Shown one piece after another: positions 1-64,000 of a DNA stretch of 64,000 nt. This DNA comes from an uncultured Verrucomicrobiae bacterium (lineage in GTDB: Bacteria > Verrucomicrobiota > Verrucomicrobiia > Limisphaerales > UBA11358). Positions within the stretch are counted from its first letter, which is position 1; every line of letters starts with the position of its first letter. Location of the stretch: positions 295,921 through 359,920 of the forward strand of contig CAVTWB010000012.1 of the NCBI GenBank assembly GCA_963738245.1. Reading direction: 5' to 3'. The notes below the pieces were generated by a model. The model was not told where the DNA came from. It did not search any database and saw only the letters and a program-made list of their open reading frames with translations. The position numbers were made by a program, and so were the translations under genes.

Positions 1-19
1 GTTGTGACAGCGGCATAAT

Positions 20-1376
20 TTAAAATCCTTCCAAGTGATACGCGTGCAGCTTGCGGTGAAACGTGCGCCGGCTCATGCCGATTTTTTTCGCGGCCCAGCG
101 TCCGGTTGCCATCGGTTTCCTTCAGCGCGCGCTCGATCAATTGTTTCTCGGCGTCCTTCACCGTCAAATCATTTCGCTGCAATAACTGGGTTCCCGTCGT
201 CCGCCCGCCGCGCACCGACGGCGGCAGATCGCGCGCGGAAATTTTTTCGCCCCGGCACAAAACGACCGCGTGCTCGATGGCCGTCCGCAACTCGCGCACG
301 TTGCCCGGCCAGGAATAATTCATCAGCAATTGGAGCGCGTCCGCCGTGAAATCGTTCACCGCTTTGCCGTTTTCCTTCGCGAACTCGCGCAGAAAACTCT
401 GCGCCAGCAGCGGCATGTCGCCCGTCCGCTCCCGCAGCGGCGGCAATACTATTTCAACCACGCGCAGCCGGAAAAACAAATCTTCGCGGAATTTCCCGGC
501 TTTGACCAGCTCTTCCAGATTCTTATTTGTCGCCGCCACCAGCCGCACATCCGCGCTCAGGGTTTTGTTGGAACCGACCCGCTCAAAAGTCCGTTCGCCC
601 AAAAACCGCAGCAGCTTCACCTGGATCGTCGCGTCAATTTCGCCGATTTCATCCAGAAACAGCGTGCCGCCCTGCGCCTGCTCGAACCGGCCGATGCGCC
701 GCTCGTGCGCGCCGGTGAACGCGCCCTTTTCGTGCCCGAACAGTTCGCTCTCCAACAGGGTCGGCGCGAGCGCCGCGCAATGCACCGTCACGAACGGCTG
801 CCGGGCGCGCGGGCTTAATTGGTGCAGCGCTTTCGCGATGAGTTCCTTGCCGGTGCCGCTTTCGCCCAGCACCAGCACCGTCGCCCGCGTCGGCGCGACC
901 TGCTGGACGACGTCGAAAATCTCCTTCATGACCGACGATTCGCCGATGATGTTTTCCAGCCCGAATTTTGAGTCGAGCTGTTTGCGCAGCGAAACATTTT
1001 CCACCTCCAGATTCTGCTGCTTCAACGCCCGCGCAATCCGCATTTCCAGTTCGTCAATCTGCAAACGGCCCTTGGCGATGTAATCGTCCGCACCGCGTTT
1101 CATCGCGTCCACCGCCAGCTCCTCCGAACCGTAGGCCGTCATCAAAACGCAGACCGGCGGATGGGAAAGCGATTTCGCGCGGGCGATCAGTTTCATTCCA
1201 TCCTCATTCGGCAGCCGGAAATCCGTGAGCATCACGTCGAAGTTTTCACTTTCCAAAAGAGCCATCGCCGCCTGCGCATCCTCGGCGATGTAAACGTCAT
1301 AGCGTTCCTCCAGCGCCGCGCGCAAACCATCGCGCGTCGTTTTCTCGTCATCCACGATGAGCAAAGTCGGTTTCAT
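20..1376 (-). CDS. sigma-54-dependent response regulator (REC + AAA+ + Fis-type HTH); frame broken by 1 nt just upstream of the HTH
   Basis: Own minus-strand translation from ATG 1376-1374: MKPTLLIVDDEKTTRDGL (receiver), VLVLGESGTGKE (Walker A), ELFGHEKGAFTGA (GAFTGA loop), NVRELRTAIEHAVV. Missing from the ORF track because this frame stays open past the left edge. The HTH AAKKIGMSRRTFHRKLHAYHLEGF-stop (stop at 20-22) is in another frame. Confidence 0.85.
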
Positions 1377-1454
1377 TTGAGATTTGCAAAATGGGTAAAT
1401 AGTTGAACTGGCTTTGGATCGCACATGAAATCAATTCAACGATTCACAATTTAA

Positions 1455-2702
1455 CTATTCAACTTTTAGTTTGGCTTCCAGCAAGCGCGGCCGGCGCTCG
1501 TGCAACGGCAGCCAGATGCGGAACGTCGTGCCGCGACCGACATGGCTTTCCAGTTCGATGCGGCCGTTATGGGCGCGCACGATGCGCTGCACAATCATCA
1601 GACCGAGGCCGCTGCCTTTTTTCTTGGTCGTGTAAAATGGTTCGAAAATCCGGTTGATCTGCTCCTGCGGAATGCCGCCGCCGTTGTCGGCCACGCTCAC
1701 CCAAACGCCGTCGTCGTTCTCGCCGGTTTGCAGCGCCAGCGTGCCGCCCCTCGTCATCGCCTGCATCGCATTTTTGACAAGGTTGACCAGAACCTGCTGC
1801 AATTGCATCGGGTCAACCGGCGCGGCGGCCAGCCGTCGCGCAAGTTTTGTCGTCACCGTCAGCCCGCGATTTTCCAGTTCCGGTCGCAGCAATTCCAAAG
1901 TTTTTTCGACCACGTCGTTGAGCGAATGCGGCTGAAGCTGCGGCGGCACGGGCCGGATCGCCTGGAGAAATTGCGTGATGATGTAATCGAGCCGGTTGAT
2001 TTCGCCCTTCGCCACGTCGAGATATTTTTCGAGCCGTCCGGAGATGTCCGCCGTGTCGGCTTCGACCACCAGATTCTGCGAACGCGGACGCGAAACCCGT
2101 TTTGAGCCGTCCGCGCCGGCCTTGAGTTTTTTCACCTCGCGCTCCATGAGCTGCAGATGAATGTGCAGCGCGTTGAGCGGATTGCCGATTTCGTGCGCCA
2201 CGCTCGCCGCGAGCAGCGTGAGCGCCTGCACCCGCTCGCTTTCGATGGCTTCAAAAGTTTTTTGCCGCGCCTCGGTCGCGTCGTGCAAAATCAGCGCCAC
2301 GCCGGAGCTGCCCTTCGCCTCGCCGTCGAGCGGCGCGGCGTAAAGCCGCAGAAAACGCGGACGCGGATAACTTACTTCGAACTCGTGCCGCAAGACGTGC
2401 GCGCCGCCTTCGCGGTCGAAGCGCGAAATTTTTCCCCAGTCCAGTTCCGGCAGGAAGCGTCCGACCGGCTGGCCTTCGTCACCAGCCTGCAAGCCCAGCA
2501 GGCCGGTCACGGCCTGGTTGAAATAAACGATGCGCCCCTGCTCGTCGGCCACCAGCACGCCGTCTTCAATCGTGTTGAACAGGGTTTCGAGAAAATTTCG
2601 TTCGTGCGCCAGCCGCTGAACCACCGTCTGCAACCCTTCCGCGTCCAGCCGCCCGATGCGGCCTAGCACTTTGTCGAGAAAACTGGATTTGATTGAAGCC
2701 AT
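1455..2702 (-). CDS. sensor histidine kinase (PAS-like + HisKA + HATPase_c), partner of the downstream response regulator
   Basis: 415-aa ORF. H-box AASVAHEIGNPLNAL, N-box LVNLVKNAMQAM, G-boxes DNGGGIP and GSGLGL. Sits directly upstream of the RR on the same strand. Confidence 0.85.
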   Translation of the reverse strand: MASIKSSFLDKVLGRIGRLDAEGLQTVVQRLAHERNFLETLFNTIEDGVLVADEQGRIVYFNQAVTGLLGLQAGDEGQPVGRFLPELDWGKISRFDREGGAHVLRHEFEVSYPRPRFLRLYAAPLDGEAKGSSGVALILHDATEARQKTFEAIESERVQALTLLAASVAHEIGNPLNALHIHLQLMEREVKKLKAGADGSKRVSRPRSQNLVVEADTADISGRLEKYLDVAKGEINRLDYIITQFLQAIRPVPPQLQPHSLNDVVEKTLELLRPELENRGLTVTTKLARRLAAAPVDPMQLQQVLVNLVKNAMQAMTRGGTLALQTGENDDGVWVSVADNGGGIPQEQINRIFEPFYTTKKKGSGLGLMIVQRIVRAHNGRIELESHVGRGTTFRIWLPLHERRPRLLEAKLKVE

Positions 2703-2729
2703 TGAATAAAATCAGGTTCGTGGAGTGAC

Positions 2730-2758
2730 ATTTTGGCACAAATATAAAAATTCGTCAA
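2730..2758 (-). promoter_or_regulatory. candidate sigma-70-type promoter for the kinase/regulator operon
   Basis: Minus strand reads TTGACG, 17 nt, CAAAAT, ending about 28 nt before the ATG at 2702. Motif match only. Confidence 0.3.
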
Positions 2759-2796
2759 CCGCTAAAACAGGTTTTGTTGACACAGCGGAGGATGAT

Positions 2797-3522
2797 TCAC
2801 TTGCCGTTCGCCGTGAGCGACAGGAAAATTTCTTCAAGCTGGCCGGATCTGCCACTTTGCCGCCGGAGTTCTTCGCGGGTGCCGACGGCAATCAGTTTTC
2901 CGCCGTGAATGATGCCGATGCGGTCGGCCATTTCCTCGGCGATTTCCAATTGGTGCGTGGAGACCAGCACGGTGACGCCCGCGCGCGAACGTTCCTTGAA
3001 CACGTCCTTCACCACGCGCGCGTGCTGCGGGTCGAGGCCGACCATCGGCTCGTCAATCACGAACACTTCCGGCTCGTGCAGGAGTGCGGACACGATGGCC
3101 ACGCGCTGGCGCGTGCCGTGCGAAAGACCTTCGAGCGGGCGGTTCACAAATTCCGCCAGATGAAACCGCGTGATCAATTCCTGCGCGTTTTTTTCGATGT
3201 GCGTGTCGGACATCTGAAACAACTGGCCGGTGAAGCGGAAAAATTCCCATCCAGTCAGCTTGTCGTAGAGAAATGGAAAATCAGGAACGTAGGCGATGTG
3301 CCGGCGCGCTTCGAGCGGCTGCGCCTGCATGTCAAACCCGCAGACGCGCGCGCAGCCGGAGGTGGGCTTCATCAGGCCGGCGAGCATTTTCAGCGTGGTC
3401 GTCTTGCCGGCGGCGTTGGGTCCGAGCATGGCGAAAAATTCGCCGCGGGGAATTGTGAGCGAAATGTCGCTGACCGCCGTGAGATCGCCGAATTTTTTTA
3501 CGAGGTTGACGAGTTCAATCAT
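2797..3522 (-). CDS. ABC transporter ATP-binding protein (ABC-2/DrrA-like)
   Basis: Walker A GPNAAGKTT, signature LSHGTRQRV, Walker B VFVIDEP. Start trimmed to MIELVNLVKKFG (M54 of track ORF 2797..3681) because the upstream gene stops at 3533. Confidence 0.85.
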   Translation of the reverse strand: MIELVNLVKKFGDLTAVSDISLTIPRGEFFAMLGPNAAGKTTTLKMLAGLMKPTSGCARVCGFDMQAQPLEARRHIAYVPDFPFLYDKLTGWEFFRFTGQLFQMSDTHIEKNAQELITRFHLAEFVNRPLEGLSHGTRQRVAIVSALLHEPEVFVIDEPMVGLDPQHARVVKDVFKERSRAGVTVLVSTHQLEIAEEMADRIGIIHGGKLIAVGTREELRRQSGRSGQLEEIFLSLTANGK

Positions 3523-3532
3523 GCGGCGGCCT

Positions 3533-4336
3533 TCAATTTTTGCTCCATTCGTCGAGCGAGGCGGTGAAGCCGTCGGGCAGTTCGACCCGCAAAATTTCTC
3601 CGAGCGTGCTGGCGTAGATGACGATTGAATAGTCGAGCATGTGGGTTTCCAGACGATAAACGGACACCGGCTCGTTGCCAATCTTCAAACGGTCGCGGTG
3701 CGCCTCCCACACGACCGGCTGGGAGAACGCCGCCGATTCCTCCGGCAGCATGGGCAGTTCCACTGCGCCCAGCACGCCGCCGCCGAAATTTTCGGTGAAT
3801 TCGTGCAGCAGCGCATTGGGATCCTCCAAATCCGCAAAGGCAATCTCGCGCTCAATGGTGCCGCCCTCATTGGTGATTTTCAATTGCACCATCTGGTTGG
3901 TGGCGACCGAATGAATTTCAATCGCGGCGGTGTGCGAGGATAATTTCAGGTTCAATTCGCGCCACTTCCGGTTGGGATAAAAGCTCAACCGCCCGTCGAA
4001 CCGCACCCGGTTGGTGAAATCGCCGAGGCTCGTGTTGCCGTTCAGCCGGATCTGGTAGCCGGCGCGGGTGATGACACCCTCCGGCGGCGGCTTGTCCTCG
4101 TCGAGCTTGGCCATCTCCGTCTCAACACTTGTCGAAAATTCGCAGAAGCCCGAGCGTTCGCCGTCCTGGTAGATGCTCAGGGACGAGGCGTCCGGCGCGG
4201 TCAAAATTTTCCGCCAGACCAGCGCCACCGGCACCGGCTCCTCGTTGCCGCGCGAACCGTATTCCATGCGCCACAACAAAACATTCATCGTGACCCAGAA
4301 CACCGCGATGGCAACAAATGGAGCGCGCGAAATCAT
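3533..4336 (-). CDS. hypothetical protein with N-terminal membrane anchor
   Basis: 267-aa ORF. N-terminal hydrophobic helix APFVAIAVFWVTMNVLLW. Tightly packed with the ABC ATPase. No motif recognised. Confidence 0.5.
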   Translation of the reverse strand: MISRAPFVAIAVFWVTMNVLLWRMEYGSRGNEEPVPVALVWRKILTAPDASSLSIYQDGERSGFCEFSTSVETEMAKLDEDKPPPEGVITRAGYQIRLNGNTSLGDFTNRVRFDGRLSFYPNRKWRELNLKLSSHTAAIEIHSVATNQMVQLKITNEGGTIEREIAFADLEDPNALLHEFTENFGGGVLGAVELPMLPEESAAFSQPVVWEAHRDRLKIGNEPVSVYRLETHMLDYSIVIYASTLGEILRVELPDGFTASLDEWSKN

Positions 4337-4343
4337 GTGAAAG

Positions 4344-5090
4344 TCACGGCGGCGGCAGATTGATGGGCTGGCCGACGCGCAATTTCTTCGGATTCAACCC
4401 CGGATTGGCCGCGAGCAGCGCGTCCAAGTTCAATTTGAACTTGCGCGCGATGGCGGCCGGCGTTTCGCCGGCGGCAACAACATGGGTGCGCGGCCTGGCC
4501 ACCGGCGGATTTGCCGCCGCGGTCGTCGCCTGCAACGGGATTGCCGTGGCGGTGGATTGTGGCGCGACATTCATTGGCGGCGGCGAATTTGTTTTCATTG
4601 CCACCATCTGGCTGGCGTAATACGCGCGCCACTTGTCCACTTCATCCTGCAACTGCCGGTTTTTGTCGGCGAGCTGCTGGAGCTGCTGCTGCGCGGCCGG
4701 CGAACTTGGCAGTTGCATTACGTCGGTTGCGAGCTGCTGTTTGCAGGTGTTGATATGCTGGTTGACAATGTCCGCATTGGGGGCGTTTGGGTCATAGCGG
4801 AGGTATTGCTGGTAATGATAAATGGCGGCGGCGGGATTGGATTCCTTTTCACTGTAAAGCATGGCGAGCTGGTAATGCGCCGGCACCGAATGCGGATTCA
4901 CCTCGAGCGATTCCTCGAACGCCTCGACCGCGCCCGCATAATCCATCGCGTTGACGCGGTTCTGGCCGAGCACGAAATGCGGCTCCTTCTCATCATCCGC
5001 CATGCTTTGTCCAGTCGGTTCACAACCGGCCAGCGTGACGCCGAGGCAGACGGCGCAGACACTGAAAACGGCGCGATTCCAAAAATCCAT
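4344..5090 (-). CDS. lipoprotein with TPR region and C-terminal LysM domain
   Basis: Lipobox VTLAGC after MDFWNRAVFSVCAVCLG. TPR-like YAGAVEAFEESLEVNPHSVPAHYQLAMLY. LysM-like HVVAAGETPAAIARKFKLNLDALLAANPGLNPKKLRVGQPINLP. The track ORF start (5306) was trimmed because it reads across the tRNA on the other strand. Confidence 0.7.
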   Translation of the reverse strand: MDFWNRAVFSVCAVCLGVTLAGCEPTGQSMADDEKEPHFVLGQNRVNAMDYAGAVEAFEESLEVNPHSVPAHYQLAMLYSEKESNPAAAIYHYQQYLRYDPNAPNADIVNQHINTCKQQLATDVMQLPSSPAAQQQLQQLADKNRQLQDEVDKWRAYYASQMVAMKTNSPPPMNVAPQSTATAIPLQATTAAANPPVARPRTHVVAAGETPAAIARKFKLNLDALLAANPGLNPKKLRVGQPINLPPP

Positions 5091-5184
5091 GCACAAAGTT
5101 AAACGAAAGTCGTCCGGCGTGCAATTGTGCCGTGCAAAAGCAGGCTTGAGATTCGCACGCGCGCGGCGCAATTTGTCTGCGGTT

Positions 5185-5269
5185 GCGCGCGTGGTGGAAT
5201 TGGCAGACACGCCAGACTTAGGATCTGGTTCCGCAAGGATTGGAGGTTCAAGTCCTCTCGCGCGCACCA
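5185..5269 (+). tRNA. tRNA-Leu (anticodon UAG), CCA encoded
   Basis: Hand-folded. Acceptor GCGCGCG/CGCGCGC, U8, 3-bp D stem GTG/CAC. Anticodon arm CCAGA-CTTAGGA-TCTGG (anticodon TAG). Long variable arm. T arm GGAGG-TTCAAGT-CCTCT. Ends ACCA. Confidence 0.9.
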
Positions 5270-5358
5270 TTCCACCAATCTGGCTGTTTGGGCCAGGCGG
5301 CATCAAGCCTGGCTGGCATGACGTCTGCTCATGGACAACAAGGACTTATCCGCGCCAA

Positions 5359-5380
5359 GGCCGCCGATGCGGCGGTTTTG
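5359..5380 (+). terminator. candidate rho-independent terminator after tRNA-Leu
   Basis: CCGCCG-ATG-CGGCGG stem-loop followed by TTTT. Confidence 0.4.
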
Positions 5381-5502
5381 TGAATTCTGGATAACTTCGA
5401 ACACATGTTATGAAACGAAACAGTTGTCATGGAAATCGCACAAGCTTTAAACTTGTGGCGCGGCGTCCTGTTTTCGGACGTTCCGTCCGGAAAAGTCATT
5501 CC

Positions 5503-6930
5503 ATGAAAACCACAATCTCGTTGGGTTTATGCGCCGCTTTTGCCGCAGTCTTTATTACCGCCTGTGCCCACAACAAGCCGGCCAAGGCCGCCGCCGATGC
5601 TGCTTTTGAAAGGCAATTGAACGAGGCGTCCGGCACAAACTCCATAACTACGGAGACCCCGGAAGCGGAATCTGTCACAACAAATATTGTGGCCGCTCCA
5701 ATTGCCGAAGCTGCCACAAATGAGGTTCCGGCGGCTGCCGTTTCGACTGTCGAAACCGCGACCAATGAGATTCCGTCACCGGCTGTTCCAGTTGTCGAAG
5801 CGTCCACGAATGAAGCGCCGGCTACTGCCGCTGCCACTGCTGAAGCTGTGACAAATGAAACTTCCGTTGCGGCGGCTCCGGTTGCCGAAGCTGCCACGAA
5901 TGAAGCTCCGGTGGTCGCCGCTCCGACTGCCGAAACCGCGACCAATGAGACTCCGGCGCCGGCTGTTCCAGTTGTCGAAGCGTCCACGAATGAAGCGCCG
6001 GCTACTGCTGCTGCCACTGTAGAAGCTGTGACAAATGAAACTCCCGTTGCGGCGGCTCCGGTTGCCGAAGCTGCCACGAATGAAGCTCCGGTGGTCGCCG
6101 CTCCGACTGCCGAAACCGCGACCAATGAGATTCCGTCACCGGCTGTTCCAGTTGTCGAAGCGTCCACGAATGAAGCGCCGGCTACTGCCGCTGCCACTGT
6201 AGAAGCTGTGACAAATGAAACTCCCGTTGCGGCGGCTCCGGTTGCCGAAGCTGCCACAAATGAGGTTCCGGCGGCTGCCGTTTCGACTGTCGAAACCGCG
6301 ACCAATGAGATTCCGTCACCGGCTGTTCCAGTTGTCGAAGCGTCCACGAATGAAGCGCCGGCTACTGCCGCTGCCACTGTAGAAGCTGTGACAAATGAAA
6401 CTTCCGTTGCGGCTGCCCCAGTTGCTGAAACTTCCTCGAATGAAATTCCGGCGGCGGCGGCTCCGACTGCTGAAACAACGACAAATGAAACTCCGGCTGG
6501 GGTTGCTCCGGTTGCCGAAGCTCCGACGAACGCAACTCCGGCGGTAGTTGCGGCGGTTGTTGAAGCCGCCACCAACAATGAAACTCCGGTTGCGGCGGCT
6601 CCGGTTGCCGAAGCACCCACCAATGAAGTGCCTGCGGTTGTGGTTCCTGCCACCAAGACGCCAACGGTTGCCACAGCAACACCCAGGCCAGCCCAGGCAC
6701 CCGCCGTGAATAAACCGGCCAGTCCACCGGCGACAGTGAAGCCGGCCAATCAGCTTGTGACCGTCAGTGGCGAAATCTTTAACAATCCATACGTCGAAAA
6801 AGTTGATCCGGACGGAATCATTGTCAGCTATACGCCGGCCCAAGGCGGGATGGCGATCACCAAGGTTTATTTCTACGAACTTTCCGACGCCATGCGGAAG
6901 CGATACGCACCCGATCCGGCGAACCAATAG
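5503..6930 (+). CDS. repetitive Ala/Thr/Pro/Glu-rich lipoprotein
   Basis: Start trimmed to MKTTISLGLCAAFAAVFITAC (lipobox). About 25 copies of a 15-aa motif (..AAPVAEAATNEAP..). Non-repetitive C-terminal domain QLVTVSGEIFNNPYVEKVDPDGIIVSYTPAQGGMAITKVYFYEL. Confidence 0.7.
   Translation: MKTTISLGLCAAFAAVFITACAHNKPAKAAADAAFERQLNEASGTNSITTETPEAESVTTNIVAAPIAEAATNEVPAAAVSTVETATNEIPSPAVPVVEASTNEAPATAAATAEAVTNETSVAAAPVAEAATNEAPVVAAPTAETATNETPAPAVPVVEASTNEAPATAAATVEAVTNETPVAAAPVAEAATNEAPVVAAPTAETATNEIPSPAVPVVEASTNEAPATAAATVEAVTNETPVAAAPVAEAATNEVPAAAVSTVETATNEIPSPAVPVVEASTNEAPATAAATVEAVTNETSVAAAPVAETSSNEIPAAAAPTAETTTNETPAGVAPVAEAPTNATPAVVAAVVEAATNNETPVAAAPVAEAPTNEVPAVVVPATKTPTVATATPRPAQAPAVNKPASPPATVKPANQLVTVSGEIFNNPYVEKVDPDGIIVSYTPAQGGMAITKVYFYELSDAMRKRYAPDPANQ
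5701..6420 (+). repeat. four near-identical 180-bp tandem units (built from 45-bp subunits) inside the lipoprotein gene
   Basis: 5761-5820, 5941-6000, 6121-6180 and 6301-6360 are near-identical. 5701-5760 matches 6241-6300, and 5881-5940 matches 6061-6120. Confidence 0.9.
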
Positions 6931-7064
6931 GATTTCCGGAACGGATTCTATCGGCGCTGAAATCCGCTCATTGGATGACAGGCCGGCTCGTCACACCGGG
7001 GAAGCGTAGCTGGGTATTGGAACCTGGTTCAATTCTTGGCGGGCGGCGGGATGGCACCGTCGGT

Positions 7065-7493
7065 CTATTTCTTCTTCCACGGCTGGCTGGGAAATTTCAT
7101 CGGCGCGGGCGTTGGTCTGGCGATCGTCAATCCAGAATCCGCTCCAATTTTTTCCCCGGGAGATTTGGCCTTTGCCGCGTCCTCGCGCCAGGATTCGATT
7201 TTCGCCTTCAAGCCGTGTTTTTCGGCGGTGACCTTGTCGCCGGATTTCATATAGAACAGCGAGAGGTTGGTGTGGACGAGCTGCTCCTGCGGGCGGAGTT
7301 GTTCGGCCTTGTGACCCTCGGCAATCGCCGCCGCGAAATTGCCCTGGCGATAATACGCCATGCCCAGCGCGAGTTGTGCGTCGAAATATCCGGGGTCGGT
7401 GGCCAGCACCGTTTTAAATTTTGCAATCGCGCCGTCGAAATCGCCCCGGCTGAAATCGAACATCGCGTCGTCGTAGGTTTCCTGCTGTGTCAT
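7065..7493 (-). CDS. small TPR-repeat protein
   Basis: 142-aa ORF. TPR-like FDGAIAKFKTVLATDPGYFDAQLALGMAYYRQGNFAAAIAEGHKAEQLRP. Confidence 0.7.
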   Translation of the reverse strand: MTQQETYDDAMFDFSRGDFDGAIAKFKTVLATDPGYFDAQLALGMAYYRQGNFAAAIAEGHKAEQLRPQEQLVHTNLSLFYMKSGDKVTAEKHGLKAKIESWREDAAKAKSPGEKIGADSGLTIARPTPAPMKFPSQPWKKK

Positions 7494-7617
7494 GTGCCGG
7501 GGCTACGCTACGCAGGCCGGCCGGTTTGCGCAAGCGGCGTGGTGCAGGAACAGATGGTTTCCGTTTGCTCGGCGGCTCGATTAAATTATATTATGAGCTA
7601 AATTCTTGCATTAGAAA

Positions 7618-7646
7618 TTGACACATTGACTCCGCCTGCCTACTGT
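7618..7646 (+). promoter_or_regulatory. candidate sigma-70-type promoter for korAB
   Basis: TTGACA, 17 nt, TACTGT, about 80 nt upstream of the korA ATG. Motif match only. Confidence 0.25.
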
Positions 7647-7725
7647 TATGAGGCAACAGTGTCGTGCTGTCCGTTACAACTGCCAGCCCACTTTGCACGC
7701 GGTAAATTTTTAAATTTGAGTTTCC

Positions 7726-9549
7726 ATGAGTGATACAATCGAACAGGCGTTGTCGTCGAACGGCGCGCAGAAAGTGGCGCGGATCAGCGAAGTGGTGATC
7801 CGCATCGCCGGCAATTCGCAGGACGGCATCCAGGCCATCGGCGGTTTTCTCGCGCGGCTCGCCGGCCGCAGCGAACAGGAAGTCATGACGTTCATGACCA
7901 TTCCCGCCACGATTTCCGGCGGCGCCTCCATCTTCCAGGTCCGCATGGGCAGCGGCGAGGTTTTGAGCGCCGGCGACGAAGCGGATGTGCTGCTCGCGTT
8001 TTACCAGCACAGCTACGAGGCCCATATTGGCGGTCTCAAAAAAGGCGGCATCGTGCTTTACGATTCCGACCACGTCGTGCCGAACGAAGAGTGGAAGAAA
8101 AATTATCACCACCTCGGCATTCCGATTTCCGGCCTGACGGTCGAGGCCATCGGCGGCACGGCCAAGGACAAGGGGAAAAATATTTTCGCCCTCGGCCTCA
8201 TCGCCAAGATGTTCGACCTGAACCTGCCGAAACTTGAACAGCTCATCGCCGAACGGTTCACCGGCAAGGATCCGAGCATTTTGAACAACGCGCTCGCCGC
8301 GTTTCATGCCGGCCACGCCAACCCGCTCGGCAACGTGCTGGAAACTTTCAAGTTCGTGGACAGCCAGAAAAAGGACGGCCATCAGGTCGTGATGAACGGC
8401 AACGAGGCGCTCGGCTACGGCCTCATCGCCGCCGGCGTGCGTTTCGGCGCGGGCTATCCCATCACGCCGTGGTCGGACATCATGGAACTGCTCCGCCGCG
8501 AACTGCCGAAATACGGCGGCTGCTTCATCCAGACCGAGGACGAAATCGCCGCCATCTCGATGGCCATCGGCGGCAGCTACGCCGGGCGCGTCGCGGTGAC
8601 CGGTTCGAGCGGGCCGGGCATTTCGCTCAAGACCGAGGCGCTCGGCTGGGCCATCATGGCGGAAATGCCGCTCGTCGTCATTGACGTCCAGCGCGGCGGG
8701 CCTTCGACCGGAATGCCGACGAACATCGAGCAGTCCGATTTGAACATCGCCGTCAACGGCGGCCACGGCGACGCGCCGCGCGTCGTCATCGCGCCGGCAA
8801 ACGTCGAAGATTGTTTTTACATGGCGATTGAAGCCGTCAACATCGCCCGCAACTATTCCGTGCCGGTGGTTTTGCTGACCGACCAGGGCATCGCCACGCG
8901 CATCGAGGCGTTTGTGGAGCCGAACCTCGAAAAAGTTTGCCAGGACATTACGCCGGATTTCGCGCCGGTGGCCGACCACAAGCCTTACGATTTGTCGGCG
9001 CCCAACGGCATTTCGCATCACGTCCCGCCGGGCACCAAAATTGACAGCGGAAAGTATCCCATCGTCACCGGCCTCGAACACGACGAACTCGGCCATCCGA
9101 CCGGCTCGCCGAAACTGCACATGCAGATGACCGCCAAACGCCGCAGGAAATTGCAGGCGCTCGGCGCGACGCTGCCGGTGCCGAAAATCTACGGCCCGTC
9201 CGAAGGAAATGTTTTGCTCGTCGGCTGGGGTTCGACCGAAGGCCCGATCAAGGAGGCCGTGGACCGCGCCCGCGCCGGCGGCGACAGCGTTTCCTCAATT
9301 CATTTGCGCCACATCAATCCGCTGCCGGACGGGCTGGAAAATATTTTCTCCGGCTTCAATCATGTGCTCGTCGTCGAGATGAACGACGAGGGGCTTTACG
9401 GCTTCGGCCAGCTCGGCGCGATTCTGCGCGCCCGCTATTGCGATCCGAAAATCCAGGGCATCAACAAGACCGACGGCCTGACCTGGAAGGTGAAGGAAAT
9501 CCTTGAACGCACCAAAACCAACCTGTCCGCCGGTTTGAGCAAAATTTGA
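7726..9549 (+). CDS. korA: 2-oxoacid:ferredoxin oxidoreductase, fused gamma/alpha subunit
   Basis: 607 aa. N-terminal gamma-like domain, then GNEALGYGLIAAGVRFGAGYPITP and GSSGPGISLKTEALG. Paired with a TPP-binding beta subunit. Confidence 0.9.
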   Translation: MSDTIEQALSSNGAQKVARISEVVIRIAGNSQDGIQAIGGFLARLAGRSEQEVMTFMTIPATISGGASIFQVRMGSGEVLSAGDEADVLLAFYQHSYEAHIGGLKKGGIVLYDSDHVVPNEEWKKNYHHLGIPISGLTVEAIGGTAKDKGKNIFALGLIAKMFDLNLPKLEQLIAERFTGKDPSILNNALAAFHAGHANPLGNVLETFKFVDSQKKDGHQVVMNGNEALGYGLIAAGVRFGAGYPITPWSDIMELLRRELPKYGGCFIQTEDEIAAISMAIGGSYAGRVAVTGSSGPGISLKTEALGWAIMAEMPLVVIDVQRGGPSTGMPTNIEQSDLNIAVNGGHGDAPRVVIAPANVEDCFYMAIEAVNIARNYSVPVVLLTDQGIATRIEAFVEPNLEKVCQDITPDFAPVADHKPYDLSAPNGISHHVPPGTKIDSGKYPIVTGLEHDELGHPTGSPKLHMQMTAKRRRKLQALGATLPVPKIYGPSEGNVLLVGWGSTEGPIKEAVDRARAGGDSVSSIHLRHINPLPDGLENIFSGFNHVLVVEMNDEGLYGFGQLGAILRARYCDPKIQGINKTDGLTWKVKEILERTKTNLSAGLSKI

Positions 9550-9568
9550 TTTTTACCGTCAATTATAT

Positions 9569-10513
9569 ATGAGCGAAACTTTGACCGAAACTCCGCCCGC
9601 CAGCCTTGCCGTTGTCAACGCGCCCGCGCCCGCCACCACGGAGCGCAAGGGGCTGACCAAAAAGGAAATCGCCGCCGACCATCCGACGTGGTGTCCCGGC
9701 TGCGGCGACTTCTCCGTGCTCGCGCTTTACTTCAAGCTGATTGAAAAGCGCAAGATGTGGCACGAGAAAATCACCACCATCGCCGGCATTGGCTGTTCCA
9801 GCCGCTTCCCGTATTTCGTGCAGGCGCACGGCGCGCATTTCATCCACGGGCGCGCATTGCCGTTCGCCAGCGGCATATCACTGTCGCGGCCCGACCTGCA
9901 TGTCTTCGTGTTCGGCGGCGACGGCGACGCGTTTTCCATCGGCGGAAATCATTTCACCCACACCGCGCGCAAAAACATCAAGCTGACCTATTGCGTCATG
10001 GACAACTGGGTTTACGGTCTGACGAAAAAACAGACCTCGCCCACGTCGCCGCTCGGTTTCAAGAGCAAGACCGACCAGTGGGGCGCGGTGGATTATCCGA
10101 TCAACCCGATGAAACAGGCGATCGCCGCCGGTGCCACGTTCGTCGCGCGCACGACGCACACGAATCCGAACCACGTTTTGCAGATGATGGAAGCCGCGAT
10201 GGACCACGACGGCTTCAGCTTCATCGAATGCCTGAGCGAATGCGTGGAATTTTACGAGGGCGCGTTCGACGCCAGCAACCCGCGCAAGGGCGGCGTGTTC
10301 AACGAAGTCCCGAAAAACCACGACGTGACCGACGAAGTCGCGGCCTACAAGCTGGCTGGCGCGGATTTCCCCGGCTACTTCGGCATTTTCTACAAGAGCA
10401 ACAAGCCGACGAAGAACGCCAAGGAGGCGGAGATCATCAAGTCGTATCAGAGCAAGGTCGCCGGCCTGAAAGACTGGCAGATTCTCCAGAAGAACTTCGA
10501 CAAGATGAAATAG
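9569..10513 (+). CDS. korB: 2-oxoacid:ferredoxin oxidoreductase, beta (TPP-binding) subunit
   Basis: WCPGCGDFSVL and FGGDGDAFSIGGNH motifs. 20 nt downstream of korA. Confidence 0.9.
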   Translation: MSETLTETPPASLAVVNAPAPATTERKGLTKKEIAADHPTWCPGCGDFSVLALYFKLIEKRKMWHEKITTIAGIGCSSRFPYFVQAHGAHFIHGRALPFASGISLSRPDLHVFVFGGDGDAFSIGGNHFTHTARKNIKLTYCVMDNWVYGLTKKQTSPTSPLGFKSKTDQWGAVDYPINPMKQAIAAGATFVARTTHTNPNHVLQMMEAAMDHDGFSFIECLSECVEFYEGAFDASNPRKGGVFNEVPKNHDVTDEVAAYKLAGADFPGYFGIFYKSNKPTKNAKEAEIIKSYQSKVAGLKDWQILQKNFDKMK

Positions 10514-10542
10514 TCGTCATTTACGGTCTGCGACATCCGATT

Positions 10543-10580
10543 TACGAGCCTGCGGATTTTTCCCGGGCTCGTATTTTTTT
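10543..10580 (+). terminator. rho-independent terminator after korB
   Basis: TACGAGCC / GGCTCGTA 8-bp stem with a 15-nt loop, followed by T7. Confidence 0.55.
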
Positions 10581-10618
10581 ATGGCGCGTCCATCGTAAAT
10601 CATCAATCGTCAATCCCG

Positions 10619-11140
10619 ATGGCCCACATCCACGAAAAAATTGATTTCACCGTCGCGATCTTTGTCGTTCACGACGGGAAGATTCTGCTCATCCACCATC
10701 GCAAGCTCGGCAAGTGGCTGCCGCTCGGCGGGCACATCGAGCTGGACGAAGATCCGGAGCAGGCGGCGCTCCGCGAGGCGAAGGAGGAGAGCGGCCTCGA
10801 CGTGGAACTGCTCGGCGAACGCCCGCCCACGACCTCGCCCGGCACCCGCGCGCTCATCGCGCCGCGATTTCTCGACATCCATCGCATCAGCGACACGCAC
10901 GAGCACATCGGCATGATTTATTGGGCGCGGCCCAAACGTGGCGGCGGCGCCCCCGCCGCCGAACTTCAGCTTGCCGCCGAGGAGCATCACGACATCCGCT
11001 GGTGCAGCCGCGACGATCTGGACAAACTGTCGCCGCCGATGAGCGACGCGGTGAAATGGTATTGCCGACAGGCCATTGAGGAGATTTCCCGCCATGAACG
11101 CGTAAATCCCGCGCCGTCTGCTACACCATCGAGGGGCTGA
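10619..11140 (+). CDS. NUDIX hydrolase
   Basis: Nudix box GGHIELDEDPEQAALREAKEESGL. Confidence 0.85.
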   Translation: MAHIHEKIDFTVAIFVVHDGKILLIHHRKLGKWLPLGGHIELDEDPEQAALREAKEESGLDVELLGERPPTTSPGTRALIAPRFLDIHRISDTHEHIGMIYWARPKRGGGAPAAELQLAAEEHHDIRWCSRDDLDKLSPPMSDAVKWYCRQAIEEISRHERVNPAPSATPSRG

Positions 11141-12249
11141 ACTCCTTCGCGACCGTCATCTTTTTCAACTACCTTTACTTCCTGTTCCGCGACCGGTTCG
11201 GGTTCAACGACAAGGAAAACCTCGCGCTCGCCTCGCTCATCGGCCTGATTTACATGTTCGCCTCGTGGCAGGCCGGGCGGATCGCGCAACGCTGCGGCCA
11301 TTTCACCGCGCTGAAAACCGGGTTTGGCATCATGATCGCCGGGCTGGTCGTCGGCTCGCAGCTTCACTCGATGGCCGGCGAAATTGCCGCCGCGTGCGTC
11401 GTGAACATCGGCATGTGTTTCATCTGGCCGGTGCTCGAGGCGCTCGTGAGCGAGGGCGCGAACGCCGCGCGCGCCGTGGGCATCTACAACATCACCTGGG
11501 CCGCCGCCAATGCCTCCGCCTATTTCATCGGCGGCACGCTCATCGTGACGTTCGGCTACCAGAGCATGTTTTATCTGCCCCTCGCCTTTATCGTGATTCA
11601 ACTGGCGCTGGTGTTCTGGCTAGAAAAAATCCACGGTGCCGCCGTCGGCGAACCCGGTGAGCTGTTGCCGCACGACGCCAACCGCCCGTCGCCGGCGCGC
11701 GCCAAAAATTTCCAGCGCATGGCGTGGCTGGCGAATCCGTTCGCCTACATCGCCATCAACACGCTGCTCGCCGTCATTCCCGGCATCGCCGCGAAGTTTC
11801 AGATGTCGCCCATGCTGGCGGGATTTGTCTGCTCGCTCTGGTGCTTCGTGCGGCTCGGCACGTTCGTGCTGCTGTGGCGCTGGCCCGGCTGGCACTACCG
11901 GTTCCGCTGGCTGGTGACGGCGTTTGCGCTGCTCATCCTCTCCTTCGCGGCCATTCTCGTCGCGCCCAATCTGGCCGTGCTGGTCGCGGCGCAAATCTTC
12001 TTCGGCGCGGCCATCGGGCTGATTTATTATTCGTCGCTGTTCTACTCGATGGACGCGAGCGACACCAAGAGCGAGCACGGCGGCATCCACGAGGCGGCCA
12101 TCGGCGCGGGAAATTTCGTCGGCCCGGCGGTGGGCGCGGCGGCGTTGCAGTTCGCGGCCCAAAGTCCCAACGCCGGGGCCTATGCCGTGAGCGGCCTGCT
12201 GCTGTGCGGCCTCGGCGGACTCGTGATGATCCGGCGGCTGGCGCGGTAG
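11094..12249 (+). CDS. MFS transporter; 5' end appears frame-broken (uninterrupted ORF only from 11254)
   Basis: Track ORF 11254..12249 is multi-TM. The same frame is open back to 11098 and encodes a first TM helix (YTIEGLNSFATVIFFNYLYFLF) with no ATG/GTG/TTG. ATG AAC GCG at 11094 would join it if T11103 were absent. Confidence 0.7.
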
Positions 12250-12289
12250 CTATTTCACCACTGTCCGCCCGCCTCCGGTGGGCCGCGCA

Positions 12290-12600
12290 TGGTCCCGCCA
12301 ATCCCAACGGGATTGAATCATTCAGCCCGGCGTTGCCCGGCCCCATCGGGCTACGCCGGGTATGCGACCCGAAACGTCCCCAACTCTGAAGGAGTTGAAT
12401 CACCCGGCTGGAAAATGCGCGCTGCAACCACGTTGTGGTTGATGAATTTGTTTTGGACGATGACCCAGGGTAGCTCGTTCCTCGCAACCCTGGGCTGAAA
12501 GATAAAATCCCGTTGGGATTTTCGCATCGTAGCGGCGGTCGGCAGACCGCCGCATTTCAAAAAAGGCATTATTAAAATGCGGCTCTCTACCGGGGAGCCG
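12290..12600. repeat. cluster of REP-like hairpin elements between convergent genes
   Basis: AATCCCAACGGGATT (about 12298) and its reverse complement AATCCCGTTGGGATT (about 12507) bracket hairpins CAACCAC-GT-TGTGGTTG and CCCAGGG..CCCTGGG. GCGGCGGTC..GACCGCCGC and GCGGCTC..GAGCCGC follow. Confidence 0.6.
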
Positions 12601-12611
12601 CTACATGGCTT

Positions 12612-13028
12612 TCACCACTCCGTATCCAGCTTGATGACGCAATGGCCGAGGTCGAGCCGCGGGCTGCCCGGCTGCGGTTGCACGGCGGGCGACAATTTGT
12701 AGCACCGGCCGTAGCCGACGATGACCGCGCCCGCCTTCTTCAGCAGCGCCATGTGCTTGGACACGCTCGCCGCCGGACAGCGCACGCGCAGGGACAGCTC
12801 GCTCACCGGCAGGGGCTCGCCTTTGGCCAGCTCGCGCAGGATGCGCCAGCGCGCGGGCACATTCAGCAGCCGCGCCAGGTGCTTGAGCTTGATCAATTCC
12901 GTCGTCGTCGCCGTTCCCGCCGCCTCGCCCGCCGGACTGGCCGGGTCCGCCGATAATTCAGAGGTATTTGCCGTCGGTTCAGACGTATTCATGCCCGACG
13001 TTCTGACACCGCCACCCCGCCGCGTCAA
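12612..13028 (-). CDS. ArsR-family winged-helix transcriptional regulator
   Basis: HLARLLNVPARWRILRELAKGEPLPVSELSLRVRCPAASVSKHMALLKKAGAV. The start may instead be the internal MNTSEP. Confidence 0.75.
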   Translation of the reverse strand: MTRRGGGVRTSGMNTSEPTANTSELSADPASPAGEAAGTATTTELIKLKHLARLLNVPARWRILRELAKGEPLPVSELSLRVRCPAASVSKHMALLKKAGAVIVGYGRCYKLSPAVQPQPGSPRLDLGHCVIKLDTEW

Positions 13029-13059
13029 GCCATTTAACCCAAAAAATAGTCTGTCGGAA

Positions 13060-13248
13060 GAAGAAAAGCATGTATCAGACGAAAAATATAATGTTGCAGA
13101 AGAATGAAATCGTATTTGGCGAGAATAATAGCCTATTACAAGAGAAATAACTCATATCCTGAAAGAATAATCAGCAATTGTTTAAGATAAAAATGGTGTC
13201 TGAAAGGAATAAACAGGCATTAAATAGGAATAATCACGTCAAAAATAT
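13060..13248. repeat. nine strictly 21-bp-phased units, each starting GAATAAT-like and followed by 14 variable nt
   Basis: Unit starts at 13060 gaagaaa, 13081 gaaaaat, 13102 gaatgaa, 13123 gaataat, 13144 gaaataa, 13165 gaataat, 13186 gataaaa, 13207 gaataaa, 13228 gaataat. No indels. AT-rich. Confidence 0.7.
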
Positions 13249-13454
13249 TCCAACTCTATGCCAAGCCATCCATCCAGGGCACAAATTTGCACGTTAATTC
13301 CTACAAAATTGCCGTCAGAATGCAAAAAGTTGCTGCCGGAACACAAATCATTGTCCGCGTAATACAAAAGTCTGGAGTAATTCTTTGATAAATAATTGGA
13401 AAAGGCTGATAGGGCGGGCAGTCCTCTGCTCTCTGCAACGTGGGCTGTCGAAAA

Positions 13455-13548
13455 GCGGCAGAAGGCTGCCGCACTCCAAGACGCTCCGCGCAATCCGGTG
13501 GCGACCGACCATCGCCTCGCGTCTTGGAGTGCTACAGCTCCTTGTAGC
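13455..13548. repeat. three adjacent hairpins upstream of thrS (REP-like element or leader structure)
   Basis: GCGGCAG-aagg-CTGCCGC (13455-13472). A perfect 14-bp stem GCACTCCAAGACGC / GCGTCTTGGAGTGC (13471-13484 / 13519-13532). GCTACA-gctcct-TGTAGC (13531-13548). Confidence 0.6.
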
Positions 13549-13629
13549 TTTGCCGGCGGAGCGGCGCGCGTGGTCGTGGTGGCAGGTTTTCACTTACTTT
13601 CCCGGCGCCTTTGTGGTTACATTTCCCTC

Positions 13630-15744
13630 ATGTCTGCTGAACAAGAGAATCAACCGCCGCCCGCGCCGCCCAACCCGGAGCGCAAAACTCTCGACGACCG
13701 CGCGAAGATGACCGAATTGGAACGCATCCGGCATTCCGCTGCGCACGTCATGGCTACCGCCATCCTGCGGCTTTGGCCCGAGGCGCAATTCGCCGCCGGG
13801 CCGCCGGTCGAGAATGGATTTTACTACGACGTGGATTTGCCGCACCGCATCTCGCCGGAGGATTTCGCAGCCATCGAGGCCGAGATGAAAAAGGAAATCA
13901 AGGCGAACAACGTCTTCGAGAAAATCGTCGTCACGCGCGAGCAGGCGCTGAAGGATTCCGAGAGCGGACGGCTCGGCGGCCTGACCGAGCGTCCGGGCAA
14001 TCCGAGCAAGTTCAAGATCGGCAACCTCGAAGCCATTCCCGAGGGCGAGCAGATCACGTATTTCAAGAACGGCGATTTCGTTGACCTGTGCGCCGGGCCG
14101 CACGTGATGCGCACCGGCAACATCGGCGCGTTCAAGCTCACCAGCGTGGCCAGCGCGTATTACAAGGGCGACGAGCGCAACCCGCAGCTCCAGCGCATCT
14201 ACGGCACGGCGTTCAAGAACAAGACCGCGCTCGACGAGTATTTCAAGATGATCGAGGAGGCCAAGCGCCGCGACCATCGCAAGATCGGCGCGGAGATGGG
14301 GCTGTTCGCGATTGACACGGAATACGTCGGGCCGGGCCTGCCGCTGTGGCTGCCAAAGGGCACGGCCATCGTCGAGGAACTGGAGAAATTGGCGAAGGAA
14401 ACGGAATTCGCCGCCGGTTATGTGCGCGTGAAAACGCCGCACATCGCGCGGGAGAAAATGTATTTAACTTCCGGTCATTTGCCGGTGCTTTATGCGGAAT
14501 CAATGTTTCCGCCGATGCGTCTAAATATTGAAGGTGGGCAACAGGCAGCCCTTACCGAGTTGAAATCCACTCTTGGCGCGGAAGACAAGAAATTCATAGA
14601 AGGGTTTGAGGAACTGCATCCAGAATTTGCAAAAGGCGCGCAGACAACTATTGAATTCCGAGATCGCCTTACTAGCTATTTAAAAAATCTGTCTCCAGAA
14701 GATCGAAAAGGATTCGAGGAGTCTGCACTCAACAAGTGGACAATTGATCTCACGCTGGCCCGTTTCGGTGAAGAGCGTTACTACCTCAAGGCCATGAACT
14801 GCCCGCATCATCACCGCATTTTTGCGGCGGAACCGCGCAGTTACCGCGATCTGCCGTTGCGGCTGGCCGAATACGGCACCTGCTACCGCTACGAGCAGTC
14901 GGGCGAATTGTTCGGCCTCATGCGCGTCCGCTCGCTCAACATGAACGACGCGCACATCTATTGCACGCCGGAGCAGTTCGCCGCCGAGTTCAACGCCGTC
15001 AACGAAATGTATCTGAAGTATTTCAAGATTTTCGGCATCGAGAAATACGTCATGCGCTTCAGCACGCACGACCCGTCGCGCCTGACCGGCGACAACGCCA
15101 AGTTCGTCAACGAACCGGAATTGTGGAAGCAGACGGAGGATATGGTCCGCAAGGTTTTGATTGATTCGAAGATTCCCTACGTGGAGGTGCCGAACGAGGC
15201 GGCGTTTTACGGGCCGAAGATTGACGTGCAGGTCTGGAGCGTCATCGGCCGCGAATTCACGCTGGCGACTAACCAGGTGGACTTCGCCGTGCCGCGGAAA
15301 TTCGGCCTGGTCTATCGCGACAAGGACAACACGGACAAGACGCCGCTGTGCATCCATCGCGCGCCGCTGGGCACGCACGAGCGGTTCATCGGCTTCCTCA
15401 TCGAGCATTACGCCGGCAATTTCCCGCTCTGGCTCGCGCCGGAACAGGTGCGCGTGATGACCATCGGCGAGGAGGAGCCACTGGTGAATTACGCCAAGGC
15501 CATCGTGAGCGAGCTTCGCGCCAGTTTCGTCCGCTGCGAATCGGATTTCTCGTCGAACAAAATCAACGGCAAGATTCAGGAGGCGGAGCAGGCGAAAGTC
15601 CACACGATGCTCGTCATCGGCGGCCGCGACATGGACGCCGGAAATGTTTCCGTCCGTCTGCACGGCAAGGGCAACATCGGCGCGAAGCCGAAGGGCGAAG
15701 TCGTGGCTGAAATCCTGCAGGCAATCAAAGACCGGCGGGCATGA
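13630..15744 (+). CDS. thrS: threonine--tRNA ligase, with an atypical insertion of about 87 codons in the catalytic core
   Basis: Start trimmed to MSAEQEN. Editing/second-additional-domain motif ERIRHSAAHVMATA. Also RDHRKIG, YYLKAMNCPHHHRIF, SYRDLPLRLAEYGTCYRYEQSGELFGLMRVRSLNMNDAHIY, and the anticodon-binding C-terminus. Confidence 0.9.
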   Translation: MSAEQENQPPPAPPNPERKTLDDRAKMTELERIRHSAAHVMATAILRLWPEAQFAAGPPVENGFYYDVDLPHRISPEDFAAIEAEMKKEIKANNVFEKIVVTREQALKDSESGRLGGLTERPGNPSKFKIGNLEAIPEGEQITYFKNGDFVDLCAGPHVMRTGNIGAFKLTSVASAYYKGDERNPQLQRIYGTAFKNKTALDEYFKMIEEAKRRDHRKIGAEMGLFAIDTEYVGPGLPLWLPKGTAIVEELEKLAKETEFAAGYVRVKTPHIAREKMYLTSGHLPVLYAESMFPPMRLNIEGGQQAALTELKSTLGAEDKKFIEGFEELHPEFAKGAQTTIEFRDRLTSYLKNLSPEDRKGFEESALNKWTIDLTLARFGEERYYLKAMNCPHHHRIFAAEPRSYRDLPLRLAEYGTCYRYEQSGELFGLMRVRSLNMNDAHIYCTPEQFAAEFNAVNEMYLKYFKIFGIEKYVMRFSTHDPSRLTGDNAKFVNEPELWKQTEDMVRKVLIDSKIPYVEVPNEAAFYGPKIDVQVWSVIGREFTLATNQVDFAVPRKFGLVYRDKDNTDKTPLCIHRAPLGTHERFIGFLIEHYAGNFPLWLAPEQVRVMTIGEEEPLVNYAKAIVSELRASFVRCESDFSSNKINGKIQEAEQAKVHTMLVIGGRDMDAGNVSVRLHGKGNIGAKPKGEVVAEILQAIKDRRA

Positions 15745-16247
15745 TTCACGGCTACTGGTCAGTCTTTGCGGAATTGATTCAGACGCCGTTCGAGCACGCC
15801 GCGCTGATCTGGGGCATCGTGCCGCTTTACTTCGGGCTGCTGCTCAATGAGCTGACGGCCGACAAGGCGAGCTTCCGCACGGCGCTCCAGAGCGGGTTTA
15901 GTTTTCTCTGGGCCGGCGCGCAGTGGCTGTGGCCGTATTTCAAGCCGCATGGCTTCGGCGTGCCGCAGGTTGAATTCAACGCGATGCTGCCGATCAATCT
16001 GCTCGTGACCTTTCTGGTGATCGCGCTCGGCTTCGTCGCGCTCGTCAGTGGCGTCCGCAAGAAATTTCCAAAGCATCTGCGCTTCATCGGCCACACGCGG
16101 TTCGCGAATTATTTCATGATTGCCATCTTCCCGATCCAGTCCCATTACCTGCCGTGGACTTGGGAACGGTTGGCGGCCATTGTTTTGTTCGCGGTTCCCA
16201 TCTGGCTGGCGCTGCACTTCGGGCTGATGCCGCTTCGGAACCGGTAG
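15741..16247 (+). CDS. hypothetical integral membrane protein
   Basis: 168 aa with about 4 hydrophobic helices. Its ATG overlaps the thrS stop (ATGA). Confidence 0.5.
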   Translation: MIHGYWSVFAELIQTPFEHAALIWGIVPLYFGLLLNELTADKASFRTALQSGFSFLWAGAQWLWPYFKPHGFGVPQVEFNAMLPINLLVTFLVIALGFVALVSGVRKKFPKHLRFIGHTRFANYFMIAIFPIQSHYLPWTWERLAAIVLFAVPIWLALHFGLMPLRNR

Positions 16248-16316
16248 GAAGGGCGCGTTGCAATTCCGGCGTGCCATTGTTATAGAAGGAGTGGCAGACA
16301 ACAAACCATCACGCTT

Positions 16317-16631
16317 ATGAAAAAAATAATTCTGTTAATCATCGTTCTGGCGGCGGGAATCACCATCGGCATTTATTTCCAAAGGCAGCCCAAAGCCGAA
16401 AAAATTGAGACGCAGGTGCAGACGGACGCCACGCAAGCCAGCGCCGACGTCAAGGAAGGCGCGCAAAAGGTTGAGACGGTCGCGACGAATGTGGCGGAGC
16501 ACGTCGAAGCGGGCGCACAAAAGGCCGGCGAGGTGGCGACCAATGTCGTTGGTGACGTGAAGGCCGACGCGCAGAAAATTGATCAGGCAGCGACCAATGC
16601 TGCCGGCGAAATCAAGCAGAAGATGCCGTGA
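16317..16631 (+). CDS. small membrane-anchored protein with amphipathic repeats
   Basis: MKKIILLIIVLAAGITIGIYF anchor, then repeats of the type ATNV..V.AGAQK. Confidence 0.5.
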   Translation: MKKIILLIIVLAAGITIGIYFQRQPKAEKIETQVQTDATQASADVKEGAQKVETVATNVAEHVEAGAQKAGEVATNVVGDVKADAQKIDQAATNAAGEIKQKMP

Positions 16632-17239
16632 CCTGGAACGAACTGTTTTTTGATTTTGTCACGCTGTGGGTCACGGTGGATCCCATCGGCACGGTGCCGT
16701 TGTATTTGTCGGTGACGAAAGATCTGCCGGCGCAGGATCGCAAGCGGGCGGCGATGCGGGCGACGTTGATTGCCTTCCTGATTCTCGCAGGCTTTCTCTA
16801 TCTCGGCCAGTATCTGCTGGAGGCGATGCACGTCGAGATGCTTTCATTTCAGATTGCGGGCGGCATCGTGTTGTTCCTCTTTGCCATTTCCATGATTTTC
16901 GACAAGTCGTCGGCCACGCAGGCGCCGGTGGACAAAGGCCACGACGTGGCGGTGTTCCCGCTGGCCATGCCGTCCATCGCGACGCCGGGAGCGTTGTTGT
17001 CGGTCGTGGTGCTGACGGACAACAACACGCACAGTTTTTTTCAGGAGACACTCACGTGCGCGGTCATGGCGCTCGTGCTGGGCGTGACCCTGGTCATGAT
17101 GCTGCTCGGTGACTGGTTCATCCGCCTCATCGGGCGTTCAGGCGCGAATGTCTTGTCACGCGTGATGGGCATGATTCTGGCCGCAGTGGCCGTGGAGATG
17201 GTTTACAGCGCCGTCAAGGGACAACTGGGACCGGGCTGA
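16628..17239 (+). CDS. MarC-family (UPF0056) integral membrane protein
   Basis: FVTLWVTVDPIGTVPLYLSVT, typical of the MarC family. 6 predicted TM helices. GTG start overlaps the upstream stop. Confidence 0.8.
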   Translation: MTWNELFFDFVTLWVTVDPIGTVPLYLSVTKDLPAQDRKRAAMRATLIAFLILAGFLYLGQYLLEAMHVEMLSFQIAGGIVLFLFAISMIFDKSSATQAPVDKGHDVAVFPLAMPSIATPGALLSVVVLTDNNTHSFFQETLTCAVMALVLGVTLVMMLLGDWFIRLIGRSGANVLSRVMGMILAAVAVEMVYSAVKGQLGPG

Positions 17240-17287
17240 CGGTTAATGCCATTGCCCTGCGACCCATTCGCGTCCATTCTTTATCCG

Positions 17288-19693
17288 ATGGAACAACGGA
17301 TTTTGAATCTGCTCGCGCAAAAGGACTACGTCCCATTGAGCGCGGAAAATTTGCAGCGGCACCTGCGCGTGCCGCCAGATCGCGAGCCGGAGTTTACCCG
17401 CGCACTCCGCAAGCTGGAGCGCGACGGCGCAATTGCGCTCATCAAGGCCAGCCGCTACGTCCGCACCACCGACGCCGATTTGATTCCCGGCCGCATCCGC
17501 ATGAACCGCGCCGGCAAGGGTTTTCTCCAGCCGGACGATTCGAGCCTCAAGGAAATCGCCATTGCCGAAAGCGCCACCGGCACGGCGTTGCACGAGGACC
17601 GCGTGCTGGTGCGCCGCGCGCCGCGCGGCAAATATTTTCGCGAAGGCGACCAGGAAACCGGCACGGTTGTCCGCATTCTCGAACGCACCCGCACGCAGAT
17701 TGTCGGCACGCTCCAGCAGGGCCGCGCGTCGCTGCACGTCATTCCCGACGACCCGCGCATCCCGCACGACATTCTCGTGCCGCCGGCGCACGACGTGGGC
17801 CGGCCCGCGCGCATCGGCGACAAGGTCGTGGTCGAGCTGCGCGAATGGGAATGGCGCAATTCCAATCCCGAAGGTGAAATCGTCGAAGTCCTCGGCGCGC
17901 CCGATGAAGAAGGCGTGGACATGCTGTCCGTGCTGCGCCAATACAATTTGCCGCTGCATTTTCCCAAGGCGGTGCTCGCCGAGGCGCACGCCATCGGCTC
18001 GGTGGTTCACGAAAAGGATCTGGCCGGCCGTCTCGATTGCCGCGCGCACAATGTCGTCACGATTGATCCCGACGACGCGAAGGATTTCGACGACGCGATC
18101 TGTCTCGAAAAAGTTTCGCCGGAGCAATGGCGGCTGTGGGTGCACATCGCGGACGTGTCGCATTACGTCAAGCCCGGCACCGCGCTCGACGCCGAGGCGC
18201 AGAAGCGCGGCAACTCCACCTATCTCGTGGACCGCGTCATCCCGATGCTGCCGGAGGCGTTGAGCAACGAACTCTGCTCGCTCAAGCCGAACGTGGACCG
18301 GCTGACGAAGTGCGTGGAATTTCTCGTGTCGCATGACGGCCGCGTGTTGAGCACCAAGTTTCATTCCGCCGTCATCCATTCGCAACGCCGCTTCGCCTAC
18401 GCGCAGGTGCTGGAGATTTTGCAACGCGCGCCGACGGACGATCCGATTGAGCAGATGCTGCATCAGGCGCACGAGCTGGCGCAAAAAATCCGCCGCGCAC
18501 GCTTCAAGAACGGTTCGCTCGAACTGGATTTTCCCGAAATGAAAATCCGGCTGGACGAGCAGGGAAAAATTTTGCGCATCGAGAAAAACGAGAACGACGT
18601 GTCGCACCAGTTGATCGAGGAATACATGCTGCTCGCCAACGAGGCCGTCGCAACGCGCCTGATGAGCTTGCAGACGCCGGCGATTTACCGCATCCACGAG
18701 GAGCCGGACGCGCGCCGCCTGCAGGAATACCGGCAGGAAGTTCTGGCGTATCACGTCCCGTGCGGCAACCTGAACCAGCCCGCCGAGGTGCAGAAGCTGT
18801 TGTCGAAGCTCGGCACGCTGCCGATCGGCGCGGCGCTGAAGATCGGCTTTCTCAAATCGCTCATGCGGGCGCGTTACGCGGTCGAGCCGCTCGGCCATTA
18901 CGGGCTGGCCAAGAAAAAATACACGCACTTCACCTCGCCCATCCGCCGCTACGCCGACCTCGTGGTGCATCGCGCGTTGTTTGACAAAAATGCGCCGAAG
19001 GCAGGCGCGCTCAAGCCGATTGCCGAACACATTTCCGTCACCGAACGCAATTCCGCCGACGCCGAGCGCGACAGCAAGGACGTGAAGTTATACGCATTCC
19101 TGAACGCGCAGCTCGAATCCGGCGACCCGGTGAAATATCCCGCGCTCGTGACCGACGTGCGGAACTTCGGTTTCTTCGTGGACGTGCCCGGCCTCGCGAT
19201 GAGCGGCCTCGTGCCGTTGTCGCTGGTGGAGGAGGATTTTTTTGTGTTCGACGAGGCGCGGCGCAACCTGGTGGGCCGCCGCACGCGCCGGATCATCCGG
19301 CTTGGCGACAAAGTCACCGTGCAGGTCGCGCGCGTGGACAAATTCAAGAAGCAGGTGGATTTCCAACTGGCCGTCGCGGAAGGCAAAGCATCTTCGATGC
19401 GGCCACCGGCACCACGGCCAAATGCCGCGCGTCCGCAGCAATTTCGGCAGCAGACACGAAACATCAGCAATCATCGCGGCAGGATTCAAAACGTCCGCCG
19501 TCGTCAATCGGAAGTTCGCGCCGGCAGGATTCGCGTCCGGGCAAATCGCAGAATGCCCGCCAGTCAAACGAGCGTCCGCAAAACCCCAAGCCGGCCGCTG
19601 TTTCAAACTTCCGGCTCCCAGTTTTCCACCACGCAACGCCCGCTGATCAAAGCCAGCAGCAGCCGGAGTTTTTCAAAGCGCCGTCCGCGATAG
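17288..19693 (+). CDS. rnr: ribonuclease R
   Basis: RNB catalytic core VTIDPDDAKDFDDAI and YLVDRVIPMLPEALSNELCSL. S1 domain GFFVDVPGLAMSGLVPLS. Basic C-terminal tail. The start could be 17246 or MEQRILNLL at 17288. Confidence 0.9.
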   Translation: MEQRILNLLAQKDYVPLSAENLQRHLRVPPDREPEFTRALRKLERDGAIALIKASRYVRTTDADLIPGRIRMNRAGKGFLQPDDSSLKEIAIAESATGTALHEDRVLVRRAPRGKYFREGDQETGTVVRILERTRTQIVGTLQQGRASLHVIPDDPRIPHDILVPPAHDVGRPARIGDKVVVELREWEWRNSNPEGEIVEVLGAPDEEGVDMLSVLRQYNLPLHFPKAVLAEAHAIGSVVHEKDLAGRLDCRAHNVVTIDPDDAKDFDDAICLEKVSPEQWRLWVHIADVSHYVKPGTALDAEAQKRGNSTYLVDRVIPMLPEALSNELCSLKPNVDRLTKCVEFLVSHDGRVLSTKFHSAVIHSQRRFAYAQVLEILQRAPTDDPIEQMLHQAHELAQKIRRARFKNGSLELDFPEMKIRLDEQGKILRIEKNENDVSHQLIEEYMLLANEAVATRLMSLQTPAIYRIHEEPDARRLQEYRQEVLAYHVPCGNLNQPAEVQKLLSKLGTLPIGAALKIGFLKSLMRARYAVEPLGHYGLAKKKYTHFTSPIRRYADLVVHRALFDKNAPKAGALKPIAEHISVTERNSADAERDSKDVKLYAFLNAQLESGDPVKYPALVTDVRNFGFFVDVPGLAMSGLVPLSLVEEDFFVFDEARRNLVGRRTRRIIRLGDKVTVQVARVDKFKKQVDFQLAVAEGKASSMRPPAPRPNAARPQQFRQQTRNISNHRGRIQNVRRRQSEVRAGRIRVRANRRMPASQTSVRKTPSRPLFQTSGSQFSTTQRPLIKASSSRSFSKRRPR

Positions 19694-19817
19694 TTTTTGA
19701 TGGGTCCGAAAGCAGGCTGGCGATTTATTTTTACATCCGCCGCGCGCGCCGCCGCCATGCAGGCGATTTACGAAGCCGCCCGCGAACACAAGTGGGTCAG
19801 CGTCGTTTGGGTCTGCC

Positions 19818-20005
19818 GTGTCTCGAAGAGACGAAACGATAATAGCCCGGCGTTTTAACGCCGGGGATGCCGTGGAATATCCGAGTCCCGCAGAGACGAC
19901 CGAAAACGTCTGCCGTCCCTGCGGGACTCGAATTGTTTATGGATTGTTCCCGGCATTAAAATGCCGGGCTATTTTCAGGGGTTCCTTCGGAACCGGCTTT
20001 TGCAG
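19818..20005. repeat. REP-like hairpin cluster
   Basis: CCCGGCGTT-tt-AACGCCGGG, AGTCCCGCAG..CTGCGGGACT, CCCGGCATT-aa-AATGCCGGG. Confidence 0.55.
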
Positions 20006-20368
20006 CTAATACACCAGCACCAACACCGCCGCAGCCTGCGCCGACTTCACCACATCCTCAAACTTCTCATCTGCCGTGTTCGGCGCTTTGAGTTTGGCAT
20101 CCACGTCCGGCACCGATTCCAGGAAGCTCAACAGCAGGCTGCTCTTGACCGCGTAATTCACATTCTCCGGCAACGCCCCGCTCGCCGCCAGCGCCGTGAC
20201 GCATCCAGCTTGGCCGACACGATGCTGATGACGTTGCCCCGCTCATCCACCAGCGCCCCGCCCGAATTGCCCGGCTGCACCGGCACGCTGATTTGAAAAT
20301 AGCGCGGGTCATCCCCCACGCCGGACAGCGACGCGATTTCCCCCTTGGCCAGTTTGGGCGAAAATAAT
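20006..20368 (-). pseudogene. 3' fragment of a trypsin-like (S1C) serine protease; 5' half missing and one internal frameshift
   Basis: Own translation: KLAKGEIASLSGVGDDPRYFQISVPVQPGNSGGALVDERGNVISIVSAKLDA, then a frame change near 20195-20206 to TALAASGALPENVNYAVKSSLLLSFLESVP..VLVLVY-stop. No His/Asp catalytic half upstream. Confidence 0.65.
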
Positions 20369-20376
20369 TTGAAAAT

Positions 20377-21075
20377 TCAGTCTGATGGATTGTTTTCGAA
20401 CTTCTGCTTAAACACATCAATCCATTTTTCTTCATTCCTATAAACTGTGGAGGGATTGATTTCGATTGTAGCAATGTCGCGTAATTTCTCTTTAATTTTT
20501 TCAAACCGAGCACTCGGCATTGTCTGACTGATTGTAATTTTTGTGATTATCGTCTCAATGTTATCAATCTTTATCTCATGGTGATTTTTATCTCCCTCCC
20601 AAATGACTCGGAATTCCTTTTCAAATCTATAAGGCCATCGTTTTATAAATGGAAGCATTTCAACGCAGTCATCTATTGTTCCATCATTAATTTCTTCAAA
20701 TCTCTTATACACAACTGAACCGAATCTCAAATTATCACCATCGTTTTTGCGTGAAAATAACAATTTTATTAGTTCGGTTTTGTCGAATTCAATGCAGCAT
20801 CCAGATATTCCATTTGCAAAAGCCTTCCAGTGATGAATTGTTTCGTGTTCCTTAAGAAAACATAGTGCTAAAAGACTTTTTGCAGGTTCAGATTGGCTGC
20901 AACTACTTATCTTTCTTTTTCGATAAATCTCCAAAAGTTCTGTATCGTTTTCATCATCCCAAAATTTTGGATCTGAAAAAACAAGACTCTTTTTTTTCAA
21001 CATGCGCAACAATACTGGAAGCGTTGTAAATCTGTTTAATTTTGTGAAAGCGGTTTCGGTTGACATATAGCGCAA
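20377..21075 (-). CDS. DUF2971-like protein
   Basis: N-terminal LNRFTTLPVLLRMLKKKSLVFSDPKFWDDENDTE and central LCFLKEHETIHHWKAFANGISGCCIEF resemble DUF2971 signature blocks (from memory, no HMM run). Confidence 0.55.
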   Translation of the reverse strand: MRYMSTETAFTKLNRFTTLPVLLRMLKKKSLVFSDPKFWDDENDTELLEIYRKRKISSCSQSEPAKSLLALCFLKEHETIHHWKAFANGISGCCIEFDKTELIKLLFSRKNDGDNLRFGSVVYKRFEEINDGTIDDCVEMLPFIKRWPYRFEKEFRVIWEGDKNHHEIKIDNIETIITKITISQTMPSARFEKIKEKLRDIATIEINPSTVYRNEEKWIDVFKQKFENNPSD

Positions 21076-21078
21076 ATG

Positions 21079-22221
21079 TTATGGAGCTGGAAACTGAACT
21101 GCCACGTTAGAAGAATTTGCTGTGATGAGGTTGTCATTACTCAACATCACTTGCATCTCCGATTTTCCGTCTGAATGAACTCGAACCAGCCAAAAATACT
21201 CTTCAGTCTTGTCTGAAACTTCTCTTTGAGCTTGCGCTACTAAAAAAAATTCGCCTTTTGTGGGTAATTGAAATAAAAACTTTCCATCTGCATCCGTTTT
21301 AGCTAATGCGATTGGAGTTGGCAAATTGCCAAAATAAATTGGGGTTGTGGATACCAACTCTGCAACTCATCTCGTATGGTTTGCAATTCGTCTGTTACAG
21401 TTTTCAATTCGTCGTTTATGGGTTCCAATGAGCATCTAAAGGCAATTTTTGGTTTGTTAACTGGCCTTCTAAACGAGGAACTAACTCGGCTAATTTGGCT
21501 TCTAAAACCTCTTGAGAATTTGTGTAGCCATCGGATTCGTCACTGGTCTTTTGCCATTCTTGGCGCAAGCGGTCTTCTTCGCTAACTTGCTTTAAATAGT
21601 CAGGATATAATCGCTCATGTGACGAGTCCCATTTCGACTGCATTTCCAAAATCGTTTTTTTCTTACTTTCCAGCTTTTGCGCCTCCTCTTGCATCGAGGC
21701 CAATAAAGAACTATCACCATGTTCGCTATACCAAACATAGCTTCCAAAGTGGTTTCATTACACCGTAAATCTGGCCGGTTAAATCCCACCTACTTTCTTT
21801 TTATCGGACCAAATCTTGGCATATTGGATTTTCAAGTGTCCAGTCAAAAGTAGCATTATTATATTTCTCTCTGATGCGTTCTTGTTGTTGCTTTATTTCA
21901 TTTGTAGATTTGTCTTCCAAATCGGCCTCGTCTTTTTCCAAATCAGCTTTCGTCTTTTCCAAGCTATCTCTCTTATTTTCTAAATCGTTTTTTGATTTTT
22001 TTTAATCAGCCCTGTTTTTTTCAAGTAGGCCGTAGTTATTGCATTGCATGATTCAATTTGCTGTTGGTCAAAAATGGAAATTGGAACAAGATAACGCTTT
22101 AGATTTTCACCGCTTTTCGTTACAATGAAAACACTTCCGTCAATTTTTTCTTCCCTCGGGGAACAGCCAGCAAAAGCAATGAAATAAGAAAAAGACCAAT
22201 AAACAATCTTGCAAATTTCAT
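21079..22221 (-). pseudogene. decayed lipoprotein gene (signal peptide, coiled coil, carboxypeptidase-regulatory-like C-terminus) split over at least 5 frames
   Basis: MKFARLFIGLF at 22221 joins ..YFIAFAGCSPREEKIDG (lipobox) only via a frame change in a T-run. KNDLENKRDSLEKTKADLEKDEADLEDK, MASMQEEAQKLESKKK.. and TDADGKFLFQLPTKGEFFLVA follow in other frames. Confidence 0.55.
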
Positions 22222-22372
22222 ATTGATTTGCAGATTGAAACGCCAATTGCCCCAATCGTCCATCCCAAAATGAAAACCGGAAAAGAGACCGCTGCCCCTG
22301 CGGAATTCAGATTGCGCTGTCAATAAAACAGACAACCCTGTTCCAACCTTTGGACACCGGGGCCATTTCCAT

Positions 22373-22640
22373 GACCATGGAAAACATTTCGTTGACCATG
22401 GAGCTTGGAAATGGTCATCGGAAACTTTCGTTGACCATCGGAGCCGTGGAAATGGTCATGGAAATCTTTTCCTTGACCATGGAAACTTTCAATGGTCATG
22501 GAAATGTTTTCGTTGACCATGGGAACCTTTTAAATGGTCATGGAAATGGTTTCGTTGATCATGTAAACCGTTTACATGGTCATGGAAATGTTTTCCTTGG
22601 TCATGGAAACCTTTTGGATTTCTTGGTCATCGAAATGGCC
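22373..22640. repeat. 13 tandem units of about 21 bp, consensus G[AG][CT]CATGGAAA(C/T)nTTTCnnT
   Basis: Core starts at 22373, 22394, 22413, 22433, 22454, 22475, 22494, 22515, 22536, 22557, 22578, 22599, 22625. Units alternate TGACCAT and its complement ATGGTCA. Confidence 0.85.
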
Positions 22641-22908
22641 TGAAACCCTCCCCCCCCTTGCTTCAAAGCGGGATTTTGCCATCACAACACATTTTTAACC
22701 AGTAAAACGGGCGTTTGCTGACGTTTACGAAACATTTATAGAAGTAATTACGATAAGGAATTAACAGATTAACAGGCTGGATGTGGAATGGTGCAAATGT
22801 GAATGGCATAGCCTGATGCTAACGAGCAGTCATTAAGGTTCAACAACTGAACCGAGGAAAAAATAAAAATGAAATAAAGATTAAAACACGAAATCGAAAA
22901 TAAAAACT

Positions 22909-23531
22909 ATGAATGTGAAACCTGCCATCGGATGGCTTAATACCGACAGCGACGAACTGCTGATCAATGATGTCAGCGTGGTCTTGAAGGCCCTGGCCGA
23001 CAACGTCGCCATCTACAAACTGCCCGACCCGCCATTGGCGGACGTCCAGCTCGCGCTGGACAATTCTCCACGGTGGTTCACATGGTGGGCCGCAGCCCGG
23101 CGGACAACATCAACAAAGACAACCTGCGCCTGGTGCTCACCAAGCTCGTGCGCTCGCTTTCGTATTATGTGGCCAAGGCGTGCAACGGCAGCATGGCGAA
23201 CCTGATTTTGAGCGGGTTTCCGCCCCAAAAGAGGCAAGGGCCAGCCCGTTGGCATACCGGCCCAGCCGCAAGGCCTCGTGGTCAAGCATGGCGACCCATC
23301 TCGGCGAGCTGGCGGCCAGGGTCAACCCGGTCTTTGGCGCGGTCCATCTACAACTACCGCCTGACGGCGAACACGCCCGGGGCGGTGCCGGTGATCGTGC
23401 AGGACACGGCGTCCATCCACACGTTTGAGGGCCTGATTTCCGGCGTGAAATACACCATTGATGTCAGTGCGTCGGGCACGGGCGGCACCATGAGCGACTG
23501 GAGCGGTGCGATCAGCCTGACCGCCGATTAA
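22909..23531 (+). pseudogene. decayed gene for a protein with a C-terminal fibronectin-type-III-like domain (about 4 frame changes)
   Basis: MNVKPAIGWLNTDSDELL..LALDN, then (about 23064) FSTVVHMVGRSPADNINKDNLRLVL..SGF, then KGQPVGIPAQPQGLVVKHGDP, then GELAARVNPVFGA, then IYNYRLTANTPG..GVKYTIDVSASGTGG..SDWSGAISLTAD-stop, using all three frames. Confidence 0.55.
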
Positions 23532-23576
23532 ACATTCTGTCTCCCATGCGCGCGCCGGATCAGTTCCGGCGCGTTT

Positions 23577-26500
23577 TTATTCACCATCATTGTTGCCGCC
23601 GTTTTTCTTTTCCCAACTGCGCCGCGCCTTTTCCGGCAGGCTGGTGTCCACTTTCGCGTAGTAAGTCTCCTCGCCGAACAGCTTGTTGGCGGCGTGCTCC
23701 AGTTCCAGCGACGGCGCGACGCTGAACCGCTCGTTCGTGTCCATGAAAACCGTTCCGCCGCCCGGTCGCATGAAGCACAACAGCAACGGGCATTTGCCGG
23801 GATGCGCGGCGACGAGTTCCTGAATCTTGATCATGTCGTCCGGCTGCAGATGCGCCGAGTGCAGGCGCAGATGAACCTGCTTGGTGTATTTTTTCGGCGC
23901 GTCGGTGAGCGGCAGGATTTCCTGCGGGAAAATCTTCGGCTTGTCCTCGCCGGTGCTGACTTCGCCGATGACGAGAATCGCCTTGTTCGCTTCGAGCAGC
24001 GGACGGAACTTGTCGTAGTCGTTCATCACGAGCAGTTGCACCGAGCCTTCCAAATCCTCCAGCGTCACCATCGAATACGGCTTGCCGGATTTTTTGGAGA
24101 AGCCGTGCGTGACCGCCGCGATCATGCCGCCGATGCGCGTCAAACTGCGGTTCGGCAGCTCGGCGAGCTTCGCGGTGTTCGTGAGCGAATATTTTTCCAG
24201 CAGCGGCACCAGCGGCGTCAGCGGATGGCCGGTGACGTAAAATCCGAGCAGCTCTTTTTCGTGCGCGAGCAGTTCGTGCTGCGGCCATTCCGGCAGATTG
24301 GAAATCGCCTCCGGCATCGGCGGCGCTTTTTCTTCCAGCGCGCCGAAGAGCGAGCTTTGCCCTTTTTGCTTGTCGGACAAAATGCTCGCCGCGCGCGCCA
24401 TCGTGCGCTCGATTTGTGCGAACAGCGTCGCCCGCGACTGGCCGAAACAATCGCACGCGCCGGTTTTGATCAATGCTTCCAACGGTTTTCGCGTGAGCGT
24501 GCGCCCGTCCACACGCTCGCACAAGTTCGGAAAGCGTCTTGAATTTTCCGCCTTCGTTGCGCGCCTTCAAGATGGTTTCAACGGCGGCCTCGCCCACGCC
24601 CTTGATGGCCGCGATGCCGAAACGGATGCGCTGTTGTGATAGTGGGACAGGCGTCCCGCCTGTCGTGTTGCCTTGGTATTTATCTTTGGAACTGGACAGG
24701 CGGGACGCCTGTCCCACTATGGCTGCGGGCAGGCTCGCAGTCATTCCTGCTCCGAGTCGGAAATTTTTTCCAGACAAACCGGCCTTGCTTGGATTTTCCT
24801 GAATATAGTGTCCGAATTTTTCCAGGCTGGCCTCATCGCGGACAATGTGATCGAAAGATTCGTCCTGCCAGAATTCGCCTTCGCGCCCCAGAAACTTGTT
24901 GGCCTCGTGGGCCGTAAATGATTTCCAAGCGTGCAAAATATCGGAGAGCTTGTGTTCCATCAGCGGCCGGACGATGAGGTGGACATGGTTTGGCATGATG
25001 ACGTAGCTGCCCAAAACATAGCGCTCGCCATCGAAATGGCGCAAGGCATTCTCGACCATGTCAGCCACATCGGGATTTTTCAGCCAGCACGCACCGTGAG
25101 CGTCATCCAACTGCGACTCCATCTGTTCGCGGAATTCTTCCATGACGGGTTCGGAGGCTGCACCGGCGGTGCGCACCGCCGCTTCGCGTTCCTGCTTCCA
25201 TCGGATGTAAACTTCGTTCGGCAGCGAATCAGCCAGCCGGAATGTTACGAAATAGGTTGCCCCGTCCTGCCGCCAATGCGGCAGGTGCCGGCTTTCAATG
25301 CTCGCAGGACGGGATTTGTCGAAGGGCGTGAACGGCAGTGGGACGGGCTGTAGTGGGACAGGCGTCCCGCCTGTCGAGTTCGTGTTTTGGAGTTTTCCTT
25401 TTTCAAAATCTTCTTTGGAACTGGACAGGCGGGACGCCTGTCCCACTACCGATGCGGGCGCAAAAAACACGCCGCTCTCGTTCACGTCCGGGCCGAGCAC
25501 CTCGATGTCGAACTCGCGCGCCTCGGCGATGTATTCGGCGAGCTTGTCCGTGTTCGCCATGTCGTTCGTCATCATGGCGCAGAAAAATTCCACCGGATAA
25601 TTCGCCTTCAGATACGCGGTCTGATACGCGACGATGGCATACGCGGCGGCGTGCGATTTGTTGAAACCGTAGCCGGCGAATTTTTCCAGCAAGTCGAAAA
25701 TTTGGTTTGCCTTCGTCTTCGGAATATTGTTTTTCTCGTGGCAGCCCTTGACGAAATCCTCGCGCTGCTTGGCCATTTCCTCGACCTTTTTCTTGCCCAT
25801 CGCGCGCCGCAGCAAATCCGCCTTGCCGAGCGAGTAGCCGGCGAGCAACTGCGTCGCCTGCATCACCTGCTCCTGATAAATCAGGATGCCGTAGGTCTCC
25901 TTGGAAATGGATTCGAGCAGCGGATGCTCGTATTTGATCTCGATCTCGCCGTGGCGGCGCTTGATGAAATCAGGAATCAGATCCATCGGGCCGGGCCGAT
26001 ACAGCGCGACGAGCGCCGTGATGTGCTCGACGGAACTGATCTGGAATTTTTTGCACAGGTCGCGCATCCCGCCGGATTCCAACTGGAACACGCCGAGCGT
26101 TTCCGCGCGGTTCAGCAGGTCGTAGGTTTTTTTGTCGTCGAGCGGCAACTGGTCAATGTTGATCTGCACGCCGTGCGTTTGCTTGACCATCTCGCAGGTG
26201 TTGCGGATGACGGTCAACGTTTTCAGCCCGAGAAAATCCATCTTCAGCAGGCCGAGGTCGCCGACGGGATTCATCGCGTATTGCGTGACGATGCCGCCAT
26301 GTTCGTCCAGCTTGAGCGGCAGCAAATTCACCAGCGGCTGGTCGCCGATGACCACGCCGGCCGCATGAACACTGGCATTGCGCGTGAGGTCTTCGAGGAT
26401 GAGCGCGGTGTCAATCAGCTCGCGCGTGACTTCTTCGGTCTCGTAAGCCTCCTTGAATTCCGGCGACTGCTTGAGCGCCTTCGTCAAATCCATTTTCAGA

Positions 26501-28759
26501 TCGAACGGAATCATTTTCGCCAGCCGGTCGCAGTCGCCATACGGCAAACCCATCACGCGGCCGACATCGCGCACGACGGATTTTCGCGCCCATCGTGCCG
26601 AACGTGATGATCTGCGCGACAGAATCATTGCCATATTTTTTGCGGACATATTCGATGACGTCAGCGCGGCGGTCGTCGGCGAAATCAATATCAATATCGG
26701 GCGGATTAACGCGCTCGGGATTGAGAAATCGCTCGAACAGCAGGCCGTAGCGGATCGGATCCACGTTCGCGATTTCGAGCAGGTAGGTGACAATCGAACC
26801 GGCGGCGCTGCCGCGCGCCACGCAGGCAATGCCCTGGCTGCGGCCATAGCGGATGAAATCGCCGACGATGAGAAAGTAGGAAATGAAACCCGTCTTCTCG
26901 ATGACCGTGAGTTCGAGCTGCAAGCGGTCAATGACCGTTTTGACGGCAGCGGCAACGGCGGGATCGTTGGTTAGTGGCACAGGCGTCTCGCCTGTGTGTT
27001 TCTGTTTTTCATCGCACAGGCAGGACGTCTGTGCCACTAAACCGCCGCCGACACGGTATGCCCCTTCGCCCAAACTTGCTTTCTTGGGATTATCTTGAAT
27101 ATACCGGCCAAACTTTTCCAACTGTTGCTCGTTTCTGACGATGTGGTCGAAGGATTCCGGCTGCCAAAATTCTCCCTCACGATTCAGCAGCTTGTTGGCT
27201 TCTTTCGCAGTGAACGATTTCCACGACTGGAGAATGTCAGATAATGTGTGTCCCATCGCTGGCCGCACCAAAACATGGACGTGATTGGGCATGATGACGT
27301 AGCTGCCCAACAAATAGCGTTCACCATCAAAGTGACGCAGCGCAGCCTCCACCATTTTGGAGACGCCAGAATCGCGCAGCCAGCACTCGCCGATGCCTTG
27401 ATCCAAGTGTCGTTCCAACTTTTTCTCGCATTCTTCGGCAATTTTCCCGGCCAGCTCCTGTTTCTCCGCGTCGGAAAGGTTGGCGGCCTGCTTCGCTTCG
27501 CGCAAAGCGGCGTCACGTTCATCACGCCATTGTTTGAAGACTTCCTGCGGCAGTGAATCATCCAGACGGAACGTTACAAAATATGTTGCGCCTTCCTGCT
27601 GCCAATGTGGCAGGGAACGTGAATGAATGCTTGCCGGACGGGTTTGGTCAAACGCGGTGAACGGCATTAGTGGCACAGGCGTCTCGCCCGTGTGTTTCTG
27701 TTTTTCGTCACACAGGCGGGACGCCTGTGCCACTACATTATACGTCGGCAGCCGCTTCGGATCATCAATGCCCGTGACGACAAATTCTTTTCCTTCCGCC
27801 TTCGCGTGAATCGTGTAGCGCGTGAACAGTCCTTCCGCCAGCCATTGCCGCAAAAAACCTTCGCGCGTGAAATGTTCCGGCGGATGAAACACCGGATAAT
27901 GCAGCTGGCCGAACTTGATTTCCAAATTGCATTTCTCGGCAACCTCCATCGTGTTCTTCACCGCCTCCGGCACCTCGGCGAAACGCGCCTTCATTTCGTC
28001 TGCGCTGCGCAGATAAAACTGTTCCGGCACATAGCCCGCGCTCATGCGCTTGGGGTCGCTCAACAGGGATTGCGTGCCGATGCAGACGAGACAATCGTGC
28101 GCGTGCGAATGGCTTTTCTCGATGTAATGGACGTCATTCGTCGCGACGAGCTTCAGGCCGAATTCCTTTGGCCAATTTGAATCAACTGCTTGATTGACCT
28201 TGGCCTGTTCGGGAATGCCGTGGTTTTGGAGTTCGAGGAAAAAATTTTCCGCGCCGAGCGTCTGCTTGAAGAAATCCACCGCATCGCGCGCCTTGTCAAT
28301 TTGATCCTTCATGATCAAATCGGGAATCTCGCTGGCGAGACAACCGGACATCGCGATCAGACCTTCGCTGTGCTGCGCCAAAATTTCCTTGTCAATGCGC
28401 GGCTTGTAATAATAGCCCTCCAGGTGCGCGGCGGTCGTGAGCTTGATGAGATTTTTGTAGCCGGTCTCGTCCTTCACCAGCAGGCCGAGATGATGATACT
28501 TGTCGCCCTCGACTTTTTTGCGTTCCAGCCGCGAGCCGGGCGCGACATAAACCTCGCAGCCGATGATGGGCTTGATGCCTTTCGCGCGCGCGGCCTGATA
28601 AAACTCGATCACGCCGTGCATCGCGCCGTGGTCGGTGATGGCGAGCGCGGGAAATTTCAGCTCATGCGCCCGCTCCATCAATCTGTCCAAACGGCACGCG
28701 CCATCGAGCAACGAATACTCGGTGTGCAAATGAAGATGGACAAAGTCAGCGTGCGACAT
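23577..28759 (-). CDS. dnaE: DNA polymerase III alpha subunit, interrupted by two in-frame HUH-transposase cassettes and two 1-nt frame breaks
   Basis: PHP domain HLHLHTEYSLLDG. GFISYFLIVGDFI, ARGSAAGS, FLNPERVNPPDIDIDF, ITFGTMGAK|SVVRDVGRVMGLPYG, FNKSHAAAYA, IAAIKGVGEAAVETIL, and OB/C-terminal region. Assembled from track ORFs 26411..28759, 23587..26955 and 23577..24524. Confidence 0.9.
24642..24717. repeat. REPIN-like nested palindrome, type A (cassette 2, DnaE-distal side)
   Basis: Perfect 23-nt arms GTGGGACAGGCGTCCCGCCTGTC / GACAGGCGGGACGCCTGTCCCAC with a 30-nt loop. Each arm is itself a hairpin GACAGGCG-nnn-CGCCTGTC. Confidence 0.9.
25353..25446. repeat. REPIN-like nested palindrome, type A (cassette 2, DnaE-proximal side)
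   Basis: Same perfect 23-nt arms with a 48-nt loop. A partial extra copy AGTGGGACGGGCTG lies at 25338-25351. Confidence 0.9.
26974..27037. repeat. REPIN-like nested palindrome, type B (cassette 1, distal side)
   Basis: GTGGCACAGGCGTCTCGCCTGTG .. CACAGGCAGGACGTCTGTGCCAC. 23-bp stem with 1 mismatch and 2 G-T pairs. Loop of about 18 nt. Confidence 0.85.
27670..27733. repeat. REPIN-like nested palindrome, type B (cassette 1, proximal side)
   Basis: GTGGCACAGGCGTCTCGCCCGTGTG .. CACACAGGCGGGACGCCTGTGCCAC. Differs from the 26974 copy at 5 of 64 positions. Confidence 0.85.
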
Positions 28760-28843
28760 GAAACCAGTTTAACTTCCAACCGCCGAGACACCAAGACGCA
28801 AAGTTTCGCCACAAAGAGTTTTCCACTGTGTCCTGGCGGTGAA

Positions 28844-29953
28844 TTAGTTCTTGAAGAAATCCTCGATGACTTCCGCCACGCGCTGGATTTGCGCGTCGGT
28901 CAGTTCGGGATAAATCGGCAGGCTCAAGCATTCGCGCGCGGCCTTTTCCGCCACCGGAAAATCGCCGGGCTTGTGGCCGAGGCTGGCGTAACATTTTTGC
29001 AGATGCAGCGGCAGCGGATAATGCAGCGCGCAGCCCACGCCGTTGGCGTCGAGATGTTCCTTCAATTTGTCGCGCTGCGGGTGGCGCACGACGTAAAGAT
29101 GGTAGGCGCTTTCGGCATAGGCGGCCTCGCGCGGCAATTGCAGCGGCGTGTCCTTCAACAGTTCGTGATAGCGATGCGCCACGCGGCGGCGTTCATCCGT
29201 CCATTTTTGCAGATGCGGCAGCTTCACGCCGAGCACCGCGCCCTGGATGCCTTCCATGCGGTAATTGAACCCGACTTCGTCGTGATAATAACGCACATTG
29301 GAGCCATGTTCGCGCAAGGACCGGGCGCGCTTGGCGAACTCCGCGTTGTTCGTGACGAGCGCGCCGCCTTCGCCGCACGCGCCGAGATTTTTGCCGGGAT
29401 AAAAACTGAAGCAGGAAATGTCGCCGAACGTGCCGACGATTTTGCCTTTGTATTTCGCGGCGTGCGCCTGCGCGGTGTCCTCGACGAGCGGCAGCTTGTG
29501 CTTTTTGCAAATTGCCAGAACCGGTTCAAGGTCGAACGGATGTCCGTAAAGATGCACCGGCATGACGGCCTTGGTTTTTGAAGTGATGGCGCGTTCGAGC
29601 AATTTAGGATCGAGATTCATCGTGGCGTCGTCCACGTCCACATAAACCGGTTTCGCGCCGACGTAGGAAATCGCCCAGCTCGTCGCGACGAACGTGAACG
29701 GCGTGGTGACGACTTCATCGCCCGGCCCGACGTTGAGCAGCATCAGCGCGACGTGCAGCGCGGAAGTGCCGCTGTTGAATCCGACGCAGTGTTCCGCGCC
29801 GATGAATTTGGCAAAGTCTTTTTCAAACTGGACAACGTCCGGCCCGAGGCAGAACGAGCAGTGGTCGAGCGTGCGCGCGATAGCGGCGTCCAGTTCCTTG
29901 CGGACGCCGCGGATTTGCGCCGGCAAATCGAGATATGGAATTTTGTCAGCCAT
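28844..29953 (-). CDS. DegT/DnrJ/EryC1/StrS-family PLP-dependent sugar aminotransferase
   Basis: 369 aa. Family-typical IPYLDLPAQ.., FEKDFAKFIGAEHCVGFNSGTSALH, and FSFYPGKNLGACGEGGALVTN (PLP-lysine region). Confidence 0.85.
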   Translation of the reverse strand: MADKIPYLDLPAQIRGVRKELDAAIARTLDHCSFCLGPDVVQFEKDFAKFIGAEHCVGFNSGTSALHVALMLLNVGPGDEVVTTPFTFVATSWAISYVGAKPVYVDVDDATMNLDPKLLERAITSKTKAVMPVHLYGHPFDLEPVLAICKKHKLPLVEDTAQAHAAKYKGKIVGTFGDISCFSFYPGKNLGACGEGGALVTNNAEFAKRARSLREHGSNVRYYHDEVGFNYRMEGIQGAVLGVKLPHLQKWTDERRRVAHRYHELLKDTPLQLPREAAYAESAYHLYVVRHPQRDKLKEHLDANGVGCALHYPLPLHLQKCYASLGHKPGDFPVAEKAARECLSLPIYPELTDAQIQRVAEVIEDFFKN

Positions 29954-29998
29954 TGGACGGCCAGCCTAATCCTATCGGCGGAAAATTAAAAGCGAAAA

Positions 29999-31030
29999 TC
30001 ATCCCGCCCCGGCGGCGGCGCGGGGCGCGTGAACCAGTTTTTCAATTTCCGCGAACACCTGCTCCGGCGTGATGGCGGCGAGGCAATGCTTCGCGCTTCC
30101 GCAGACACCGACGTTGCCGCAAGTGCAGGAACTGCCGGTCAAGAAACGATGCTGCCCGCCGACCGGCGCCCATTGCGCGGGCTGGCTGGGGCCGAACAGC
30201 GCCAGCGTCGGCACGCCCAAGCCGGCGGCAAAATGCAGCGGGCCGGTGTCGCCCGAAACAAAAACTTTGGCGCGCTGAAGCACAGCAAGATACAAAGCGA
30301 GATCGGGACCTGGTTCCAAAACCGGCGCGGCGGGAGCCAGCCGCTGGAAATCTTTCAGGAGCGCTTCTTCCCGCGCGCCGACGCCGGTGGTGAAAATCAA
30401 TTCGGTTCCGGCGGTGGTGGCCATTTGATGCAATGCCGCCCAGTGCGCCAGCGACCATTCCTTTTTCGGCTGGCTCGAAGCGATGTGGCAGAGGATTTTT
30501 CTCGGCGGCAGTAATTCTTTCGCCTTCGCCGCCATGGCCGGGTTGGCGCGGATTTCGGCGACGAGCGATGACGGCTTGATGTCCCACGCGGAAAGCAGAT
30601 GCGCCAGCCGCGCCGACTCGTGCCGCACCTGGTTTTCGGGAGCGACGCGCTGGGTGTAACAATACTGTCGGCCCCAAAATCCGCCCGGTTCCGCCCAGCC
30701 GAGCCGCTGCCGCGCGCCGATCAGAAAACTGGCGATGGCGCCGCGGTCGTTGCTGGCGAAATCCACCGAGCGGTCAAACCGTTCGCGGCGCAGCGCGCGG
30801 ATGACCGGCCAGGTCCGGCTCAAGGTCGCGCGGCCGCGCCGGTGCGGCATCGGCCAGACGCGGTCCAGCCACGGCAATGGCTGCAACACCGGGGCGATTT
30901 TTTCCGGCACCAGAACATGCAGTTCGCTTTTGGGGAAATGTTCGCGGAGCGCGCGCAGCGACGGCGTCATCAGCACGGCGTCGCCGAAGTATTTGAACTG
31001 AATCGCCAGGATTTTTGGCTCCGTCGGCAT
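29999..31030 (-). CDS. glycosyltransferase family 9 (LPS heptosyltransferase-like)
   Basis: KILAIQFKYFGDAVLMTPSLRAL N-terminus and C-terminal VFVSGDTGPLHFAAGLGVPTLALFGPS. Confidence 0.8.
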   Translation of the reverse strand: MPTEPKILAIQFKYFGDAVLMTPSLRALREHFPKSELHVLVPEKIAPVLQPLPWLDRVWPMPHRRGRATLSRTWPVIRALRRERFDRSVDFASNDRGAIASFLIGARQRLGWAEPGGFWGRQYCYTQRVAPENQVRHESARLAHLLSAWDIKPSSLVAEIRANPAMAAKAKELLPPRKILCHIASSQPKKEWSLAHWAALHQMATTAGTELIFTTGVGAREEALLKDFQRLAPAAPVLEPGPDLALYLAVLQRAKVFVSGDTGPLHFAAGLGVPTLALFGPSQPAQWAPVGGQHRFLTGSSCTCGNVGVCGSAKHCLAAITPEQVFAEIEKLVHAPRAAAGAG

Positions 31031-31050
31031 GGCATTTCCGGGCACCGGCT

Positions 31051-32853
31051 TCAGGTGAGAAACTGAAGCTCGTAAAGTTTTTGATAGACGCCGCCGTGCC
31101 GGGACAGTTCCTCATGCGTGCCGGTCTCGACGATGCGGCCCTGATCCAGCACGACAATCAAATCGGCGTGCAAAATGGTTGAAAGCCGGTGCGCGATGCA
31201 AATCGTTGTGCGGCCCTTCATCAATTCATCGAGCGCGGCCTGGACGGCGCGTTCGGATTCTGTGTCGAGCGCGCTGGTGGCTTCGTCCAAAATCAGGATT
31301 GGCGCATTTTTCAAAACAGCGCGGGCGATGGCGAGCCGCTGTCGCTGGCCGCCGGAAAGCGAGACGCCCTTTTCGCCGACGATGGCGTCGAAGCCTTCCG
31401 CTTTCTGCATGACGAATTCGTAGGCGAAGGCGTGGTGCGCGGCGGCGATGATTTCGTCGTTTGTCGCGCCCAGCCGGCCCAGCTCGATGTTCCGGCGGAT
31501 GGTGTCGTTGAACAAAATGTTTTCCTGCGCGACGACGGCGATCTGGTTGCGTAAATCGCGCGTGGTCACGTCGCGGATGTCCACGCCGCCGATGCGGATG
31601 CGGCCCTGCGTGGGGTCGTAAAAACGCAGGAGCAAATTGGCGAGCGTGGTCTTGCCGGAGCCGCTGGCGCCGACGAGCGCGACCAACTGGCCGGCCTTCA
31701 CGGTGAGGTTGATGTTGCGCAGCACCGGTTTTTCGCCGTAGTGGAAATCAACATTCTCAATGGTGATGTCGGCGTGGTCGGCGTGGAGCATTTTGGGCGC
31801 GGCGGGTTCCGGCACTGAATTTTTCGTGGCGAGCAGCTCGAACACACGTTCGCTGGCGGCGCGCGCCTGGGTGAGCTGATTGTGCAGGCGCGTGAGATTT
31901 TTGATCGGCCCATACATGTAAAAAATGCTGCCGGCGAGCTGGATGAAGTCGCCCGGATTGGGATGCGCCTTGGCCAGGTAAATCATGTAAAGCAGCGCCA
32001 GCGCCACGCCGCTGGAGGCGAGAAAATCAATGATCGGGCCGGAGAGTTCGCTGGCGCGGACGATGCGCATGTAGTTGCCGATGGATTTGCGCGCGGTCTG
32101 GCGGAACTCGTCGGTCACGATGTTTTCCAGATTGTAAGCCTTGACGACCCGGTGGCCGCTGAAGCCCTCCGTCATCACCTGCATCAGGTCGGCGCTCTGG
32201 CTCTGCATCTCGCGGCTGGCGCGGCGGATCTTGCGGCTGTAGATGGACAGCGGAATCAGGCAGACCGGCAGGACAATCATCGAAATCAGCGTCAACATCG
32301 GCTGCCGCCACAGCAGCAGCAGCAGCAGGCCGACAAGCTGGACCGGATCGCGGACAATGACGGAGGTGGCACCGCTGATGACGTTTTGCAGCGTGCCGGT
32401 GTCGTTCATGATGCGCGAAATCAACTCTCCGCTGCGGCTCTGGTTAAAGAATCCGGCGGACAATCCCAGCAGATGGCTGAATAATTTTGTCCGCAGATCG
32501 GTGATGGTGCGGATGGCCGTCCATTGCAGGAAATAGGTGTTCAGGTAGCCCATGACGCGGGCAAGCAGCATGGCCAGCGGGATGGTCGCCACCAGCAGAA
32601 CTGTGGCGGCAAAATGTTCCCGCAGGCCACTGCCCATGCCGGCGCGCGCGCTGTCCAGCCACGTTTGAATGAACGCCGGCAGGCCGTGGATGGGACTGAC
32701 TGCGCCGTCAAATACCAGGGTGGAAACCACATAGATGGTGGCCATCAGCAGCGGCGCCATGGCGCCCGCGAGAATGCCGGTAATCACGCCGAGAAACAAC
32801 CGCACGCGATAAGGCCGCGCGAGCTGCCAGAGCTTGCTGAGAAAGTCAGTCAT
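31051..32853 (-). CDS. ABC exporter, fused permease-ATPase, MsbA-like (lipid A/glycolipid flippase type)
   Basis: 6-TM N-terminal half. Walker A GASGSGKTT, signature LSGGQRQRLAIARA, Walker B ILILDEATSALD. Embedded among GT9/GT2 genes. Confidence 0.8.
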   Translation of the reverse strand: MTDFLSKLWQLARPYRVRLFLGVITGILAGAMAPLLMATIYVVSTLVFDGAVSPIHGLPAFIQTWLDSARAGMGSGLREHFAATVLLVATIPLAMLLARVMGYLNTYFLQWTAIRTITDLRTKLFSHLLGLSAGFFNQSRSGELISRIMNDTGTLQNVISGATSVIVRDPVQLVGLLLLLLWRQPMLTLISMIVLPVCLIPLSIYSRKIRRASREMQSQSADLMQVMTEGFSGHRVVKAYNLENIVTDEFRQTARKSIGNYMRIVRASELSGPIIDFLASSGVALALLYMIYLAKAHPNPGDFIQLAGSIFYMYGPIKNLTRLHNQLTQARAASERVFELLATKNSVPEPAAPKMLHADHADITIENVDFHYGEKPVLRNINLTVKAGQLVALVGASGSGKTTLANLLLRFYDPTQGRIRIGGVDIRDVTTRDLRNQIAVVAQENILFNDTIRRNIELGRLGATNDEIIAAAHHAFAYEFVMQKAEGFDAIVGEKGVSLSGGQRQRLAIARAVLKNAPILILDEATSALDTESERAVQAALDELMKGRTTICIAHRLSTILHADLIVVLDQGRIVETGTHEELSRHGGVYQKLYELQFLT

Positions 32854-32937
32854 CCCCTCTATTCTTGACGGACATGGGCGCAAAGCGAAAGTATTTGTTT
32901 GGTAAATTCGCGCGCTTTTTCAAATTGCGCCACGGGA

Positions 32938-33858
32938 TCAATTTGTCCAGCCGGCTTTGCGCCCAAGTTTTCTTAAAGGCTGCGAAACCTTGTGTCTCAA
33001 CCACTGCCCGGCATAGTCAAGAGAGGTCAGTTGCGACCTCATGGCAGCGGTCAGGTGTGCGGCACCCCGTCCGTAATATTTGTTCAAATAATAAATTTGC
33101 GTGAACAACATTCCCGGGGTGGCCGCCTTTTTCAGCCAGGGTTTGGCGTAATAGGTTTCAATGAACTGAAGCTGCTCGTGTTTTGCCTCGCCGGTTTTTC
33201 CCTGTTTCGCCGTTTGCTGGCTCTGATGCACCCGCCAGGTGGCCAGGGCTTCGGCAATGTAGAAAAAATCACCGTTCTCCAACAGGTGGCACCACATCTC
33301 GAAATCCCAGAGGCCGACAAAACGTTCATCAAATCCCCGTTTGGCGGCGTTCCGGCGAAACAATATCAGCGTCGGCTGGCCGGGGAGATTTCCGTTTTGC
33401 TCCAAGCTGGTGACAATCAGTCGCCGGCCATCGAAGAGGCCGGACTTTTTGGAGAACATCAGGGGTCTTGACTTGGTGCCGGTGAGATGCTGCCGGCAGC
33501 CAGCCATCACGGCCGACGGATTTTTGTCCAGTGCGTCAACGAATTTGCCAATGGCCGAGGCGGACAACAGCAAATCATCCTGATGGACAAACTTGACATA
33601 TTCGCCCCGCGCTTCCCGGAGGCACGCATTGGAATTTCCCGCCAGACCCAGGTTGCGTTCGTTTTTCCACCAGCGGATGCGGGCGTCGCGGGCGGCAAAA
33701 TTTCGGATGACTTCCAAGGAATCATCCGTGGAGCCGTCGTCCGCAATGAGAATTTCAAGGCCGCGAAAATCCTGCGCGACAATGGATGCCAGGCACTCGG
33801 CCAGATATCGGCCGCCGTTGAAGACGGGAATGAGGACGCTGACTTTGGGCGGAATCAT
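32938..33858 (-). CDS. glycosyltransferase family 2
   Basis: VSVLIPVFNGGRYLAECLASIVAQDF..ILIADDGSTDDS. Its ATG overlaps the upstream stop (ATGA). Confidence 0.8.
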   Translation of the reverse strand: MIPPKVSVLIPVFNGGRYLAECLASIVAQDFRGLEILIADDGSTDDSLEVIRNFAARDARIRWWKNERNLGLAGNSNACLREARGEYVKFVHQDDLLLSASAIGKFVDALDKNPSAVMAGCRQHLTGTKSRPLMFSKKSGLFDGRRLIVTSLEQNGNLPGQPTLILFRRNAAKRGFDERFVGLWDFEMWCHLLENGDFFYIAEALATWRVHQSQQTAKQGKTGEAKHEQLQFIETYYAKPWLKKAATPGMLFTQIYYLNKYYGRGAAHLTAAMRSQLTSLDYAGQWLRHKVSQPLRKLGRKAGWTN

Positions 33859-34835
33859 GGCCTGGCTGGCGGGGTGAATTTCTGGCCCCAAAATAAAAGT
33901 ATCATCCTGGTCAGACGCGAAAGATTGGAAATGCAAAACCAGGGATTTCTGACCGCCAGCTTCAAGTATGCGCCTGCCATGGCGGCGGCTTCCGGCAAAC
34001 GTCCGTTTTTTTTCAACAACCGGGCGTAAGCCTGCATGACCTGCAACCGTTCGTTTTGCACGATCGCACCTTGCGGCCGTCCCTGAAAATGCCGGCCGAG
34101 CGCTTCATACATTTCGAGCGTCCGCGCGATCCGGTGGAGTGACGAATTGCCGGACCAGACGCCGCTGCCGTGCAGCCGGTAGGCCCCCATCACCTCCGGC
34201 AAATAGGCGGCCAGCCCGTGTTCCGTGCAAAGAATGTGCAGCGGATGGTCGCCGAGCGAAAGCTTTTCAAACCAGGGCGGCAAACTGCCGGCGCTGGACC
34301 TTCGAAACATCACGGAACAGGTGGGCATGACATTCTGCTTGAGAAAATCCTTCTGCGAAAAGCGGGTGGCCAAATCCGGCGCGCACATCAACTGCCGTCC
34401 GTCCGTTTGCGCATAATAGCCCTGCACGGCCACGCGGGGGTCATCGGAAAATATTATCACATTGTGAAAACAGCTCACGCAGTCCGGATGGCTGTCCAAA
34501 AACGCGGCCTGCCGCGCCAGCTTCCGGCTGCCAATCCAATAATCATCGCCTTCCAGCAGCGCGACGTATTCCCCCTGACATGCGTCCAGCGTGGCGGCGA
34601 AATTGGCGTTCATGCCGAGGTTTTTGGCCCGTTGCAGCAGCCGGATTCGATCCGGATGCCTTTTAGCATACTCGGCCAGAATCGCGCCGGTGCCGTCAGT
34701 CGAAGCATCATCGCCAATCACCACCTCATAGGAAAAATCCGTTTCCTGCGAGAACACGCTGTCCAGCGCTTGCCGGATGTAGGAAGCGTGGTTGTAGGTG
34801 ATCATCAAAACGCTGATTTTCGGCTTCGAATTCAT
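33855..34835 (-). CDS. glycosyltransferase family 2
   Basis: ISVLMITYNHASYIRQALDSVFSQETDFSYEVVIGDDASTDGT .. LEGDDYW. Confidence 0.8.
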   Translation of the reverse strand: MNSKPKISVLMITYNHASYIRQALDSVFSQETDFSYEVVIGDDASTDGTGAILAEYAKRHPDRIRLLQRAKNLGMNANFAATLDACQGEYVALLEGDDYWIGSRKLARQAAFLDSHPDCVSCFHNVIIFSDDPRVAVQGYYAQTDGRQLMCAPDLATRFSQKDFLKQNVMPTCSVMFRRSSAGSLPPWFEKLSLGDHPLHILCTEHGLAAYLPEVMGAYRLHGSGVWSGNSSLHRIARTLEMYEALGRHFQGRPQGAIVQNERLQVMQAYARLLKKNGRLPEAAAMAGAYLKLAVRNPWFCISNLSRLTRMILLFWGQKFTPPARP

Positions 34836-34863
34836 TTCGTTTAACCCGGCGGGCGGATGCGCG

Positions 34864-36051
34864 TTACAATTTCCCGCCAAACGCGATCATGGTGCGGATG
34901 ATTTCAGCGATTGCGGTGATTTCCGCCGGCCCGACGGCGGTGCCGGTTGGCAGCACCAGCACGCTGGCGCACAATTTTTCGGTGAACGGCAGATCCTTGC
35001 CGGCCGCCGGGAAAAGTGTCCGATACGGTTCCATCCGGTGGCAGCCGGGATAAAAATACCGGCGGGCAACCACGTTTTCGGCCACCAAAGCCTCAATCAG
35101 ACGGTCCCGGCTGACTCCGCTTGCCGGCTCATCAACTGTTAGGACAACATATTGAAAATTATTCCGGACGGTTTCGGCGTAGGCAAACAGGTTTATGCCG
35201 GGAACGTCCTTCAACGCGCGGCGATAAGCATCGTAGTTGCGACGGTTGACGGCGATAAACTCATCCAGGCTTTCCAGCGAAGTCAGTCCCATCGCGGCGG
35301 AAATTTCGCTCATTTTGCCGTTGGTGCCCCAACTGACCACCTTGTCAAAACCGGCGAAGCCGAAATTTTTCATCAGCCGGAGCCGGGCCGCCAGGCCGTC
35401 ATCATTGGTTGTCACCGCGCCGCCTTCAAACGAGTTGATGAACTTGGTGCCGTGAAAGCTGAAAACTTCCGCCAGCCCGAAGCCGCCCACGGGCTGTGTG
35501 CCGATGGCGCAGCCGGTGGCGTGGGCGGCGTCGAACAGGAGCGCCAGCCGGTGTCGGCGGGCAAGGCCGGCCAGTTTATCCACGTCGCAGGGGTTGCCCC
35601 ACAAATGCACGGCCAAAATGGCCGAGGTGCGCGGCGTGATCAAGGTTTCCACCTTTGCGGGATCAAGACAATGCGTGGCCGGGTCAATGTCGCAAAACAC
35701 GGGTGTCAACCCGGCGGCGTGGAGGGCATGCACCGTGGCCACAAACGTGAACGCGGGCACGATGACCTCGCCGGATAATTTTGCGGCGCGAACCGTCAGT
35801 TCCAGCGCCACCGTGGCGTTGCAAAAGGCGATGGCGTGGCGCGTCCCGGCGAGCGCGGCCAGGCGCGCTTCAAATTCCAGCGCGCAAGGACCCTCGTTGG
35901 TCAGCCAGCGGCGATCCAGAATTTCATCCAGCCGTTGGTGCAACCGCTGGCGGTCGCCGATGTTGGGCCTGCCGACGTGCAGTTTCTCGGCGAAAGCCGG
36001 CACGCCGCCAAAGAGCGCCAGATCGGTCAGTTTCGTTTTCACGTTCTTCAC
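34864..36051 (-). CDS. DegT/DnrJ/EryC1/StrS-family sugar aminotransferase
   Basis: 395 aa. AFCNATVALELTV, FSFHGTKFINSFEGGAVTTND. 4-nt overlap with the upstream acetyltransferase gene. Confidence 0.8.
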   Translation of the reverse strand: MKNVKTKLTDLALFGGVPAFAEKLHVGRPNIGDRQRLHQRLDEILDRRWLTNEGPCALEFEARLAALAGTRHAIAFCNATVALELTVRAAKLSGEVIVPAFTFVATVHALHAAGLTPVFCDIDPATHCLDPAKVETLITPRTSAILAVHLWGNPCDVDKLAGLARRHRLALLFDAAHATGCAIGTQPVGGFGLAEVFSFHGTKFINSFEGGAVTTNDDGLAARLRLMKNFGFAGFDKVVSWGTNGKMSEISAAMGLTSLESLDEFIAVNRRNYDAYRRALKDVPGINLFAYAETVRNNFQYVVLTVDEPASGVSRDRLIEALVAENVVARRYFYPGCHRMEPYRTLFPAAGKDLPFTEKLCASVLVLPTGTAVGPAEITAIAEIIRTMIAFGGKL

Positions 36052-36671
36052 GAAGGCGAGGTTCGCGGCGGCCGCTGATTTTTGGGAATGTAGTGTCCGC
36101 GGGCGTCATACAAATCGCGGCGCAGTTGGGCTTCGAGTTCCAGGATGCGTTCCGGCGGGCGCGGCTTCAACGGTCGCGCCGGCGAGCCGACGTAAATGGT
36201 CCACGGCTCGCAATCGTTCAGCACGAGCGAATTCGCCCCGACCGCGGTGCCTTCGCCGATGGTGACCCCCGGCAGGAGGACGGAATTGGCACCGACGATG
36301 GAATGTTTTTTCAGGCTGACGAAAGTTCTTTCCGGCTGGCGGTAAGGATGCGGAACGGCGGAATTGGTCATGGAGTTGCCCAGAAAATCGTCGGTTCCCG
36401 TGAACACCCGGATGCCGCTGGAAAGCGTCGCAAAATCTTCCATGACAAATTCCCCGCCGCCGGTGATGGAGGTGAACGAGGCAATGTGAATGAAGCTGCC
36501 GATAACGGTTTTTTTTCCGCCCATGAGGAAAACAAAATCGTCAATGATCACCGAGTCGCCCAGCGAAATGGTTTCCGGTGAAATGATCCGGGCCAGCGGC
36601 CAGAGGGCGACATCGGCTCCGCGCCGGGCGAACCGCAGTTGATCGTTTGGGTTGGTCATCGGTTCAGTCAA
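36048..36671 (-). CDS. left-handed beta-helix (hexapeptide-repeat) sugar acetyltransferase
   Basis: Hexapeptide-like IGSFIHIASFTSITGGG, IVGANSVLLPGVTIGEGTAVGANSLV. Confidence 0.75.
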   Translation of the reverse strand: MTEPMTNPNDQLRFARRGADVALWPLARIISPETISLGDSVIIDDFVFLMGGKKTVIGSFIHIASFTSITGGGEFVMEDFATLSSGIRVFTGTDDFLGNSMTNSAVPHPYRQPERTFVSLKKHSIVGANSVLLPGVTIGEGTAVGANSLVLNDCEPWTIYVGSPARPLKPRPPERILELEAQLRRDLYDARGHYIPKNQRPPRTSPS

Positions 36672-36676
36672 TCATT

Positions 36677-37867
36677 TCAAGTCTGCAGGGCTTTTTCCAT
36701 GACTTTGAAGCGCGGCTCCATCTGGGAGGCAAAATCAAAGACGCGGCGGAAGCTGGCCTGCCCGCGTTTCGCGAGCGCATACAGTTCTTGCGGATGGTCA
36801 TAATAATGCTCAACGCATTTGGAAATTTCAGCCACATCGCGGTTGATGATAATGATGTCAACGCCATCGCGAAAGGCTACGTTTTGTTTCAAGTCGTCCG
36901 TCGCCGCCACGGCCACGCCGGACATGCCCGCCTCGATGCAGCAGCCCGTGGGAAACCCGTCAAATGCGCCCGGGTGGAGGATAAATGACGCGTTGGGCGA
37001 AAGAATCATTTCCATGCGGCTGTAAAATTCGCCGAAAAATTCAGGGTTCCGCGAGCCGTAAAAAATGATGCGGTCGCCAAGCCCGGCGACGTCCAGATCC
37101 TCTTTTGAAAATGGGCCGACGACATGAAACCGCGCCCGTGGACAGGAGCGGGCAAGATTTTTGGCGGTCGCCACAAAAAGATCATACCCCTTGTCCCGCC
37201 CCTGGGGCATGTATTTGTGCGCCACAAAACACAGGTCGAAGGTGTCCTTGGATTCGCCAAAATGTTTTTGTTCCGGCGCGGCACTGCCGGTGGCATGACA
37301 CGGAAAAGCCCCGCCATAAATGAACTCGATTTTTTCGGCCGGACAAATCCCGTTTTCCAGCAGGTAGTCGCGGGTCACGTTCTGGGTTGCAATCAGCTTG
37401 CGGAAATTTTTGGAAGAGCAGACGCGCTTCAAGCGTTCGTCGCATTCCTTGTCCCGCAATCGCAGGCCGCCGCCGGGATAAAGCGTGAAGACAAAGCCGG
37501 CTCCGGCCCGTTCCGCCAGCGGCAGAACCCAGCGGGCATTGTTGATGAACATGCAGCAGGCGATTTTCGGTTTCACGCCCCGAAATCCGGGAAAGGCCGA
37601 GACGCGTTCTTTAAACTGCGGATAATTTCCGGCGTATTCGGCCAGCACTTCTTTGAACGTCCGGCTTTTGCCGGTCGTCGGCACAGCGCCGCCGGTGGAA
37701 TAGGCCCGGCAACTGGAAAAGCGGCCGAGGTAGGCGTTGTATTCCGCCAGCCGGAAGGCCGACAGCGGGTGCGGAAAGACGTCGTCGAAAATCGCCACGT
37801 CCACCTCCGTTTTGGGCAGGAAAATTTGTGAAAGCCGGCGCAGGGATCTGTTAAGTTTCTTGCTCAT
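36677..37867 (-). CDS. glycosyltransferase, GT4/GT1-like fold
   Basis: C-terminal half DGFPTGCCIEAGMSGVAVAATDD resembles the GT4 nucleotide-sugar-binding region. No stronger motif seen. Confidence 0.55.
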   Translation of the reverse strand: MSKKLNRSLRRLSQIFLPKTEVDVAIFDDVFPHPLSAFRLAEYNAYLGRFSSCRAYSTGGAVPTTGKSRTFKEVLAEYAGNYPQFKERVSAFPGFRGVKPKIACCMFINNARWVLPLAERAGAGFVFTLYPGGGLRLRDKECDERLKRVCSSKNFRKLIATQNVTRDYLLENGICPAEKIEFIYGGAFPCHATGSAAPEQKHFGESKDTFDLCFVAHKYMPQGRDKGYDLFVATAKNLARSCPRARFHVVGPFSKEDLDVAGLGDRIIFYGSRNPEFFGEFYSRMEMILSPNASFILHPGAFDGFPTGCCIEAGMSGVAVAATDDLKQNVAFRDGVDIIIINRDVAEISKCVEHYYDHPQELYALAKRGQASFRRVFDFASQMEPRFKVMEKALQT

Positions 37868-37908
37868 GTCCGGCTTTCAACCAGTGGAAGTTGACCGATG
37901 CAGTCTGG

Positions 37909-38607
37909 TCACCCCCTGCCCGCGAACCCGAGCAGAAATTTCATCCATGCACATTTCATTTGCGATTTCATGTCCCAGAACACGGCGTAGTCGTTCATCG
38001 CATCAACACGCTGGAACACCCGGGTCAGGCGGGCGGCCACCTGGTTGTAAGCCGGCTTGACGGATTCCCAACTGACGTCATCCATCACGATGAATCCTTC
38101 CGACTTGAGCAACGGCAGGTATAGCTCCACGTCTTTCAAAACCGGTGCCGTGTCGTGGTTGCCATCAATGTGGATGAGATCGAAGGTGATTTTGTTTTGT
38201 GCAAACCAACCGGCCGCTGCCGCCGAGGTCATTCTCACCAATTGACAATGATTTTCAAATCCGCCCGCCGTTCGCAGCCGGTCCACCTCCCGGTAAATCG
38301 CTTCAAAATCCGTCTCGCCCAGAAAGCGGTCAATTCTCTCCTTTAACTGGACATTGTCTTTTTCCCTGGCCAGATCGTTCGACCAGGGATCAACCCCGTA
38401 AGCCGTCCCGCCGGTGAATTCCTTGTGTGCCAAAGCCTGCGGTAAAAGGCTCCGGCCACGATAGACCCCGATGTCCAGCGAGGTTTTCATCCGGAACCGG
38501 CGGATGAGATACGCCATCACGCTGGCCTTGCTGACGCTGCATCCGCCGCCGAAGTCAATCGGCACCTGGGCCAGCAGGCTGTTAATTTGGGAGCGAAGTG
38601 GTTTCAT
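37909..38607 (-). CDS. class I SAM-dependent methyltransferase (Methyltransf_24-like)
   Basis: SLDIGVYRGRSLL, FDLIHIDGNHDTAPVLKDVELYLPLLKSEGFIVMDDV. Confidence 0.65.
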   Translation of the reverse strand: MKPLRSQINSLLAQVPIDFGGGCSVSKASVMAYLIRRFRMKTSLDIGVYRGRSLLPQALAHKEFTGGTAYGVDPWSNDLAREKDNVQLKERIDRFLGETDFEAIYREVDRLRTAGGFENHCQLVRMTSAAAAGWFAQNKITFDLIHIDGNHDTAPVLKDVELYLPLLKSEGFIVMDDVSWESVKPAYNQVAARLTRVFQRVDAMNDYAVFWDMKSQMKCAWMKFLLGFAGRG

Positions 38608-39119
38608 AAAAATTCCGCGAGGCGGTTTGAGCGCTTGCCCGGCAGGTCAAACCCGCGTGGCCGGAGTGCGTCACAAAAAAGATTTCGGGAAATTTTCAGG
38701 AGCGACGAAACATTCCTTTCGCGAACAACCTCAGTGATTCTCCCCCGCAGATTGAGGAATTTGTCGAAAAGCTGTCCCGCCCCATTCCGCCGGCAACCTT
38801 TCACAAACGGCTTTGCCCGCTTTGCTGTGAACATCGGGCGATGCTACCGAAACAACTGCAAAATTCCAAACAATTTTCCCAGCGGCCAAATCCATTCCGG
38901 CAGGGCCGGAGAAGCGCTTCAGACTTTTGGCCGCCGCCGTTTGCCAGCTTGGCTTCGGTGGTGCTGGCGTCAAAACGCCGCCATTTCACTGGCAAAAAAT
39001 GCGAACATTGTGCCGGCTCCCTGTCTTCCTGCCATGCCGCAACCCAAAAGCACCTTGAATTTCCAACGGTTCCAGTCAAACTGCGAACGGAAAACCTTTT
39101 TTGCAATTTTGCCAGACGC

Positions 39120-40085
39120 ATGGCCATGAAAAAAATCCGGATCGATTTTTGTGACTGGGGCGACAACGTCAATAAGACTGAACTGCTCCTGTTCAAGGTG
39201 CTGTCGGAGCGGTTTCATCTGGAATTGTGCGTCCAGCCGGATTTTTTGATCTATGGTCACGGCGGCCACTCGCACCGGCTTCAGTCCGGGATCAAAATTT
39301 CTTTTTCGGGCGAATCCTTTATGCCGGATTATCGGGAGTGCGATTACTCCCTCGGCTCGGTCGGCCTCAACGATCCGCGCCATTTGCAACTGCCTTTCTA
39401 CGTGTCTTACGGCGATCCGCAGCAACTCATCAAGCAGAACGACGACCACCGCCGCATTCTGGCCGCCAAGACAAAATTTTGCAGCTTCGTCATCGGCGGC
39501 TACAACCCGCGCAAGAACGGAAACCGCGTGGAGTTCTTTCGCAAGCTCTCCAAATACAAAAAGGTGGACAGCGGCGGGCGCAAGTTCAACAACATCGGCG
39601 GCCCTATTCCATGGGGATCAGATCACAAGATTGAATTTCTGCGCCAATACAAGTTCAACATTGCCTTTGAAAATCGGTCGCTGGCGGGCTACGCGACGGA
39701 AAAAATCTTTGAGCCGATGGTGGCGCGCTGCCTGCCCATTTACTGGGGCGATCCCACCATCGCCGGGCAGTTCAACCCGCGCAGCTTCCTCAACCGCGCG
39801 GATTTCGCCAGCAACGAGGCGCTCATCGAAAAAATCATCGAGCTGGACAAAGACGACGAAAAATATCTTGAATACATGCGCCATCCGTATTTTCACGATG
39901 ACCAGCCGAATCAGTTTTTCAGCCACCAACGGATACTCGACTTCTTCGAAAAAATCTTTTCGACAAAAATCACTCCTGTGTCCCAGCGAAAAGGCAAATG
40001 GCATTTCCTGCGGCGCCTCCTTTTTGGCCGCTGGATAATCGTCAAACCCTACCATTGGCACAAGATGGAAGCTGATGGCTGGTAA
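39120..40085 (+). CDS. glycosyltransferase family 10 (alpha-1,3/4-fucosyltransferase-like)
   Basis: KFCSFVIGGYNPRKNGNRVEFF..VDSGG and FLRQYKFNIAFENRSLAGYATEKIFEPMVARCLPIYWGDPTIAGQFNPRSFLN closely match the GT10 signature known from Helicobacter FutA. Start trimmed to MAMKKIRIDF. Confidence 0.8.
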   Translation: MAMKKIRIDFCDWGDNVNKTELLLFKVLSERFHLELCVQPDFLIYGHGGHSHRLQSGIKISFSGESFMPDYRECDYSLGSVGLNDPRHLQLPFYVSYGDPQQLIKQNDDHRRILAAKTKFCSFVIGGYNPRKNGNRVEFFRKLSKYKKVDSGGRKFNNIGGPIPWGSDHKIEFLRQYKFNIAFENRSLAGYATEKIFEPMVARCLPIYWGDPTIAGQFNPRSFLNRADFASNEALIEKIIELDKDDEKYLEYMRHPYFHDDQPNQFFSHQRILDFFEKIFSTKITPVSQRKGKWHFLRRLLFGRWIIVKPYHWHKMEADGW

Positions 40086-40096
40086 ATTATGACAAC

Positions 40097-41155
40097 ATGA
40101 CGGACACGCCGGAAAACTTTCTCGCCCGCACCCGGTCCGCTCGCAAGGTGATGGTGCTCGACCTCGGCTTTCTCGGCGACACGGTTCACATGCTGCCGGC
40201 GCTGTGGATGGTGCGGCAGGCGTATCCGCAGGCCGAACTTCACGTGGCCGTTTCCTCGCAGGTCGTGTCCTTCATGGAATGCGTTCCGTGGGTGGACCGC
40301 GTTTGGGGCTACATGCGCTATCCGCGTCATGCCACGTTGCGCGAAAATTTCCAGTTCGTCGCCGGGCTGCGTCGGGAAAAATTCGACGTGCTGATCAACT
40401 TGAATGGTTCGGACCGGTCAAGCTGGCTGACATTTTTCAGCGGGTCGCGCGAACGGCTGGGGCGCTTGCCGGGCGACGGTGGCCCGCCGTTTTGGAAACA
40501 AAGGTTCACGGCGCACGTTTCGTATCCGTTCGGCGGCCAGCCAGTTTATCTGCAACGCTGCCGCTGTCTGGAGCTGGCGGGCTTTCCGTTCACGCAGCCC
40601 GAATTTCACGTCGAAATCAAACCGGAACATCTGGCGGCGGCGGGACTTTCGGAGGCGGATGCCGGCAGTTATTTTCATTTAAGCCCGTTCACGACGGACG
40701 ACCGCAAGGAATTGCGGCCGGAACAACTCACTGAACTTATCCATTCGCTCGAAACCCGCTGGCCGGAGAAAAAGTTGATTCTCTCCTGCGCGCCCAACGA
40801 ACGTGAGCGCGGCAAACTGGACGCGCTGCTGCGCGGCCTGCCGCGCAAACCGTGGCGCGTGTTTGCCGGCGATTTGAATTTGATGCAACTGGCCGCCGTC
40901 ATCCAGCACAGCGCCGTGCATCTTTGCGGCGACACCGGCACGCTGCACATGGCGCTGATGACCGGCACGCCGACGGTGTCCTGGTTCCGGCCCAATCCCG
41001 GTGCGGAAGAGTGGATTCCTGTCGGCCCCCGCCACCGCACGCTGATGGGCACGGGCGCTGACCGTCACGCGGCGTTGCAAGGCATTGTGATCCGAGATTT
41101 GGTCAACTCGGTTGAAACTGTGCTGCAAACGCCGGTTCCGCAGCCGCGAAATTAG
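40097..41155 (+). CDS. glycosyltransferase family 9 (heptosyltransferase-like)
   Basis: VMVLDLGFLGDTVHMLPALWMV, HLCGDTGTLHMALMTGTPTVSWF. Confidence 0.8.
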   Translation: MTDTPENFLARTRSARKVMVLDLGFLGDTVHMLPALWMVRQAYPQAELHVAVSSQVVSFMECVPWVDRVWGYMRYPRHATLRENFQFVAGLRREKFDVLINLNGSDRSSWLTFFSGSRERLGRLPGDGGPPFWKQRFTAHVSYPFGGQPVYLQRCRCLELAGFPFTQPEFHVEIKPEHLAAAGLSEADAGSYFHLSPFTTDDRKELRPEQLTELIHSLETRWPEKKLILSCAPNERERGKLDALLRGLPRKPWRVFAGDLNLMQLAAVIQHSAVHLCGDTGTLHMALMTGTPTVSWFRPNPGAEEWIPVGPRHRTLMGTGADRHAALQGIVIRDLVNSVETVLQTPVPQPRN

Positions 41156-41210
41156 AATGGCGTCTTGAATAATAGTTTGCGCCTTGTAGGATTATTGGCG
41201 GAAAAAACTC

Positions 41211-41969
41211 ATGCCGACACCCGTCAGCCTTTACATCATCACCTTCAACGAGGCGCAAAATCTTCGTGAAGTGCTGCCGACGGTTTCGTGGGCGGACGAA
41301 GTCGTGGTCGTGGATTCGTTCAGCACCGACGACACGGCGGCGGTCTGCGCGCAATTCGGCGCGCGGCATGTGAACGTCAAATTCGAGGGCTTCGGAAAAT
41401 TGCGCAACGATGCGCTCGCCTTGCTGAAGCACGACTGGGTCGTGAGCATTGATTCCGACGAGCGCAGCACGCCGGAATTTGCCGCCGAAGTCCGGGGGAA
41501 ATTAATCAAACCAAAGTGCGCAGCATATTTCGTGCCGCGCCGGAATTTTTTCCTCGGACATCCTGTTCATCATTGCGGCCTTTATCCTGATTACCGCCAG
41601 CCGCAAGTTTTCGACCGCCGCCAGTTCCGTTACCGCGAGGACTTGGTGCATGAAGGTTTTGAATGTTCCGGCGTCGTCGGCCATTTCGAGCACGCTGTTC
41701 TGCAGCATCCCTGGCCGACATTGGCGGTCGTGCTGTCCAAAACCGACCGTTACACCACGCTGATGGCGAAGCGGTATTTTGAAGCGGGCCGCCGCGCCGG
41801 TTTTCGCGAGTTGGCGCTGAACCCGGTCGGCGCGTTTCTGAAAAAATATGTTGCGCAGCAGGGTTTCCGCGAAGGCGCCGTCGGCTTCCTGGTCAGCGCG
41901 CTGCACGGCTATTACACCTTTTTGAAATACGCCAAACTTTGGGAGCTGCAAAACAAATCCGTGCCGTGA
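41211..41969 (+). CDS. glycosyltransferase family 2
   Basis: VSLYIITFNEAQNLREVLPTVSWADEVVVVDSFSTDDT .. SIDSDE. Confidence 0.8.
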   Translation: MPTPVSLYIITFNEAQNLREVLPTVSWADEVVVVDSFSTDDTAAVCAQFGARHVNVKFEGFGKLRNDALALLKHDWVVSIDSDERSTPEFAAEVRGKLIKPKCAAYFVPRRNFFLGHPVHHCGLYPDYRQPQVFDRRQFRYREDLVHEGFECSGVVGHFEHAVLQHPWPTLAVVLSKTDRYTTLMAKRYFEAGRRAGFRELALNPVGAFLKKYVAQQGFREGAVGFLVSALHGYYTFLKYAKLWELQNKSVP

Positions 41970-43138
41970 CGCCCCGCCAACATCTGCTGCTCTACGAACC
42001 GCGCACCGAAGGCCATCATCTGGGCTGGCTGCGCTTCATCGCCGAGGATCTGCTCTCCGTCGGACTGCAACTGACGCTGGCCGCCGACTTGCGGCCGGAA
42101 AACGCCGCCAAAGTCCGCAAACAACTCGGCGACCTTCTGTCGGAGATCAAATTGCTCAATGCCTACGACGCAAACGGCAACCGGCACGGCGACCGGAAAA
42201 TGGGTTCCGTCGCCCACTGCCTGCGCGCCAGCGGCGCGGACAATGTTTTCCTGTGCGCGTTTGATGAAATCGCCTCGCACTGCTGGCGTCGCGCAACTTT
42301 TGGCATTTTTCCGCCGGCCGAATTGCGCGGACGGATGGGCGGCATTTATCATCGCCCGCGTTTTTTGGGCGCGCCGCACTGGTCGTTTGACCGCTGGCTC
42401 AAGGAGCCTGGATTCCGGCGGCTGATCCAGAACGGCTGGCTGCAACAGCTTTTGTTTGTTGACGAATATCTCGCGCACGATTTGAAGAGACAATTTTCCG
42501 GAGCGCCGTTTTTTTTCCTGCCCGACCCGTGTCCGGCGGGTTATGACGGCGAAAACTGCGCAGCGCGGCAGTCGCTGAATCTGCCGGCGGATAAAAAAAT
42601 CTTTTTGTTTTACGGTGGCGGCTACCGGCGCAAGGGATTGCATCTGGCCGTGCGCGCCCTGCTGGAGTTGGCTGCGGATTCCCCCGCGTTTCTGCTCTGC
42701 GCCGGCCAGCAGAATCCCTCCGGCGAAACCGCCGCCGGCCTGGAACAGCTCGTTCGCCAGGGCCGTGCCGCGCTTATCAACCGCTACGTTTCGGTGGCGG
42801 AAGAAAAAAACTGCTTTGCCGCCAGCGACGTCGTGCTGCTGCCGTATCTGGATCATTTCGGAACCAGCGGGGTGCTTTCGCGCGCGATGGCGGCGGACAG
42901 ACCGGTCATCGTTTCGAACGAACAATTGCTCGGTCGGCTGACACGCGAACAGCGCCTGGGGCTGTTGTTTCCTTCCGGCGACGTTACGGCGCTGCGTGAA
43001 AAAATCCGGCAGGCGGCCGCTTTTTCGCCAAAGGAAATCAGTGAATTTTCCGCCGCCGCGCGCACTTATGCCCGGCGTTATTCCCGCGAAGCCTACCGTC
43101 GGACGCTTTTGGAATCGCTAGGTCTTACGGGATCTTGA
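41939..43138 (+). CDS. glycosyltransferase, GT4/GT1-like
   Basis: IFLFYGGGYRRKGLHLAV, SDVVLLPYLDHFGTSGVLSRAMAADRPVIVSN. Start uncertain (31-nt overlap with the upstream gene). Confidence 0.6.
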   Translation: MGAAKQIRAVTPRQHLLLYEPRTEGHHLGWLRFIAEDLLSVGLQLTLAADLRPENAAKVRKQLGDLLSEIKLLNAYDANGNRHGDRKMGSVAHCLRASGADNVFLCAFDEIASHCWRRATFGIFPPAELRGRMGGIYHRPRFLGAPHWSFDRWLKEPGFRRLIQNGWLQQLLFVDEYLAHDLKRQFSGAPFFFLPDPCPAGYDGENCAARQSLNLPADKKIFLFYGGGYRRKGLHLAVRALLELAADSPAFLLCAGQQNPSGETAAGLEQLVRQGRAALINRYVSVAEEKNCFAASDVVLLPYLDHFGTSGVLSRAMAADRPVIVSNEQLLGRLTREQRLGLLFPSGDVTALREKIRQAAAFSPKEISEFSAAARTYARRYSREAYRRTLLESLGLTGS

Positions 43139-43155
43139 GCGACACCTTTGATTCC

Positions 43156-44148
43156 ATGAAGAACATCCTGCTCATCCGGCTGAAATCCATCGGCGACGTT
43201 GTTTTGACGCTGCCCGCCGTCAACGTCATCCGCGATAATTTTCCGACGGCAAAAATTACTTTTCTGACGTCGAAGGAAAACACCGGGTTGCTGCGCGGTT
43301 TCCGCGAGGTGAACGACGTCATTGCCGTTGATCGCGCCGCGCTGCGCGGGGGCCATCCGTTGAAAGTCGTCCCGGAATTTTTCGGACTGGTGCGGCGGCT
43401 GCGCGCCGGGAAATTTGACCTCGTCGTGGATTTGCACGGCATTGGCGAAACCGGCTGGCTCGCCCGCGTCACCGGCGCGCCCCAACGCTGGGGGCCGGTG
43501 CAGACCGCCGGGCGCGGCCGGGCTTACACCCGGAAAATCCAACATGCCCCGGAAATTCACGCCGCCGAATGGCACCGGCGGATGCTGGCGCAATGCGGCC
43601 TGAAAATTGGTGAAGTCCGCAATGAATTTGTCCTGCCGGATGCGGCGTTAAATGACGCACGGAACTGGTTCGCAGACCACCAGCTCGATCCGACAAGACC
43701 CACGATCTACCTCCAGCCGTTCACCAGCGCGGCGCATAAAAACTGGCCGCTCGGAAATTATCTCGCCGTCGCCAAGCACTGGCGGGCTGCGGGTCTGCAA
43801 ATAATCATCGGCGGCGGTGCCGCCGACTTTGCCGCGCTGGAGCCGGCGCGGCGGGAAGGACTGGCGGTTTCTGCCGGCGTGCCATTGCTCGTCACCGGCG
43901 GCCTCATGCAACTTTCCACGCTGGTGGCCGGCGGCGACACCGGTGCCTTGCATCTGGCCGTCGCGCTAGGCAAACGGGTTTTGATGCTCATGCACCAATT
44001 ATCGCCCGGCTGTCCGGCGCCTTTCCAGCATCCCGACTGGGTCGTGGCGGCGCCCAGGCCGGAGGCCATCGCGGAAATTTCCGTGGCCGAAGTCAACCTG
44101 GCCGTCGCCCGGATTGTCAATTCACCGGCTGGTAATGCTTTTTGCTAA
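43156..44148 (+). CDS. glycosyltransferase family 9 (heptosyltransferase-like)
   Basis: MKNILLIRLKSIGDVVLTLPAV, LVAGGDTGALHLAVALGKRVLML. ATG at 43156 preferred over the track's TTG at 43135. Confidence 0.8.
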   Translation: MKNILLIRLKSIGDVVLTLPAVNVIRDNFPTAKITFLTSKENTGLLRGFREVNDVIAVDRAALRGGHPLKVVPEFFGLVRRLRAGKFDLVVDLHGIGETGWLARVTGAPQRWGPVQTAGRGRAYTRKIQHAPEIHAAEWHRRMLAQCGLKIGEVRNEFVLPDAALNDARNWFADHQLDPTRPTIYLQPFTSAAHKNWPLGNYLAVAKHWRAAGLQIIIGGGAADFAALEPARREGLAVSAGVPLLVTGGLMQLSTLVAGGDTGALHLAVALGKRVLMLMHQLSPGCPAPFQHPDWVVAAPRPEAIAEISVAEVNLAVARIVNSPAGNAFC

Positions 44149-44992
44149 ACTTCAGGCCGAATTTATTTTCGAGCCACATCATCCGCCGGTGTTTTTTTTC
44201 ACGCGGCGTCAGTCGGTGATTCGGATCCGCCGGAAAAATTCCCGCCGCCGCCGGCAGCCAGTCTTGAATCACTTTCGGATGCGAGCCGGAAAATAATTTC
44301 AACGCGGCGGAATCAATCTGCGAGTAGTCCAGCACCGCCGGCGGATTACGGTTCCAGTATTTTTGCACGCTCGCCGACTTCAAATTCATCTGCGCCTCGC
44401 TGCGCACCCAGCCGTAGTGAAAAATCGTCGCGCCCGTGTGCGCCGCGCGCGGATAGCGCGATTTTTTGTGGCTTTCCACAATGTTGAAAAACAGCGCCTC
44501 GCTCGACCACGCCGGAATCGTGTTGCGGAGGATGCGGACTTCGCTGCGATACCAGCCCGGCGACCACGCGACGGTGTTTTTGTTCCCGTAAAAATGCAGA
44601 TAGTCGAACGCCAGCGCCTCGACGCGTTCGTCGGCCAGGTGTTTTTCCATCGCCGCGCGGATTTTCGGCCGATCATTTTCGTGAAGCACCTCGTCCGCTT
44701 CCAGATAAAACGCCCAGTCGCCGGTGCAGTTGAAGAGCGCGATGGATTTTTGCTGGCCATAGACAAAACCACCCACGCTGTAATCGCCGCGCATTTTTTC
44801 ATTCCACGTCGTTGGGATGATGCGGATTTTCGGGTCGCCGATGTCGCGCACCATTTTTTCCGTGTCGTCGTCGCACGGGCCGAGTGCGATAATGAACTCG
44901 TCCACCAGCGGCAAAATCGAGCGGATGGACGCGACGAACGGATAGCCGAGCTTCTGTCCGTTCCGAAGAAAAGTGAACCCGCTGACTTTCAT
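44117..44992 (-). CDS. glycosyltransferase family 2-like protein
   Basis: MKVSGFTFLRNGQKLGYPFVASIRSILPLVDEFIIALGPCDDDT .. FYLEADE. Confidence 0.6.
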   Translation of the reverse strand: MKVSGFTFLRNGQKLGYPFVASIRSILPLVDEFIIALGPCDDDTEKMVRDIGDPKIRIIPTTWNEKMRGDYSVGGFVYGQQKSIALFNCTGDWAFYLEADEVLHENDRPKIRAAMEKHLADERVEALAFDYLHFYGNKNTVAWSPGWYRSEVRILRNTIPAWSSEALFFNIVESHKKSRYPRAAHTGATIFHYGWVRSEAQMNLKSASVQKYWNRNPPAVLDYSQIDSAALKLFSGSHPKVIQDWLPAAAGIFPADPNHRLTPREKKHRRMMWLENKFGLKFSKKHYQPVN

Positions 44993-45070
44993 TGGCGAAG
45001 TGTCTGGCTTGGTGCTGGAGGTTTCAATGGAAATCAATCGCCGAACATTTTTTCGCCTCGCGGCGCCGGC

Positions 45071-45610
45071 TCAAATCTCGAAGTCGGTCAAATGCCCCTT
45101 CACCACTTCAAGGATGGCGTGGTAACATTCATCCACACTCTGGGCGATGGTGTTGATATAGTTTTCCCGTTCCGCCGGCCGCGGCACATCGAACGGATAG
45201 TTGATCAACTGCTGGATTTTTCCCTCCAGTGCGCGCTTGTAAATGCCTTTGGGGTCGCGCGCCATGCAGATGTCCAGCGGCGCATGAATGTAAAACCACA
45301 CCAGCTTCTCGCCCAGAATCTGCGCCACGAGGTCGCGCTGCTGGTGCTCCGGTGCCATCGTGGAAACCACCACGTTCAACCCCTGATTGGCGAGCAGCCG
45401 GGCGATTTCCGCGATGCGCCGATGGTTTTCCAGCCGCGCCTCCGGCTTGAAACCCAGGTCCGAACAGAGCGTCGAGCGCATCTCGTCGCCGTCGAGATAG
45501 ACCACGGGAATTTTCCGGTCCTGCAAACCGTCGCGCAGGCGCAGGGCCAGCGTGGTCTTGCCGGCACCGGAACGTCCAAACAGCCAGAAGACGCGCGTGA
45601 TGTTTTTCAT
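45071..45610 (-). CDS. cysC: adenylyl-sulfate (APS) kinase
   Basis: FWLFGRSGAGKTTLA P-loop, VVYLDGDEMR, and FKPEARLENHRRIAEIARLLANQG, typical of CysC. Confidence 0.85.
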   Translation of the reverse strand: MKNITRVFWLFGRSGAGKTTLALRLRDGLQDRKIPVVYLDGDEMRSTLCSDLGFKPEARLENHRRIAEIARLLANQGLNVVVSTMAPEHQQRDLVAQILGEKLVWFYIHAPLDICMARDPKGIYKRALEGKIQQLINYPFDVPRPAERENYINTIAQSVDECYHAILEVVKGHLTDFEI

Positions 45611-45689
45611 GGGTTCGAGACAAATTGGAAATTAAGCCGCAAGTTTAACGCCGGGAGTTTTTCAAACAAGGATTTTGCGACCTACGCAT

Positions 45690-45986
45690 TCAATCGCCGA
45701 ACAACTTGTTCATCCGCTCGCGCGCCGCCACTTCGCGGGAATTGACTTCGGATTTCGGCGTCCAATTGCGCCGGGCAAAGTCGAAAAATTCGCAAAAATT
45801 CCCGACGGCCTTTTCCAGCACCGGCTCGGCCCGGCGCTCGCGGCATTGCTGCGCTACACGCGGATCGTAGCTGGCGCAGTTCAGGCAGACGCGCAGGTCC
45901 GCGCGGCATTTCATGCAGACCTCGCCGCGCCCCGGCTGGCCGTCGAGCGTCCAGGGTTCGCCGCAGTTGTGGCAATGGCGCGTCAT
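45690..45986 (-). CDS. small zinc-ribbon protein
   Basis: CHNC..CMKC..CLNC Cys pairs. Confidence 0.5.
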   Translation of the reverse strand: MTRHCHNCGEPWTLDGQPGRGEVCMKCRADLRVCLNCASYDPRVAQQCRERRAEPVLEKAVGNFCEFFDFARRNWTPKSEVNSREVAARERMNKLFGD

Positions 45987-45990
45987 GAAT

Positions 45991-46509
45991 TTATGAAGTG
46001 CGAAAGGCGAACTGGGAAATTTCCGCGACGAACTGCTCCGGTTTTTCCGGCGAGATGACGAAGGTGTGTTTCGGAAACCGCAGAACGACTGTTTTGGTCA
46101 GGTCGGTGACGAACGCGCGATAATTGCCCAGCGCGCGGTTGCGATACAGGCCGGTGATCGAAAACATCCCGCCGTTGCCAAACAACCGGACGCTCCCGCG
46201 CATCGCGTTCGGCGACAGCTCGGCGGATTGCAAGCCGGACAGCGGCAGCCGCGTCGTCCACAGCAGCCGCCGGATGGCCAGCACATTGGGTTCAATAGCG
46301 TAGCTGCGGATGGCAAACAGCGCCGCGACCGGCAGGATCAGCAGCGGCAGCGCCGGCAGCCAGCGCAGGTTTTCGGATTTGATTTTCAAACTCAAGGGAA
46401 TCACCGCCGCCAGAATGATGACGCAACTGAACCCCGACATCCAGCGGAGCGTTTTTCCCCACGGCGCGTTGAAGGTGCTAAAGTTCATCATCCGCCTCCG
46501 TTTTCCCAA
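45991..46509 (-). CDS. membrane protein with bacterial PH-like domain
   Basis: Two N-terminal TM helices, then RLFGNGGMFSITGLYRNRALGNYRAFVTDLTKTVVL. Confidence 0.5.
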   Translation of the reverse strand: MGKRRRMMNFSTFNAPWGKTLRWMSGFSCVIILAAVIPLSLKIKSENLRWLPALPLLILPVAALFAIRSYAIEPNVLAIRRLLWTTRLPLSGLQSAELSPNAMRGSVRLFGNGGMFSITGLYRNRALGNYRAFVTDLTKTVVLRFPKHTFVISPEKPEQFVAEISQFAFRTS

Positions 46510-46594
46510 AAATGCGGATGTTTGTCGAGCGGGTTTGCCGGTGAGCCGGCTTGCGTTGCGGACTTCTAATATCTTAAATTCTCACGACTCATAA

Positions 46595-47851
46595 ATGAAA
46601 TCCAGCGAATCCGCCCTGCGCGAAATCCTCAAGCCCGCCGTCATCGTCGGCGCGCTCGGCTATTTCGTGGATGTTTATGATTTGATACTGTTCGCCATCG
46701 TGCGCGGCGCGAGCCTGAAAGACCTCGGCTTTTCCGGCGACCAGATTTTGGAGCGCGGCATTTTTCTGTTCAATTGCCAGATGGCCGGAATGCTCGTCGG
46801 CGGAATCGCCTTCGGCATTCTCGGCGACCGGCTGGGCCGCGTCGTTTTGCTGTTCGGCTCCATCCTGCTTTATTCCGTCGCCAACCTCGCCAACGGCTTC
46901 GTCCATTCCGTCGAGGCTTACGCCGTCTGGCGGTTCATCGCCGGCTTCGGGCTCGCCGGCGAACTCGGCGGCGGCATCACGCTCGTGTCCGAAATTCTTT
47001 CCACGGAAGCGCGCGGCTACGGCACGATGATTGTCGCCACGGTCGGCGTTTTTGGCGCGGTGGTCGGCGGGCTCGTTGCCGGCCTGGTTCACTGGCGCAC
47101 GGCTTATTTCATCGGCGGCGGACTGGGACTGGTTCTTTTGATTTTGCGGATGAGCGTCGCCGAATCCGGCATGTTCAAACAACTGCGAGCCGGCCCGGCG
47201 CAAATCGCGCGCGGAAATTTTTTGTCGCTGTTCACCGACTGGAACCGCTTTGCGAAATATCTCCGCTGCATCCTCATCGGCGTGCCGTTGTGGTTTGTCA
47301 TCGGCATCCTCGTCACCTTCTCGCCGGAAATCTCGAAAGCCCTGCAAATCCAGGGCGCCGTTGACGCCGCCCACGCCGTCGCTTTTGCCTATCTCGGCAT
47401 CACGTTCGGCGGATTTGCCAGCGGCTTCTTCAGCCAGCAACTGCGTTCGCGCAAAAAAATCGTCTTCGCGTTCATCCTGTTCACGCTGGCGGCGATGGCC
47501 GCGTATTTTTTCTGCGCCGGATTTTCCGCCGCGACATTTTATCTCGTCATCAACCTTCTCGGCTTCGGCGTCGGCTACTGGGCGGTGTTTGTGACCATCG
47601 CCGCCGAGCAGTTCGGCACGAACATCCGCGCGACCGTGGCGACCACGGTGCCGAATTTCATCCGCGGCTCCGTCGTGCCGCTCACGCTCGCATTCAATTT
47701 TTTGAAATCTTATAAAATCGGCGGCACGCCCATCGGCGTCGTGGTCAGCGCCGCCATCGTCGGGACGGCCTGCATTTTGATCGCGCTCTGGGCGCTGCGC
47801 GGCCTCGACGAAACGTATGGCAAAGACCTCGACTACACCGAGCCGGTCTGA
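46595..47851 (+). CDS. MFS transporter
   Basis: 418 aa, 12 predicted TM helices. GILGDRLGR loop motif. Confidence 0.8.
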   Translation: MKSSESALREILKPAVIVGALGYFVDVYDLILFAIVRGASLKDLGFSGDQILERGIFLFNCQMAGMLVGGIAFGILGDRLGRVVLLFGSILLYSVANLANGFVHSVEAYAVWRFIAGFGLAGELGGGITLVSEILSTEARGYGTMIVATVGVFGAVVGGLVAGLVHWRTAYFIGGGLGLVLLILRMSVAESGMFKQLRAGPAQIARGNFLSLFTDWNRFAKYLRCILIGVPLWFVIGILVTFSPEISKALQIQGAVDAAHAVAFAYLGITFGGFASGFFSQQLRSRKKIVFAFILFTLAAMAAYFFCAGFSAATFYLVINLLGFGVGYWAVFVTIAAEQFGTNIRATVATTVPNFIRGSVVPLTLAFNFLKSYKIGGTPIGVVVSAAIVGTACILIALWALRGLDETYGKDLDYTEPV

Positions 47852-47904
47852 AGCATTGAAGAAAAGTTTGTTTTCAAACCGGACACTGTGGATAATTTTG
47901 CCCG

Positions 47905-48834
47905 ATGACGCCGCCCAAAAAGCCAAAACTGTTCACCATCGGGCTTCGGTGCGGGCGGCTCGCGAACCGCACCATTTTGTTCGCCAATTTCATCGCCCTC
48001 GCGGAGGAACAGGGCCATCGCCTCGTCAATTTCACCTTTCATTCCTACTCCGAATTTTTTGAAGGCACGCGCGGCAACATTTACTGCCGCTATCCGCGTC
48101 CGAAACGCCGGAGCTGGATGGATGTCGTTCCCGGCGTCGCCGCTGCGCTCCGCAAGACGCGGATTCCCTATCACCTGACCCGCGCCATCAGCACGTTGAA
48201 CCGGCGCTTCCCGGTCTTCGGCAACGCCGCCATCACGTTAGGCGAATTGCCGGGAACAAAAATCACCCTACTGGACGGCCCGGAATACCAGGAGAAAATC
48301 CGCCCGGCCAAAATTATTTTTGTCTATGGCTGGTGGCTGCGCACGCCGAGCCTGGTGAAAAAGCACGCCGACAAAATCCGCGCCTATTTCCGGCCGGTTG
48401 AAAAATTTGAAGCCGCCAGCCGCGCCGCGATTGACTCGCTGCGGCGCGAAGCGGACGTCGTCATCGGCGTCCACATCCGGCAGGGCGATTATCGCGGCTG
48501 GTTCGACGGCAAATATTTTTTCCCGATTGCGCGCTACGCCGCGTGGATGCACGAACTGGCCGCGCAATTTCCCGGCCGCCGCGTCGCCTTTTTCGTTTGC
48601 AGCGACGAGCCGCGCAGCCTCGGCGAATTTCCCGGACTGATTGTCGGGCTGGGTGCCGGTTCGCCCATGAGCGACATTTACGCGCTGGCCCGCTGCGACT
48701 ATATTCTCGGCACGAAAAGCACCTTTTCGCAATGGCCATCGTTTTATGGCGAAAAGCCGCTGCTGCAAGTCTGCGGCACCGACGAGCCGGCAAAGCTGGA
48801 AAATTTCCGCGTCTCGTATCTGGATTGGGATTGA
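47905..48834 (+). CDS. putative glycosyltransferase, GT11 (alpha-1,2-fucosyltransferase)-like
   Basis: GRLANRTILFANFIA (compare GGLGNQMFQYA), HIRQGDY (compare HVRRGDY), CDYILGTKSTFSQWPSF (compare SNSTFSWWAA). Motif-level resemblance only. Confidence 0.45.
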   Translation: MTPPKKPKLFTIGLRCGRLANRTILFANFIALAEEQGHRLVNFTFHSYSEFFEGTRGNIYCRYPRPKRRSWMDVVPGVAAALRKTRIPYHLTRAISTLNRRFPVFGNAAITLGELPGTKITLLDGPEYQEKIRPAKIIFVYGWWLRTPSLVKKHADKIRAYFRPVEKFEAASRAAIDSLRREADVVIGVHIRQGDYRGWFDGKYFFPIARYAAWMHELAAQFPGRRVAFFVCSDEPRSLGEFPGLIVGLGAGSPMSDIYALARCDYILGTKSTFSQWPSFYGEKPLLQVCGTDEPAKLENFRVSYLDWD

Positions 48835-48836
48835 AA

Positions 48837-49409
48837 ATGAAACTTGGATTATTTGGCGGCTCGTTCGACCCGGTTCACCTCGGGCACCTGCTCGTCGCGC
48901 AGGCGGCGGTCGAGGAACTGGGCCTGGACAAACTTTTTTTTATTCCGGCGGCGCAATCACCGTTCAAGCCGGAGAACCAGCCCGCGCCCGCCGGCGTCCG
49001 GCTGCAACTGCTCCGGCTCGCGCTCGCGGGCAGGACGAATTGCGACATTGACGAACAGGAGATCCGGCGCGGCGGCATTTCCTACACGGTGGACACGCTG
49101 CACGATTACGCGAAAAAGTTTCCGGCAGCGAAAATTTTTTATCTCCTCGGTGCCGACAACGTGGCGAAGCTGAACGAATGGCGCGAACCGGCGGAGCTGG
49201 CGCAGCGCGCGGAATTCATCGCGATTCCACGACCGGGCGGTGCGCCAGCGGTATTCCCGCCAATGTTTCGCGGCCGGACGCTGAAAGGTTTTCCGTTCGA
49301 CGTGTCGTCCTCGCAAATCCGAACGCGGATCAAGGCCGGCCTGCCGGTGGAAAACCTGCTGCCGCCTTTCGTGGCTGAGGCGATTCACGCGGCAAAACTT
49401 TACACCTGA
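48837..49409 (+). CDS. nadD: nicotinate-nucleotide adenylyltransferase
   Basis: MKLGLFGGSFDPVHLGHL (HxGH), ISYTVDTL, YLLGADN. Start trimmed within track ORF 48543..49409. Confidence 0.85.
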   Translation: MKLGLFGGSFDPVHLGHLLVAQAAVEELGLDKLFFIPAAQSPFKPENQPAPAGVRLQLLRLALAGRTNCDIDEQEIRRGGISYTVDTLHDYAKKFPAAKIFYLLGADNVAKLNEWREPAELAQRAEFIAIPRPGGAPAVFPPMFRGRTLKGFPFDVSSSQIRTRIKAGLPVENLLPPFVAEAIHAAKLYT

Positions 49410-49557
49410 TTTTTGACACGGGTTTCACGGATTTTCACGATTGCTGATGGGACAAGATTGAACAATTAAATCCGTGCCAATCTGTGCAATCCGTGTCTAC
49501 CCCAAATTTTATTCGTGTTCCTTCGTGTCCATTCGTGGTTAAATTCTCCCCGCAACT

Positions 49558-49971
49558 ATGGATTCTAAAAAACTGGCCGGGCTATGCCGCGATTACGCGG
49601 ACAACAAAAAGGCGGAAAACATCGTCATCCTCGACGTGCGCGATTTGTCGTCCGTGACGGATTATTTTGTGATCGCGTCCGGCTCAAGCGAGCCGCACCT
49701 GCGCGCCATCGTGGGCGAAATCGCCGACGGCCTGCGCGAGGAGCACGACCTGCGCCCGACGCGCACGGACGGCTCGTTGCAGGGCGCATGGGTGGTGCTG
49801 GATTTTTTCGACGTGATCGTCCACGTCATGCGCACCGACGCGCGCGAACGCTACGATCTGGAAGGTTTGTGGGGCGATGCGGCGCGCGTGAAGGCGAAGA
49901 GCAAACCTGCCAAGATAAAATTAACCAACCGTCAGGCATCGAAGAAGCGAATCAGAAAAGCGAGAAAATAA
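49558..49971 (+). CDS. rsfS: ribosome silencing factor
   Basis: ENIVILDVRDLSSVTDYFVIASGSSEPHLRAI .. WVVLDFFDVIVHVM. Classic nadD-rsfS arrangement. Confidence 0.85.
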   Translation: MDSKKLAGLCRDYADNKKAENIVILDVRDLSSVTDYFVIASGSSEPHLRAIVGEIADGLREEHDLRPTRTDGSLQGAWVVLDFFDVIVHVMRTDARERYDLEGLWGDAARVKAKSKPAKIKLTNRQASKKRIRKARK

Positions 49972-49992
49972 GAATTTTAGTCGATTATAAAA

Positions 49993-50238
49993 ATGATTAC
50001 CAAGACCAAGAAACGCGTGATTGTAATTGTTTTTATTGGGATTTTGTCACTTCTCGTTATTTATCTATGTCGAACGAACCGGCAATCTTCATCCGCTGAA
50101 GCAGCTATCCATAACATAAAGATGCTTGAAAACGCATTGGCAAATAATGGCGCGGTCAGAGTGAGCAATACATGGGAAATGCCAGAAAAGACAAACGTTC
50201 CTAAATCGGTTCTTGGAACTGATCTTATTTTAAATTAA
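49993..50238 (+). CDS. small low-GC ORF with N-terminal TM helix (hypothetical)
   Basis: VIVIVFIGILSLLVIYL anchor. Composition differs from the neighbours. No motif. Confidence 0.35.
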   Translation: MITKTKKRVIVIVFIGILSLLVIYLCRTNRQSSSAEAAIHNIKMLENALANNGAVRVSNTWEMPEKTNVPKSVLGTDLILN

Positions 50239-50278
50239 GGCACCCCCGTCAGTAACCGCGACCTGTCGTTCTTAAAAC

Positions 50279-51598
50279 TTACAAAATATTCGCCGCGAGT
50301 TCCGCGAGTTCCGAGCGTTCACCCTTTTGCAGTTCAATGTGCGCGGCAATGGCCTGGTCGCGGAAACGGCTGACGATATAATTAAAACCGTTCGAGGACG
50401 AGTCCACGTAGGGATTGTCAATCTGATACGGGTCGCCGGTGAAGATTATCTTCGTGCCCGCGCCGACACGCGTGATGATGGTCTTGGCCTCGAGCGGCGT
50501 CAGGTTTTGCGCCTCGTCAATGACCATGAACTGGTTCGCGATGCTGCGGCCGCGGATGTAGCTCAACGCCTCCACCACGATGCTGCCGGAGCGCATCAAG
50601 TCGCCGCTGCGGCGATGATCGTGGCCCATGTTCAGGTCGCTCAACATTTCGAGCGCGTCGTGAATCGGCTGCATCCACGGCGCGAGTTTCTCCTCGAGCG
50701 AGCCGGGCAGAAAACCGAGTTCCTTGCCCATGGAAATGGTCGGGCGCGCGACGACTAGCCGGCGGAATTCGCGGTCAAGCACTGTGCGCTTCAGGCCTGC
50801 GGCCATCGCCATCAAAGTTTTTCCCGTGCCGGCCTTGCCCATGAGCGTGACGAGCTTAATGCGGTCGTCGAGCAGCGCGTCGAAGGCGTAATGCTGCTCC
50901 CGGTTGCGCGGCTTGATGCCCCAGATGCCTTCGCGACAGTCGATGATGGGCACGAGCTTCGTGCCGGTCGCATCCACTTTCGTGAGCGCGGCTTTTTTGG
51001 GATTCGCCTCGTCAATGAGCGTGCAGAATTCGTTCGGGAAATATTTCTTGCCGCCGTTGATCTCTAGTTCGCCGTTGGCACGGAACGTCGCCATTTTTTC
51101 CGGGCTGACGGACATTTCGATCATGCCTGTGTAAAGATCCTGGATGAGCACGCGGTCGTTCTCGTAATCCTCAGCCTGCAAGCCGAGCGCGTCGGCCTTG
51201 ATGCGCAAATTAATATCTTTGGAAACGAGAATGGTCGGATTTTTCGGCTGCGCCTTCTGGATGCTGGCGGCGAACGCGAGGATGCGGTTGTCCACGCTGT
51301 TGCTGTTCAGGATGTGGCTGTCGCCGTTCGCCGGGCCGTGGCCGTTTTTGAGAAACGCGATTTTCAGCTTGCCGCCATTGGGCAGATTCACGCCCTCGCT
51401 CAAGCTGCCTTCGCCGCGAAAGCCGTCGAGCATCCGCGAAACCTGCCGCGCGTTCTGGCCCAGCTCGGAGGATTCGCGCTTGAAGCGGTCAATCTCCTCG
51501 ATGACCTCGATGGGAATCAGGACATTGTTGTCGGCGAAGTTGAGGAGCGCGTTTGGATCGTGGAGGACAACGTTGGTGTCGAGAATGTAATTTTTCAC
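50279..51598 (-). CDS. PIN-domain + PhoH-like ATPase (YlaK type)
   Basis: N-terminal YILDTNVVLHDP (PIN). GKAGTGKT Walker A, VIDEAQN Walker B. GTG at 51598 preferred over the track start 51667. Confidence 0.85.
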   Translation of the reverse strand: MKNYILDTNVVLHDPNALLNFADNNVLIPIEVIEEIDRFKRESSELGQNARQVSRMLDGFRGEGSLSEGVNLPNGGKLKIAFLKNGHGPANGDSHILNSNSVDNRILAFAASIQKAQPKNPTILVSKDINLRIKADALGLQAEDYENDRVLIQDLYTGMIEMSVSPEKMATFRANGELEINGGKKYFPNEFCTLIDEANPKKAALTKVDATGTKLVPIIDCREGIWGIKPRNREQHYAFDALLDDRIKLVTLMGKAGTGKTLMAMAAGLKRTVLDREFRRLVVARPTISMGKELGFLPGSLEEKLAPWMQPIHDALEMLSDLNMGHDHRRSGDLMRSGSIVVEALSYIRGRSIANQFMVIDEAQNLTPLEAKTIITRVGAGTKIIFTGDPYQIDNPYVDSSSNGFNYIVSRFRDQAIAAHIELQKGERSELAELAANIL

Positions 51599-51674
51599 TG
51601 AGGTGTAATAAAAACTTTTTTCAGCAAAGCAAAGCGAGGTTGCAGGCCGGCGGCGTTTGGGTGACAAACTGGTT

Positions 51675-52340
51675 TCATTTCAGGTGCTTCAATTTGATGC
51701 GGGACATGTGCTGATGCCATTGCTGGATCTGTTTGTGGCGCGCGGGCAGTTTATAATGGCCGGAGTAGAGAAAATTTTCGAGCATGCCGAACAGGTCGAA
51801 GTCCACGAAACGCGGCTGGCCGTCCAATAAAAATGCCTGGTGCGTCAGGATGATTTCAAACGGAATCAGCCGTTCCTCGAGCTTTTTGAGCCAGAGTTTT
51901 TGTTCCTTGCGCCATTGGTCAATGCAGCCGCGGCCGAACTTGCGCTCCTTGAACCGCAGGAACTGCAACTGGTCCGCCGCCGGAACATTTTCCCGCCAGT
52001 AAATGTCGTTGAGCCGGAACGTGGCGCCTTCGATTTCGTTTTCGATGAATTTCCAGAGGACGGATTGCACGCCGCGCCATTGCGCCGGGAACAGGCCGAG
52101 TTCCAGTTTCCCGTCGAGATATTTGGCGACAACCTGCGAGTCTTCGTTAATTTCAAAAATCACGTTTTTACCGTCACGCACAATTGGCACGCCGTAATAA
52201 CGCTGCCGGGTGAGCTTCCAGACCAGCGAACGGTCCTGGTTGGCAATGTTGGTGATTTTGAAGGGCGTGCCAGAAAATTCCAAGATTCGCCGTTGCACCA
52301 GGCAGAACGGACTCCACGGAAATTGAATCAATTCGATCAT
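51675..52340 (-). CDS. glutathione S-transferase-like / thioredoxin-fold protein
   Basis: IELIQFPWSPFCLVQRRILEF..YYGVPIVRDG N-terminal GST/Grx-like fold. Confidence 0.55.
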   Translation of the reverse strand: MIELIQFPWSPFCLVQRRILEFSGTPFKITNIANQDRSLVWKLTRQRYYGVPIVRDGKNVIFEINEDSQVVAKYLDGKLELGLFPAQWRGVQSVLWKFIENEIEGATFRLNDIYWRENVPAADQLQFLRFKERKFGRGCIDQWRKEQKLWLKKLEERLIPFEIILTHQAFLLDGQPRFVDFDLFGMLENFLYSGHYKLPARHKQIQQWHQHMSRIKLKHLK

Positions 52341-52443
52341 GTCAAATTTATCTCACGGCGAACAAACGCACTTTAGGACTCATCCCGCACGCTGACAAGC
52401 GGAAAGCGGCACCGGCACGGTGGAACGGCCTGAGTGAAGTCGC

Positions 52444-52750
52444 GTGCCGGATGGGGCAAGAGAATTGGGATTGCCGGGCATTACAACGGAAAAGGAGTTC
52501 TTGAACTTGTGCCAGAACATTCTCCGACGAACCAATGAGCAATTGACTCCCCGGCTGAATTCAAAACGTGTCAGTGTGGATAAAGATGGGAACGTGCATG
52601 AATCTGCCAATCGCCGGGTGTTTTACGATTTCACGTTGTCACCGCCCAAATCAGTTTCCATTGCGGCACTGGTTGAGAATGACCGGCGGATCATCGAGGT
52701 GCATGATGGGGCGGTCCAGGTGCCCAACTTCGTGCAGGCCGTATCAATCG
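52444..52750 (+). pseudogene. N-terminal fragment of a MobF/TrwC-type conjugative relaxase
   Basis: ARELGLPGITTEKEFLNL .. RVFYDFTLSPPKSVSIAAL..DRRIIEVHDGAV matches the relaxase block (LGL.G.V, D.TFS.PKSVS, H..AV). A stop lies immediately upstream and there is no downstream domain. Confidence 0.6.
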
Positions 52751-52975
52751 CACCCTGGCACTCGTGAACCAACATGACTGGCTGGCTTAAAAATTCCGTT
52801 TCACCACGCTCTGTTTGCAGCCGCTTCAACAACCGGCGCATGGTGGGAATCATGGGGACGCGGCGAATTTGCCAATTCTTCGTTCCGGTGGCCGGGTCGC
52901 CCAATACGGTAATTTTACTTTTTTCAAAATCGCAGTCCCGACCATTGACGCTTGCGGCTTCACCTTTTCGGCATC
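52722..52975 (-). pseudogene. internal fragment of a tyrosine recombinase/integrase
   Basis: Own translation: RDCDFEKSKITVLGDPATGTKNWQIRRVPMIPTMRRLLKRLQTERGE..VHECQGAIDTACTKLG. Lacks the N-terminal domain and the HxxR..Y end. The junction with the relaxase fragment is fuzzy. Confidence 0.5.
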
Positions 52976-53658
52976 CGCTTTATGCCAAAAATCCCACCAG
53001 ATCGGCGCAATGTCCCGCTCACCGCTGCGCACCCGACCAGTAACGGCATCACTAACCCGATGCCCCAAAAAGCTTCCAGAGCGGATTTCAAATCGCGGGA
53101 ATTTTCCAGATCGTAGAATTTTCGCACAGCAATGACTCCCAGGTGCAGCTCGACCAGCACGAAAGCGATGACAAATTGTGATTGGTGCAGCTGAATTTCC
53201 TTCCAATAAAGTGCGGCGCGTGGACGCCACATCGGCTGCCGGCCTGACACGGATTTCAGCCACCCCAATCCGTGCATTTCAGGCATGACAATGGCGCCCC
53301 CTGACCATTGTAAATCCTGGGCCCGCAGAAACAACCAGCGGGCGAAGAAAAATCCAACGAGACTGTAAATGCCCAGGGCGCTCGCAGTCATGCCGGAGAC
53401 AAAGTCGTCAGAGCGACCCCCAAATATGGCGACAATAATCACCATAATCACGCCCGGCACAAGCAGTGTAAACCAAAACGCTGCGGCCACCTGTCGGAGC
53501 AGCAGCACGGTCCACAGCGCACCGGAAAAAACCACCAATCCAAACGTGCCATGGGCAGTTCCGCTAAGGGATAATTTGGACGCGATAAAATCTTTCTGGA
53601 TCAGTAAAGTTGTTTGTGCTTTGGGTTGTGGATCCGGAAGCAGTAATGACACCACCAA
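52960..53658 (-). CDS. hypothetical multi-TM membrane protein, possibly truncated
   Basis: About 5 hydrophobic helices. The first 32 codons overlap the 3' end of the GH13 gene, and the 3' end abuts the integrase debris. Confidence 0.35.
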   Translation of the reverse strand: MVVSLLLPDPQPKAQTTLLIQKDFIASKLSLSGTAHGTFGLVVFSGALWTVLLLRQVAAAFWFTLLVPGVIMVIIVAIFGGRSDDFVSGMTASALGIYSLVGFFFARWLFLRAQDLQWSGGAIVMPEMHGLGWLKSVSGRQPMWRPRAALYWKEIQLHQSQFVIAFVLVELHLGVIAVRKFYDLENSRDLKSALEAFWGIGLVMPLLVGCAAVSGTLRRSGGIFGIKRMPKR

Positions 53659-56600
53659 TGGTCGTGAACGGAGTGCCCAAGTTGGTGGTGGACCAGACTT
53701 GGTAAGTCAGGCCGGAAACACTAGTCCAACTAAGCGCGCTGTTGCCTTGCATGCTTAAAACCGGGATCCAATTCGGATCCACTAAAGTTACACCGGCACT
53801 GCTAATGCTGGCAGTTCCTTGGATCCCAGCGTTGTTAATCGCGCTCACTTCTGCGTAAAGCGTCACGCCATAATTGGTCGTCACCGTGATTGTCGTGCCT
53901 TGGATGATACCGCTGAAGACATCGGAAGCACCCGGTGAAGTCCCGACAATAACCCGATAGCCCGACACACCGCCCTCCGGATCGTTCAGTGGCAGCCAGT
54001 AGAACGTCACACTGTTGCCTATGACATAAGCGCCGGTCGTCGTTGGTGCGGCGAGGATTGCGGGCTGGGCCACGTCGTAAAGCTTCAAATATTGAGCTTC
54101 GTAAGGCAAATTCGTCCAACCGGCGCTGCTGGTCGGCACCGGGTTGAGCGAAACCGAAACCCCATTTGCCAGCAGATTGCTGCCAGCGATCCCGCCGGCA
54201 CCCCACAACCAATATGTGCGGCGGTCCGGATCAGCCCCGACATAAGCGGCGATGTTTTTCGCGTTATACATGCGCGCGGGGTCGATGCCGAAAAGGTTTG
54301 TCCCGTTCGCCCCAACGTTTACGTTAAAAACAGCCGAGTGGCCATTAGTAACATCGAGATTCACGAATGCGAAGACCACGTCATTGAAGTTCGGGAAGCC
54401 GTTGGTGGCTGTAAACTTGGCCACTGCATAAATATTGGGTTGAGACACGGTCGAGTTAAGGAAAGAGCGGTTGGCGCTTTGCAACGCCGGGCTGGCCTGG
54501 CGGGCCTGCCCTACAGCCGCGTAAAGAGGATAAAGTTGATCTACTCTTAAATTGCCAACTGCGGTCGTGATGGCGGGCACCAAAGAATTGAACTTGTATA
54601 AACTCGGAACATCACCCGCGTATACAGAAAATCCGAACGATTCCGTCGTGCCCAACTCCTGTCCATAAAATATATGCGGCACACCGTCAATGGTTCCTCC
54701 CACCATGAATCGGATTAATGCCTGATAGGGATCTGTGTAGTAAAAGCCCGCGTCATGTGAGGCGGCATTCCACAACATCAAGCACTCGCCGTAACTGCTC
54801 CGCTCTAAATTGAAAATGTTCTGGTAGCTGGTAGCCGTTGTGGCCGTCTGAAACGCGTTGTAAACACTGTCACACAGAATGTCGAAATCACGACCAGAGC
54901 GATAGGTTGGCGCGCTGGGAGGTGGCCAGCTCAAAGATTCGGCAAGGAAAACAAAATCCCATTTCTGCGACCGCACCTTGTTGATGATGTATTCCCAGCA
55001 TTGCGGCGGCAATCCATCCGCAAAGTCAGCGCGCATCCCGTCTATGCCCACGGAGGTCTGACTGGCCGGCGTGCCGTTGGTGCAACCAGTTTGGTTGAGC
55101 CAATACAGGATGGAATCGGCATAATATCTCCAAACGTTTTGAGTGATGTAGTCGAAACTCCCCGTGTTGGTGCTGTAATCAAACCAGTCGTCGGCGCTCA
55201 AGTCATTATTGTCGTCCTGGGGATTTTCACAAACCAGCGCGGCATAGACGCCGTAAAATACATCATTTACGTCGGTCCATTTTGCGATATCGATGTCGGG
55301 TGCTATCGCGATGTCATTGGAACTGGACGCGCGGCTGCACCAGGCGTTGGTTGCTGAAAAAAATTGTGATACACGCATCGGGATCAGATCCGTGGGTTGC
55401 CAATTGCCTGGATTACCCGGACCGCCGAAATCAGTGACCCCCTCATTATCCAGTTCCACATCATGGGCTGTGTGATCAAACGGCTCATCAATCATCACAT
55501 TTACGCCGGCGGCATCCGCCGCCGCAACGAAATTTGTGAATTCCATCATGCCGGCAGGTCGCGTGTTCGCCTTGCTCATCCAGGGTGACACTTGAAAATA
55601 GTTTTTCACGCAATAGGGACTGTTGATACTGCCCGCGATGCCTATGGGATGGATTGGCTCAAGCCAGAGCCAGTTCACGCCAAGATTAGTCACATAATTG
55701 AGATTAAAGCGGCTGGCAGCATTAGTAAGGTCGCTGAAGGTGCTGCGCTGGGAACCGTTTAATGCCGCGCCTGACGCGTCAATATTATTGACCGCCAGCT
55801 CATAAACCGCCGCACTCAGCGCTTTTTTGGGCGAAACGACAACCATAAAGTCACGTCGGTTGCCGGTGATGTAAGGAGAGTTGGTGCTATACCAATTCCA
55901 ATTCGTCGAACCCGATACCTGCCAACGCGCCGTCAGACGATAGACCCCGGTCTTTTGTGCGTTGAGTGTCAGCGAATACTGCCCCGGCGTGCTGGTCGGC
56001 GACATCGCATACGCCTCATAATAATTATTGGTGTCGCCGGTGGCGATGGTGTTGCCATCCGGCGGCACAATTCCGTCTTCAATGCCGTCGCCGTTGGCAT
56101 CCATGGTGGCATGGTCACGCCGGTTCAGATTGGAAAAAGCATCCGCCTCCACCACGTTTGTAGCATTGGGTGAAAATAAAATTGTCAGCGGCACGACATC
56201 ATTCGACACTTCATTGACGAAGACATGCGTCATGCCGTAATCAGCGGTGATGCCATTGACGGTCAGAACCGGCGCTGCCGAAACCGGCACGGTAAAATAT
56301 TCAGCAGCAGTCGAACCGAAGTTAAATGTGGCCCTGCCTAAATTCGCTGTTCCAGAGGCCAATCCTGGAAGAAATTGATTCGAGAGAAATGCTTCCAGAT
56401 TGCCATTGATGCCGACCAAAACGTTGATGGTGCCGCCGGGATTGCCGATCAATGATAGCGGAATCGCCAGTTCCAAGCCGGTTGATCCCGTGCCAACATT
56501 GGCGGCCTGGGTTTTCGAGTTGTTATTATTGAACCCGACCACCACTGAGTTATCAACGGTTCCATTTACCACGATATTGCCACTTTCCGTTAAACTCCCA

Positions 56601-57070
56601 AGGGCATCCGCGGCGGTATTATTTGTCAAATTATACTGACTAACGGTAAGAGTCTTATTGGTGTTGTTGACGTTTAATGCGTAAACCGCCGAAAATCCGG
56701 GGCTGAATGTTGAACCGTTCATGACCGACAAATTATTCAGCCCAAGATTTCCTGGATTCGCAGCGCTCAAAGTGCTTTGACCGCCTGAACCAGAAATGAA
56801 GAGATTAATATTATTTCCATTATTTTGAAGGTTTCCGGGAAAAAACAGATAGAGATTCCCGTTCGCGATTAAACCATAGGCGGCATCCAACTCCGAGTAA
56901 TTGAGACCAAATCCAGTCGCATCAGTCTGGACCGCGAGCGGGCTGCCAAATGCCGGATCGTAGCTCCCATTTATACTGGCTGGCTGGGCACAGGCTGATA
57001 CCGCCAGCCCGCCGATGATCACCAGCAAAAATGGAAGACAAGCGCTTTGGAGACATTTTATTTTCACCAT
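53564..57070 (-). CDS. large secreted multidomain GH13 (alpha-amylase family) protein with FN3-like C-terminal domains
   Basis: Signal peptide. GVNWLWLEPIHPIG, GIDGMRADFADGLP, VFLAESL, AASHD catalytic-region blocks. YWLPLNDPEGGVSGYRVIVGTSPG (FN3-like). Confidence 0.8.
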   Translation of the reverse strand: MVKIKCLQSACLPFLLVIIGGLAVSACAQPASINGSYDPAFGSPLAVQTDATGFGLNYSELDAAYGLIANGNLYLFFPGNLQNNGNNINLFISGSGGQSTLSAANPGNLGLNNLSVMNGSTFSPGFSAVYALNVNNTNKTLTVSQYNLTNNTAADALGSLTESGNIVVNGTVDNSVVVGFNNNNSKTQAANVGTGSTGLELAIPLSLIGNPGGTINVLVGINGNLEAFLSNQFLPGLASGTANLGRATFNFGSTAAEYFTVPVSAAPVLTVNGITADYGMTHVFVNEVSNDVVPLTILFSPNATNVVEADAFSNLNRRDHATMDANGDGIEDGIVPPDGNTIATGDTNNYYEAYAMSPTSTPGQYSLTLNAQKTGVYRLTARWQVSGSTNWNWYSTNSPYITGNRRDFMVVVSPKKALSAAVYELAVNNIDASGAALNGSQRSTFSDLTNAASRFNLNYVTNLGVNWLWLEPIHPIGIAGSINSPYCVKNYFQVSPWMSKANTRPAGMMEFTNFVAAADAAGVNVMIDEPFDHTAHDVELDNEGVTDFGGPGNPGNWQPTDLIPMRVSQFFSATNAWCSRASSSNDIAIAPDIDIAKWTDVNDVFYGVYAALVCENPQDDNNDLSADDWFDYSTNTGSFDYITQNVWRYYADSILYWLNQTGCTNGTPASQTSVGIDGMRADFADGLPPQCWEYIINKVRSQKWDFVFLAESLSWPPPSAPTYRSGRDFDILCDSVYNAFQTATTATSYQNIFNLERSSYGECLMLWNAASHDAGFYYTDPYQALIRFMVGGTIDGVPHIFYGQELGTTESFGFSVYAGDVPSLYKFNSLVPAITTAVGNLRVDQLYPLYAAVGQARQASPALQSANRSFLNSTVSQPNIYAVAKFTATNGFPNFNDVVFAFVNLDVTNGHSAVFNVNVGANGTNLFGIDPARMYNAKNIAAYVGADPDRRTYWLWGAGGIAGSNLLANGVSVSLNPVPTSSAGWTNLPYEAQYLKLYDVAQPAILAAPTTTGAYVIGNSVTFYWLPLNDPEGGVSGYRVIVGTSPGASDVFSGIIQGTTITVTTNYGVTLYAEVSAINNAGIQGTASISSAGVTLVDPNWIPVLSMQGNSALSWTSVSGLTYQVWSTTNLGTPFTTIGGVITASGSTTQSTNNFTDPERFYRVQIIP

Positions 57071-57072
57071 GT

Positions 57073-58491
57073 CTAATTTTTATCCGGGGCAAGACTCGCC
57101 ACCGAACGTAACAATATAGACGGGCGATGATAGATGCGCCACTCGTATTGGTTCAGGTGAATCGTTGGCAGCGGGCCGCCTTGGTAACCCGGCAAGCCCG
57201 AAATTTCCATCGGCGCAAAGCCGTCCGCGTTTTTCAAGTCTACTTTGCCGGTAACCGGGTGGTCGGAAAAATTGATGACGACCAGAAGTTCATCCTTGTC
57301 ATCGGCGCGCAGAAAAGTGACAAGATTGGTCTCATCCGAGTTATGGAGCCAGTCCACGCGCGAATTGCGGAGCGCGGCATATTGACGGCGGAGTTGGATC
57401 AGGTTGTGGTAGATGCTGCGCAACTCCGGATGATCCTTCGGCTTCCAAGAAATATTCCGCTTGTCAAAGAGCGCGCCGCCGTCGGATTGGTTGGTGTCCC
57501 CGGCTTCCATGCCGTTGTAGATCAGCGGCACGCCGTCGAGCGTGAACGTCAATGCCGATGCGGCCAGCGCCCCGTCAAGCCCGTAGCGGGTGACCGCACG
57601 GGATGTGTCGTGATCGTCGGAAATCCGCATGTGCAGTGCAGACTTTGGAAACTGTGCGCGGCTCTCTTCCCATGACCGCGGTATGTTTGATGCGGGCGCG
57701 TTGTGAATCAGAACGTCATCCATGGTTGAAAGCAATGGCCAGGAGTAATCAATGTCGAACGCGTTGGTAAGCAATTCCGGCTTGCTGGCTTCGGCTAGCA
57801 ATATGATGTCCGGCTTGACCTTTGCAAGTTCAGTGCGGATCTGTTCCCAAAAATCCGTCGGCATCATGGCGGCGGCATCGCACCGGAATCCGTCCACGTT
57901 GCAGGTTTTAATCCAGTATTTGAGCATCGCGACCATGTATTGGCGCAACGCCGGATTGTCATAATTTAAAGCGGCCACATCCGTCCATGCCGGCACCGGA
58001 GGAATTATCTTTCCCTGGGCGTCATGTTTGTAAAATTCCGGGTGCTGCATCATCACACTATCCCACGCGGTGTGGTCCGCGACCAGGTCCATGATGACCT
58101 TCATGCCGCGCTTGTGCGCCTCGGAAACAAACCGCCGGTAATCCTTCACCGTGCCATAATTGGGATCCACGGCATAATAATCTTTTATGGAATAAGGACT
58201 CCCAAATTCGCCTTTGCGAAATTTTTCGCCGATGGGATGGATCGGCATCGTCCACAAGATGTTCACTCCGAGACGTTGCAACTCATCCAGTTTGGCGGTG
58301 ACGCCGCCAAGGTTGCCAGCCATGGAAAAGTCGCGCGGAAAGATTTCGTAAATGGTGCCGCTCCGAAGCCAGTCGGGCGAAGGACGGGCTGTGACGCCGG
58401 AAACATCCGCATCGGCCCAAACGCGCGGTGAAACTAAAACGAGTGCCGCGGCGAATGTGAGGGCGATTATTCTAAAAAACTGAAAATTCAT
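57073..58491 (-). CDS. secreted GH13 alpha-amylase-family glycoside hydrolase
   Basis: Signal peptide. DLVADHTA, VDGFRCDAAAMM, ILLAEA, ISDDHD (GH13 regions I-IV). Confidence 0.85.
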   Translation of the reverse strand: MNFQFFRIIALTFAAALVLVSPRVWADADVSGVTARPSPDWLRSGTIYEIFPRDFSMAGNLGGVTAKLDELQRLGVNILWTMPIHPIGEKFRKGEFGSPYSIKDYYAVDPNYGTVKDYRRFVSEAHKRGMKVIMDLVADHTAWDSVMMQHPEFYKHDAQGKIIPPVPAWTDVAALNYDNPALRQYMVAMLKYWIKTCNVDGFRCDAAAMMPTDFWEQIRTELAKVKPDIILLAEASKPELLTNAFDIDYSWPLLSTMDDVLIHNAPASNIPRSWEESRAQFPKSALHMRISDDHDTSRAVTRYGLDGALAASALTFTLDGVPLIYNGMEAGDTNQSDGGALFDKRNISWKPKDHPELRSIYHNLIQLRRQYAALRNSRVDWLHNSDETNLVTFLRADDKDELLVVINFSDHPVTGKVDLKNADGFAPMEISGLPGYQGGPLPTIHLNQYEWRIYHRPSILLRSVASLAPDKN

Positions 58492-58577
58492 GGTGATAGT
58501 GCTAGTTCAAAGATCCTTTCCGAAACCGCACGAGCCTGCATACACAGGGAACAGCCATGTGCAACAGCCCATGCAAA

Positions 58578-59472
58578 TCAATTTACCGGTGTGTGCGCCG
58601 CCAGATAAAGCAAGTCGGGGTCGTTGAGCGGACAAGGAACTTGCTGCCTTCCGTTGGGCAACGCCCCCAATGGCGGGGACGAAGCTCCGTTCCAATATGC
58701 CAACGGCACGTTGGCAATCTCACCCTGCCATTTGTGGATTTCCGCGTGGCCGTCGGCAAAAGCCATTCCGCAGGCGCCTCCATGTTGAACACCGGGTATT
58801 TCAGTTATAACTCCAGACGCATAGTTTGCGCAGTAAAATATATTGTCGTCCAGGCTGTCGGGATGCTCATCGGAGAACACCCACACATCGCTGGGGCCGG
58901 GAGCATGAAAGTCGGTAGATTTTTTTGCGAAGTAAAAGGACGGCCAGCCAAAGGGGGCACCAGTCCCAGTAACAGGGTTGACCCCAAATTTGTCTCCGTC
59001 TCCAACGGCGCCGTTCATCACCACGCTGTGAGAGCGGGCGGACCAACCCGCTTTCGCCTGGGCTGGACTCCTAAAATTGGCCGCCGGGCATTGCATGACC
59101 TTGGCGGATCTGGCCAGATAAGACCCCAGCAATGAATACCGGTCATCGGTCAAATAGAGTAAATTCGTATTTTCCTGCCCTGTAGTCCAATTAAAGCCCT
59201 GGCATAAAATCCATGATGGTGAACCATTGAATAAAGATGATCCCGCCGGGTTCGCCCGCGTATCACAATTTATCGTCAGGTGGTCAGCTGTTATCGTTTG
59301 CATACATGAGCCAGGCCAGACCAAGCTGCTTGTTGTTGCTCATACACGCAGCGGCCACGGCCCTTATCTTGGCCTTGTTCAACGCCGGCAGCAACATGGC
59401 AGCCAGAATGGCTATGATGGCGATGACTACCAGTAATTCGATCAATGTGAATCCCGCGCGACGGTTTTTCAT
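58578..59472 (-). CDS. prepilin-type N-terminal methylation-site protein of the DUF1559 (H-x9-DG) family; 1-nt frame break near 59288
   Basis: [26 protein letters not shown], then WLMYANDNS-stop. The next frame continues ADHLTINCD .. [15 protein letters not shown] (H-x9-DG). Confidence 0.8.
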
Positions 59473-59474
59473 AT

Positions 59475-59504
59475 ATTCCCTGTAATTCCCTGTAATTCCC
59501 TGTA
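59475..59504. repeat. 3 x 10-bp perfect tandem repeat directly upstream of the pilin-like start codon
   Basis: Plus strand ATTCCCTGTA x3. Minus strand reads TACAGGGAAT x3 followed by AT-ATG. Confidence 0.9.
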
Positions 59505-59526
59505 ACTTATTTTATAACCACACCAT

Positions 59527-59568
59527 AAATTAAACCCGCCCAACCGTCTTTTCGCACGGTCGGGCGGG
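59527..59568 (-). terminator. rho-independent terminator after the multi-CBM gene
   Basis: 12-bp stem CCCGCCCAACCG / CGGTCGGGCGGG (1 mismatch). On the minus strand it is followed by TTTAATTTAT. Confidence 0.6.
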
Positions 59569-59590
59569 CATTTTCCAACCCCTAACCGGC

Positions 59591-61546
59591 TTACGGCTTA
59601 ACCAAGCGGAAGAATGTATTCCCGCTGGACGGCCAATTTGTGACGCTCACGAAACCATTGGTTGAACTGTAACCTATAGTCCAGTTTGTGCCGTCGGTTG
59701 CCGGGAGATTCTGCCAAGGACCGCTAAGACTGCTTGCGGATTGCAGATTGGCACCCGGACGACCAAGCCAGGACACCGGAACAGTGCCAGCGACCGGCGT
59801 TCCGACGGTCAGATTGCCACCGGCCAAGCTGCCGTTGGCACCAATATTGCCGGTGCTGAAAAACGGCTCTACATACGGATTGGTGCTAAACGTATCCGTT
59901 GGCAACACATAAGGATTGAACTTGGTTGAACGCACTGCGGCGTAGTGAACGAGGTTTGAAGCCGCCTCATTTTCGACGGGGCCGCCTGCATCCACATAGT
60001 CCATGCCATACTGGTAGCTCAACGCCACTGGTGTTCCCCGGGGTATGATAATCGTGTTGGTATAAATTCCCGATGACCCTTCCTGAATCATTTGATAACC
60101 AGGAGGCGCAGGAGTCGGAGTTAGTCCCGACGACCAGCCATACCAGAATTGAGAAGTGCCAAATGTGGGATCAGGCTGAGATGGCGTGGCCCCAGCGAAC
60201 ATGCCGTTAATATAAACATTATCCGTGCCTACAATAAACTGGTGCCCATCATTGCCGACCGCGTTAGTCATGTTCACGCTGAACTGCACTGCCGTATCCT
60301 GCGGCAAATAGTCGTCAGGGGCGAGGTCGTTGAAGTAATAATTCAAGTTTGTATAAAGGGGTGCGCCAGTTACCGGAAAATTAAAGGTGTGCCGATAATT
60401 ATTATTGACAACCCAGTTTGGCCCGCCATCCTGGCCATAGTCATACACCCACGCACCGGTATAAGCGTTGGTATATCTAAATTGAACGGTATAGGATGCG
60501 CCTTCTCCAACGATCACCGTCGCACTATAAAGATTGGTGTTCGGAGCAGCGAGGTTGTTGTTCAACTGCACGCCACCGGCCCAGCCGTTAAAAGTCCCCC
60601 AGGCCGTCACGCTGCCGGCAATGAAGTTGGTGTCATACTTGGCGACACCCGACATATCCAAGTTGAAGGTCACATGGGCAATCGAATAGGGTTGATCACT
60701 AAAGTTGACCAGCGGCAGGGTTTGATTGCCTTCGGTAAAAAACCGGTTACCACCACTATCCGAATTGGGATATGCCGGACTATCCCAATTATACTCAGGC
60801 ATGATTACATATTTGAAATCCTCCGCGCAATTCGGTGTCGCCATTCCGGAATAACGTGCGTTCAAGGTGATTGGTGCCGTTACGGTATAAACATTTGACA
60901 AAACCAGTGGCGGTATAAAATTGTTGTTCGTTATTTTAATGCTCGGATCGTTCGTCAACGTAAACTGGGCTCCTGGCGTTTGGCTCCAACCGTTGAAGCT
61001 GCCCGCGATGATAACTGTGTCGCCACCTTGCGGATTAAAATTTCCAAGCAGAATCTGTTCGGACATGTCAACTTGGAACTTTACATTGGCCGTCGTAGCC
61101 GGCCCCATATCATTGAAAAACGGAGTTGGCAGCACTAGGCTGGCACCGCTGTTTGTAGGCAGATATGCCGCCCGGTTCGCCCAATCTGCCGGCCCTTCGT
61201 CACCATTCACATCATCGTGGTATATGTAACTTAAATTTCCGCCGTTGGGATCATCCGTGTCCTCGATGGTGTTTGTATAAACCGGACCGGTGCCTTCTTG
61301 AACCAGCGTCAGATAAGCGCCCCAGCCATTAAATGTTCCACGAGCGTATACTTGATTATTACCAGTCCCGCCATATTGAGTTGCTCCGACATACGCCGGC
61401 ACAGACGGGTTGAATGTTCCATTGACGAGGTTTGAGGACTCATCCACGCTGAACGTGATGAAAGTGCTTTGAGCTTGGGCAGTCAAGATTCCGGCTGAGC
61501 ACAGCAAGAGCCATGTCCAGACGCAGTTTAGCAGATTTCGTTTCAT
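59591..61546 (-). CDS. secreted protein with repeated beta-sandwich carbohydrate-binding-like modules
   Basis: Signal peptide LLLCSAGILTAQA. Recurring RGTFNGWG / GSFNGWS / GTFNGWAGG motifs reminiscent of starch/glycogen-binding modules (CBM20/48-like). Module family not confirmed. Confidence 0.6.
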   Translation of the reverse strand: MKRNLLNCVWTWLLLCSAGILTAQAQSTFITFSVDESSNLVNGTFNPSVPAYVGATQYGGTGNNQVYARGTFNGWGAYLTLVQEGTGPVYTNTIEDTDDPNGGNLSYIYHDDVNGDEGPADWANRAAYLPTNSGASLVLPTPFFNDMGPATTANVKFQVDMSEQILLGNFNPQGGDTVIIAGSFNGWSQTPGAQFTLTNDPSIKITNNNFIPPLVLSNVYTVTAPITLNARYSGMATPNCAEDFKYVIMPEYNWDSPAYPNSDSGGNRFFTEGNQTLPLVNFSDQPYSIAHVTFNLDMSGVAKYDTNFIAGSVTAWGTFNGWAGGVQLNNNLAAPNTNLYSATVIVGEGASYTVQFRYTNAYTGAWVYDYGQDGGPNWVVNNNYRHTFNFPVTGAPLYTNLNYYFNDLAPDDYLPQDTAVQFSVNMTNAVGNDGHQFIVGTDNVYINGMFAGATPSQPDPTFGTSQFWYGWSSGLTPTPAPPGYQMIQEGSSGIYTNTIIIPRGTPVALSYQYGMDYVDAGGPVENEAASNLVHYAAVRSTKFNPYVLPTDTFSTNPYVEPFFSTGNIGANGSLAGGNLTVGTPVAGTVPVSWLGRPGANLQSASSLSGPWQNLPATDGTNWTIGYSSTNGFVSVTNWPSSGNTFFRLVKP

Positions 61547-61674
61547 AGGGTTTCTCGTTTCATTTTTTCAGGTTGTTTGTTAAAGCGACCTCAATGCAAT
61601 CTGCGGGCTGCTTTAGCCGACTCATCGCCAATGGGGTCATTGGAGTAACATTACCAAAGATATTCTTGGGCTGC

Positions 61675-61718
61675 CATCGCATGAATTGTGGTGCGGGCAT
61701 CGCATGAATAGTGCGGGC
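61675..61718. repeat. imperfect tandem direct repeat in a divergent promoter region
   Basis: CATCGCATGAATTGTGGTGCGGGC followed by CATCGCATGAATAGTGCGGGC. Confidence 0.7.
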
Positions 61719-61909
61719 CGAAAATATAGTCTTTTTGAGGATAATAATCATTACTATTACTCACTGTGGGCTTGCCCGATATCGTAATCCTTTTCATTTT
61801 ATTTGGAATTAATGTGCCGACTCATTGCGAAATCTGAACTTACTTTGGGCTTGAATCCTGCCGTTTTGAAGTCAAAGTTGCACCATTCCAAACACCCATT
61901 AGTCCTGAT

Positions 61910-64000
61910 ATGAAGAAGCACATTCGTAAAAGAATTATCCAGAAGCCGATTTCAAAGCGTCGGCTTTGGTTGATGCGGCTGTTTTCCATGGTGTTCATCC
62001 CTCTGTTCGTGCTGGGCGGCTTGGAACTGGGGCTTCGACTGGCGGGTTGCGGTTATGACACTCATTTTTTCCGACGAATCCAAATTAATGGACAGAACTA
62101 TTACGTGCCAAACGACAAGTTTAGTCACCGTTTTTTCCCACCTGCTCTTTCCCGAACCGCACAGCCCATTCGATTTGCCGCCGAGAAGAGCACCAACTCA
62201 TATCGAATTTTTCTGTTCGGCGAATCTGCCGCCAACGGAGACCCCGACACTACTTATGGTGTTGGCCGCTATCTGGAAGTTCTGCTGCGCGAGCGTTATC
62301 CGGGAATAGAATTTGAGGTGATAAGTGTAGCGCTGACGGCCATTGATTCGAGCACCATCCTGCCGATTGCCCGCGAGTGTGCGCGGCATCAGGGTGATCT
62401 TTGGCTCGTTTACATGGGCAACAACGAAATGGTCGGCCCCTTCGGCGCCGAGACCAGTTATGGCTTTCACGCGCCCAGCCTGGCTGTCATCCGCACCATC
62501 CTCGCCATTAAAACCACACGGATTGGGCAATTGCTGGACGCGTTTGGAAGGCGATTAAGAAGCAATTCATCAACTCCCAAACAATGGGGCGGCATGGAAA
62601 TGTTCGCGAACAACCGTCTGGGTTATGATGATCCGGCCCGGCTGCGGGCTTATGCCAATTTCAAGGGAAATCTGGAAGACATGCTGCGCGCCGCACACAA
62701 AGCCGACGTGCCGGTCGTTTTGAGCACGGTGGCGGTAAATTTGAAGGATTGCGCCCCGTTTGCTTCGATTCATGCGGCTGGTCTCGACACAAACCAGGAA
62801 TCCGCATGGAAACAGATTTACCAGCAGGGCGTTGATCTGGAAACAGCGGGTTCTTATGCAGAAGCCCTCGCCCAGTATCAACAGGCCGCAAAGATTGATC
62901 CGCAATTTGCCGATTTGCAGTTTCGCATGGGAACCTGCGACCTGGCCTTGACCAATGATGCCCAGGCTCTGACCGATTTTGAACTGGCACGGGATTATGA
63001 CGCACTCGACTTCCGGTCGGACACGCGGATCAATTCGGCCATCAAGGATGCGGCATCGCGTCATGCCGGAGAGGGCGTCCACTTGTTGGATGCCGCAGAT
63101 GTTTTGGCACAAAACTCGCCGGATAAGATTCCCGGATTGGAATTGTTTTACGAGCACGTGCATTTGAATTTTGCCGGCAATTATCTGCTGGCGCTCAACT
63201 TTGCCGAACAGGCGAAAAAAATCCTGCCAGCCTCAATTACCGCCCAAGACAAGGGAAATTGGGCATCTGCTGAACTGTGTGACAGCCGCCTCGCGGTTAC
63301 CGTCTGGGATCGCCAGCGGGTCTGGCAGCCGATCATGACTCGCGTTACTTCGCCGCCGTTCACAGGGCAGTTCAATCACGATGCCATGCTCAAGGTTTAC
63401 GAGGACAAGGTAGAGGAAGCAAAATCCCAGATGAATTCCCAAACGCCAGCCCAAGCCCAACAAATATACGAGCAGGCACTGGCATCGGCTCCAGATGATT
63501 ATTTTTTGCATGGAAACTATGAAAGATTTTTGGAAAAAGGCGGCTATTTGACGCAAGCCATTGTCGAAGCCAAACGCTGCTGCGAACTGGCGCCCCAGTT
63601 GCCGGGGGGATATTATTATGCTGGCACACTGCTGGTCCGCGCCGGACAAATCTCTGAAGCCAGCAAATATTTTTCCCAGGCGCTCGCCGTTCGCAGCGAC
63701 CGGGCGGATGCGCAAAACGCCTTGGGAGTAATTTTGGCGAACCAACAAAAGCCCGCCGAGGCCATTGACTGGTTCGAACGCGCAATCCGGGCCAATCCGG
63801 ACTTCGTTGAAAGTTACATCAACCTTGGATTTCTCCAGCAGAATCAGGGGGAAAATGACGGCGCCATGGCCAGTTACCAGAAGGCCGCAAGCTTGCAACC
63901 GGGAGGCCCGGCGGATTATTTCTATCAGGCGAACTTGGCTGCCTCCCAGTTTCAATGGGATGAGGCGAGGGCCTGTCTGCACAACGCAATTAAAGCCAAG
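61910..64000 (+). CDS. SGNH/GDSL-like hydrolase domain fused to C-terminal TPR repeats; 3' end beyond the window
   Basis: Own translation from ATG 61910: MKKHIRKRIIQKP.., TM helix, RIFLFGESAANGDP, LVYMGNNE, YEHVHLNFAGNY. TPR-like region from about 63450. 697 codons with no stop, so absent from the ORF track. Confidence 0.75.
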   Translation, partial: MKKHIRKRIIQKPISKRRLWLMRLFSMVFIPLFVLGGLELGLRLAGCGYDTHFFRRIQINGQNYYVPNDKFSHRFFPPALSRTAQPIRFAAEKSTNSYRIFLFGESAANGDPDTTYGVGRYLEVLLRERYPGIEFEVISVALTAIDSSTILPIARECARHQGDLWLVYMGNNEMVGPFGAETSYGFHAPSLAVIRTILAIKTTRIGQLLDAFGRRLRSNSSTPKQWGGMEMFANNRLGYDDPARLRAYANFKGNLEDMLRAAHKADVPVVLSTVAVNLKDCAPFASIHAAGLDTNQESAWKQIYQQGVDLETAGSYAEALAQYQQAAKIDPQFADLQFRMGTCDLALTNDAQALTDFELARDYDALDFRSDTRINSAIKDAASRHAGEGVHLLDAADVLAQNSPDKIPGLELFYEHVHLNFAGNYLLALNFAEQAKKILPASITAQDKGNWASAELCDSRLAVTVWDRQRVWQPIMTRVTSPPFTGQFNHDAMLKVYEDKVEEAKSQMNSQTPAQAQQIYEQALASAPDDYFLHGNYERFLEKGGYLTQAIVEAKRCCELAPQLPGGYYYAGTLLVRAGQISEASKYFSQALAVRSDRADAQNALGVILANQQKPAEAIDWFERAIRANPDFVESYINLGFLQQNQGENDGAMASYQKAASLQPGGPADYFYQANLAASQFQWDEARACLHNAIKAK

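Follow-up and report, generated by a model that had tools for sequence, protein, structure and literature searches.

A lineage-wide insert in threonyl-tRNA synthetase of Limisphaerales-type Verrucomicrobiota: a probable hypervariable in-frame cassette between two catalytic motifs

The window, meaning the whole 64-kb stretch of DNA analysed here, contains an open reading frame at 13396-15744 on the forward strand that encodes threonyl-tRNA synthetase (ThrRS), with the ATG at 13630 as its likely start. The protein has an identical entry in the public collection (P0001), matches the Pfam class II core (PF00587, E=1.8e-40), HGTP (PF03129, E=7e-12) and tRNA_SAD (E=1.5e-14) families, and aligns with the solved structure of S. 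aureus ThrRS (1nyq) at E=3e-143. An N-terminal TGS domain is typical of, but not essential for, canonical bacterial ThrRS; here, the N-terminus gave no Pfam match to this domain, and alignment to 1nyq and E. coli 1qf6 begins at chain residues 67-69. The features of the locus are as follows:

13630-15744, forward strand: thrS coding sequence, 704 aa plus stop, with tRNA_SAD editing, class II core and HGTP anticodon-binding domains
14455-14778, forward strand: low-GC3 segment (codons 276-383) delimited by a two-change-point maximum-likelihood fit, GC3 0.42 inside vs 0.84 outside
14455-14517, forward strand: upstream conserved arm KMYLTSGHLPVLYAESMFPPM, with its His codon (14476-14478) equivalent to E. 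coli His309 in the 1qf6 alignment
14518-14778, forward strand: insert of 261 nt (87 codons), residues 297-383, RLNIEGG...ARFGEER, the probable local allele of a hypervariable cassette
14779-14838, forward strand: downstream conserved arm YYLKAMNCPHHHRIFAAEPR, with its Cys codon (14800-14802) equivalent to E. coli Cys334 in the 1qf6 alignment

Alignment of the window protein to solved ThrRS structures breaks after ..SMFPPM and resumes at ERYYLKAMNCPHH. Solved enzymes have only 2-5 residues at this site (S. aureus 1nyq, 324 to 327; E. coli 1qf6, 320 to 325), consistent with the handful-of-residues linker given in an earlier sequence-only reading, compared to which the window ThrRS carries ~82-87 extra residues; relative to the canonical 6-residue hairpin turn, the net gain is ~81 aa. 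The insertion point is situated at a β-hairpin tip, with the catalytic-His loop on one side and the zinc-binding MNCPHH strand on the other. In E. coli ThrRS, His309 is an active-site residue and Cys334 a zinc ligand (PMC3907816), and the equivalents of both are found in the SGH...MNCPHH context of the window protein. The in-frame insertion that had been claimed for the class II core of thrS is thus borne out by the 1nyq and 1qf6 alignments, as is its reported lack of stops, frame changes and obvious terminal repeats: the 87 codons at 14518-14778 are in frame throughout, no inverted repeats were found in 14300-14950, and direct repeats around the insert are short and at chance level.

Among relatives, the site is almost always occupied, the arm being ~60-100 residues long. 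For a sample of 79 related Verrucomicrobiota (Limisphaerales-type) species-level genomes, with insert classes defined by BLAST among 197 sequences, an insert of at least 41 aa was present in 78 species, while 79 of 102 diverse ThrRS representatives had no insert at this position. The orthologue alignment called for at the outset thus places the insert across the lineage. The prospect, raised alongside it, of a conserved lineage-wide feature with normal composition in relatives held only for its distribution; the sequence is not conserved, and composition in relatives is likewise low in GC3. Insert length ranges from 13 to 252 aa, and the 197 sequences fall into 97 BLAST clusters, with 60 singletons; the 60-aa class has 21 members. 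Five alleles are only 13-15 aa long (L066, P0083/84 and P0111/116), so the arm can be lost. Searches with the 87-aa segment alone, as had also been proposed, returned only noise from Pfam (DUF4473, E=0.1; HAAS, E=0.15) and no relative in a word search of 5.8 billion proteins. The window insert is weakly homologous to other 85-90-aa alleles (P0004, E=2e-5; P0115, E=1e-4) and, judged by this similarity, belongs as a divergent allele to the 85-90-aa class of the clade. A 59-nt pattern of the downstream arm, degenerate at three wobble positions, was detected in 30 metagenome contigs, those that could be parsed mostly carrying different inserts; an exact 45-nt search with the upstream arm found no metagenome match.

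The insert also stands apart in composition. Overall GC drops from ~0.62 to 0.43-0.48 in the patch, and GC3 is 0.40 in the insert vs 0.82 across the other 617 codons (Fisher p = 9e-16), making this the strongest in-frame GC3 dip among credible genes of the 64-kb window. A sliding GC3 run confirmed the aberrant codon usage that had been noticed by eye, and the likelihood fit returned the very coordinate (14455, inside conserved codons) at which the shift had been said to start. Recoding of the insert residues with rest-of-gene codon usage gave an expected GC3 of 0.82 vs the observed 0.40; amino-acid composition is therefore not the cause. One explanation would be a recent recombination patch that imported foreign low-GC DNA into the thrS of this particular genome, for which the abrupt GC3 shift, beginning 21 codons upstream in conserved sequence, and the lack of any close relative of the insert among 5.8 billion proteins both speak. 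We regard this as highly improbable, and as already largely refuted, since (i) the first two codon positions have ordinary GC (0.485 vs 0.488), (ii) insert GC3 is more than 0.1 below that of the rest of the gene in 69 of 79 species, in inserts that are unrelated (clade-wide mean 0.54 vs 0.81 for the remaining thrS), (iii) the AT-ending codons of the upstream flank (TAT TTA .. GGT CAT TTG .. CTT TAT .. GAA TCA) are common to L001-L004, the inserts of which are unrelated, and (iv) the window insert belongs to a class of the clade itself. A recently acquired horizontal-transfer patch was accordingly rejected, because relatives have atypical composition at the same position and share the flank codons. 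A GC3 gradient is present in the flanks (0.69-0.75 within 40-50 codons of the insert vs 0.8-0.9 farther out); however, the dip is seen in two of three short-insert alleles as well and is therefore not diagnostic as a recombination footprint. The GC3 deficit showed a weak trend with allele spread (Spearman 0.24, p=0.035), and singletons compared with clusters of at least three gave p=0.14. On these sequence comparisons, low GC3 is a property of the cassette population rather than a mark of recent foreign origin, and it may reflect either weak selection on codon usage or accuracy, or little GC-biased conversion where homologous partners are rare.

Inserts are not coupled to the enzyme backbone that carries them. 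Backbone pairs with 98-99% protein identity mostly have inserts at random-level identity. In L055, L073, L076 and L080, thrS DNA is 95-98% identical and blastn homology stops exactly at the insert edges, with no match among the four reported inside the inserts; the window allele and that of L083 are likewise unrelated, with backbones separated by a nucleotide distance of 0.031. Among the 44 closest backbone pairs, no more than 2 share an insert class, and homologous inserts are found in 1-5% of pairs in each bin of backbone 4-fold-site distance from 0.1 to 0.5, as computed from a codon alignment in which backbones differ by a one-codon indel (LPVLY vs LPYY). Conversely, recognisable insert classes span backbones only ~80% identical in protein, and four-taxon conflicts are evident: the inserts of L073 and P0104 are 40% identical (E=1e-15) across 81% backbone identity, and those of L026 and P0038 are 58% identical (E=6e-31) across 87%, yet L026 and L031, the closest backbone pair, have unrelated inserts. 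By these measures, the class to which an insert belongs shows statistical independence from the thrS backbone. The recombination patch proposed earlier thus retains the uncoupling of insert alleles from the backbone, while composition gives no sign of recent foreign import.

An unconstrained linker that diverged very rapidly by vertical descent alone, without any exchange, would leave some of the same traces. Insert dN reaches 18 times that of the backbone, extreme backbone constraint makes protein identity underestimate elapsed time, and dS of 0.3-0.7 in neighbouring genes between some "close" pairs leaves room for much change. This reading is nonetheless very hard to credit, as insert classes remain 40-78% identical across the deepest backbone splits (~80% protein identity, dS ~1) while the inserts of the closest backbones (4-fold distance ~0.1) are unrelated and differ in length; sister-lineage rates would need to differ by orders of magnitude, and the four-taxon conflicts already contradict purely vertical descent. 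No recombination tract was seen directly: the two halves of thrS were concordant, discordance across the insert being no commoner than in a within-half control, and any exchange would therefore be a short double crossover with a footprint below resolution. Over the 20 codons immediately 5' of the insert, synonymous differences amount to 0.34 when inserts differ vs 0.19 within the same class (five pairs only), an excess that is the sole hint of an exchange footprint. The thrS backbone also has a dS 2-4 times lower than that of neighbouring genes, which could stem from gene flow or from strong codon selection; with two possible causes, backbone distances are an imperfect clock. Comparison sequences all derive from metagenome assemblies, several contigs being from peat and soil, and chimeras are possible in such assemblies; the same backbone was recovered with differing inserts across four independent studies, which argues against an assembly artefact.

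At the protein level, constraint on the insert is measurable but relaxed. For alignable pairs, dN/dS is 0.1-0.4 in the insert vs 0.02-0.2 in the remaining gene, and the closest pair shows an 18-fold ratio of insert dN to dN elsewhere in thrS; the dN/dS range indicates a translated protein under relaxed purifying selection. AlphaFold2 predicted helical structure for the window allele (87-aa class), with pLDDT 71-87 across residues 300-380, and a two-helix hairpin for the 60-aa class (pLDDT 70-87), from full-length models built on shallow alignments, with poorly predicted cores (mean pLDDT 50 and 53). The predicted elements of the window arm are these:

14536-14616, forward strand: long helix 1, residues 303-329 (AlphaFold2)
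between the two long helices: short helices, residues 331-335 and 340-352 (AlphaFold2)
14695-14766, forward strand: long helix 2, residues 356-379 (AlphaFold2)
flanking the arm: strands, residues 296-298 and 382-384 (AlphaFold2)

For two unrelated allele classes, the predicted fold is thus an antiparallel helical hairpin or bundle, which exits and re-enters the core via the two hairpin strands. Net charge of the window insert is -4, with 38% of its residues charged; across alleles, the mean is -3.8 (range -13 to 0), and none of the alleles examined was net positive. The helical and acidic character foreseen from the sequence thus holds in the models and in the charge count.

Mobile DNA does reach this site. 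In five relatives, a RAYT domain (PF01797) with REP-like repeats on either side lies in frame and exactly at the thrS insertion point, and two have a single repeat unit there; in P0064, PF01797 matches residues 326-426 (E=1e-6, 29.3 bits vs a cutoff of 23). The dnaE gene of the window itself contains two in-frame RAYT transposase domains flanked by REP pairs. In-frame REP and RPE palindromes are on record as Rickettsia RPEs and as GTAG/CGTC REPs in dnaE, recB and aminoacyl-tRNA synthetase (aaRS) genes (PMC3733652), where, as in thrS, an extra peptide occupies a permissive site of an essential gene. These observations favour the notion that the inserts are decayed selfish elements, of REP/REPIN-RAYT or RPE type, that repeatedly landed in a permissive loop. 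As a general account, this is improbable. RPEs and REPs are multicopy and palindromic, whereas the window insert has no inverted repeats, no Pfam match and, across 709 kb of related DNA, no further copy, the REP motif of the window occurring in dnaE only; the REP-derived thrS alleles are GC-rich and rich in Gly, Pro, Ala and Val, unlike the acidic helical alleles, and it is the latter that show protein-level constraint, as a family under purifying selection, and a common predicted fold. The parallel once drawn with dnaE therefore survives for relatives, with RAYT at the thrS site, and not for the window insert, which contains no RAYT.

Specific identities for the window insert were rejected in the same manner. 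It lacks the PF01797 match expected of a RAYT or IS200-like Y1 transposase (HUH plus catalytic Tyr), and neither inverted repeats (14300-14950) nor RNA folding (z=+0.78) suggest a REP, REPIN, RPE or MITE palindrome. A multicopy element was dismissed: when all helical inserts were compared by tblastn with 709 kb of related DNA, matches lay solely inside thrS, and no copy outside thrS was found there or among 5.8 billion proteins. Inteins are recognised by an N-terminal Cys or Ser, a C-terminal His-Asn followed by Cys, Ser or Thr, and a Hint domain; the insert begins with R (E, Q, T or K in relatives), ends in EER followed by Y, and has no Hint match. A diversity-generating retroelement target, which would have a nearby template-repeat copy and a fixed length, was rejected for the lack of a second copy in the 64-kb window and for allele lengths that vary (13-252 aa). 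No Rfam match at E<=1 or excess RNA structure pointed to an RNA element, and no sigma-70-like promoter was found in the patch.

Several known systems share part of this architecture. Class II aaRSs have insertion domains, such as the ProRS INS editing domain and the coiled-coil tRNA-binding arm of SerRS, that are conserved in sequence, have defined functions and track the phylogeny of their hosts. As an antiparallel hairpin of long helices, added as an extra module to a class II core, the SerRS arm resembles the predicted thrS arm; however, it is basic at the tRNA contact whereas the thrS arm is acidic, and neither the sequence conservation nor the host-phylogeny pattern of ProRS INS and SerRS applies to the thrS arm. 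In flagellin FliC, a central hypervariable domain lies between conserved N- and C-terminal regions, is extracellular, and varies under pressure from immunity and phage. As in FliC, thrS displays conserved flanks, a core variable in length and sequence that can host foreign domains, and phylogenetic incongruence between core and flanks, with classes that would be moved by flank recombination; in contrast, ThrRS is a cytoplasmic, essential class II aaRS with its variable segment between two catalytic motifs. The CAAD module is found in the cyanobacterial class I enzymes ValRS, IleRS, LeuRS, GluRS, ArgRS, MetRS and CysRS and, much as proposed for the thrS arm, is a helical unit of ~100 residues at an aaRS surface position, dispensable for catalysis and repeatedly acquired; it is nevertheless a single conserved family, homologous to CURT1, in which two transmembrane helices serve membrane anchoring, and it occurs in monomeric class I enzymes only (PMC4893482). 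The thrS arm is instead acidic, soluble, devoid of conserved sequence and set in a dimeric class II core, and a CAAD-type domain was rejected for the window insert in view of its charge and the lack of a Pfam match.

Taken together, the patch is probably this genome's version of an in-frame thrS cassette that is hypervariable and present throughout the lineage, its alleles being replaced by recombination in Limisphaerales-type Verrucomicrobiota. In this model, the arm would fold independently and project from the enzyme surface, such that almost any soluble acidic helical hairpin of ~55-105 residues would be tolerated. Selection would thus retain an arm and not its sequence. Alleles would diverge fast, with short patches swapped between lineages by homologous recombination, for which the two ultraconserved catalytic motifs abutting the insert may serve as homology arms; the same permissive site would also take up the in-frame RAYT/REP mobile DNA of relatives.

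What maintains such variation could, in an unlikely but coherent scenario, be conflict: the arm would be a surface recognised by an antagonist, for instance a phage or toxin protein able to bind ThrRS or inhibit it, and negative frequency-dependent selection would keep old classes and favour exchange, as in flagellin and pilin variable regions. Ultraconserved arms around a hypervariable core match loci under such selection, allele classes are older than, and uncoupled from, backbone splits, the arm, though seemingly dispensable, is kept in 78 of 79 species, and lineages resemble one another unusually closely in their thrS backbone, which frequent exchange of the locus would predict. Against this, within-class pairwise dN/dS of 0.1-0.4 shows no sign of positive selection, ThrRS is cytoplasmic with no known antagonist and none encoded nearby, and neutral divergence in separate species with occasional transfer would yield the same pattern. 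We consider it doubtful that a phage or competitor protein targets ThrRS via the arm and that lineages evade it by exchanging in-frame cassettes via the conserved catalytic motifs. Were this true, an essential aminoacyl-tRNA synthetase would hold an antigenic-variation-like locus, and recurrent RAYT/REP elements at the site could reflect, or even assist, its turnover.

Aminoacyl-tRNA synthetases are treated as slowly evolving vertical markers, and insertions within them are used as stable clade signatures. As a hypervariable cassette, the thrS site between two catalytic motifs would instead be nearly always occupied, variable, uncoupled from its backbone, and open even to a whole transposase domain; thrS phylogenies and GC-based detectors of foreign DNA would thus be misled at this locus. 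If confirmed, the natural alleles would map a site at which a class II core is highly permissive to insertion, of use in engineering ThrRS fusions, and ultraconserved coding motifs may prove to be portable homology arms for exchange between species. Confirmation would also make it a testable question what leads selection to retain, in this enzyme, an arm that is acidic and helical yet free in sequence.

The thrS gene of the window is enlarged by an extra in-frame segment (hereafter the insert or arm):

13396-15744, + strand: thrS open reading frame, likely start ATG 13630, 704 aa
14455-14778, + strand: low-GC3 segment, from a two-change-point fit
14518-14778, + strand: thrS insert, 87 codons with zero stops, read from the DNA

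Alignment of the window ThrRS to the solved S. aureus (1nyq) and E. coli (1qf6) enzymes proceeds in two pieces, breaking after ..SMFPPM and restarting at ERYYLKAMNCPHH, a gap spanned in those structures by just residues 324 to 327 and 320 to 325, respectively; an earlier sequence-only reading, which had called an in-frame insertion of about 87 codons in place of a short canonical linker, was correct on both counts. By Pfam, the tRNA_SAD editing domain, class II core, and HGTP anticodon-binding domain are all present, and the TGS domain is missing, as alignments to the solved structures start at chain residues 67-69. All clade relatives likewise lack an N-terminal TGS and have instead, as does the window (13630-13700), a short variable Pro/Gln-rich tail. 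The region 5' of thrS (13050-13350) is very AT-rich (GC 0.29-0.40) and may serve as a leader or in regulation; Rfam families (e.g., T-box) gave no match in window 13000-16000.

Numbered by the 1qf6 alignment, the SGH histidine matches the active-site His309 of E. coli, and the MNCPHH cysteine matches Cys334, which binds zinc (PMC3907816). Since the insert falls between these residues, where insert-free ThrRS sequences read PPM-ELENAQ-YYLK or similar, it opens the turn of a β-hairpin, one strand of which leaves the active site while the other returns to it; the original hairpin residues correspond to a conserved EL.E at the insert start and (G/P)ER at its end.

At the insert, GC drops from ~0.62 to 0.43-0.48, with GC3 at 0.40 compared to 0.82 elsewhere in thrS (Fisher p = 9e-16). 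The same amino acids written in rest-of-gene codons would give a GC3 of 0.82; amino-acid composition is therefore not the cause of the shift. The low GC and odd codons of the sequence-only reading were thus confirmed, its onset near 14455 agrees exactly with the change-point fit, and its lack of obvious terminal repeats was borne out (zero inverted repeats, direct repeats only at chance level). Its interpretation as a foreign recombination patch, however, holds only in part. The AT-ending codons that open the shift at 14455 are common to four relatives' thrS loci (L001-L004) with unrelated inserts, ruling out a recent foreign patch in the window genome, and low GC3 is clade-wide: across 79 species, mean GC3 is 0.54 in inserts vs 0.81 in the rest of thrS, with GC at codon positions 1+2 at 0.485 vs 0.488. 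In 69/79 species, inserts trail the rest of thrS by more than 0.1 in GC3, and G/C-ending codons are rarer inside inserts for every amino acid. The 40-50 codons flanking the insert are of intermediate GC3, a dip also seen in two of three short-insert alleles; the deficit is slightly smaller in widely shared classes (inserts with BLAST-detectable homology) and larger in longer inserts. Possible causes are weak codon-usage/accuracy selection, reduced GC-biased conversion, or amelioration after origin.

The best 120 protein matches are 79-88% identical ThrRS (619-857 aa) from Verrucomicrobiota metagenome bins, with all length variation at the insert site (14-251 aa); most of these relatives' inserts are E/K/L/Q-rich and mutually unalignable. 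With one genome per species, 80 loci labelled Limisphaerales, Pedosphaera, or Verrucomicrobia subdivision 3 were scanned and 79 parsed, all comparison sequences being from metagenome assemblies; the insert is 41-105 aa long in 78 of the 79 and 13 aa long in the other. The sequence-only reading had entertained a lineage-wide feature of normal composition; presence is indeed lineage-wide, though neither is the sequence conserved nor the composition normal. Among ThrRS diversity representatives (50% clustering, 102 parseable), 79 are without an insert, whereas it is small in 14 and >40 aa in nine, with some of these nine being from other lineages. Inserts of 43-99 residues at the same hairpin tip were seen in other-lineage ThrRS proteins (34-39% identical; P0165, 720 aa; P0224, 735 aa; P0233; P0257; P0269), making the site a recurrent insertion point beyond the clade. 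The tip is thus a permissive point that is used repeatedly, with constant occupancy a trait of this clade. Bacterial genomes are usually biased toward deletion; retention in 78/79 species despite this bias suggests that the presence, size, and charge of the arm are under selection. Five alleles are only 13-15 aa long, so the arm is not indispensable.

Central to our analysis is the uncoupling of the insert from its backbone (thrS outside the insert; for protein identity, 250 aa upstream and 300 aa downstream). The 197 inserts fall into 97 BLAST classes, 60 of them singletons, and even backbone pairs 98-99% identical have inserts mostly at random-level identity. In loci L055, L073, L076, and L080, from four separate studies, thrS DNA is 95-98% identical (backbone dS 0.08-0.2), and blastn homology ends after CCGCCGATG to restart at CG(C/T)TA(C/T)TACCTC; the intervening inserts (88, 78, 83, and 76 aa, respectively) are unrelated. 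The window's closest backbones (L083, at nucleotide distance 0.031, L081, L082, and L001) similarly have inserts of 89, 78, 228, and 64 aa unrelated to its own. In a codon alignment of 87 thrS genes, with pairs binned by 4-fold-site distance, homologous-insert pairs make up 1-5% of every bin from 0.1 to 0.5, only 2/44 closest pairs have the same class, and the median distance of homologous-insert pairs (0.43) is the same as that of all pairs (0.41). A 59-nt pattern for the conserved flank downstream of the insert, with three degenerate wobble positions, was found on 30 metagenome contigs, those parsed having mostly different inserts. Conversely, insert classes do last across deep splits: L073 and protein P0104 have inserts 40% identical (E=1e-15) on backbones 81% identical, L055 and P0049 have homologous inserts (E=1e-6) on backbones 78% identical, and L026 and P0038 have inserts 58% identical (E=6e-31) on backbones 87% identical, yet L026 and L031, the closest backbone pair of all, have unrelated inserts. 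Fast vertical divergence from the backbone alone cannot yield such four-taxon conflicts; alleles must therefore be replaced independently of it.

Selection on the insert acts at the protein level but is relaxed, and the architecture is shared among alleles. In alignable inserts, dN/dS is 0.1-0.4 vs 0.02-0.2 in the rest of thrS, and in the closest alignable pair (L069/L071) dN is 0.074 vs 0.004. AlphaFold2 cores were poor (mean pLDDT 50 and 53 in two models) because alignments were shallow, but the arms were modelled confidently; that of the window (residues 300-380) reached pLDDT 71-87, with predicted helices at 303-329, 331-335, 340-352, and 356-379 and strands at 296-298 and 382-384 on either side. 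For P0021, of the 60-aa class, helices at 288-313 and 320-339 are predicted between strands 283-285 and 342-344 (pLDDT 70-87). Charged residues account for 38% of inserts, and net charge averages -3.8 (range -13 to 0), never positive, in keeping with the helical, acidic character initially proposed. Lengths are concentrated in the ranges 50-70 and 80-90 aa. By phmmer, the window allele is weakly but significantly similar to further alleles of 85-90 aa (E=2e-5 to 4e-3), which makes it a divergent allele from within the clade's pool.

Regarding how alleles might be replaced, discordant triplets are no commoner across the insert than within each thrS half, and the histories of the halves are concordant; any replacement would thus have to be confined to a short stretch that breaks near the insert on both sides. 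The motifs adjoining it are among the most conserved DNA stretches of thrS, so recombination between lineages could use them as homology arms. For given genome pairs, dS is 2-4 times lower in the backbone than in genes next to thrS (0.30 vs 0.62-0.69; 0.15 vs 0.58), which points to either exceptional gene flow or tight synonymous constraint/codon selection. Nucleotide identity to L081 is 94-95.5% over the thrS backbone (window 13630-15744) vs 77% for neighbours 10514-12249 and 16628-17239, and the gene neighbourhood of thrS differs in the close relatives L081, L082, and L083. In the 20 codons just upstream of the insert, synonymous differences are 0.34 when inserts differ vs 0.19 in five same-class pairs; this excess, the only trace of an exchange footprint, is a hint of one.

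Mobile DNA is also found at this site. Five relatives' proteins have an in-frame PF01797 RAYT (IS200-like transposase) domain there, and two have only a 29-aa "GSAGVPPAVSGVAPETS" unit. The RAYT allele has REP-like units on both sides, with 43-nt inverted arms. Mobile DNA lies exactly at the insert site in three loci:

L082, 5867-6551
L087, 2346-3042: complete in-frame RAYT between two units
L086, 2310-2400: one unit

As L086 and L087 match at 92-94% everywhere else, neighbours included, an essential gene here is polymorphic for the presence of a transposase. The REP core in relatives' thrS has GGCGTCCCGCCTG in common with REPs of the window dnaE, where two elements occur:

23577-28759, - strand: dnaE
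~24639-25459 and ~26971-27746: in-frame RAYT/IS200-like Y1 elements

These RAYT domains contain the HUH motif PNHVH, and each lies between inverted GTAG-type REP hairpin pairs (GTAGTGGGACAGGCGTCCCGCCTGTC...), translated as repeated "VAQASRLCDEKQKHTGETPVPL" and "VGQASRLSSSK..TGGTPVPL" peptides; all six copies of the GTAG-type core found in the window are in dnaE. REPs have been reported inside dnaE and aaRS genes (PMC3733652). The parallel once drawn between the window's two genes is nonetheless only indirect: its thrS insert has no palindrome, REP motif, or Pfam match, has no second copy in 709 kb of related DNA, and is thus not a RAYT/REP element; RNA-level explanations for it were also negative. 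Separately, the dnaE frame is seemingly broken twice, at ~26500 and ~24520 (-), with overlapping ORFs 26411-28759, 23587-26955, and 23577-24524 in different frames, and DnaE sequence runs on over both junctions (..TMGAK|SVVRDVG.. and ..KTLSEL|CERVDGR..); these breaks may stem from indels in the assembly, from a pseudogene state, or from programmed frameshifting. Between an RNase R-like gene and dnaE, a 2.4-kb low-GC island (20400-22800; GC 0.34-0.41 vs 0.57 for the window), with an ORF of AT-rich codon usage (20377-21075, -), is probably foreign or mobile DNA.

The closest analogues are the variable region of flagellin, CAAD insertions in cyanobacterial aaRSs (PMC4893482), and REP/RPE elements lying in frame; no single one combines every feature of the ThrRS arm. 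The arm probably diversifies via relaxed constraint combined with allele replacement; the turnover may be neutral, and we consider a conflict-driven one unlikely. Ultimately, the patch is best read as one allele of an acidic, helical arm that is retained but tolerant of sequence change, at a permissive ThrRS hairpin tip.

Follow-up and report, generated by a model that had tools for sequence, protein, structure and literature searches.

A phased 21-bp tandem array upstream of an fn3 gene in Verrucomicrobia-like bacteria, a candidate enhancer or operator of a sigma-54-type promoter

Plasmid iterons, such as those of R6K, RK2, and pPS10, are direct repeats of 17-22 bp. Centromere-like arrays include sopC of the F plasmid, made of 12 units of 43 bp with an inverted repeat in each, and parC of R1 and pSK41. 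The ARG boxes, operators of ArgR, are 18-bp palindromes placed 2-3 bp apart, with the sequence TNTGAATWWWWATTCANW. Every sigma-54 promoter needs an AAA+ enhancer-binding activator, and enhancer sites are usually found some 80-200 bp or more ahead of the -24/-12 element. One sigma-54 enhancer is formed by the NtrC sites at glnAp2, and known bacterial enhancers hold two to five separate activator sites. Enhancer-binding proteins usually have about three repeated dyad sites of 16-18 bp, as at gcvH2, where three 18-bp dyad sites upstream of an RpoN promoter are bound by GcsR dimers (PMC4894688). NorR has three sites at norVW (PMC2831303).

Here we describe a tandem array of 21-bp units in a 64-kb window, that is, the whole stretch of DNA analyzed, and in related genomes. 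The repeat is non-coding, is linked to a gene for a protein with an fn3 domain, and stands at a fixed distance from a -24/-12 element upstream of that gene. The array may well be a helically phased binding array and, as such, a candidate enhancer or operator of the sigma-54-type promoter of the fn3 gene.

The array and its surroundings in the window

The tandem array is real and has 13 units of nominally 21 bp (Table 1). TRF reported it as a single array at 22376-22615 with a period of 42 bp (5.8 copies, score 247), and with a period of 21 bp too. The motif GRYCATGGAAA occurs 8 times in the 64-kb window against 0.19 expected, each time within 22366-22609. A scan allowing up to three mismatches placed 13 cores at 22372, 22393, 22412, 22432, 22453, 22474, 22493, 22514, 22535, 22556, 22577, 22598, and 22624; the resulting spacings (21, 19, 20, 21, 21, 19, 21, 21, 21, 21, 21, and 26 bp) are identical to those of the original prediction, which had also counted 13 units. 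The unit reads TTTCnnTG[RY]CATGGAAA plus 3 bp, an imperfect 18-bp palindrome with the core TG[RY]CATGGAAA and TTTC/GAAA arms. The central dinucleotides of successive units are AC, AC, GT, AC, GT, AC, GT, AC, GT, AT, GT, GT, and GT, and it is this alternation of AC and GT that creates the higher-order period of 42 bp; it breaks at both array ends. The alternation of TGACCAT with ATGGTCA, described for the whole array in the original prediction, thus holds for the middle units (TGACCA/TGGTCA) and fails at the ends.

The low-GC setting and the C8 run that had been noted are both present, with a GC content of 0.33-0.43 against about 0.6 and eight C at 22649-22656. Both strands had been described as free of stops. 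One + strand frame is indeed open across the entire array (22350-22643), but no - strand frame is, the longest - strand ORF being 22320-22520. The segments 22361-22382 and 22619-22640 form arms that are 86% complementary. On its distal side the array is closed in nearly all lineages by a box, GG(G)GYCATTTCC, an inverted unit that is better conserved than the units themselves. The box stays at the distal edge in lineages with diverged units (L043, L048, L051, L052, and L013) and is adjoined by a conserved inverted repeat, GTGTCC-N9-16-GGACAC. Variants of the more distal element CGTCCATCCCAAA are visible in L034, L041, L031, and L009/L013.

The array had been placed between two decayed genes. 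These genes are broken in the window but intact in the closest relative, the metagenome contig L008, which carries the same locus at 95.5% identity and has a 387-aa lipoprotein/coiled-coil gene, a 229-aa DUF2971-like gene, and a 205-aa fn3 gene around the same 13 units in perfect 21-bp register. Aligned with L008 over 6.2 kb, the window shows 51 gap openings, and frameshifts affect even its dnaE. Because L008 has a perfect register and intact genes, and because the window's dnaE is also frameshifted, the odd spacings (19, 20, and 26 bp) and the apparent gene decay most likely stem from indel errors in the assembly and less likely from recent decay.

Table 1 Features of the locus in the window, and arrays and -24/-12 elements of related loci
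Feature	Locus	Position in window	Strand	Sequence or size	Basis or remark
Tandem array with 42-bp A/B higher-order period	window	22366..22640	+	13 x 21 bp (TTTCnnTG[RY]CATGGAAAnnn)	TRF, core scan, L008/L024 orthologues
Distal boundary box	window	22352..22383	+	GGACACCGGGGCCATTTCCATGACCATGGAAA	GGCCATTTCCATGACC inside is an inverted copy of the B-type (TGGTCA-core) unit; takes in the first, nearly perfect palindromic unit
Conserved distal element	window	22257..22269	+	CGTCCATCCCAAA	once in window; exact and in the same relative place in L008, L024, L051
AT-rich spacer, array to promoter	window	22641..22803	+	about 164 bp	segment about 22745-22776 matches the conserved GATTAGTTAYTA-type motif of relatives
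Sigma-54-type -24/-12 element	window	22804..22820	+	TGGCATAGCCTGATGCT	one base longer than functional spacing (11 vs 10)
Small inverted repeat in presumed A-rich 5' leader	window	22837..22853	+	GGTTCAACAACTGAACC	conserved in L008, L024, L051
Gene for protein with helical N-terminal domain and C-terminal fn3	window	22909..23531	+	~205 aa	frameshifted in window; tblastn with intact L008 protein
Array	L051			19 copies	unit of window type
Array	L052			about 11 copies	unit ATCCATGGTCATGGATGCTGC
Array	L053/L054			up to about 21 copies	unit CATTGATGGAGCAGCGTAGGT; across N gap
Array	L048-50			9 copies	unit ACCCAGTACACGCCGTACTGA
Array	L043-46			at least 9 copies	unit TTTCCCAGTAGTAAGAAATGG; contig-limited
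Array, degenerate	L040, L041/42			about 9-10 copies	cores TKGGAAAT and CATATGGMAAAT
-24/-12 element	L008, L024			TGGCACACCTGATGCT	
-24/-12 element	L013			TGGCATCGGATGTGCT	
-24/-12 element	L051			CGGCATAGGGAGTGCT	
-24/-12 element	L043			TGGCATAGGCGATGCT	
-24/-12 element	L040			CGGCATAAAATCTGCT	
-24/-12 element	L047			TGGCATGAGGACTGCT	
-24/-12 element	L052			TGGCACTCCGCTTGCT	
-24/-12 element	L053			TGGCAACACAATTGCT	
-24/-12 element	L041			TGGCGTGGGTTATGCT	

Linkage of the array to an fn3 gene and a -24/-12 element

Pattern scans of genome and metagenome collections gave homologous arrays at L009, L013, L023, L024, L031, L034, and L037, the first two of which share a single contig of an uncultured Verrucomicrobiae MAG. 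Homologue loci were also fetched progressively further out, from 77% down to 53% protein identity. A 21-bp tandem array lies upstream of the fn3 gene in 12 of the 12 lineages sampled with enough upstream sequence, and every fn3 homologue with at least about 500 nt upstream has such an array or its degenerate remains. The array-linked homologues (the window, L008, L024, L051, L013, L031, L043-46, L048-50, L052, L053/54, L040, and L041/42) span 58-100% protein identity to the L008 protein. Wherever the downstream sequence suffices, the homologue begins about 270-293 nt past the array, except at L009 and L023, where no fn3 gene lies downstream. By core spacing, most of the other scan matches (L010-L012, L014-L022, L025-L030, L032, L033, L035, L036, L038, and L039) have periods of about 18-23 bp, not 21; of these, L030 and L039 were examined and proved unrelated: the former is a coding repeat rich in His and Asp, and the latter, in low-GC DNA, is a satellite with a 21-bp period. 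Searches of the literature turned up no account of arrays like those linked to the fn3 gene.

The arrays hold 9 to about 21 units and measure 190-440 bp. Their period is constant at 21 bp across lineages, whereas the unit sequence drifts, with more than half of the positions changed (TTTTTATGGTCATGGAAACCA, CTGCCTTGGTCAAGGAAACGT, TTTCCCAGTAGTAAGAAATGG, ACCCAGTACACGCCGTACTGA, ATCCATGGTCATGGATGCTGC, and CATTGATGGAGCAGCGTAGGT are among the lineage units). The core spacing is still 21 bp in the degenerate arrays of L040 and L041, and the orthologous arrays of L008 and L024 have 13 units each in exact 21-bp register. Most units share one orientation in L009, L013, L023, and L031, and the alternating half-site orientation of the window is a lineage-specific 42-bp higher-order repeat and no defining feature. 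When the orthologous arrays of L008, L024, and L034 are compared, positions 7, 8, 11, and 13 of the unit (TG..C.T) are invariant, while positions 2-5 and 19-21 often differ; invariant bases amid variable ones argue for base-specific recognition. The dyad symmetry of the unit is significant in the B-type unit of the window (14 of 21 positions, P=0.02) and in L052 (18 of 21, P=0.003), and the same self-complementarity test was not significant for L009, L023, L043, and L053. Short-read contigs typically end within the array (L034, L037, L043-46, and L054), and the array accounts for the breaks that short-read assemblies of these genomes show immediately before the fn3 gene.

The gene itself (MNxKPAIGWLN...) belongs to a family of 172 homologues of about 205 aa, all annotated as hypothetical. 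With the L008 protein as query, tblastn matched the window at 22909-23295 and 23061-23528 in two frames, and Pfam matches fn3 in the product. The AlphaFold model (pLDDT 90) has a four-helix N-terminal domain and a C-terminal fn3 sandwich; a structural search with this model gave matches for the fn3 half only and none for the helical half. The locus of the window sits between the genes for RNase R and dnaE, and the neighbors of related loci vary by genome (RNase R/dnaE, ftsZ/ftsA, gatCA, or hsp90), so that the array sites are chromosomal. Genes on the distal side of the array are not conserved among related loci. At L053, an integrase-type gene lies about 1 kb upstream of the array. The original prediction had assigned the array to an ancestral element; as judged from the loci compared, the array is instead part of the conserved region that precedes the + strand gene at 22909, together with its sigma-54-type promoter.

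As the mark of a sigma-54-type promoter, we took a -24 GG and a -12 GC exactly 10 bases apart, within TGGCAC-N5-TTGCW. GG-N10-GC occurs in 10 related lineages, where it matches 8-10 or more of 12 positions of the sigma-54 consensus. In 8 of these 10 lineages the element (TGGCAY-N6-TGCT) starts 103-114 nt ahead of the ATG. Two further lineages, L031 and L048, keep the array and the -12 TGC, with TT in place of the -24 GG. From the end of the array to the -24 element there are 156-179 bp in L008, L051, L013, L043, L052, and L053 and 164 bp in the window, a distance that in these six lineages and the window falls in the usual range for enhancer sites, and from the end of the array to the ATG there are 270-293 nt. 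Candidates for a sigma-54 promoter of the divergent lipoprotein gene (start 22222, - strand) were misspaced or too near the ATG. TGGCAYN6TGCT has a single further occurrence in the 64-kb window, TGGCAT-N6-TGCT at 5314-5329, which has no array; arrays are therefore specific to the fn3 gene and not general to sigma-54 promoters. At its start the window carries, on the - strand, a fragment of a gene for an enhancer-binding protein with GAFTGA and GESGTGK. The rpoN gene is not within the 64-kb window, and no gene or signature of an enhancer-binding protein was found adjoining any array in the related loci.

A proposed binding array and its alternatives

Read toward the gene, the conserved layout runs from the distal box through 9 to ~21 units, an AT-rich spacer of ~160-180 bp, and the -24/-12 element to a presumed A-rich leader of ~90 nt and the ATG. 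As 21 bp make two turns of B-DNA, the conserved core of the window lineage (TG[RY]CAT and GGAAA) falls on one face of the helix, and gain or loss of units would not alter how the distal box and the promoter are rotated relative to each other. We infer that a protein binds the units: a sequence-specific regulator would occupy one unit each and oligomerize along the array. The prime candidate is an AAA+ enhancer-binding activator, whose bound complex would reach the promoter by looping across the AT-rich spacer (~165 bp), and binding would then probably activate rather than repress transcription.

This enhancer or operator function is our leading reading, and we judge the chances for and against it to be evenly balanced. 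It is favored by the array-gene linkage in every homologue with enough upstream sequence, by a period that stays constant while the units drift, by the GG-N10-GC element in 10 lineages, by the fixed geometry of array, promoter, and ATG, and by the position-specific constraint in the units (TG..C.T). In addition, the organism probably uses a sigma-54 system, to judge from the enhancer-binding protein at the window start and the second element at 5314-5329, and there is a precedent in the repeated 18-bp dyad sites upstream of RpoN promoters (PMC4894688). However, no enhancer-binding protein gene adjoins any array, the 9-21 sites exceed the two to five of known enhancers, and unit cores are so divergent that a binder would have to co-evolve with them. 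L031 and L048 keep the array without the -24 GG, the arrays of L009 and L023 lack a downstream fn3 gene, and in the window the -24/-12 element is off by one base and the gene frameshifted. Dyad symmetry is also significant in some lineages only, and an operator that is dyad-symmetric throughout was rejected, since symmetry is not significant in about half of the lineages. The original prediction is partly supported: of the roles that it put forward, only an operator lattice for a regulator survives, and it rightly placed the action of the array at the nucleic-acid level.

It is conceivable, if unlikely, that the array is structural DNA, a helically phased spacer without a sequence-specific binder of its own in which the small bend or bendability of each unit sums in one plane, 21 bp being two turns. 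Such a spacer would bring the distal box or the GTGTCC...GGACAC repeat to the sigma-54 promoter and would keep the phase on gain or loss of units. An exact 21-bp period in all lineages, with units changed at more than half of their positions, would be expected of such a spacer, as would a distal box better conserved than the units and a register that stays intact while the copy number varies (10, 13, 14, 19, and about 21). Phased A3/T4-5 tracts are present in the unit types of the window, L009, and L043, but A/T tracts are missing from the units of L048, L052, and L053, and A-tract curvature was therefore rejected as a conserved property. The invariant core bases (TG..C.T) of the window lineage likewise point to base-specific recognition.

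We consider it rather improbable that the array acts as a repeat RNA from either strand, whether as a series of 21-nt hairpins able to bind or titrate a protein (through GGA loops, for instance, as in CsrB/RsmZ) or as a long structured leader or antisense transcript. As single strands, all arrays fold far more stably than their shuffles (z -2.2 to -13.9, mostly lower on the + strand), although this is a weak test, as shuffling destroys repeats and inflates the z-score of any tandem repeat. Units of the L009 type give AUGGU-CAUGGAA-ACCAU hairpins with GGA in the loop, and in L013 and L052 the - strand has terminator-like hairpins immediately past the distal box. However, the GGA-loop hairpin is lost in L023 and the L048 units have no GGA. 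Neither a conserved promoter ahead of the box nor a conserved terminator past the array was found, and a search of the window region and six related loci matched no Rfam family, giving only spurious sub-threshold look-alikes of miRNA precursors that arise because the array is self-complementary. A CsrB/Rsm-type protein-sponge RNA was rejected on these grounds. As for a leader, the array lies outside that of the gene, because the sigma-54 promoter sits downstream of the array.

A neutral minisatellite that arose once upstream of the ancestral gene, was homogenized by unequal crossing-over, and has no function is about as improbable as the repeat RNA. It would account for units that are more alike within an array than between lineages, as in concerted evolution, for the orphan arrays without a gene (L009 and L023), and for the variable copy number. 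Against it stands the retention of the array in 12 of 12 lineages down to 58% protein identity, with the same period, position (270-293 nt before the ATG), and size (190-440 bp). The orthologous arrays, moreover, keep invariant core positions among variable ones, and the degenerate arrays L040 and L041 keep the 21-bp core spacing.

The original prediction had also offered replication iterons or a partition (centromere-like) site, here those of an integrated plasmid or phage remnant, and this we regard as very improbable. The 13 direct 21-bp repeats do resemble iterons, F sopC, or parC in form, and they lie in a low-GC patch. However, the search of plasmid and phage databases that the prediction had proposed as a check, run as a distant blastn against 72,556 plasmids and 50,697 phage records, gave no match, and seven pattern matches in viral contigs were all chance matches of one or two units. 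Among related loci with gene calls, no Rep, ParA/B, ParM/R, or integrase was called within 3-5 kb on either side (the integrase-type gene at L053 being the exception), which speaks against both an origin and a partition site. The neighbors are chromosomal housekeeping genes that differ between genomes, and the constant partner is the fn3 gene.

Finally, a translated His/Gly-rich heptad-repeat protein (GHGNxFx), possibly metal-binding, is scarcely credible. The window, L008, L009, and L013 each have a + frame that runs open through the array; that of L009 and L013 begins with GTG and encodes GHGNHFY repeats. However, in L009 and L013 this frame stops one unit short of the array end, in L008 it has no ATG, GTG, or TTG start, and the - frame of L013 has no start codon either. 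The L008 and L024 arrays align without gaps at 85.7% identity, and the 39 sites at which they differ are distributed 16/12/11 over the codon positions of the GHGN frame (3 synonymous vs 27 non-synonymous), against 11/13/35 in the adjoining fn3 gene (30 synonymous vs 22 non-synonymous). As the spread of 16/12/11 is flat, no frame of the array has a third-position excess. The peptide is not conserved, reading GQGNVCL in L023 and VVRNGFP in L043 and running into stops in L041; Pfam matched neither the + nor the - strand repeat ORFs, and an exact look-up found no record of the 97-aa ORF. Gene callers place short ORFs over the arrays inconsistently and on either strand. From these comparisons the array is non-coding, and the heptads are a by-product of the repeat, as had been supposed, rather than the metal-binding peptide that had been kept in view.

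Returning to the array as an enhancer or operator, we propose, more tentatively than the binding array itself, a bacterial "super-enhancer". A clade of Verrucomicrobia-like bacteria would control one fn3 gene through a self-homogenizing array of 9 to ~21 phased sites of 21 bp each. A regulator, probably an activator of sigma-54, would assemble along these sites into a long one-faced filament, and the specificities of site and protein would co-evolve between lineages. To our knowledge, drawn from literature searches and general familiarity with the field, no bacterial enhancer of such multiplicity and tandem architecture has been described. If correct, the array would represent a new enhancer or operator architecture, namely, a strictly phased minisatellite of up to ~21 sites long kept at a fixed distance from a sigma-54 promoter. 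It would then offer a test case for how AAA+ activators or other regulators assemble on DNA, for the co-evolution of cis sites and trans factors under concerted evolution, and for the tuning of expression by repeat copy number without a break in helical phase. The analysis also flags the widespread, uncharacterized ~205-aa fn3 protein as a putative regulated target.

Comparison with known arrays of sites

Like sopC and parC, the array is long, is tandem, and has an inverted repeat in each unit, and the 42-bp period of the window recalls sopC. However, it has no partition operon nearby, goes together with an fn3 gene and its sigma-54 promoter, and is unrelated to these centromeres in sequence. 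With plasmid iterons it shares helix-phased direct tandem repeats of ~21 bp, but it comes without a rep gene, without an AT-rich unwinding element with DnaA boxes, and without plasmid or phage homology; it is chromosomal and has more copies than typical origins.

The unit resembles the ARG box in form, as it is also an imperfect 18-bp palindrome followed by 3 bp, which sets units 21 bp apart from center to center on one helix face. ARG boxes, in contrast, are paired, overlap sigma-70 promoters, and repress, and TNTGAATWWWWATTCANW is unrelated to the array unit.

The sigma-54 enhancers of NtrC, NorR, and GcsR are similar in that the array, too, precedes a -24/-12 promoter by roughly the customary distance and consists of repeated sites of ~18 bp that are partly dyad-symmetric, and in that the AT-rich segment could assist looping. 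They differ in that the array has 9 to ~21 contiguous sites in strict 21-bp register instead of two to five separate ones, that these sites evolve in concert as a minisatellite, that the array is closed distally by an inverted unit, and that its dyad symmetry is not universal. Relative to known enhancers with about three sites, a strict tandem array of 9 to ~21 units upstream of a sigma-54 promoter would be new.

Frameshifts and sequence quality near the array

Between window positions 19000 and 25500, the alignment with the same locus in the closest relative, a metagenome contig (L008) on which the array's flanking genes are intact, contains 51 gap openings in 6.2 kb at 95.5% identity. These gap openings produce the frameshifts in the lipoprotein gene, in the fibronectin-III-domain (fn3) gene downstream of the array, and in dnaE; an indel-prone (long-read) assembly looks like their source, rather than real pseudogenes. 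The short 21-bp repeats inside the lipoprotein gene, which encodes a coiled-coil protein, are coding heptad repeats with no relation to the array.

The dnaE insertion lies between the conserved DnaE motifs ...GVFFAPA and QRIRFGIAAIKGVG, and the domain that Pfam detects in it is that of an IS200-like Y1 transposase, RAYT-like (E 2.9e-7). The insertion is bordered by two REP-like repeats (first codons at 25446 and 24720), both of which translate to VGQASRLSSSK.

Features in the window and in related loci (locus coordinates where a locus is named)
Feature	Position	Strand	Remark
Sigma-54 enhancer-binding protein	about 1-1100	-	truncated by window start
tRNA-Leu	5185-5269		directly upstream of the next two features
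Second sigma-54-type element, TGGCATGACGTCTGCT	5314-5329	+	81 nt 5' of 506-aa ORF
506-aa ORF	5410-6930	+	downstream of second element
Acido-Lenti-1 RNA motif (Rfam)	19819-19865	-	inverted relative to next copy
Acido-Lenti-1 RNA motif (Rfam)	19949-19994	+	
Lipoprotein gene	21079-22255	-	frameshifted
Short 21-bp tandem repeats, 2.3-2.6 copies	21375-21429; 21915-21962		within lipoprotein gene
dnaE	23577-28759	-	frameshift-split near 24524 and about 26955
Insertion in dnaE	24637-25473		in-frame, about 280 codons
Integron-type integrase gene	L009 3116-4645	-	about 2.4 kb from array
Orphan array	L023 2203-2481	-	11 units
Terminator-like hairpin + T run	L013 4532-4546	-	
Terminator-like hairpin + T run	L052 2397-2418	-	

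Other sigma-54-related features

The enhancer-binding protein carries the GAFTGA (nt 725) and Walker A GESGTGK (nt 866) signatures, and its DNA-binding end falls outside the window. At the second sigma-54-type element and its 506-aa ORF (5314-6930), the 21-bp array is absent; the middle part of this ORF is a coding tandem repeat of 45/90/180 bp (5687-6637, TRF score up to 1313).

Arrays and hairpins in related loci

A single 391-kb contig of a Verrucomicrobiae MAG carries the array twice, as a duplication that includes about 560 bp of upstream DNA (L009 1-730 and L013 4190-4825). Downstream of the L009 copy, which has 13 units, both the fn3 gene and the -24/-12 element, a sigma-54-type promoter, are missing. 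Downstream of the L023 array, read in array orientation, the place of the fn3 gene is taken by an ORF for an XRE-type helix-turn-helix protein, together with a transposase fragment. The terminator-like hairpins of L013 and L052 sit immediately past the distal box, the inverted unit closing the far edge of the array, and these putative terminators could end either an antisense transcript across the array or the transcript of the upstream gene.

In L031, another array-bearing locus, a hairpin, cccggcattgaaatgccggg, lies about 100 nt 5' of the array and resembles the Acido-Lenti-1 copies of the window. The latter lie in the interval that separates RNase R from the low-GC patch, and score 32.2 and 34.8 bits, slightly under the Rfam gathering score of 37 for this motif.

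Follow-up and report, generated by a model that had tools for sequence, protein, structure and literature searches.

The replicative polymerase gene dnaE in the window, the 64-kb stretch of DNA analysed here, is interrupted by two cassettes, each of which consists of a REPIN hairpin, a RAYT (REP-associated HUH/Y1 transposase) and a second REPIN, and each of which is stop-free in the local dnaE frame. We consider it probable that these inserts are resident REPtrons of a RAYT clade whose members persist inside host proteins, as internal domains that are translated along with them. The case is built on the anatomy and frame of the cassettes, their homology and fold, the series of alleles among relatives, purifying selection and recurrence in many hosts. 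Residence in DnaE is not special; in Verrucomicrobiota and some other phyla a whole clade of RAYTs normally resides in this way, and distinct RAYT lineages have long been resident at fixed positions in particular housekeeping and restriction-modification genes, with their catalytic residues kept.

Results

The gene occupies 28759..23577 on the minus strand and is spread over three ORFs (28759-26411, 26955-23587 and 24524-23577), across which a Pfam scan found the PHP, DNA_pol3_alpha, finger, HHH_6 and OB domains in this order. That the three ORFs join into a full-length DnaE, as a sequence-only reading of this DNA had claimed, was thus borne out, provided that two +1 frame corrections are made, both of them in dnaE itself and outside the cassettes. 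Once the two extra single bases are removed, a single ORF of 1726 aa is obtained, or 1201 aa without both inserts, and the insert-free protein is 96% identical to an intact DnaE orthologue of 1200 aa (P0121). In relatives, the syntenic position is occupied by their one intact dnaE, and no second dnaE was found within the 64-kb window. Coordinates of all features are collected in Table 1.

Table 1. Features of the interrupted dnaE gene (window positions)
Feature	Position	Strand	Remarks
dnaE with both cassettes	23577..28759	-	1726 codons after removing 2 single-base insertions; 1201 codons without cassettes
dnaE segment 1 (aa 1-341), PHP domain up to ..GIDDPKRLPTYN	27737..28759	-	Pfam PHP 3.6e-58
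Cassette 1 (REPIN-RAYT-REPIN), 765 nt/255 codons, DnaE variable site 1	26972..27736	-	in frame, stop-free
5' REPIN of cassette 1, two inverted REPs with GTAG foot, 69 nt, encodes VVAQASRLCDEKQKHTGETPVPL	27668..27736	-	-31.3 kcal/mol, z -10.2
RAYT-1 coding core, 209 aa	27041..27667	-	ATG directly after 5' REPIN, no stop; HVH 27283-27275, catalytic Tyr codon 27103-27101
3' REPIN of cassette 1, 69 nt, slightly decayed (one REP with 2 mismatches)	26972..27040	-	-23 kcal/mol, z -7.4
dnaE segment 2 (aa 342-848), palm/thumb/fingers up to ..DVNESGVFFAPAS	25450..26971	-	Pfam DNA_pol3_alpha, DNA_pol3_finger
Frameshift 1	26581..26584	-	AAAA run vs AAA (GCG AAA TCC GTC) in all short-read orthologues; splits FGTMGAK / SVVRDVGRVMG
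Cassette 2 (REPIN-RAYT-REPIN), 810 nt/270 codons, DnaE variable site 2	24640..25449	-	in frame, stop-free; orthologous cassette at same L001 site
5' REPIN of cassette 2, 99 nt, encodes VVGQASRLSSSKEDFEKGKLQNTNSTGGTPVPL	25351..25449	-	-39.7 kcal/mol, z -12.2
RAYT-2 coding core	24721..25350	-	own start and stop codons absent; HVH 24987-24979, Tyr codon 24807-24805
3' REPIN of cassette 2, 81 nt	24640..24720	-	-36.2 kcal/mol, z -12.2
Frameshift 2	24520..24525 (extra base ~24522)	-	window C-TTG-TGC or CTT-G-TGC; L001 CTT TGC, L002 TTG TGC; splits ..LSEL / CERVDGR
dnaE segment 3 (aa 849-1201), HhH/beta-binding region, OB fold, C-terminus	23577..24639	-	Pfam HHH_6, tRNA_anti-codon OB

In the numbering of the insert-free DnaE, the cassettes follow residues 341 and 848. 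They lie in two variable loops, the second being the turn immediately preceding the HhH motif IRFGxAAIKGVG. Both sites appear to be permissive surface loops, since the HMMER alignment with Taq Pol III alpha gaps or ends exactly there, and several unrelated insert types occupy the two sites in orthologues. Both cassettes open with G/TAGTGG in identical codon phase (gTA Gtg) and close with ..CCACTA. Their flanking palindromes are inverted doublets (69/69 nt in cassette 1, 99/81 nt in cassette 2) that fold as single-stranded DNA hairpins at -23 to -40 kcal/mol (z -7 to -12). The 24-mer core of the REP is found in eight copies in the window, all inside dnaE, and in none of the shuffles, and every REPIN length and repeat period is divisible by three. 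Coordinates, frames and folding agree with the arrangement described from the letters alone, in which palindrome, RAYT and palindrome sit in frame and without stops at two loop sites.

The motifs LPHW, PNHVH, FWQxESFDH and YIQxNP are present in both inserts, and RAYT-1 and RAYT-2 share 64% protein identity, so that their description as diverged paralogues keeping the HUH and Tyr motifs was correct. The proposed check against the Pfam Y1_Tnp profile (PF01797) was positive, with matches of 32.1 and 31.2 bits at a gathering cut-off of 23. RAYT-1 is matched far better by the NCBIfam model REP_Tyr_transpos (71.5 bits, E 6.6e-20) than by the IS200 model, with a score that falls below the RAYT equivalog cut-off of 80. 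In the AF2 model of cassette 1 (pLDDT 88), the REPIN-coded ends have low confidence, and the best PDB match of the model is 4ER8, a RAYT bound to a REP hairpin.

Alignment to DnaE orthologues, a comparison that the sequence-only reading had suggested, mapped the insert sites and revealed empty-site alleles in relatives. Both sites are empty in P0121 and L002, and orthologues with 96% identity are among those that lack both inserts. Lone in-frame REPINs, which leave a remnant of 23-33 aa in DnaE, are found in P0125, P0133/L005, P0138 and P0238 and at site 1 of L001. Full cassettes are carried by the window, by L001 at site 2 and by L003; a 732-nt cassette lies within a single ORF in L003 and L004, and L007 is a further DnaE with a RAYT at site 2. 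In a lineage of 88% identity, an uninterrupted DnaE::RAYT ORF of 1456-1468 aa is found in six independent short-read assemblies (NCBI, ENA, JGI). The loop codons flanking site 2 read REGKA when occupied and S..SQQR when empty, and the insertion event is not reconstructable base by base. Comparison of cassette 2 with its L001 orthologue gives dS of 0.26-0.36 and omega of 0.15, while the host dnaE gives dS of 0.18 and omega of 0.06-0.08; the L001 cassette has diverged in step with the host gene and under purifying selection.

The two frameshifts lie downstream of cassettes 1 and 2, at 388 nt and 118 nt respectively, and most likely reflect errors in the assembled consensus. We read them as artefacts because both sites are in frame in every short-read relative, frameshift 2 resembles a blend of the two Leu codons of relatives (CTT and TTG), L001 (an error-prone long-read relative) is garbled at the Ser codon of frameshift 1, five pairs of overlapping ORFs examined at other places in the window included no split gene, and the omega of the host gene is low. 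As to stops or out-of-frame junctions in the cassettes, named beforehand as evidence that would speak against in-frame insertion, the cassettes are stop-free and the frameshifts lie outside them, but dnaE itself has two frame breaks.

The architecture recurs in other genes. Within GTDB genomes, larger ORFs enclose 41 of the 80 best RAYT loci, and all 41 are open in frame. Similarly, 65 of the 150 global cluster representatives are at least 400 aa long with an internal or terminal RAYT match, and scanned members of these 65 span 59 Pfam families. Host domains were detected by Pfam on both sides of the RAYT, the usual case where host domains were detected, in DnaE, LeuRS, Ile/Val-RS-type synthetases, CarB, PriA, HsdR, Eco57I/MmeI-type enzymes and a DinG-like helicase, and on one side only in IspG, PdxA and a FabA-like protein; further hosts are adenosine deaminase, MqnA and Dtd. 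RAYT clustering follows the host gene, the position in the host is identical across different taxa, and HxH and Tyr are kept in all embedded (44/44) and all free (39/39) RAYTs. The embedded examples all come from MAGs or metagenomes; only two of the 80 loci belong to isolate genomes, both with free-standing RAYTs. The REP family is dispersed, with more than 120 matching metagenome stretches, none of them in dnaE or adjoining a RAYT. In the 64-kb window, REPs of the cassette family are confined to dnaE, and the flanks of relatives have none; we assume a REPIN population in the genome of the window.

Discussion

How a RAYT may live inside a host protein is suggested by the organisation of the REPtron, a RAYT gene between cognate REPINs (paired inverted GTAG-tagged REP hairpins). 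The host gene would supply transcription and translation of the transposase, and the host ribosome would read straight through, with RAYTs lacking stops, REPINs open in the used frame and unit lengths that are multiples of three. That the cassette is built for read-through in this way makes it most likely that the DnaE made in the cell contains one or two additional RAYT domains, joined to it by flexible linkers which the REPINs encode; translation through the cassettes is likewise suggested by the open frames and by purifying selection. Like E. coli TnpAREP, the RAYT may cleave and join single-stranded DNA at the REP hairpins of the dispersed REP/REPIN population. A full cassette could be reduced to a lone in-frame REPIN if its two flanking REPINs recombine or if the RAYT acts between them, and the opposite conversion may occur as well. 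As REPIN lengths and periods are multiples of three, a RAYT can be lost through recombination of one REPIN with the other while the frame stays intact, and we propose that such interconversion is the reason for the empty, lone-REPIN and full alleles in close relatives.

The earlier comparison with RAYT/REPIN systems and in-frame palindromic elements was apt. The cassettes share with known REPtrons (Nunvar 2010; Bertels & Rainey 2011; Ton-Hoang 2012; Messing 2012, PDB 4ER8; Quentin 2018) an HUH and Y1 enzyme with 4ER8 as best fold match, GTAG-tagged REP hairpins as inverted doublets on both sides, low copy number with apparently vertical inheritance, and a dispersed cognate REP family, seen here in metagenomes. 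Classical RAYTs, however, are free-standing, extragenic and usually one per genome, whereas those of dnaE are stop-less (that of cassette 2 also has no start codon) and are nested in frame in an essential ORF, two paralogues in one gene. We found no description of such in-frame nesting in the accessible RAYT literature; "unexpectedly long proteins" were dropped as fusions or annotation errors by Quentin 2018. In-frame palindromic repeats in ORFs add 20-30 aa and are enriched in replication/repair genes and tRNA synthetases; intragenic REPs are most numerous in the verrucomicrobium Opitutus terrae, and the dnaE of R. conorii contains a REP (Ogata 2000/2002; Di Nocera 2013, PMC3733652). The DnaE orthologues with a lone REPIN contain just such elements, intragenic REPs or Rickettsia palindromic elements. 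The known ones are short and non-autonomous, whereas the dnaE cassettes carry an enzyme gene in frame between two elements (255-270 aa), and the RAYT cassette is conserved under purifying selection.

Inteins occur, for example, in DnaE, DnaB, RecA and RNR. Like inteins, the cassettes would be selfish protein-coding elements translated in frame in essential conserved genes; the phylogeny of the element groups by host gene and site, and close relatives have empty alleles. Unlike inteins, they have no splice-junction residues, homing endonuclease or Hint domain (none was found in dnaE and the cassettes by Pfam scan), they lie in variable loops rather than in conserved active-site motifs, and the RAYT domain presumably stays in the mature protein. 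The sequence-only reading had proposed an intein-like hiding strategy. This holds in spirit, as the same RAYT clade is found in many essential genes at conserved positions and under purifying selection, but the intein machinery is missing, and the junction residues are V...L. That imprecise loss would kill the host is half the story, since the RAYT can be lost in frame and lone REPINs are found at the same sites in relatives. A Y1 HUH transposase between hairpin-forming ends also recalls IS200/IS605 elements, and insertion into genes made harmless recalls IStrons. In contrast to these, the cassettes lack TnpB and distinct left and right ends, and the two RAYTs, at 64% identity, are paralogues rather than IS copies of recent date; a Rfam scan found no group I ribozyme, and harmlessness would come from open-frame read-through, not RNA splicing.

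It is conceivable, though unlikely, that we are looking at a plain pseudogene, a dead dnaE with two real frameshifts that was colonised by RAYTs and REPINs while a second, intact dnaE works elsewhere. Two +1 disruptions within 5.2 kb, against none in other tested ORF pairs of the window, would fit such decay. Yet decay would not keep both cassettes stop-free, and if the two single bases are set aside, the gene shares 96% identity with intact orthologues, its omega is low and it has no in-frame stops. Synteny places the gene where relatives have their only intact dnaE, the window holds no second copy, both frameshift sites resemble consensus chimeras, and other lineages have the same architecture as one unbroken ORF in six assemblies. 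These independent short-read assemblies also make it extremely improbable that the cassettes were mis-joined into dnaE during assembly via shared REPIN repeats. Such repeats can confuse assemblers, and the window already has two probable consensus errors, but L001, an independent assembly, has the orthologous cassette at the same site with proportional divergence, and dozens of other host genes have the same architecture.

Removal of the cassettes before maturation, by excision from single-stranded DNA in some chromosomes, RNA processing at the REPINs, or proteolytic or splicing-like removal, would leave DnaE at its normal size. Precise excision from single-stranded DNA is established for the Y1 transposases of IS608 and ISDra2, the ends that the REPINs encode, predicted to be flexible, could be accessible to proteases, and the +1 residue after both cassettes of the window is Thr or Ser. 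We nevertheless regard removal as very unlikely: the +1 residue in relatives is Arg or Pro and the first cassette residue Val or Ile, Pfam and Rfam scans gave no Hint/intein domain, ribozyme or conserved splice-junction residues, and loss at the DNA or RNA level needs no stop-free cassettes in multiples of three, yet 41/41 embedded loci are open in frame. Exaptation, in which the replisome would profit from the RAYT domains because an HUH nuclease tethered in this way to Pol III would be placed at the single-stranded template of the lagging strand, is likewise highly improbable. This specific adaptation, the other proposal of the sequence-only reading, draws on the action of IS200/IS605-type enzymes on lagging-strand single-stranded DNA (PMC6006769), on the DNA enzymes among the hosts (DnaE, PriA, DinG-like helicase, HsdR, type IIG restriction-modification enzymes) and on the kept catalytic residues. 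It found no support, as 96%-identical orthologues are empty at both sites and others have only the 23-33 aa REPIN remnant, the loops also take unrelated repeat elements, and sister RAYTs reside in LeuRS, Ile/Val-RS-type synthetases, CarB, IspG, PdxA, adenosine deaminase, MqnA and Dtd, which do not contact single-stranded DNA at the fork.

As resident REPtrons, the two inserts of dnaE would be one instance among many, for public data hold the same transposase family nested in frame within many essential genes.

Results

The dnaE gene of the window is spread over three ORFs in three frames, which together hold the complete DnaE series of Pfam domains (PHP, DNA_pol3_alpha, finger, HHH_6 and OB), and it contains two cassettes, each built around a REP-associated tyrosine transposase (RAYT). 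The sequence-only reading had described both as palindrome, transposase ORF and palindrome, in frame, free of stop codons and with the HUH and Tyr motifs kept, and this anatomy is borne out. Both palindromes of cassette 1 are 69 nt long, and those of cassette 2 are 99 and 81 nt. Since each is a pair of inverted 24-nt hairpins (e.g. TAGTGGGACAGGCGTCCCGCCTGT) with a GTAG-type foot, they have the structure of REPINs, that is, REP doublets, and the repeat types at the dnaE cassettes are GGGACAGGCG and GGCACAGGCG. The two RAYT genes are thus flanked by eight REPs, arranged as four REPINs with G/TAGTGG feet. The cassettes have like ends: both start with G/TAGTGG in the same codon phase and finish with ..CCACTA. 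Folded as single-stranded DNA, the REPINs reach -23 to -40 kcal/mol (z of -7 to -12 against shuffles).

Positions of dnaE, its two cassettes and its two frame breaks in the window
Feature	Position	Strand	Details
dnaE (DNA polymerase III alpha)	28759..23577	minus	three ORFs and Pfam domain order
Cassette 1	27736..26972	minus	765 nt, 255 codons, open in the local dnaE frame
Cassette 2	25449..24640	minus	810 nt, 270 codons, open in the local dnaE frame
Frameshift 1	26584-26581	minus	AAAA run within FGTMGAK/SVVRDVG
Frameshift 2	near 24522	minus	CTT-G-TGC within LSEL/CERVDG

Neither RAYT has a stop codon of its own, and the peptides expected from read-through include ..LPTYNVVAQASR, ..TGETPVPLTNDPAVAAAVK, ..FFAPASVVGQASR and ..TGGTPVPLSQQR. 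All REPIN lengths and the repeat periods (696, 729 and 711 nt) are divisible by 3, so that recombination between flanking REPINs would drop the RAYT without disturbing the frame, and a lone REPIN would stay behind.

That both inserts encode Y1 transposases is supported by the Pfam Y1_Tnp profile (32.1 and 31.2 bits; gathering cut-off 23). The NCBIfam REP_Tyr_transpos model scores 71.5 bits (E 6.6e-20), just under its equivalog cut-off of 80, and the NCBIfam IS200 model 19 bits against a cut-off of 55. The motifs LPHW, PNHVH, FWQxESFDH and YIQxNP (YIQ[DE]NP) are found in both cassettes in conserved order, HUH before the single Tyr, and both HUH histidines and the Tyr are kept in all 83 aligned relatives (44 embedded and 39 free RAYTs). 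The AlphaFold (AF2) model of cassette 1 (pLDDT 88) has a confident core and low-confidence REPIN-encoded ends. Its best Foldseek match in the PDB is 4ER8_A (E 1.1e-6, probability 1.0), the structure of the E. coli RAYT in complex with a REP hairpin, and the next matches are ISDra2 and IS608 TnpA.

Empty alleles, which the sequence-only reading had suggested looking for, were found in 96%-identical DnaE orthologues, P0121 (1200 aa) for example, where both sites are empty and read ..DDPKRLPTFDPQNPNEQEAIKAVIDRLQLEL at site 1 and ..VFFAPAREGKAIRFGMAAIKGVG at site 2. Other close orthologues (e.g. P0125, P0133 with its DNA locus L005, P0138, P0238 and P0170) have one in-frame REPIN, 23-33 aa long, at either site or at both, and such lone REPINs are the expected product of REPIN-REPIN recombination. 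The closest DNA relative, L001, is syntenic with the window at 91-94% nucleotide identity and has the orthologous full cassette at site 2 and only a lone REPIN at site 1, where the gap to the window is exactly 696 nt, or 232 codons. A lineage at 88% identity combines a lone REPIN at site 1 with a 732-nt RAYT cassette at site 2 in one uninterrupted ORF, and is represented by six full-length DnaE::RAYT copies (1456-1468 aa) from independent NCBI, ENA and JGI assemblies. A GTDB MAG locus whose DnaE is 80% identical (L007) has a RAYT at site 2 as well. This recurrence in L001, in six independent assemblies and in L007 shows that the DnaE::RAYT architecture is real and recurrent. The RAYT inserts are dispensable for DnaE function.

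Both insert sites lie in variable loops. When DnaE is aligned to Thermus aquaticus Pol III alpha (2HPI, 3E0D), site 2 comes to lie in the turn FDFKVVG/EEILFGLSAVKNVG at about residue 884, just before the helix-hairpin-helix, and HMMER opens a gap at this turn; site 1 is in a stretch left unaligned by HMMER, about 11 residues ahead of the alignment start at Taq residue 381. The assignment of the two positions to named domains follows the published Pol III alpha structures. The few loop codons beside site 2 read REGKA in empty alleles and S..SQQR in occupied ones, a difference that obscures the junction at base resolution and with it any target-site rule. The site 1 loop also holds two unrelated types of repeat-encoded insert in orthologues (P0126, P0138, P0144, P0145, P0162 and P0186), one reading 'VGDEVTRLKS..EPPHVGCY' and the other, of about 60 aa, 'LTPALSPGEREK...LSPLPGGEGQGEG'. 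The loop is a hot spot at which several families of palindromic elements have inserted.

Comparison of cassette 2 with its L001 orthologue gave dS 0.26-0.36, dN 0.04-0.055 and omega 0.15, and the host dnaE of the same pair gave dS 0.18 and omega 0.06. Cassette 2 has diverged in place, about in step with dnaE and under purifying selection in the frame of dnaE. The two RAYTs of the window are 64% identical as proteins and belong to two sub-lineages, both old and each having a REP variant of its own: that of cassette 1 (REP GTGGCAC...) groups with the site-2 cassette of L003, another relative's locus, and that of cassette 2 (REP GTGGGAC...) with the site-2 cassette of L007. In the REPIN stem the two variants differ by a compensatory swap of G-C for C-G. 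These groupings across sites indicate that cassettes moved between the two dnaE sites and were replaced over time.

Within the 64-kb window the REP core has eight occurrences, every one in dnaE, and it is absent from shuffles; no dnaE-type REP was found outside dnaE in the window or in the flanks of the relatives. The 24-mer REP pattern is present in at least 120 metagenome stretches. Of the 139 REP matches listed there, none lies in dnaE or adjoins a RAYT; 51% are preceded by G and so read GTAG, 41 are accompanied by an inverted partner no more than 150 nt away, and about 53 fall within ORFs of 250 aa or longer.

A search with cassette 1 returned 2851 homologues at E < 1e-5, many of which are single ORFs with host domains (Dtd, Sua5, helicase C, Fer2, LeuRS, SMC, HsdR) and with REPIN-encoded peptides at the host/RAYT junctions. 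GTDB species representatives yielded 529 relatives, and among the best 80 of them, mostly from Verrucomicrobiota and Planctomycetota, 41 are embedded in a stop-free frame that extends at least 100 aa upstream and/or downstream. Pfam host domains lie on both sides of the RAYT in DnaE, LeuRS (4 loci), CarB (6 or 7 loci), PriA (2 loci), a DinG-like helicase, HsdR (4 or 5 loci), Eco57I/MmeI-type restriction-modification enzymes (5 loci) and Ile/Val-RS-type enzymes (3 loci, two of them running off the contig end), and on one side only in IspG, PdxA, a FabA-like protein, adenosine deaminase and DUF1156. In a few embedded ORFs among these 80 loci the Pfam scan found no host domain. By a crude exact-substring search, REP-like CTAC-footed hairpins were seen at many of the 80 loci but not at several of the embedded ones.

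In a representative library of 1.84 billion proteins, 2405 match the RAYT profile at E < 1e-30. Of the best 150, 65 reach 400 aa or more and have an internal or terminal RAYT match, and 63 of these 65 span 59 Pfam families. RAYT cores group by host gene, and across taxa the cassettes of a given host family share one host position, with differing REP-encoded flanks. Such clustering and constancy of position suggest that the RAYTs have resided there for long, or that they home to one site.

Close RAYT homologues most often take the form of a C-terminal fusion to D-aminoacyl-tRNA deacylase (PF02580+PF01797, 360-417 aa), in which the cassette stands in place of the dtd stop codon (proteins P0016, P0252 and P0093 and about 40 other clusters). 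One 417-aa dtd::RAYT protein is found on 45 contigs, and one NCBI annotation is simply D-aminoacyl-tRNA deacylase.

Several other features were also recorded. L001 (ENA ERZ25039592 contig_14084) has at least eight single-base indels in its dnaE region (7620-12120), and its neighbouring genes are split or fused, as is typical of an unpolished long-read assembly; its gene calls, the 331-aa 'protein' P0001 among them, are fragments. In relatives an HMGL-like gene of about 1 kb lies between a DegT-type aminotransferase gene and dnaE (L001 6853-7554, L002 1930-2940, L003 1930-2937). In the window these two genes are only 85 nt apart (28760-28843) with no HMGL-like gene between them, which implies a deletion in the window lineage or an insertion in the relatives. 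Between the RNase R side and dnaE, a low-GC island (about 21000-22900; 35-45% GC, the window otherwise having 55-65%) contains a tandem array at 22376-22615 with a period of 21/42/82 nt (CATGGAAAT.TTTTCGTTGACCATGG..) and about eight short units. An imperfect palindromic repeat of a family other than the dnaE REPs lies at 13452-13551 on the plus strand (arms AAAGCGGCAGAAGGCTGCCGCACTCCAAGACGC and reverse complement, 33 nt, 76% complementary), directly ahead of the probable start of a threonyl-tRNA-synthetase-like gene and within the mechanical ORF 13396-15744. The 94-nt tRNA-Arg(TCG) called by ARAGORN at 2359-2452 on the minus strand, inside ORF 1455-2702, is probably a false positive because the Rfam scan does not report it.

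Discussion

Joining the three dnaE ORFs requires one base to be removed at each of two places, both outside the cassettes; with both removed, dnaE is a single ORF of 1726 codons, or 1201 without the cassettes. We consider it quite probable that both breaks are consensus or polishing errors. All short-read relatives read GCGAAATCCGTC at frameshift 1 and GAA(CTT or TTG)TGCGAG at frameshift 2, and the window sequence at frameshift 2 resembles a blend of the Leu codons of its relatives, CTT in L001 and TTG in L002, a further locus. The error-prone long-read L001 is garbled too at the Ser codon of frameshift 1 (AAAAGTCAGTC). Programmed +1 frameshifting is unlikely at both places, since every short-read orthologue keeps the frame there, an A4 run offers too few bases for transcriptional slippage, and frameshift 2 resembles a mixture of synonymous codons. 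General sloppiness of the assembly is argued against by five overlapping ORF pairs checked elsewhere in the window, all of which were separate, complete and intact genes. As the rest of the window is clean, a pseudogene keeps a low probability for this copy. Neither a second dnaE nor a third RAYT was found within the 64-kb window. The host dnaE has an omega of 0.06-0.08 against its relatives.

As to what the inserts are, they share with RAYT/TnpAREP the HUH and Y1 motifs, the TnpAREP fold and the flanking GTAG-type inverted REP doublets. They differ in that the usual RAYT is a free-standing extragenic gene at about one copy per genome, whereas here two paralogues without stops of their own lie inside one host ORF. 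IS200/IS605 elements have distinct subterminal left and right hairpins, often tnpB, and many near-identical copies; the dnaE cassettes, with the same REPIN at both ends, no tnpB, diverged copies (64% identity) and the 19-bit IS200 score, do not fit this description. An IStron, in which a self-splicing group I ribozyme adjoins the transposase, is rejected, as the Rfam gathering scan of the window reports one tRNA only. An intein would have Hint blocks, an N-terminal Cys/Ser and a C-terminal His-Asn followed by Cys/Ser/Thr. It is rejected on the grounds of Y1_Tnp being the sole Pfam match in the inserts and by their junctions: the cassettes begin with Val-Val or Ile-Val and finish with Pro-Leu, and the +1 residue is T, S, R or P among relatives. 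The REPIN flanks and the lone REPINs of orthologues are intragenic REP or RPE-type inserts, short palindromic repeats that stand in frame in an ORF and encode no enzyme of their own; the whole dnaE cassette, which encodes a RAYT, is not.

The sequence-only reading had offered two explanations for the inserts. The idea of an intein-like hiding strategy fits their distribution and persistence, but not the lack of splicing machinery or the ease of in-frame loss. A nuclease tethered to the replisome is not needed as an explanation, since empty alleles exist and enzymes that do not act on DNA are equally good hosts.

The reading with the most support is that the inserts are resident REPtrons adapted for read-through by the host ribosome, an adaptation suggested by the lack of RAYT stop codons, the open REPIN frames and the divisibility of every unit by 3. 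DnaE would then be produced with additional RAYT domains joined by flexible linkers, and RAYT expression would be borrowed from the host gene. By analogy with E. coli TnpAREP, for which cleavage and joining of single-stranded DNA at REP hairpins is established, the RAYT presumably does the same. More broadly, we lean towards the view that a large HUH RAYT clade, mainly of Verrucomicrobiota, occupies an intein-like niche without splicing, in which the RAYTs persist over long evolutionary spans as internal domains that are translated and keep their catalytic residues, within essential proteins or restriction-modification enzymes (DnaE, PriA, LeuRS, Ile/Val-RS-type enzymes, CarB, IspG, PdxA and HsdR), with REPIN linkers, host-borrowed expression, upkeep of dispersed REPINs, and in-frame gain and loss through REPINs.

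In-frame intragenic REPs have been reported, in largest number from the verrucomicrobium Opitutus terrae, with enrichment in replication and repair genes and tRNA synthetases (PMC3733652), and REPs inserted in frame inside RAYT genes are also published (PMC6006769). 'Unexpectedly long proteins' were dropped as fusions or annotation errors by Quentin 2018. The other main RAYT papers do not report RAYT genes lying in frame within host ORFs, and searches of the openly available full-text literature turned up no account of them. Nested RAYTs account for many of the 'fusion' annotations left out of earlier surveys, and annotation pipelines will mis-call such genes by fragment, as D-aminoacyl-tRNA deacylase, DNA polymerase III or transposase.

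RAYTs are usually described as single-copy extragenic 'domesticated' genes. If the fusions are made, this view of RAYTs and REPINs would shift: transposase domains of 250 aa would be tolerated inside a replicative polymerase, tRNA synthetases and core metabolic enzymes, and a transposase family would have solved both expression and persistence by joining essential host ORFs. The hosts map naturally which loops of DnaE, LeuRS, CarB, PriA and others tolerate insertion, and they offer a tractable comparison with inteins for the persistence of selfish elements inside genes. If true, this would be a third mode of mobile-element life within genes, besides self-splicing introns and inteins.
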